20,000 nucleotides of DNA. Source: Vermamoeba vermiformis. Its lineage: Eukaryota. Below are positions 1 to 20,000 of this stretch, piece by piece. Under the pieces are notes generated by a model. It was not told the DNA's origin. It saw nothing but the letters and a program-made list of their open reading frames with translations, and ran no database searches. The translations under genes and the position numbers were made by a program. Every line of letters begins with the position of its first letter. Positions within the stretch are counted from its first letter, which is position 1. The DNA lies in the NCBI GenBank assembly GCA_045837725.1, contig JBEWZL010000202.1, positions 557,235 to 577,234 of the forward strand, given 5' to 3'.

Positions 1-2010
1 AGGAAATTATTTAGCTGACTTGGGAGACCACCTGAGGTGCCACATCTGGTAATTGTTCACTTGACCTCCTGTTGGCGAGTATTATTCTAAATATTTTTTT
101 TCAGCTTATCCACGCTCGTGGATCCACATTCATTACCTTGTAACCACTTGTTTTGCAAGTAAGAAAATGCATAAGTAATTTTATTAATTTCTAAAAAATG
201 TCGGATCTCACCCGCTCTGCACAAAAGGCTAATAATAATGTCGAATTATATTAAATATCTATTTTAGAGAATGTATTTCGCGTAGTATAACGCAGAAGGC
301 TCAATGTCCAGTATGTCGCATTCCATGCTACAAGCGCGACATTAAGAAAAATCATCAGCTGAGCGCTATTGTATCATCGTTCGATAAATTAGTCGCTTTG
401 CAAAAGAAGCGAAAGCGCGAGCCAGAAGATGATGATGGTAGCGAAGAACCATTTTTTAAGAAACCAAAGCGCAGCCCGAGTGTACGTCTCTAATAATAGC
501 AGCATGCGGGAACAGATTATAATTTGCGAAATATAGGCGAAGGAGACGAAGAAAAAGACCGAAGTTAATGGTGACAGTCCTAATCACCCGCCGTCGAGCA
601 GCGAAATGCAGTCCTTGTTGAAGCAATTAAAGGCGCACGACGAGCATTTAGACGAAATAGATAAGTTGCTGGCACAGACAGGTACGCCACATTAAGAAAT
701 TCATTGGTTTGTCTAATGACGGAAAAATATTAACGGCTGTAGTCACTCCATTGGATGGTTCACCGGTCAAGTCGCTGCCAAACAGCCGCAAGAATTCAGA
801 CCTCAATTCACAAGAGTCGATCAACGGCTCGGAGCGAAAGAGAGTGTCGCAGCTCAGTTTTGACGGGCAACAAGAATCAGAACAGTTTGGGAATGACAGT
901 CTACCACAAGACTCCAATCGTAGCGCGATTGATACACCTGTCAGGAAGTCACCACGACGACCGGGTGGCAATAAAAAGACACCACCAAAGACTAAAAAGA
1001 AGGAGTCGTCCTCGGTTGTTGAATCAGATGAAGAAAAAGAGAATAACGAGGCATCGAGTAACAAGGCTAAAATCAGTACCAGAGCAGTGTCAGCCAAGTC
1101 ATCTTCGAGCAAATTTGTGTTGTTGCCGACGAGTCTCAATGACGAGGCATTGGTAAGTCCATTAATGTAAGGTAGACGTGCTCGTTAACCATAGTTGACA
1201 GATGGAGTTGAAAGAAGTGGCCAAGCAACTCGGAGGCTCAGTGGTGAAGCATTTCAACGCCAAAGTGACGCACATTGTCACTGACTATGTAGCACTGCCT
1301 GCAGCGAGTATCAAGCGGTCACCGAGCGGATTATCAAACAGCACCAACAACAGTCTGATGCCGCAGCAGAATGTCGACAAGAACAAAGTTTTGAAAGCCG
1401 CAAAAAGAACTGTCAAGTTTTTAATGGGCATTTTGCAAGGGAAGTGGATGGTCACGATGGATTGTAAGTGTCATTGTCGCTAGCTTTAGCTTTGTGTCTT
1501 TAGTTAACCTCGGAAATCAAGGGATAAAGCAGTGCAGAAAAGAAGGACAGTGGGTCGCCGAAGACTCGTTTGAAATTGAATGCGATACACTCGGCAATGT
1601 CGGAGGACCGCAACGAGGGCGTATAAGCATTGGTCAAAAGGTAAATATAATCCAAATATATCAAGTCAAGTAATGTTCCTCCGCTCATTATGTGTTTGTC
1701 GCAGACTTCACCGCTGTTCAATAACTACACAGCGACACTTTTGGGAGATTTCCGTGGTCCTACTAAACCCGAATTTCGACAAGTGTTGGAGTCAGGTGGT
1801 GCGGAGGTTGTGAATAGAATAACCAAAAATGACACAGATCGTGAAGGATTTATTACACTTGCAATACTAGACGCGCAGCTATCGAGCGACAAAGTTGAAA
1901 AGCTAACGAAGACATTGGGGGAGGATGTTGAGGTGATTAAATCTTCGTGGGTCTTGGATTCGATCAGTTGCTACGAAATTTTGCCGTTTGCAAATTATCG
2001 ATTTGCATAG
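1..2010 (+). CDS. BRCA1/BARD1-like protein: N-terminal C3HC4 RING, low-complexity linker, tandem BRCT repeats (5'-partial, 8 exons in window)
   Basis: Hand-spliced exons <2-48, 105-158, 268-481, 537-681, 743-1152, 1202-1463, 1522-1640, 1705-2010 (all GT-AG, phases consistent). RING reads CHICLSTLVDPHSLPCNHLFCKECISRSITQKAQCPVCR followed by NHQLSAIV. BRCT1 contains VTHIV...RTVKFLMGILQGKWMVTMDW (cf. BRCA1 RTLKYFLGIAGGKWVV). BRCT2 contains PLFNN...GG...SSWVLDSISCYEILP. About 518 aa lie inside the window. Confidence 0.88.
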
Positions 2011-2184
2011 TAGTTACCAAACTTAGTAAAATAAAGATGTAAATAGTGGAAAAATAATGAAATGTAATTTTCAACCAACCGCAGGATCGCTAAATTTTGG
2101 AATTTCTTAACGGGTCGTGTCAAAAATCGGACAAACGACTTTTTCGTTGGCAAATTTGACTGACGAAACAACCACTCAGCAACA

Positions 2185-5100
2185 ATGGAAGCACCACAGA
2201 TCGACGTGTCTGTGGGGTCCTTCGCCCTTCTCTCCGACGAAATAGTTTTGCACATCCTTCAAGTATGCTTTGCTAAGAACAAATAATTTCCTGGTGCATT
2301 ATAACTAATATATAAATAAATATTGTTTTAATAGTTTTTGAAGCCTGGACCAAGTATTGGAGCAATATTTCAAACTGCAAAACGATTTGGTGCATTTTAT
2401 GCAAGTCAGCATTTTTGGTAAGTATTATTTATGATATCCAACGGCTTTTGTAATATTATTTTGCAACCAGCTATTTTTTTGGTTGCGTTGTAAAAATATA
2501 GACTGGATCTTGACAGATCTTTAAAGTTGCAACGCGCTTCCAAGCTATCGAAATTAGAATCACACAAAATCCTTTATTTGCTCTATTTTCCAGAAGATTT
2601 AAATTCAGATTTATCCTCATTTTGAGAAAACGTTAATTAATTGTAGATCCCGTGTAAAATTACTGATTTTTTAATTATTCTATCAGGAGAGATTTGCACA
2701 CGAGATTTTACGGTTCACCAAAACCGCCCACAAGATCATGGCGAGATTTTGCTATTGAATCTTATTTAAAGTCAACTGAATTCAAGAAATTGTTGGTGGT
2801 GGATCCGTCGAAATCCAGTGTTTATGTGGAGACAAAACTCGCTTGGGCTGTGAAAAGTGGACACGCAGCTATGGTAGAGCGCATGTTAGTGAAGCATTTG
2901 TCCTCTTTGGCCAAGCCATTCTTGCGTAAGATTCTGACAAGTGCGTGCCACCGCGGGTTTGCGCGGATCGTGACCTTGTTGCTGGATTGTCACGTCGATG
3001 TCAATAGTGCAAGACCAAAGTCAGGCTCGACGCCATTGTTTTTCGCATGGTAAGCATTTGCTCATCGTTAGTGGAATTCCTGATCCGATCTAACAATGTG
3101 AGCAGTCAAGAGGGTCGCACTGAAATCGTCGAGCTGTTGCTGCGAAACAAGGCTAATCCAAACATATCACGTGCTGATGGTTCTACTGCCTTGTACATTG
3201 CTGCACAGAATGGCCACAGACGAGTGGTGGAGCAGTTGTTGGATGCCGGTGCTTCTCCGAATGCAGCTTGTCAGGACGGAGCAACGCCCTTGTTTATCGC
3301 CAGTCAAGAAAGCCACGCTGATGTGGTGAAAGTTCTTGCCTCGCGTGGAGCAAACGTTGATGCGCCGTTCTGCGATGGCACCACCGCCTTGATCGTCGCT
3401 GCTCAAAATGGTAGCGAGGCAGTCGTGGAAATCCTTATCAAGCATTATGGTACGAAGTTCAAATCATAGCAATGTGTTCTAACCACGATATTAGCCAATC
3501 CTAATGCGAAATGCGAGGACGGAACTACGGCACTGTTTGTCGCGTGTCAGAACGGCAAAACAGAGATTGTGCGTCGTTTGTTGGCTTTGCCGTCAATTCG
3601 CATTAACTCTGCGTCGACCGAAGATGGTTCTACACCACTGTACATTGCGTGTCAGAATGGGCATTTGAGCGTCGTTGAGGCGTTGCTTGAAGTACCTGAT
3701 ATCGGTAAGCTCAATCAAGTAGCCAAGGCATTAGTACTAATCCTTTTTAGATGTCAACATTGCAACCACTGACGGCACAACGCCCTTGCATGTCTCGTGC
3801 TTCAAGGGACACCAGAAGATCTCGCGGTTGCTCATCGAGAAGGGCGCCAATGTTAATTCCAACCAAAAACAGGGAGGAGTGCCGTTACATTACGCCTGTC
3901 ACAACGGTGACATCAAGACTGTAAAGTTGTTAGTTCAACACGGTGCCAAGCTGGACGCCTTCCGCTCCAATCAACGCGGCACTGCTTTGATGCTGGCGTG
4001 TCAAAAAGGTCATCTCTCTGTGGTCAAAGCATTGATCAACGCTGGCGCAGACGTCAATGTGGCCTCGCAGAATGGCACGACTGCATTGTATCGCGCTTGC
4101 CAGAATGGACACTTGCCTGTCGTCAAAGCGTAAGTAGCCGAGTGCCTCATCAACATGACTTGAACTAATGTCTTGGTGTCGCAGTCTGTTGAAAGCTGAC
4201 GCTAAGGTGAATGCTATACGTAGCAACAATTCAACGCCGCTCTATGCAGCATGTTGCAATGGCTTTGTGGAAATCGTGGACTTGTTGTTGAAGCACGGTG
4301 CTGACTTGCATCTTCGGTGCACTGACAAAACAACTGCTTTCTCCGTGGCATGTCAACACGGCTACGCTGATATCGTGCAGCTTCTGTTGGAGCACGCCAA
4401 ACGATTAGCACAAACGATCAACAACACGAACATCAACAACGAAGAGGTGGAGGAGCTCGATCACATCGAAGTTACCATTCCAAAGTCGCCTGCTGCCAGT
4501 CCTCGTGCTAACAGACCCAACAAGCTCAACGCTAGCATCGAGTCACCTGCGAGCATCAAAATAACGCAGCTGCACACTGAAAAGATCAAGGGCAAGTTCA
4601 AGCGACTGATGAGCAGAATCCAGTCCTCAGATAGGATCGTGCCCTCCAACAACAATACCAACGTTGCTTTGCCGGTGGATTCGCCCAAGCAGATCGACAC
4701 CGAGATGCGATCAAGTGATGGACTCACGCCATTGTTACAAGCGTGCCACGAAGGTCACGTCGAAGTGGTGAAGTGTTTGATTGACCACGGCAGCAACTTG
4801 CAAGCTACCTGTCGCTACGGCTACACCGCTCTGCACATTGCCAGCTTGAACGGCCACCGTGACATTGTGGAGCTATTGCTCTCCTTGCATGCCATCAACA
4901 TCGATCAGAAAGGTGATGAAGGCATGACAGCATTGCATTTGGCGTGTCGCAAAGGCAACTTGGAGGTTGTGCAGTTGTTGCTCGATTTCAACGCCAATCT
5001 CGAGGCGTGCACTCGCCATGGCATGACGGCGCTGCACTTAGCTTCTAAGCGCGGCTACGCTACCATTGCAGAGATGTTGCTCAAACAAGGTGCACGTGTC

Positions 5101-5370
5101 AATGCCATGTGCAAAGAGAACAATACGCCGTTGCATTACGCGTGCAAGTACTCGCATGTTGATACCGCTGCCGTGCTGCTCAAGTACGACGCAGACTTTG
5201 ATATCGAGTCAAAAGAGCGATTGACCCCGCGAAGAATTGCTGCTGAAAAAGGACCTGAAGAGCTGTTGCAGCTGATCGAGAGTGCTGTCGATAATAACAA
5301 TAACAAGTCTGGAAATATTATCGACAAACTCAAGCGCTGGACAACTAAGAAGATACTCTCGAAGAAGTAA
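2185..5370 (+). CDS. F-box + multi-ankyrin-repeat protein (7 exons)
   Basis: ATG at 2185; approximate introns 2263-2334, 2418-2687, 3050-3104, 3449-3494, 3705-3750, 4130-4184. The spliced N-terminus FALLSDEIVLHILQFLKPGPSIGAIFQTAKRFGAFYASQHFWRDL resembles an F-box. It is followed by roughly 20 ankyrin repeats (G-T-P/A-L-x-x-A-x-x-x-G-H...LL..GA.VN), split by an N/S/P-rich linker at ~4410-4700. Stop at 5370. Confidence 0.88.
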
Positions 5371-5456
5371 TATGTACATAGTGCCCAATTGTATTTTTGT
5401 GTAATATAAAATGTAAATTTGTTTGCGACTTTTGTGTCAGATATTTTGTTGCAACA

Positions 5457-6956
5457 ATGGCCACAGATCCGATATTTAATAATCAAGATTATGCTGAGAC
5501 TATTAAAAAGGAAGTGCTCAAACGAGACAAAACAGTTCTAGCAAGTTCTTTTTCCGCGGATGGTGATTATTTGATCTGCGGAAGCAATAGAGGGTACATT
5601 GCAGTATGGTACTTGCCTAAATATTTTGTAAGTCATAATTTGTGTTTTTTTTCGTCGCAGATGCAGTGAGTAATTTATAAAATACAAATTATTAATAGCG
5701 ATAATTTAGAACTCCGAAAACCCGTTCAATTCTGCTCAAAGGTAATATAAAATTAACAGTAAAAAATATTGCCGATTTTTCTAACCATTTATTTGCTCAG
5801 CGGACCCGATCTGACTTTTAAAGCCTTCGATGGCGCTGTATATTGTTTGGAATCAATTATTATACAACACAATATCATTTTAATAAGGTAGGTACCATCA
5901 AAATGTAAAATTAACCCCTCTAAATTAATACAACAGTGGTGGTCAATTCTCGGTCAAAGCATGGAGTTGGTCTGACATTACAAACAAGATTTCAAACAAA
6001 AAACAAGACTTAAGTACGTTAAATTTGCCTTAATAATAGTCGTACTAACCGCGGTAGATATTAAACTCATGTTCGAGCTCAAAAACCCCGTGCCAACCAC
6101 CGCTTCAGCATTCAGTTTTCTGGCCGAGACAAATGCAGTTTCGTTCGACGACAGCGTGAGTGACAATGCTCGAGATCCTTATATGAAGAATAGTGTTTAA
6201 CTTTGGTTTAGAAATCCACATTGTTCACAGCGTGCGGTGACAACAAGGCCTACGCATGGAATGTTGAACGACAAACAGTACTGCGCAGTTTTGAAGGACA
6301 CACGGCCTATTTGCATTGCTTAAAGTGGTCAAAACAAAAACAGCAATTGTTCACCGGCTCTGAAGATGGCACAGTGCGCATTTGGGGTATGGACAAAAAC
6401 TACGGGTGTAGGGCCTTACTTACTCTTTTACGGTAGATTTAAGCGTCAAAGACCAGCTGGGGATTTTAGACCCGCTTCAAGGCACTGCGTTAAAGACACA
6501 AAAGGAGGCGCAAGCCAAAGATAATACTAGCAGCAATTGGATTTCGTGTCTGGATCTAGACAGCAGCAGCGAGTGGCTTGTGTGTGGTGGTGGAGGCAAA
6601 TATTTGAGTCTGTGGTACTTGCCTATGCAACACGTCACGTCATACTTGCCAATGCTGGCGCCCGTGCAAGATGTGTTTTTTTACGAGGACTCGGTAAGCG
6701 AGCACTGCGGTACGAGGCGAGAGGCTAATTAGTTTCACAGATCGTCTCGGTTGGTCTTGAAGACAGTGTATATAATTGGAAATTGAACGGAAGTCTAGTG
6801 TCCAGGGCGGAGTCCAGTTCGAAAGCAATTTACACCGCCAAATACAACACGAGCGGGCATAACAAAGTGATGGTGACTGCAGGAGCGTCGAGTAGTATTG
6901 ATGTGTATTATTCTTTTTCACGGAAAGCGTTCTCACTGCTTTGGGACGAACAATAA
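5457..6956 (+). CDS. THOC6: THO complex subunit 6 homolog (WD40 protein), multi-exon
   Basis: ATG at 5457 (MATDPIFNNQ...TVLASSFSADGDYLICGSNRGYIAVW). Internal exons encode AETNAVSFD, LFTACGDNKAYAWNVE..FEGHTAYLHCL..LFTGSEDGTVRIWD and WISCLDLDSSSEWLVCGGGGKYLSLW, which match THOC6 motifs. The last exon, 6741-6956, ends ...VTAGASSSIDVYYSFSRKAFSLLWDEQ*. Confidence 0.8.
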
Positions 6957-7012
6957 ATGTAAATCATCCAGTGAAAAGCAAGTCGTGGCACTAACCAGAG
7001 TAGCTATTTACA

Positions 7013-9495
7013 TTACATTACAATACAATTCTTATCACCGTTGCCAGTGGTTACAGTTGAAGAGGAGCCTTTGCCGTTCTCCTCGTTCCATTTTGCGAGT
7101 TCTTTTTCGTAGTCCTCTAAATCTTTCAAGTACGACAGTGGCGGCCATTGGTTCTCTTCAACGAACTTCAAGTTCTCTTTCGTCAGTTGTGCGAACTCGG
7201 GACGTTTCTTCATTGGTTGATAATTAGATGCGACGAAGTGCAGACAGAACTTGGCTAATTGATTGGCGTTGTGTTGTTGTGCTAACTGCAGCAAACCAAT
7301 GACGTCAATGTCTGCCTTTTCAATGCCTTTCTCGCAAGCTCGTTCGACCATCTTTGAGATGTACAGCTCGCATAGAGTACCGAGACGAGTTACTTGATAA
7401 CGATCGGCAAGCATCAATAGACCAACAGCATCGCCTTCTTCGATCGGTGCGTGTTCCGTATAGATGTACTCGAGCAAGGGCAAGAAGGTCTCAGCAGCGC
7501 AGTCAGAAATTGAAATCGTGTTCGTGCGTGACTCTTTGAATCCACCGCTGAATGATGCGCTCAACACGTCACATCGTGCGGTGATGACGGCTTTGTGCAC
7601 GGGAATGAATCGGTCCATCACTTGGATCTTGAAGTCGCTGTACAACTCTTTGTCGAAGAACAAGTACTTGGCCTTGTCTGCAGTGCGATCGTTCAACCAC
7701 GTGCCAATGCTAGGATTGAGTTCACCCAAGTCTTCGCGGATGTTCTGGCAGTAGGTCGCGAGTTCTGGAATGTCGTATGTTTCTGCTGCCGTGATGGTCT
7801 CGCTGAGCAAGTCCTCTTTGCCTTGGATCGTGGCCATGCCTGTGTACAAGAACTCGAGCACACGCGCGAACACCTTGGCTTTGATACTCGAGTGCAGGCG
7901 AATGACCGTCTGAAATGCAAGGGTCAGTCATTTGCATTGCTTCCACTGCTCACATTAGACTTACTCGTTGCACGGTCTTGCCGTCTTCTTGCCATTGAGA
8001 CTCGTACATTTCAGCGAATCCTCGAACGTTTCCGTTGCTAATATCTTCGGCCGAGATGGGACTGAAGGTATCGGTCTTGACGAGGTGTTTCTCTTGCTCG
8101 TCCTTGCTGTCCTTCTTCGACTTCTTGTTGCTCTCCATGTACTTCTTGGTGCGGTTGTTCAAATCTTCAAAGTACTGCGAGTCATCGACGTTGAAGATGC
8201 GGCAGAACAGTCTCGAAGCAGAGCACAGCACCATTTTGTGCGCGAATAGCTTGTCATCCTCGACGCGGAACTCGACGTCAGCGAACTGTTTGTGATTGAC
8301 GAGTTTCTTGAAATCTTCGGCAATGCGCGCATTTTCTGCAACAACAGTCAGCAAAAAGAAGCCCAAACGAGCCAAGATCACCGTACCAATATTAATCCAA
8401 GGAGCAGGGCCAGCACGAGGCATCACGGGGGGCAGTGGCTTGCACTTGCCATTGATGCCAATGATCTCTTTTGATTTTTTGCCCTTCTTGCCGCCTTTCT
8501 CACCCGACGAGCCACCGCTCAGCGCCGCTTTGATCGCCGTGTCAAACGTGTTCAGCAGTCCGTTTTGAGTCAGAGCACTGTCGTCGATGTTAGTCGATGG
8601 ATTACTAGTGATCGTGGTCCGCGTACCTGTTCTCGCAATAAGCTACGGCACCAATCTCTTTAGCCAAGGCGCGACCCTGCTCAGTAGTAATAGGTGACAT
8701 GTCACGCTCTCGCAGACGCTGGAGCGCGTTTTGATCTTCACGCAGATCGAGTTTGAGACCGCACAATACGATGGGAGTGCTGCAGTAATGGCGTCAGATC
8801 TCGACTAAAAAGTCTAAGCAAACGACTTACTTTGGGCAGTGGTGCACGATCTCCGGTACCCACTTGTCTTTAACATTGCTGAATGAAGTGGGCGATACTA
8901 ACGAAAAACAGACCAAAAACACGTCCGTTTGTGGGTAACTAAGTTCAAATAACCGTTAGTATTTTGAAGGCTCGGGGTGTTCACTTCGTTCTTTACCTTA
9001 AAGGCCGCAGTCGGTCGTAATCTTCTTGTCCTATCATAATTCACTAATTAGTAAACGGACGAGACGGAGCTCTGATCGCATACCAGCCGTGTCCCAAAGA
9101 CCGAGATTGATCGGTTTACCAGCAACCATGACGTTAGCACTGTGATTTGTTATTTGTTGCTCTTCATTATTTAAAATATTTATAATAACGGATAGTGTGT
9201 CATTACAATTACCTGTAATTGTCAAAGACGGTCGGCACATACTCGCCTGAAATTTAGATCAGAATTTAATTCGTGAAAGCAAAAAAACCTGAATGAACTT
9301 ACCAGGAAAGCTGTTCGTTGTGTACGATATAAGCAAGCAACTTTTTCCAACTAAATAGTAAAAAAAATTAATAGATCATTTATCGCATTGCAGTTCGGCC
9401 TGTTTTTTTACACGATGGAGTGTTTAAATGCACGAGAATTTTCATTAAATCGTACCTGCTCCGTCACCAACGACTACGAGTTTGATCGACTGCAT
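7013..9495 (-). CDS. racA: RhoBTB/RacA-type protein: Rac-like GTPase, proline-rich region, two BTB domains, C-terminal domain, CAAX
   Basis: Spliced minus-strand model: [83 protein letters not shown]...[25 protein letters not shown]...EN|SALTQ, then [20 protein letters not shown]1 ([20 protein letters not shown]...[11 protein letters not shown]) carries an insertion; BTB2 reads [20 protein letters not shown]. Ends NCIVM*. The architecture is that of Dictyostelium RacA / RhoBTB. Confidence 0.92.
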
Positions 9496-9929
9496 CTTCG
9501 AAATCGAGATCCGATGGTTGTTAGTGCTTTGTGTTAGAAATAATTCAAAGGAGCGCTAGTGGTGTTGAACATTGATTCGTTATGCGAAATCATAAATCGA
9601 ATGAAAACGCGTTTTTAGCTGAAACAAACCTACTCCCAAAAATAGCACAACGCATTAGAACCCGAGAACGAAATGTATTTAATATGACCAATGCTAAATT
9701 GGTTTATATCTTGTATATGCCCGTTTGGCAATTTTAGCGCAAGAGATACGGTTCTAAGCTGTCTGTGGTTTCAAATCCGTCTACTGTCGCGTTCAGAAGC
9801 CCCAAAGTTCTCGTCAAAATTCGTGCAGCCCTCCGCTATTATGACTCGTAGCTAAAATTAGGTGCAAACGAAGATTTGTTCGTTAAAATTTTGTTTTGTT
9901 TTGGTGACCGTTTCATAAACGACGCAACG

Positions 9930-11493
9930 ATGAATCGTCTAGTTCTTCTTTTGTTGTTGGTGGCAATGGTGGCGACAGTATCCGGTCTTCTGGTGAGTAA
10001 ACTCAGGCAAAATTTTGAATTCTAAATCCGATTGAAAATAAACGCAAAATTAATGTAAAATTTCTTTTAACGTATATTTTATTTTATTAATTAAAGTCAT
10101 ATTTATGTTAACACGTTTTAACTTCCAAATGTTATTTTTGTAGTCGTATTCGTTGGAACGCAGATCTGAAACATTTCCACTCTCATCGAATGCAATGATA
10201 AACAATTTCCCTCTCGCGCTGCACAACGATTTATTAATACACAGCGCTTACCAGTTCCCTAACACCTTCGCCATCCGTCGCAGAGATCAGCAAGGTTTTT
10301 ATCAGCTGGTTAGCAACGTTACTGCTAATTCGTTTAATCCTGTGACGAATGGAAAATATGTTTTTGCTTGGAGTGAAGGATACCTTATTTGGGAATTGAA
10401 GGACAATTCGCTGCTGGATTCGGGGACCATTGCCGACACAACTTATAGTGCCAAAATCTTCGAGGACGATACGATAGTCGTCTTAAATAGCGATGCCAGT
10501 TTGGTTTCCTATCAATTGGTTAACGGCACTTGGAGCATAGTCCAGGTCTCAGATTATCCCAACGTGGATCCTTTGCCCCTGACCTTCCCTCCGACAATTA
10601 ATTTGGCGGCACCGTTCCATGGAAACTATTTTAAAACAAGCTATTTTATCGCCTTCAGTCAGTACCTCAGCAATATTAGAATTCTGGAACGCCAAGCGGA
10701 TCTGTCGTGGCAACTCAGCGAAACTATTGCTTGGACCAATTTTTCTACTAATGCAGTGGGTGCTTATAACGGCAATGACACTGTAGCTGTTGGTTACTCA
10801 CTCGCAGACGCACCCGCCGGCACTGGCTATCTCGTAATTTTCACAAAGGTCAATGGCGATTGGCAACAACGGAACTACCAAGGCGCAGATCTGGGCATTG
10901 ATCCTCTCGGCTCTTTTGGCACCAGTGTTGCATTCTCTGATCAAAACACTCTATGGATCTCAGCACCTACTGATGGTCAATCAACGGACTCTAGCAGATC
11001 TGGCAAGATCTATATGCTGACACGTACCTCTTTGGGTGTGTGGGAACCTATGTCAGAGTTTAATTCTAATGACAATGTGAAATTTGGAATGGGTGTCAAT
11101 TTCGTAGATGATTACCTCGTCACAATTGGCTGCAATAACCAGAGTGCTGAATGCAACTTGTACTCTGTACCTCTTTGTATCTTGGAGCCAGTCAACATTA
11201 CTTGTCATGACCAACAGGCAAAAAGCTGTGCGGATGTAGACCCCAACAGTCTCTTTACAATTGACAACTCGAATTGTGAATCTGTGCCCATAACAGTCAG
11301 TCACGTGACTGTCGACACTGACAAAGGAGTGACTGTAGAATTCACTTTCTCTAGGTCAGGTTACAACACTAATTGCATGTCAGTGGTCTCCTGTACTCGT
11401 CCACCCTCAGCCAATACCCCTCGTACAAGTAATGCTAGCTTGATTGCTGGCAGTTTAACGCTCATTGCCCTGCTTGTTGCCATGGTGTTCTAA
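9930..11493 (+). CDS. Secreted, probably GPI-anchored surface protein with FG-GAP (integrin-alpha-like) beta-propeller repeats and a Cys-rich domain
   Basis: Exon 1 (9930-9992) is a signal peptide, MNRLVLLLLLVAMVATVSGLL. A GT-AG intron spans 9993-10143 and exon 2 spans 10144-11493, giving ~470 aa. FG-GAP-like segments: SFGTSVAFSDQNTLWISAP...SGKIYML and KFGMGVNFVDDYLVT. Several N-x-S/T sites are present. The C-terminus SNASLIAGSLTLIALLVAMVF* is hydrophobic with no cytoplasmic tail. Confidence 0.75.
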
Positions 11494-12539
11494 ATGCTTA
11501 CTACAGGACCAATAAATCTCTCTCTTTTAGTCTAATTTGATACATTCATTCTCCAAGCAATCCAACTGCCTACCATGATTTTACTACTTGCGAACCTCTA
11601 GAGAAGATTTGCACTAAAAACTGTTGACTTTCAAAGCAGCAACCGAGTAACTGCGTGAATTGTTTGGATACTGATGCTTCTTGTAATCAAAAGAATAAAG
11701 TTTGTCATTGTCTTGCTTTATGCTTTGATACTACAGAATGAGTTATTAAATATTTGGCAATTAGTTGAAAATGTACAAAGACATTAATTTCCTCATTGGC
11801 ACTTTTGCTTTGGTTGTCTATTGCTGGAACATCACTTGGGATTTATTTTGTACTTGAATAGGGTCCTGGATTATTGTCTGGTGCTTGATCTGATTTGCCA
11901 GTGGAGTCAACAATTTGGTCATCATTGACTTGATCAATGGTGCTGGCAATTCACTAACATTAGCATCCAAGCCAATGTGATATAGGGGCTTCACATCAGG
12001 TTTTTTCTAAATATTGATTATTGGTTGTGTTTGTAATGCACAGTGTCTTTGTCCTAACATGTTAGCAATAAGTAAGTGCACACTTACTTCTCAACATTTG
12101 CAAATGCCCAACAGCTTGCAGGAAGCCTCAATAGGTGACCAGAACTCAGATAAATGAACACAGAATTTAAAGTGTCTTATGTTGTAGTAGGTTATTTGAG
12201 GTGTAGAATTCAAATATGGTGTCAAGATAAGGGTCTGAGTTCATGTAATCCCAGGTGTGGATTTACAGTTTGGATTAAAATTTTGTACTAACATACGGAG
12301 TACTGTCAACTTCCATTGTTTCTGGAAAAGAGTAGAAGCCAAGTTGAGATTCTAATCTATGTGTTGGCTGTAAAGCTCTTACTTGTAGTGCTGAGGGTAT
12401 GTTATGGGCATAATAGTTAAATTGTTGATGATTGTTCTTCTGTTTTTCTTGAAAGTTTATGATTTGGTTAGGATAAATTTGGTCCCATGAATTTGATGGT
12501 ATTTTCACAAAATTCAGCAGATCTGTTGTGAATGAGGGA

Positions 12540-12636
12540 GTTAAAAACTCTTCGTAGTGTGCGAAGAAATTTTTTTTTGTGTTTTTAGAATTACAATAAA
12601 AAAATTAGGACAATCTCGTGTTAAAAACTCTTCGTA
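12540..12636. repeat. 17-bp direct repeat pair GTTAAAAACTCTTCGTA, possible transposon end motif
   Basis: Identical copies at 12540-12556 and 12620-12636, just 3' (on the minus strand) of the transposase fragment's stop codon. Confidence 0.8.
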
Positions 12637-12656
12637 AAATTGGTTTCGCAAATTTA

Positions 12657-12895
12657 TTAGAACGCTGATCGCAGGGGATACAATTTTAAATTAATATTTG
12701 CCAAATTATAAGCAATTAATACCGCGATCTGCTGCAATTCTACGTTGTGGCGACAAACACTATCAGTAATTGCATAGTTTTTCACAAGACCAATTGTTGT
12801 TTCGACAACACTACACAATGACTTTTGCCTGTTGTTCCAATGTTGAGTTTTAGCTTCGGATGGGACAACTAGTTGCGGATGTGAATTTATATATA
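12657..12895 (-). pseudogene. Truncated C-terminal fragment of an IS5/PIF-Harbinger/ISL2EU-type (DDE_Tnp_4-like) transposase
   Basis: YINSHPQLVVP...WNNRQKSLCSVVETTIGLVKNYAI....CRH...QIAVLIAYNLAN fits the N..(R)..VE..IG..K...R.....LxN signature. The conserved Arg reads TGT (Cys), consistent with CGT>TGT. The upstream D and DxG motifs are missing, and a 21-bp tandem array lies further upstream. Confidence 0.65.
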
Positions 12896-12979
12896 TAACA
12901 AGGCTTGGCCATATAGGGGCTAGCCCAGTTATGACCATCTTGAACACAGGGTCAGGATTAGCCAAAGTTGGGAGGCAGC

Positions 12980-13145
12980 AAACCAAGTTCCAAGCAAGTC
13001 CTGAGGCAGTTGAACTACGTTCCGAGGCTGTCGAACCAAGTTCCGAGGCTGTCGAACCAAGTTCCGAGGCTGTCGAACCAAGTTCCGAGACTGTCGAACC
13101 AAGTTCCAAGGCTTTCTGAGGTGGTCAAACCAAGTTACAAGGCAA
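12980..13145. repeat. 21-bp tandem repeat (GAACCAAGTTCCGAGGCTGTC)n
   Basis: About 5 near-perfect copies at 13012-13114 with degenerate flanking copies. The array generates the spurious ELGSTAS/SSEAVEP/NQVPRLS ORFs in the track. Confidence 0.95.
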
Positions 13146-13370
13146 TCTAACCTTATTCAAAAAGCCTGTCAACGTTCACTAACCCAAAGAATAGTGAAAA
13201 AAGTAAATAAACATTTATTAAACCTCATTAGTCACAAGCATAGTGCAGTCACATGTATTTGACTTAATCAATTTAAGTTTTGTAACCAGCCATCACAAAG
13301 TAAAATTGAACTAAGTCAAACACTCATGACAGTGTATAAACCTCTTAAAACATACTGTGACTGCACTGCA

Positions 13371-13574
13371 AAAATTCATCCAAGTCCAACATTCGCGACC
13401 GCACTGGTCACAAAGTAAAATGACACGAAGTTCAACATTGTGACCATGCTGGTCACGAAGCGAAAATTCATCCAAGTCCAACAGTCGTGACCGCACTGGT
13501 CACAAAGTAAACTGACGCTAAGTTCAGCATCGTGACCGTGCTGGTCACGAAGCAAAAACCAATCCAAGTCCAAC
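13371..13574. repeat. 92-bp tandem repeat (2.2 copies) made of two ~46-bp subunits, each with a GTGACC-N5-GGTCAC inverted repeat
   Basis: Units start at 13371, 13463 and 13555. Dyads occur at 13395, 13440, 13487 and 13532 (spacing 45/47/45). Degenerate traces extend back to ~13280. Confidence 0.92.
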
Positions 13575-13969
13575 TATAGTAGGCTTCTGGGTTATAAAAA
13601 CCCACAGGTTATAGAGTTTAAAGAGCCTTCAAACTCCTTTTTTGTCAAACTTTTTCCAACCAAAATACATTTTGTATTTGGGACTTGTAATCAAAATGGT
13701 GTGGTCAAGTAAAAAAATAAAGCTTTTAAAAATGCATAATTTTTATTTCCAAACAACATAGCAAAATACTGGATAGCACAAGCAAAAGCTGGAGTTAATA
13801 TAATTTTTTATTTACAAATTTACAATTGAGTACATAGGAATCAGAGGGCAAGGCTGGACAAAGGCAAGGTGAAGGCTTGGGAAAGACAAAGTCCTACAGG
13901 AAAGGTTAAAAAAACAAAGTCATAAAAGGATGATCAATCAAATAAACACATCTGCATTCTCCAAGAGAG

Positions 13970-14879
13970 AATTGGCGGCTTCCAAGAGTAATGAGAAAGG
14001 AGAATGAAATTTCAATGTTGAGGGTATCAATGTTGGTTAATTGGTAAATGGATGCTTTAAATGAATAGAAGCATGAAGTATGATCCTGCTTCATATTCAT
14101 GTCCGCATCATAAATGATGGGCGGCACCCAATAGAAGAGAGATGAGTGGATGAGAGGAGAGTGATAGCAATCAATGCAAATAGATTGTTATTGTAATCAA
14201 TGCTATTTAACAGCTTATTAATGCTTTAAATCTATTGAAGCATGATATCTAATCCTGCTTCATTTCCGCTTTCATTCTGAAATGCGGCACACAGATAATG
14301 AGAATGATGCATTGAATCTAATGAATTTGTTCTTAATGTTAGGTGGATTCCAAGTAATGAGAATAGATAGATGATATCAATGTAAGTTCAATGTTAACGA
14401 ATGCTTTAAATGTATTGATGCACGATATCTGATCCTGCTTCTTTTCCGCATCATTCTGATTGGCGGTATCCAATAGAGTGAAATTGATTCAAATCCTATG
14501 ATTATTCTCTAAATGTTAGGTGGTATCCAAGAGAGATAGATGATGAATGATCAATGTTTTGTATCTATTTTCTTAGGTGGTACCCTATAATGAGAGAGTA
14601 GAGTGTGATCTAATGCAAAGTCTGCTCATTTCTATTTAATGTTAAGTGGATTCCAATGAGTGAGATCAAAGCAATTTAATCTGATGTGTGGTGGTATCCA
14701 AGTGAAGGAGAATTGAGTGTAAATGCTGATGCTTCAGTCAAATGTTAAGTGGTATCCAAGTAATGACATTCAATGCAATCTAATGCAAATATTCTCTGAT
14801 GTTAAGCGGTATCCTGATAAAGAGAATGATATTGGTGAATGTATGATGTTTTATTCTTAATGTTAGCTGGCACCCAATA
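13970..14879. repeat. Degenerate array of the motif TGTTA(G/A)(G/C)TGG(T/C)A(T/C)CCAA with variable AT/purine-rich spacers, plus three copies of a ~65-bp block
   Basis: GGTATCCAA-like cores at 13977, 14123, 14286, 14345, 14465, 14522, 14579, 14648, 14693, 14751, 14808 and 14869. The block ATGCTTTAAAT...ATCCTGCTTC...TCCGC recurs at 14052, 14221 and 14401. Confidence 0.8.
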
Positions 14880-14901
14880 TTGTGCCGTCAGGTCAAGTTT
14901 T
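14880..14901 (+). repeat. Left terminal inverted repeat
   Basis: Exact reverse complement of 17224-17245; preceded by TA. Confidence 0.96.
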
Positions 14902-14946
14902 GTCAAGATTTAACTTTTTACTTTCTTAAATTTATTTTTTTTACTT

Positions 14947-14981
14947 AAAAAAAAATCCCGCAGCCGTACACCGCTGCAGGA
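14947..14981 (-). other. GC-rich stem-loop followed by a U9 tract, directly after the ORF2 stop codon
   Basis: The minus strand reads TAA-GG-TCCTGCAGC-GGTGTACG-GCTGCGGGA-TTTTTTTTT: a 9-bp stem with one G-U pair, an 8-nt loop and 9 T. Confidence 0.75.
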
Positions 14982-14983
14982 CC

Positions 14984-16062
14984 TTAATAATTGATTAAAT
15001 ATTCAAGATAAGCCTTGCGCTTAAAGATTTCTTGCAACTTTTTGTCGAATTCTTCCAAATCCGTAATGCCGGTGAAATCCACAATGAACTCCTCTGTTTC
15101 AAACTCGACTATTTTCCTCTCATGTTCGCGGCGCTCTTGAAGACTTTTAAATGGTTTTCGTTTGGGTAAAACAGGCTCAGGAGGCAGATCAGCAGTTGCT
15201 TCCTTCGCTTCCACTTCGGATTCAGCCACGCTTTTTTCTGTGGCATCACTCGTGGAAATTTCAGCATCGCTTTCAAGCTCAAGGCCAATTGCGTAGTCAA
15301 ATGATGCTCCGACTGATGCAGTAAGCTGGAAATAGTTTAGATCCAAGAAGATTCACTAGATTTAATTTCAACGAACCTTTGGCTTCTTTTTCAAGGCCGG
15401 CGAATTATATTCCTCTATTTTTCGCTTCAAAGTAAGCGAGACGGCCTTGGATAGCCCTTCAGGATTCCTGATCAATTATGATCAGATTTGAAAACTTAAA
15501 AATTTAACAACCGTACTTATGCTTGCCGTTGGATTTCGGCACAAGAGACGTGGGCATGGAAAAACGGGTTTTGTTGAAGAGCTCTTGTTGCCTAGCTGTT
15601 TCATTGGCTTGATAAACCTGCTTTTCTTTGGCGTAGGCAGATTTGGCTCGTTCTTGCTCTTCATTTTTCTTGGTAACCCAGGCTTTGACTCGCGATGCTC
15701 TCTCATTAACGTTTTGGAGGTAGCGATGCTCAATTTCGACGTGCCCCTCTTTGCCAAATTAATTTCGAAGAATTTTTTGACAGATTGCGCAACTTACTTT
15801 GTGAGGTAAAATACTCTGTAGGACAAGTATCAATCGAGACACACGGACCGGTGCAAATTTTGCTATGCCCCACACCATTTTTGTATTGGTGGCAGGTGGT
15901 GCAAGTCTTGGTGCCCTTCTTCCTGTTACCAGGCGCGTTGTCTGGATCCCGGTACTGGTATTTAACTGGCTTTGGATCGTCTGGTACCAGTATATCGTAG
16001 TCACTTTCGTTGTACTTGCGAAACGATTGAAGAAGTGGTCGCTCGTTTGTGTTGTTCTCCAT
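14984..16062 (-). CDS. Transposon-borne ORF2, ~309 aa, 4 exons: Cys/His cluster (putative Zn finger), coiled coil, bipartite-NLS-like motif, acidic C-terminal region; function unknown
   Basis: Exons 16062-15798, 15748-15517, 15467-15377 and 15325-14984. GT-AG introns of 49, 49 and 51 nt give one open frame of 930 nt. The protein includes MENNTNERP...CTTCHQYKNGVGHSKICTGPCVSIDTCPTEYFTSQKGH...KKNEEQERAKSAYAKEKQ...LKRKIEEYNSPALKKKPKL...RKAYLEYLINY*. Confidence 0.82.
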
Positions 16063-16087
16063 AATTTTTGGATTTGAAATCAAAAAA

Positions 16088-17183
16088 ATGCCGCGAGGAC
16101 CACAAAACAGGCGCAAAGAGCGAAGAACCTTCCGCCTGGGTATATTGCGGCTGAGATATTATTTAAATCTCTACAGCCTTGCCCTGGACGTTGGTATTGC
16201 AGCTGCTGCTCGGATTTTGGGAGAATCTCGGCAGATTGTGCTTTACTGGGTCAATAAATTCCAAGACGAGACCTTCCACAGCAATTCACATGGTGGATGC
16301 CGCTGGGCGAAATGGAATGGCGAGGAGAGAATCCATTTGTTAAACAGTATTTGGCAAATCTGTAAACAAAATCCGCTTGCTGGAATTCCTGATTTTCAAA
16401 TCGCTCTACAAACGGAATATGGATTTGATAATGTACCTAGCCATGGCTGGTTATCAGCTCTGTTCAAAAAATGGCGGTGGTCATTCAAAAAACCGGATGT
16501 ACGTCAAATCCAGAAGTACAGCGAGGAAAATATCGCATATTATGCAACGTATCTCTATTGTATTCAAGATATTCCTTGGAATAAGATCAAATTCTGTGAC
16601 GAAAGCCACTTTGATTCTCGGGGTACGTGTCCTGATATTTTTGGAAGAAAATTCTGATCACGAAACAGATTTGCGAAAAAAGGCAGTATTATCGCCTATT
16701 AATCGCCCAGCATGTGTTGTGATGGAAAGTGGTCCCATTAGCAAGCGTTATACCTTGACACTTATGACTTCACTGAGCGACATTAATCCCTTCCCCGTTT
16801 TGTTTTCGCTGCGCGAAGAAACAAACACTGCCGATGCTTTCCTGGAGTTCGTTACATTTGCTATTGAACGCCACTACCTTGTGGATGGTGATTATTTAGT
16901 TATTGATAATGCACCGATCCACACAGCGACAGATGAACTTGCCGTTTTGGTAAATCTGCTAGAAACGTACAATATTCGCCTCATTTTTCTTCCCACATAT
17001 TCACCAGAATTAAATCCTTGTGAACTATGTTTTTCCTTCATCAAACGGACAATCCGAGAGCGATCAAATCCGAGAAATGATGGATTTGATACAGAAATCG
17101 TTAAAACGTGCCTTAAAATTACACCAGATAATGTATTTAACTTTTATACAAAGGCTATAATCGATGCCTTGTTCACTCAATAA
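16088..17183 (+). CDS. IS630/Tc1-like DDE transposase (DD38E), 349 aa, one 46-nt intron
   Basis: Exons 16088-16622 and 16669-17183; intron 16623-16668 is GTACGT...CTGAT..CAG. HTH motif GIAAAARILGESRQIVLYWVNK. Catalytic motifs FCDESHF, VIDNAPIH and FLPTYSPELNPCE, with 38 residues between the second D and the E. No stops after splicing. Confidence 0.93.
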
Positions 17184-17223
17184 TTAAAAATAATAAAAGA
17201 AAGTTAAAAGTTAATTTTTGCGT

Positions 17224-17245
17224 AAAACTTGACCTGACGGCACAA
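17224..17245 (-). repeat. Right terminal inverted repeat
   Basis: Exact reverse complement of 14880-14901; followed by TA. Confidence 0.96.
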
Positions 17246-17370
17246 TAAGAGAGATCAGTTCATTAAAGCTTCAATTCTTCTTTTTCTTCTGTTTTGATAG
17301 CTGGTACCCAATTAGTATACTATGTAGGGCTAACTTCCACTTTAGGGTTTAACTTTTTAACTTTTTTTAC

Positions 17371-17525
17371 AGGGGCGTCCCCGCGGCGTGGACGGGGGTC
17401 TGGTCAAACTTGGTCAACAAGGGGGCGTCCCCGTGGCGCGGACGGGGGTCTGGTCAAACTTGGTCAACAAGGAGGCGTCCCCGTGGCGCGGACGGGGGTC
17501 TGGTCAAACTTGGTCAACAAGGGGG
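17371..17525. repeat. 50-bp GC-rich tandem repeat, 3 copies
   Basis: Unit GGGGGCGTCCCCGTGGCGCGGACGGGGGTCTGGTCAAACTTGGTCAACAA starts at 17371, 17421 and 17471, with 1-3 differences per copy. Confidence 0.96.
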
Positions 17526-17804
17526 TTAACTTTGCAACCATGGCACAGATGCACTGGGGTAGTTCTGGAGTGACCAATTTGAATTCCGTGTCAAAGCGAG
17601 CTCTGACAGTACTTACATACTGTGATTGGGCTGATGGATTTTTGCAGATGGCTTTGTGGCTTATGCAAGTGATGCATTGACTTGGCAAAGTGTTTAATAT
17701 TGCCTTAGTGTAGTTGGTTTGAATTTCATCTAATAAAAGCTGCATTAAAATGAAGCTTGTAAATGGTGTGGTGACAAATTAGGCCTGAGAAGTTAGAAGC
17801 ATGG

Positions 17805-18176
17805 TGTGGGCAATTTCGTTGTTTGTCTATGGCCGGCCATAACAGAAATAAAAAAAATCTATGGCCACAGTGGGACTCGAACCTGTCATCGTGGTTTGAA
17901 TCCAGGCGCAGGTTCGAATCCAGTTGTGGGCAATTTTTTTATTTTCTTTATCGCCCGTATTTTTTTTTTTTTTTTTTCTTGTTTTTTCGCTATTTTTTTA
18001 TTTTCCCTCTATGGCCGGCCATAGAGTTGCTGCAACACTGGCGCAGGTTCAATTCCAGGTGTGGGCAAATATCTTATTTTTACTTTATGGCCAGCCATAA
18101 ATTGACTCCTGCCAAAGTCCTGGGTTCAATTGCAAGTTTATCATGGCATAATGTCTATCTTTATGACCAGCCATAA
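17805..18176. repeat. Cluster of tRNA T-arm/B-box-like motifs (both strands) interleaved with TATGGCCGGCCATA palindromes
   Basis: Minus strand CAGGTTCGAGTCCCACTGTGGCCA (17862-17885). Plus strand GGCGCAGGTTCGAATCCAGTTGTGGGCAA (17905-17933) and GGCGCAGGTTCAATTCCAGGTGTGGGCAA (18040-18068). Palindromes at 17828-17841 and 18007-18026 (perfect 20 bp), with degenerate copies at ~18085 and ~18161. Confidence 0.8.
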
Positions 18177-18402
18177 TATTCGAAATTTGCTGTTTGGTTG
18201 TCTTCTTGCAACTTGAACTTAACATTTCTGCTGAGCAGATCCCACCTCTTCCAAATTCTCAAACTCTCACCATGTTAATGCCAAATATTGCTATCCCTTC
18301 ATGTATATTCTATTATATCATATTCTATTCTATCCTGTGCACTGCCACAGGTTCCAAAAAGGCCTGATCCAACAAAAAGAAATTTGCATGAACTTCATTT
18401 AT

Positions 18403-19625
18403 TTACAGAGAATACATGCTCAGATCTACATTGTCATATGTGTTCTTGATATCCTCTATTATTGCTTGTGCCTGATCTTCAAGAATTAATTTAACAAGAG
18501 TTGCAACGGAAACAGGGGAGGAATAGTCGTTGATATCAAAATTGTTGGCAGAGTCAAGTAGCAGGAGCCTTTTTCCATCCTTAAGAAAATCACGAAGAAA
18601 CTTCAAGCAAATTGGCTTTGATTTCTCCATCACCCATAAGTATGGCAAAATGTGGAACAGGTGGTGCGCAATCTCGGCAGAAACTAAGGTTGTGCTTTTT
18701 TCCCCCTGTAAAGTCATGTAATTTAAATATAAGCTTATATTTGAAGTAAAAATAAAGTTACTTACCAATTGCCAACCAAGTAAATCTTTTGCTGGCTCTT
18801 TGCGCACGATCTTTTCTTGATGTTTTTGCAACATAACCACGTCGATGTTTGGATTGTGCTTAAACAACTTGAAGCACTCATAAAGCCCTTGAACAGTAAC
18901 AGAAATCCTTGCAGAATTAATTACCTGTCATTTGTGCGGTTAGCCTTGTGTCCTATTGCATTGCATTAAAAAACTAAAAGAAATACTTACAGGAATTTGC
19001 ACAATGCTTTGCATAGCGTATGGCTGCAGTACGTGGTAAATTCCATTTGGATCACTAAAACAAGCAATTAGCATACATTCAATTTAACAATATTTGTACT
19101 TACTGCAGGTCAATAACTTCCAAGTTGGTGAATTTTTTCTGCATTTCCGCAATTAATTTGGAGCTATTGACATTTGCAGTAAAAATGAGGGGAGGAGATT
19201 GCGCAGGGGAGGCTGGAGGGTTGGGAATAGAAGCTGTGTCGTGCACCTCATCCACATCAATAGCATTCGTGGGACCTCCTTGTGGGGAAAACCGGTCACT
19301 GAGGTCACTCTCAGAAGAAGTTTCTATTATTAACAGTTAGAATGACTAAGAACAATAAGATTTCAACAGTATTACCTTCAGACTGCTTCTTTGATTTGGA
19401 CTTGGCACGGGCAAGCGCATTCACCCTCTTTACTACAAGGAGGTAGAATTAGTAAAACAGGTGTCAATAACAAGATAAGTACATACTCTCCTCCTCGGTT
19501 GGTTTATATCCTGGAGGTTTGCCTGAAAAATGCCAGATGTCAGGATTCACCGAGACAGATGACAGAACAAAAATATAATAATACTCACCTGCGTAGAGCA
19601 TAATTATTTTGTCAGCAAAGTTCAT
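18403..19625 (-). CDS. Hypothetical multi-exon protein (>=7 exons); both ends uncertain
   Basis: Consecutive GT-AG introns join in phase: MNFADKIIMLYA|GKPPGYKPTEEE|IKRVNALARAKSKSKKQSE|ETSSESDLSDRF...PNPPASPAQSPP...LEVIDLH|DPNGIYHVLQPYAMQSIVQIP|VINSARISVTVQGLYECFKLFKHNP...GWQL|GEKSTTLVSAEIAHHLF...DNVDLSM. It stops at 18403, or at 18330 via one more intron. No family was recognised. Confidence 0.6.
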
Positions 19626-19885
19626 ATTTTTGGTTCAGTGTTGAATTTTGAAAATAAAGATTAGTTTTTGGATCGGATTTAAGCATGTACAACGAACTGC
19701 TGGTGAACTGACACCAGCAATCAATAAAAAACATTTACATTTAATATTACTTACCAAAATTAGGGTAAAAGGCAGGTGTTGTTGTGTTTCTACAGCTGTT
19801 CAATTTTGATCTGCGTGACTTGTAACGGTAAAAATTTCTTTCTTTTTTTAAGCTTGTTTACCCTCGCAACCACAACTCTCTCATC

Positions 19886-19957
19886 ATGGCTGAAGAATCC
19901 GCAACACGACACCAACAGACTTTGGTGCAAAAGAAGCTGCCGGACTTACCAACGGAT
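19886..19957 (+). CDS. Probable first exon of a gene running out of the window (possibly the start of an F-box)
   Basis: ATG at 19886, MAEESATRHQQTLVQKKLPDLPTD, then a consensus GTAAGT donor at 19958. LPDLPTD resembles the start of an F-box. Confidence 0.4.
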
Positions 19958-20000
19958 GTAAGTAATTTTTATAACAAAGCACTTAAATAATATTAAAATA

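What the first reader, a model, noticed from the sequence alone, without database searches (positions are those of the whole stretch)
14880..17245. Two-gene IS630/Tc1-type transposon carrying a spliced Cys/His-cluster partner gene
Seen: perfect TIRs with TA duplication enclose an intact transposase and a second, divergent 4-exon gene. The two genes fill nearly the whole element (stops lie ~82 and ~40 bp from the TIRs). Known: most Tc1/mariner/IS630 elements encode only a transposase. Multi-ORF exceptions include ciliate TBE (extra zinc-finger/kinase and small ORFs), Tec (tyrosine recombinase) and Fanzor-carrying elements. ORF2 shows none of those signatures (no RuvC, kinase or Y-recombinase motifs). 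Inference: ORF2 is a dedicated accessory factor of an undescribed two-component element, for example a targeting, anti-silencing or transpososome cofactor, rather than captured debris.
Basis: partly seen in the sequence, partly recalled or inferred. Interest (0 to 1): 0.88.

Follow-up and report, generated by a model that had tools for sequence, protein, structure and literature searches.

The report
Two-gene IS630-like eukaryotic transposon
This is an intact cut-and-paste transposon of the IS630/Tc1/mariner kind in an unidentified eukaryote; besides its transposase it carries a second, spliced, well-conserved gene of unknown family, which is unusual for this kind of element outside ciliates.

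Summary
Window 14880-17245 is a 2366-bp element with perfect 22-bp terminal inverted repeats and TA on both sides. It holds a 349-aa DDE_3 transposase with DD38E spacing and one intron, and a divergent 309-aa, 4-exon gene, ORF2. Contigs of another organism's run (X3) join all four introns exactly as predicted, at 99.4% identity. Two metagenome copies (L012, L023) are 84% identical over the full length and lie at different TA sites. Both keep both genes, all GT..AG introns and the TIRs. dN/dS is 0.085 for ORF2 and 0.093 for the transposase. ORF2 has no Pfam, PDB or fold match. A profile of its exon 1 found 3 relatives among 1.84 billion proteins. The transposase is nearer to bacterial IS630 than to Tc1, so it is not the animal DD38E family Intruder. 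ORF2 is therefore a selected, element-borne gene, not debris. A cofactor role is inferred, not shown. Multi-gene IS630/Tc1 elements are known in ciliates (TBE, Tec, Anchois), so I rate this a new variant of a known kind. Repbase and Dfam could not be checked.

The parts
14878..14879 (.). TA on the left flank (target-site duplication, left copy)
   Evidence: the same TA..TA flanks occur at L012 and L023
14880..14901 (+). Left terminal inverted repeat, 22 bp, perfect
   Evidence: 100% identical in L012 and L023
14911..14927 (+). Left subterminal conserved block (17 bp), the second part of a bipartite end
   Evidence: present about 31-48 bp from both ends in all three copies, with at most 1 mismatch, while the spacer varies
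14952..14985 (-). 13-bp-stem hairpin starting 1-4 nt after the ORF2 stop (3' UTR)
   Evidence: -20.5 kcal/mol, z -4.27; the L023 counterpart gives -22.2, z -5.53; the stem is kept although the letters differ
14984..15325 (-). ORF2 exon 4 with TAA stop: acidic disordered stretch, then a two-helix C-terminal module
15326..15376 (-). ORF2 intron 3 (51 nt, GT..AG)
   Evidence: joined in an X3 contig
15377..15467 (-). ORF2 exon 3
15468..15516 (-). ORF2 intron 2 (49 nt, GT..AG)
   Evidence: joined in an X3 contig
15517..15748 (-). ORF2 exon 2 (basic region; residues 89-196 have pI 10.07)
15749..15797 (-). ORF2 intron 1 (49 nt, GT..AG)
   Evidence: joined in an X3 contig; P0001, P0009 and P0010 leave the conserved sequence at the same place
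15798..16062 (-). ORF2 exon 1: conserved N-terminal motif and the Cys/His cluster (C54, C57, H58, C70, C74, C80 invariant)
16063..16087 (.). 25-bp gap between the two divergent start codons
16088..16622 (+). Transposase exon 1: N-terminal DNA-binding part and first catalytic D (D171)
16623..16668 (+). Transposase intron (46 nt, GT..AG)
   Evidence: joined in an X3 contig
16669..17183 (+). Transposase exon 2 with TAA stop: DDE_3 domain, D258 and E297 (DD38E)
17197..17213 (-). Right subterminal conserved block (17 bp)
17224..17245 (-). Right terminal inverted repeat, 22 bp, perfect
17246..17247 (.). TA on the right flank (target-site duplication, right copy)

Best explanation
The region is an autonomous, recently mobile cut-and-paste transposon of the IS630/Tc1/mariner superfamily in a eukaryote that uses standard stop codons and has introns of about 50 nt. 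It belongs to an IS630-like lineage with DD38E spacing. The transposase has an HTH-type N-terminal half and a DDE_3 catalytic half. It would bind the bipartite ends (the 22-bp TIR plus a 17-bp subterminal block), excise the element and insert it at TA.

The mobile unit also carries a second gene, ORF2, read outward from a shared 25-bp start region. ORF2 is 309 aa. It has a conserved N-terminal motif, an invariant 5-Cys/1-His metal-binding cluster, a basic middle, an acidic disordered stretch and a two-helix C-terminal module.

Shown: ORF2 is a real, spliced gene that travels with the transposase and is kept by purifying selection.

Inferred: it is an element-encoded accessory protein that raises the element's own propagation. 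Most likely it is a nuclear, nucleic-acid- or chromatin-binding cofactor that works with the transposase at the ends or at the target, in the way the Myb-like protein serves PIF/Harbinger transposases.
For: - Structure and TA flanks.
- DDE_3 at 5.8e-16 and DD38E spacing.
- Mobility: L012 and L023 are 99.7% identical to each other, lie in different flanks and are each flanked by TA..TA. They are 84% identical to the window copy over all 2366 bp.
- Linkage: 3 of 3 full-length copies hold both genes intact with GT..AG at all 4 introns.
- Selection, window against L023: ORF2 has dN 0.073, dS 0.866 and ratio 0.085 over 305 codons. The transposase has dN 0.048, dS 0.514 and ratio 0.093 over 349 codons. 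Fisher p values are 9e-42 and 4e-34. Exons are 82-89% identical, introns 63-80% and the start region 56%. The only indel in ORF2 is 9 nt and in frame.
- Splicing: 4 of 4 introns are joined exactly in X3 contigs, with 10 differing letters in 1752 aligned.
- A wider ORF2 family: P0001, P0009 and P0010 share exon 1, its invariant Cys/His core and the same exon end.
- Composition fits a nuclear nucleic-acid binder. Residues 89-196 have 25 K/R against 12 D/E, and residues 197-245 have 12 D/E against 2 K/R.
- Precedent: accessory ORFs under purifying selection in ciliate TBE, and hypothetical ORFs in Anchois.
Against: - No function was tested.
- No known DNA-binding fold or family was found in any ORF2 exon.
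- The exon 1 model is unusable (pLDDT 51.6). The C-terminal two-helix model has no structural match.
- From established knowledge, not from a call: Tc1, Mos1 and Himar1 transposases work alone in vitro, so a cofactor is not expected in this superfamily.
- Only three full copies from two subfamilies were seen.
- The gene context of the more distant relatives is unknown (P0001, P0009 and P0010 for ORF2; P0003-P0008 for the transposase).
- The host genome could not be searched for ORF2 outside elements or for transposase-only copies.
- In the source species' RNA runs X22-X24, 10 reads in all lay on the stretch, out of about 13 million records read per run. All were 90-95% alike and nearly all lay on an A/T-rich bin. 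This copy therefore looks silent there.
- X3 is labelled RNA only by a guess. Intron-less DNA copies are not formally excluded.
Confidence: 0.5

Rival explanations
1. ORF2 is element-encoded and selected, but it is a regulator and not a helper of the transposition reaction. It could blunt host silencing (as VANC proteins of Arabidopsis Mutator-like elements do; recalled) or damp the element's own activity.
For: The same linkage, splicing and selection data as above. The acidic disordered stretch is fully conserved between the subfamilies over about 30 residues and would suit a protein- or chromatin-interaction role. The element is silent in the source species but expressed in X3, so regulation exists. 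The two genes start 25 bp apart and diverge, which couples their expression.
Against: Nothing in the sequence points to a silencing pathway. There is no homology to any known regulator. The data cannot tell this reading apart from the cofactor reading.
Confidence: 0.22
2. ORF2 is a captured host gene (passenger or transduplicate) that rides in the element and is conserved for a host-level function or by recency. It has no role for the element.
For: DNA transposons do capture host genes. ORF2 has host-like introns of 49-51 nt. The host genome could not be searched.
Against: Two subfamilies separated by dS 0.5-0.9 both keep it, with dN/dS 0.085, equal to the transposase. It fills the element with no spare sequence: 82 nt to the TIR and 25 bp to the transposase start. 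A profile search of 1.84 billion representative proteins found 3 relatives, all exon-1-sized fragments on short contigs, and no host gene family. The exon 4 search found only close copies.
Confidence: 0.13
3. ORF2 is not a real gene: the exons are a chance reading on the strand opposite to nothing in particular.
For: No family match.
Against: All three introns are joined in an X3 contig. The frame is intact in three copies. dN/dS is 0.085 with p 9e-42. Relatives exist at 30-62% identity.
Confidence: 0.01

Closest known systems
Ciliate multi-ORF IS630/Tc1 elements: Paramecium Anchois, Tennessee, Sardine, Thon; Oxytricha TBE; Euplotes Tec
   Same: An IS630/Tc1-type DDE transposase (Pfam DDE_3 for Anchois) together with one to three further ORFs inside the TIRs. 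Anchois has TIRs of about 22 nt, hypothetical ORFs and a possible intron in the transposase. The TBE accessory ORFs are under purifying selection (dN/dS 0.1-0.3). Sources: passages of PMC3464196, PMC4724952 and PMC7325037.
   Different: This element has two genes in 2.37 kb, against 3.6 kb and three ORFs for Anchois. No tyrosine recombinase, kinase or telomere-like ends were found. Spacing is DD38E, against DD34E/DD35E. The host reads TAA as stop and has long ORFs open under the standard code with introns of about 50 nt, so it is not a Paramecium- or Oxytricha-type ciliate. Homology of ORF2 to the Anchois, Sardine or Tennessee ORFs could not be tested, because those sequences are in closed supplements.
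Intruder (DD38E/IT), Tc1/mariner family of animals (PMC7731502)
   Same: 38 residues between the second D and the E, TA target, and a transposase of about 341-379 aa (passages).
   Different: Intruder is 1.5-1.7 kb with a single ORF, and its transposase is closest to DD34E/Tc1, at about 35% identity. Here the Tc1-family SB100X catalytic domain is only a faint match (E 0.13, 15.3 bits). Bacterial IS630 copies score 48-54 bits, and the IS630 profile matches both exons. The equal spacing looks convergent.
Bacterial IS630 family (NCBIfam NF033545)
   Same: The profile matches across both exons: model positions 13-155 at 1.3e-5 and 198-282 at 4.2e-16. The motif around the catalytic E is shared with copies in Bacteroidota and Verrucomicrobiota: 90 of 110 pattern matches were confirmed. 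TA target and short TIRs (recalled for IS630).
   Different: Scores are below the curated cut-off (24.8 and 59.3 bits against 100). Identity is 27-42% over longer stretches. This element has spliceosomal introns and a second gene. ORF2 matched none of the 81 loci fetched with the transposase alignment (80 bacterial or archaeal, 1 viral).
PIF/Harbinger two-gene DNA transposons (transposase plus Myb-like DNA-binding protein; recalled)
   Same: It works like these in outline: one TIR-bounded unit with a DDE transposase and a second, unrelated protein gene that the element needs.
   Different: A different superfamily. There is no DDE_Tnp_4 or Myb/SANT match, and the TSD is TA, not 3 bp. The need for ORF2 is not shown here.
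Fanzor/TnpB-carrying Tc1/mariner elements
   Same: A second ORF inside a Tc1/mariner-type element.
   Different: No RuvC or TnpB-type zinc-ribbon family was found in any ORF2 exon. At 309 aa, ORF2 is too short for Fanzor.

Membership tests
IS630/Tc1/mariner (ITm) superfamily | DDE/D transposase with an RNase-H-like catalytic domain | tested here: met
   Pfam DDE_3 at 5.8e-16 on exon 2; D171, D258, E297
IS630/Tc1/mariner (ITm) superfamily | TA target-site duplication | tested here: met
   TA on both flanks in 3 of 3 full copies
IS630/Tc1/mariner (ITm) superfamily | Terminal inverted repeats | tested here: met
   22-bp perfect TIRs; 0 of 200 shuffles matched; identical in L012 and L023
IS630/Tc1/mariner (ITm) superfamily | N-terminal helix-turn-helix DNA-binding domain | tested here: inconclusive
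   HTH_33 reaches only E 0.059 in window exon 1; it is significant in the relatives P0004-P0006 (9e-8 to 3e-9); the IS630 profile covers exon 1 at 1.3e-5
IS630/Tc1/mariner (ITm) superfamily | A lone transposase gene (the usual state, not strictly defining) | tested here: not met
   Two genes inside the TIRs
Intruder (DD38E/IT) | DD38E spacing | tested here: met
   38 residues in the window protein and in 7 of 7 relatives, P0002-P0008
Intruder (DD38E/IT) | Transposase closest to DD34E/Tc1 | tested here: not met
   SB100X at E 0.13, 15.3 bits, and no mariner chain at E<=1; bacterial IS630 copies score 48-54 bits. No Intruder sequence was available for a direct comparison.
Intruder (DD38E/IT) | 1.5-1.7 kb element with a single ORF | tested here: not met
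   2366 bp with two genes; the feature is taken from PMC7731502
Bacterial IS630 family (NF033545, equivalog) | Score at or above the curated cut-off of 100 bits | tested here: not met
   24.8 bits (exon 1) and 59.3 bits (exon 2), scored exon by exon
Ciliate TBE | Three ORFs, including a zinc-finger/kinase protein, and telomere-like ends | tested here: not met
   No kinase family in ORF2; the ends are the 22-bp TIR, not telomere repeats
Ciliate Tec / Sardine / Thon | Tyrosine recombinase ORF and long or palindromic TIRs | tested here: not met
   No recombinase family; short TIRs
Paramecium Anchois / Tennessee | Homology of the extra ORF to Anchois ORF2 or Tennessee ORF1 | not testable with these tools
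   The sequences are in supplementary Text S1 of PMC3464196, which is closed. The 1.84-billion-protein profile search found no such hit, but the library may not hold them.
PIF/Harbinger | DDE_Tnp_4 transposase plus a Myb/SANT protein | tested here: not met
   Neither family was found
Fanzor/TnpB cargo | RuvC-like nuclease domain | tested here: not met
   No such family in any ORF2 exon at E<=1

The most novel reading that the evidence does not exclude
ORF2 founds a new protein family with a 5-Cys/1-His metal cluster, which might bind zinc or an iron-sulphur cluster. It would be an obligate second component of an IS630-like transposon lineage in non-ciliate eukaryotes. That would make this the first two-component ITm system outside ciliates, in a superfamily whose transposases are otherwise taken to be self-sufficient.
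Probability: 0.35. Interest if true: 0.72.

Novelty: new variant of a known kind. Interest (0 to 1): 0.55.

Why it matters
ITm transposons are the textbook minimal mobile element: one gene and two ends. That simplicity is why Sleeping Beauty and mariner are used as tools.

A compact lineage that has kept a second gene under selection as strong as that on its transposase suggests a requirement or advantage the minimal model does not cover. Candidates are end recognition, nuclear entry, target choice or escape from silencing.

The element is small (2.4 kb), looks intact and recently mobile, and has a diverged sister subfamily. The question can therefore be put directly to a with-and-without-ORF2 transposition assay.

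It also gives ciliate multi-ORF elements a non-ciliate counterpart, and it adds an orphan metal-cluster protein family.

Tried and rejected
- Whole-genome search for copies: no genome is held.
- Full-length spliced proteins could not be given to the family, profile, fold or complex tools. All such searches were run exon by exon, so a domain that spans an exon junction may have been missed.
- ORF2 exon 1: no Pfam family. Atlas best score 0.81, below the lead level. PDB profile best E 1. AlphaFold2 with a 6-row alignment gave pLDDT 51.6, which is unusable and was not searched.
- ORF2 exon 2: Pfam gave only PFEMP at E 0.0091, below its cut-off and taken as chance. PDB best E 1.2.
- ORF2 exon 4: PDB best E 0.8. 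Atlas best 0.87 to unnamed bacterial clusters, which is not a lead. In the AlphaFold2 model the last ~60 residues are confident (two helices). Foldseek against PDB gave 0 matches at E<=0.001, best 5.4.
- Complex prediction with the transposase halves and ORF2 exon 4 as partner: no verdict, score 0.01. It says nothing either way.
- ORF2 relatives were sought with the exon 1 alignments A1 and A3. JGI metagenome contigs (A1): 140 pattern matches, 0 confirmed. IMG/VR (A1): 99 matches, 0 confirmed. GTDB genomes (A3): 8 matches, 0 confirmed.
- The TIR 18-mer gave 0 matches in IMG/VR.
- Of the 25 metagenome loci holding the TIR 18-mer, 21 showed no other similarity to the element by blastn at 1e-5. 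They were set aside as chance or too diverged.
- Rfam on the window: 0 families.
- Sliding pS/pN along both genes showed no stretch of special constraint that would mark an embedded promoter.
- The contigs behind P0001, P0003, P0009 and P0010 could not be fetched.
Full report
**1. What is there**

Window 14880-17245 is bounded by a perfect 22-bp inverted repeat at 14880-14901 and 17224-17245. No other copy occurs in the window with up to 3 mismatches, and 0 of 200 shuffles gave two matches. TA lies directly outside both ends. Weaker inverted similarity continues inward to about 65 bp. It includes a 17-bp block at 14911-14927 and 17197-17213. This block is kept at both ends of all three copies studied, while the spacer before it varies. 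The ends are therefore bipartite.

**2. The two genes**

- On the + strand, an ATG at 16088 opens a 349-aa protein. It is interrupted by a 46-nt GT..AG intron at 16623-16668 and ends at TAA 17181-17183.
- Exon 2 matches Pfam DDE_3 at 5.8e-16. The triad is D171, D258 and E297, with 86 and 38 residues between them.
- On the - strand, an ATG at 16062 opens a 309-aa protein, ORF2. It has four exons (16062-15798, 15748-15517, 15467-15377, 15325-14987), introns of 49, 49 and 51 nt, and TAA at 14986-14984.
- The two start codons are 25 bp apart. The stops lie 82 and 40 nt from the TIRs.

**3. Surroundings**

The window is eukaryotic. Long ORFs are open under the standard code. They encode BRCT, ankyrin-repeat and BTB-BACK proteins. 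The element sits in a gene-poor, repeat-rich stretch between about 11.5 and 18.4 kb, with tandem repeats on both sides. No second copy or fragment lies in the window. No Rfam family was found. No whole genome is held.

**4. Transcription and splicing**

Four runs were laid on 14700-17400. Run X3 comes from a differently labelled organism and is held as contigs. Its label 'RNA' is a guess.

- Four X3 contigs cover 1752 nt with 10 differing letters (99.4%).
- They join 15325 to 15377, 15467 to 15517, 15748 to 15798 and 16622 to 16669. All four predicted introns are therefore removed at their GT..AG borders.
- The simplest reading is spliced mRNA of both genes. Intron-less DNA copies are not formally excluded.
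- In three RNA runs of the source species (X22-X24), about 13 million records were read per run. Only 3, 5 and 2 reads lay on the stretch. All were 90-95% alike and nearly all lay on an A/T-rich bin.
- This copy therefore looks silent in those samples.

**5. Other copies**

The first 18 bases of the TIR were scanned through JGI and ENA metagenome contigs and gave 25 loci. By blastn, 4 of the 25 show more than the 18-mer.

- L012 and L023 each hold a complete 2339-bp element.
- L004 and L018 hold end fragments at contig edges.
- The other 21 loci were set aside.
- L012 and L023 are 99.7% identical to each other. They lie in unrelated flanks, and each is flanked by TA..TA, so this subfamily moved recently.
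- Against the window copy they are 84% identical over the full length.
- The TIRs are 100% identical, exons 82-89%, introns 63-80% and the start region 56%.
- Both genes are intact in both copies, and all four introns keep GT..AG.
- The only indel in ORF2 is 9 nt and in frame.

**6. Selection**

Nei-Gojobori estimates, window against L023:

| Gene | dN | dS | dN/dS | Codons | Amino-acid identity |
|---|---|---|---|---|---|
| ORF2 | 0.073 | 0.866 | 0.085 | 305 | 85.9% |
| Transposase | 0.048 | 0.514 | 0.093 | 349 | 90.3% |

The deficit of non-synonymous change has Fisher p values of 9e-42 (ORF2) and 4e-34 (transposase). Constraint holds along the whole length of both genes. ORF2 is thus a protein-coding gene kept as strictly as the transposase it travels with.

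**7. What ORF2 is**

None of the four exons has a credible Pfam family.

A profile of exon 1 was built from four sequences. Among 1,835,955,588 representative proteins it found 3 hits at E<=0.001:
- P0001 at 2e-44
- P0009 at 6e-23
- P0010 at 1.5e-4

All three are short frames from short contigs. They run out of the conserved sequence at the same point as exon 1, which suggests a shared intron position.

Invariant in all six aligned sequences are C54, C57, H58, C70, C74, C80 and the flanking T53, K61, N62, G63, G72, P73, P81, T82 and Y84. H66 is not invariant. This is a metal-binding cluster of unknown type. Zinc is the default reading. The Cys...Cys-Pro ending also recalls iron-sulphur motifs; this is recalled knowledge, not tested.

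The rest of the protein is:
- a basic middle (residues 89-196, pI 10.07)
- an acidic, predicted-disordered stretch (residues 197-245) that is identical between subfamilies over about 30 residues
- a C-terminal two-helix module modelled with block pLDDT 74-90

No PDB sequence, fold or Atlas match was found for any part. The exon 1 model was unusable. A search with exon 4 found only close copies, 4 proteins at 77-99% identity.

**8. What the transposase is**

A word-index search found 7 relatives.
- P0002 is the L012/L023 subfamily.
- P0003 is 52% identical and reads through an intron at the same place.
- P0004-P0008 are 38-46% identical and have no intron there.
- All 7 have the 38-residue spacing.

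The NCBIfam IS630 profile matches both exons (1.3e-5 and 4.2e-16) but stays below its cut-off.

A scan of GTDB genomes with the motif around the catalytic E confirmed 90 of 110 matches. Most were in Bacteroidota and Verrucomicrobiota, at 27-42% identity over the longer stretches. The best of them score 48-54 bits. None of these 80 loci, nor the one viral locus L026, has ORF2.

The only PDB hit is the Tc1-family SB100X, at E 0.13 and 15.3 bits.

The protein is therefore an IS630-like member of the ITm superfamily. It is not the animal DD38E family Intruder, which is single-gene, 1.5-1.7 kb and closest to Tc1 (PMC7731502, abstract and passages).

**9. How it most likely works**

Shown:
- A TIR-bounded unit that inserts at TA.
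- It carries two spliced genes, both under purifying selection.

Inferred:
- The transposase binds the bipartite ends and moves the unit by cut and paste, as in other ITm elements.
- ORF2 is kept because it helps the element spread.

My preferred mechanism is a nuclear, metal-cluster protein that binds nucleic acid or chromatin and works with the transposase at the ends or at the target (confidence 0.5). The rivals are:
- a regulator of silencing or of the element's own activity (0.22)
- a passenger host gene (0.13)

The sequence data do not separate the first two. The third is disfavoured for three reasons. ORF2 is retained across subfamilies. No host family was found. The element is tightly packed.

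**10. Comparison with what is known**

Most Tc1/mariner elements hold a lone gene (PMC7731502, passage). Multi-ORF IS630/Tc1 elements are described in ciliates:
- TBE has three ORFs, all under purifying selection (PMC4724952, passages).
- Tec carries a recombinase (PMC7325037, passage).
- Paramecium Anchois is 3.6 kb with TIRs of about 22 nt, a DDE_3 transposase and two hypothetical ORFs. Sardine, Thon and Tennessee are related cases (PMC3464196, passages).

The present element has the same general layout. It differs in host type, size, gene number and spacing, and it lacks recombinase and kinase domains.

Six full-text searches found no description of a two-gene ITm element outside ciliates or of this protein. 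Those searches do not cover Repbase, Dfam, subscription journals or supplements.

**11. Verdict**

ORF2 is a real, element-linked, selected gene. Its role as a cofactor, and the claim that the family is undescribed, remain open.
- Novelty: a new variant of a known kind.
- Interest: 0.55.

Noticed in passing
window 14952-14985 (- strand); L023 2669-2699 (+): A GC-rich hairpin with a 13-bp stem starts 1-4 nt after the ORF2 stop codon in both subfamilies (-20.5 and -22.2 kcal/mol; z -4.3 and -5.5). The stem is kept through base changes, and in the window it is followed by a run of nine U. It might serve in 3'-end formation or as a protein-binding site. The transposase 3' UTR has no counterpart.
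   Followed up: partly
window 16063-16087: The two divergent start codons are only 25 bp apart, and this stretch is the least conserved part of the element (56%). Each gene's promoter or 5' UTR must therefore overlap the other gene, or the 5' UTRs are very short. The X3 contigs leave 16016-16177 uncovered, so the transcript starts are unknown.
   Followed up: partly
window 17372-17525: A 50-bp tandem repeat lies about 125 bp to the right of the element (3.1 copies, 96% matches). Each unit holds a GC-rich palindrome-like core. It is unrelated to the element.
   Followed up: no
window 12995-13113 and 13368-13574: A 21-bp tandem repeat (5.7 copies) lies inside a long frame on the - strand. A 92/45-bp tandem repeat lies to the left of the element. 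The element sits in a repeat-rich, gene-poor interval.
   Followed up: no
window 14720-14880 and 17290-17320: Short related motifs recur on both sides of the insertion site (three variants of a ~16-nt word to the left and one to the right). The element may have landed inside an older dispersed or tandem repeat.
   Followed up: no
window 600-8650, 18403-18927: Host genes: a BRCT-domain gene, an ankyrin-repeat gene, a WD-like gene, a two-BTB/BACK gene on the - strand, and a DUF6939 protein on the - strand. All have large exons and short introns.
   Followed up: partly
P0003 (contig 2312 bp), P0001 (contig 2954 bp): The contigs that encode the 52%-identical transposase and the 61%-identical ORF2 exon 1 are about the length of one element. 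That is what a collapsed multi-copy repeat would give. It is a hint, no more, that these distant lineages are also two-gene elements.
   Followed up: no
L036, L044, L046, L047, L053, L057, L060, L068, L073, L081, L094, L100, L101, L104, L106: One Ekhidna MAG chromosome holds at least 15 IS630-type copies that share the motif around the catalytic E with the eukaryotic transposase.
   Followed up: no
runs X3-X20: Parts of the element's 31-letter words occur in runs labelled with five other organisms and in drinking-water, aquifer, water, plant, root and algae metagenomes. Only X3 was laid, so this is a lead on range or horizontal spread, not a finding.
   Followed up: no
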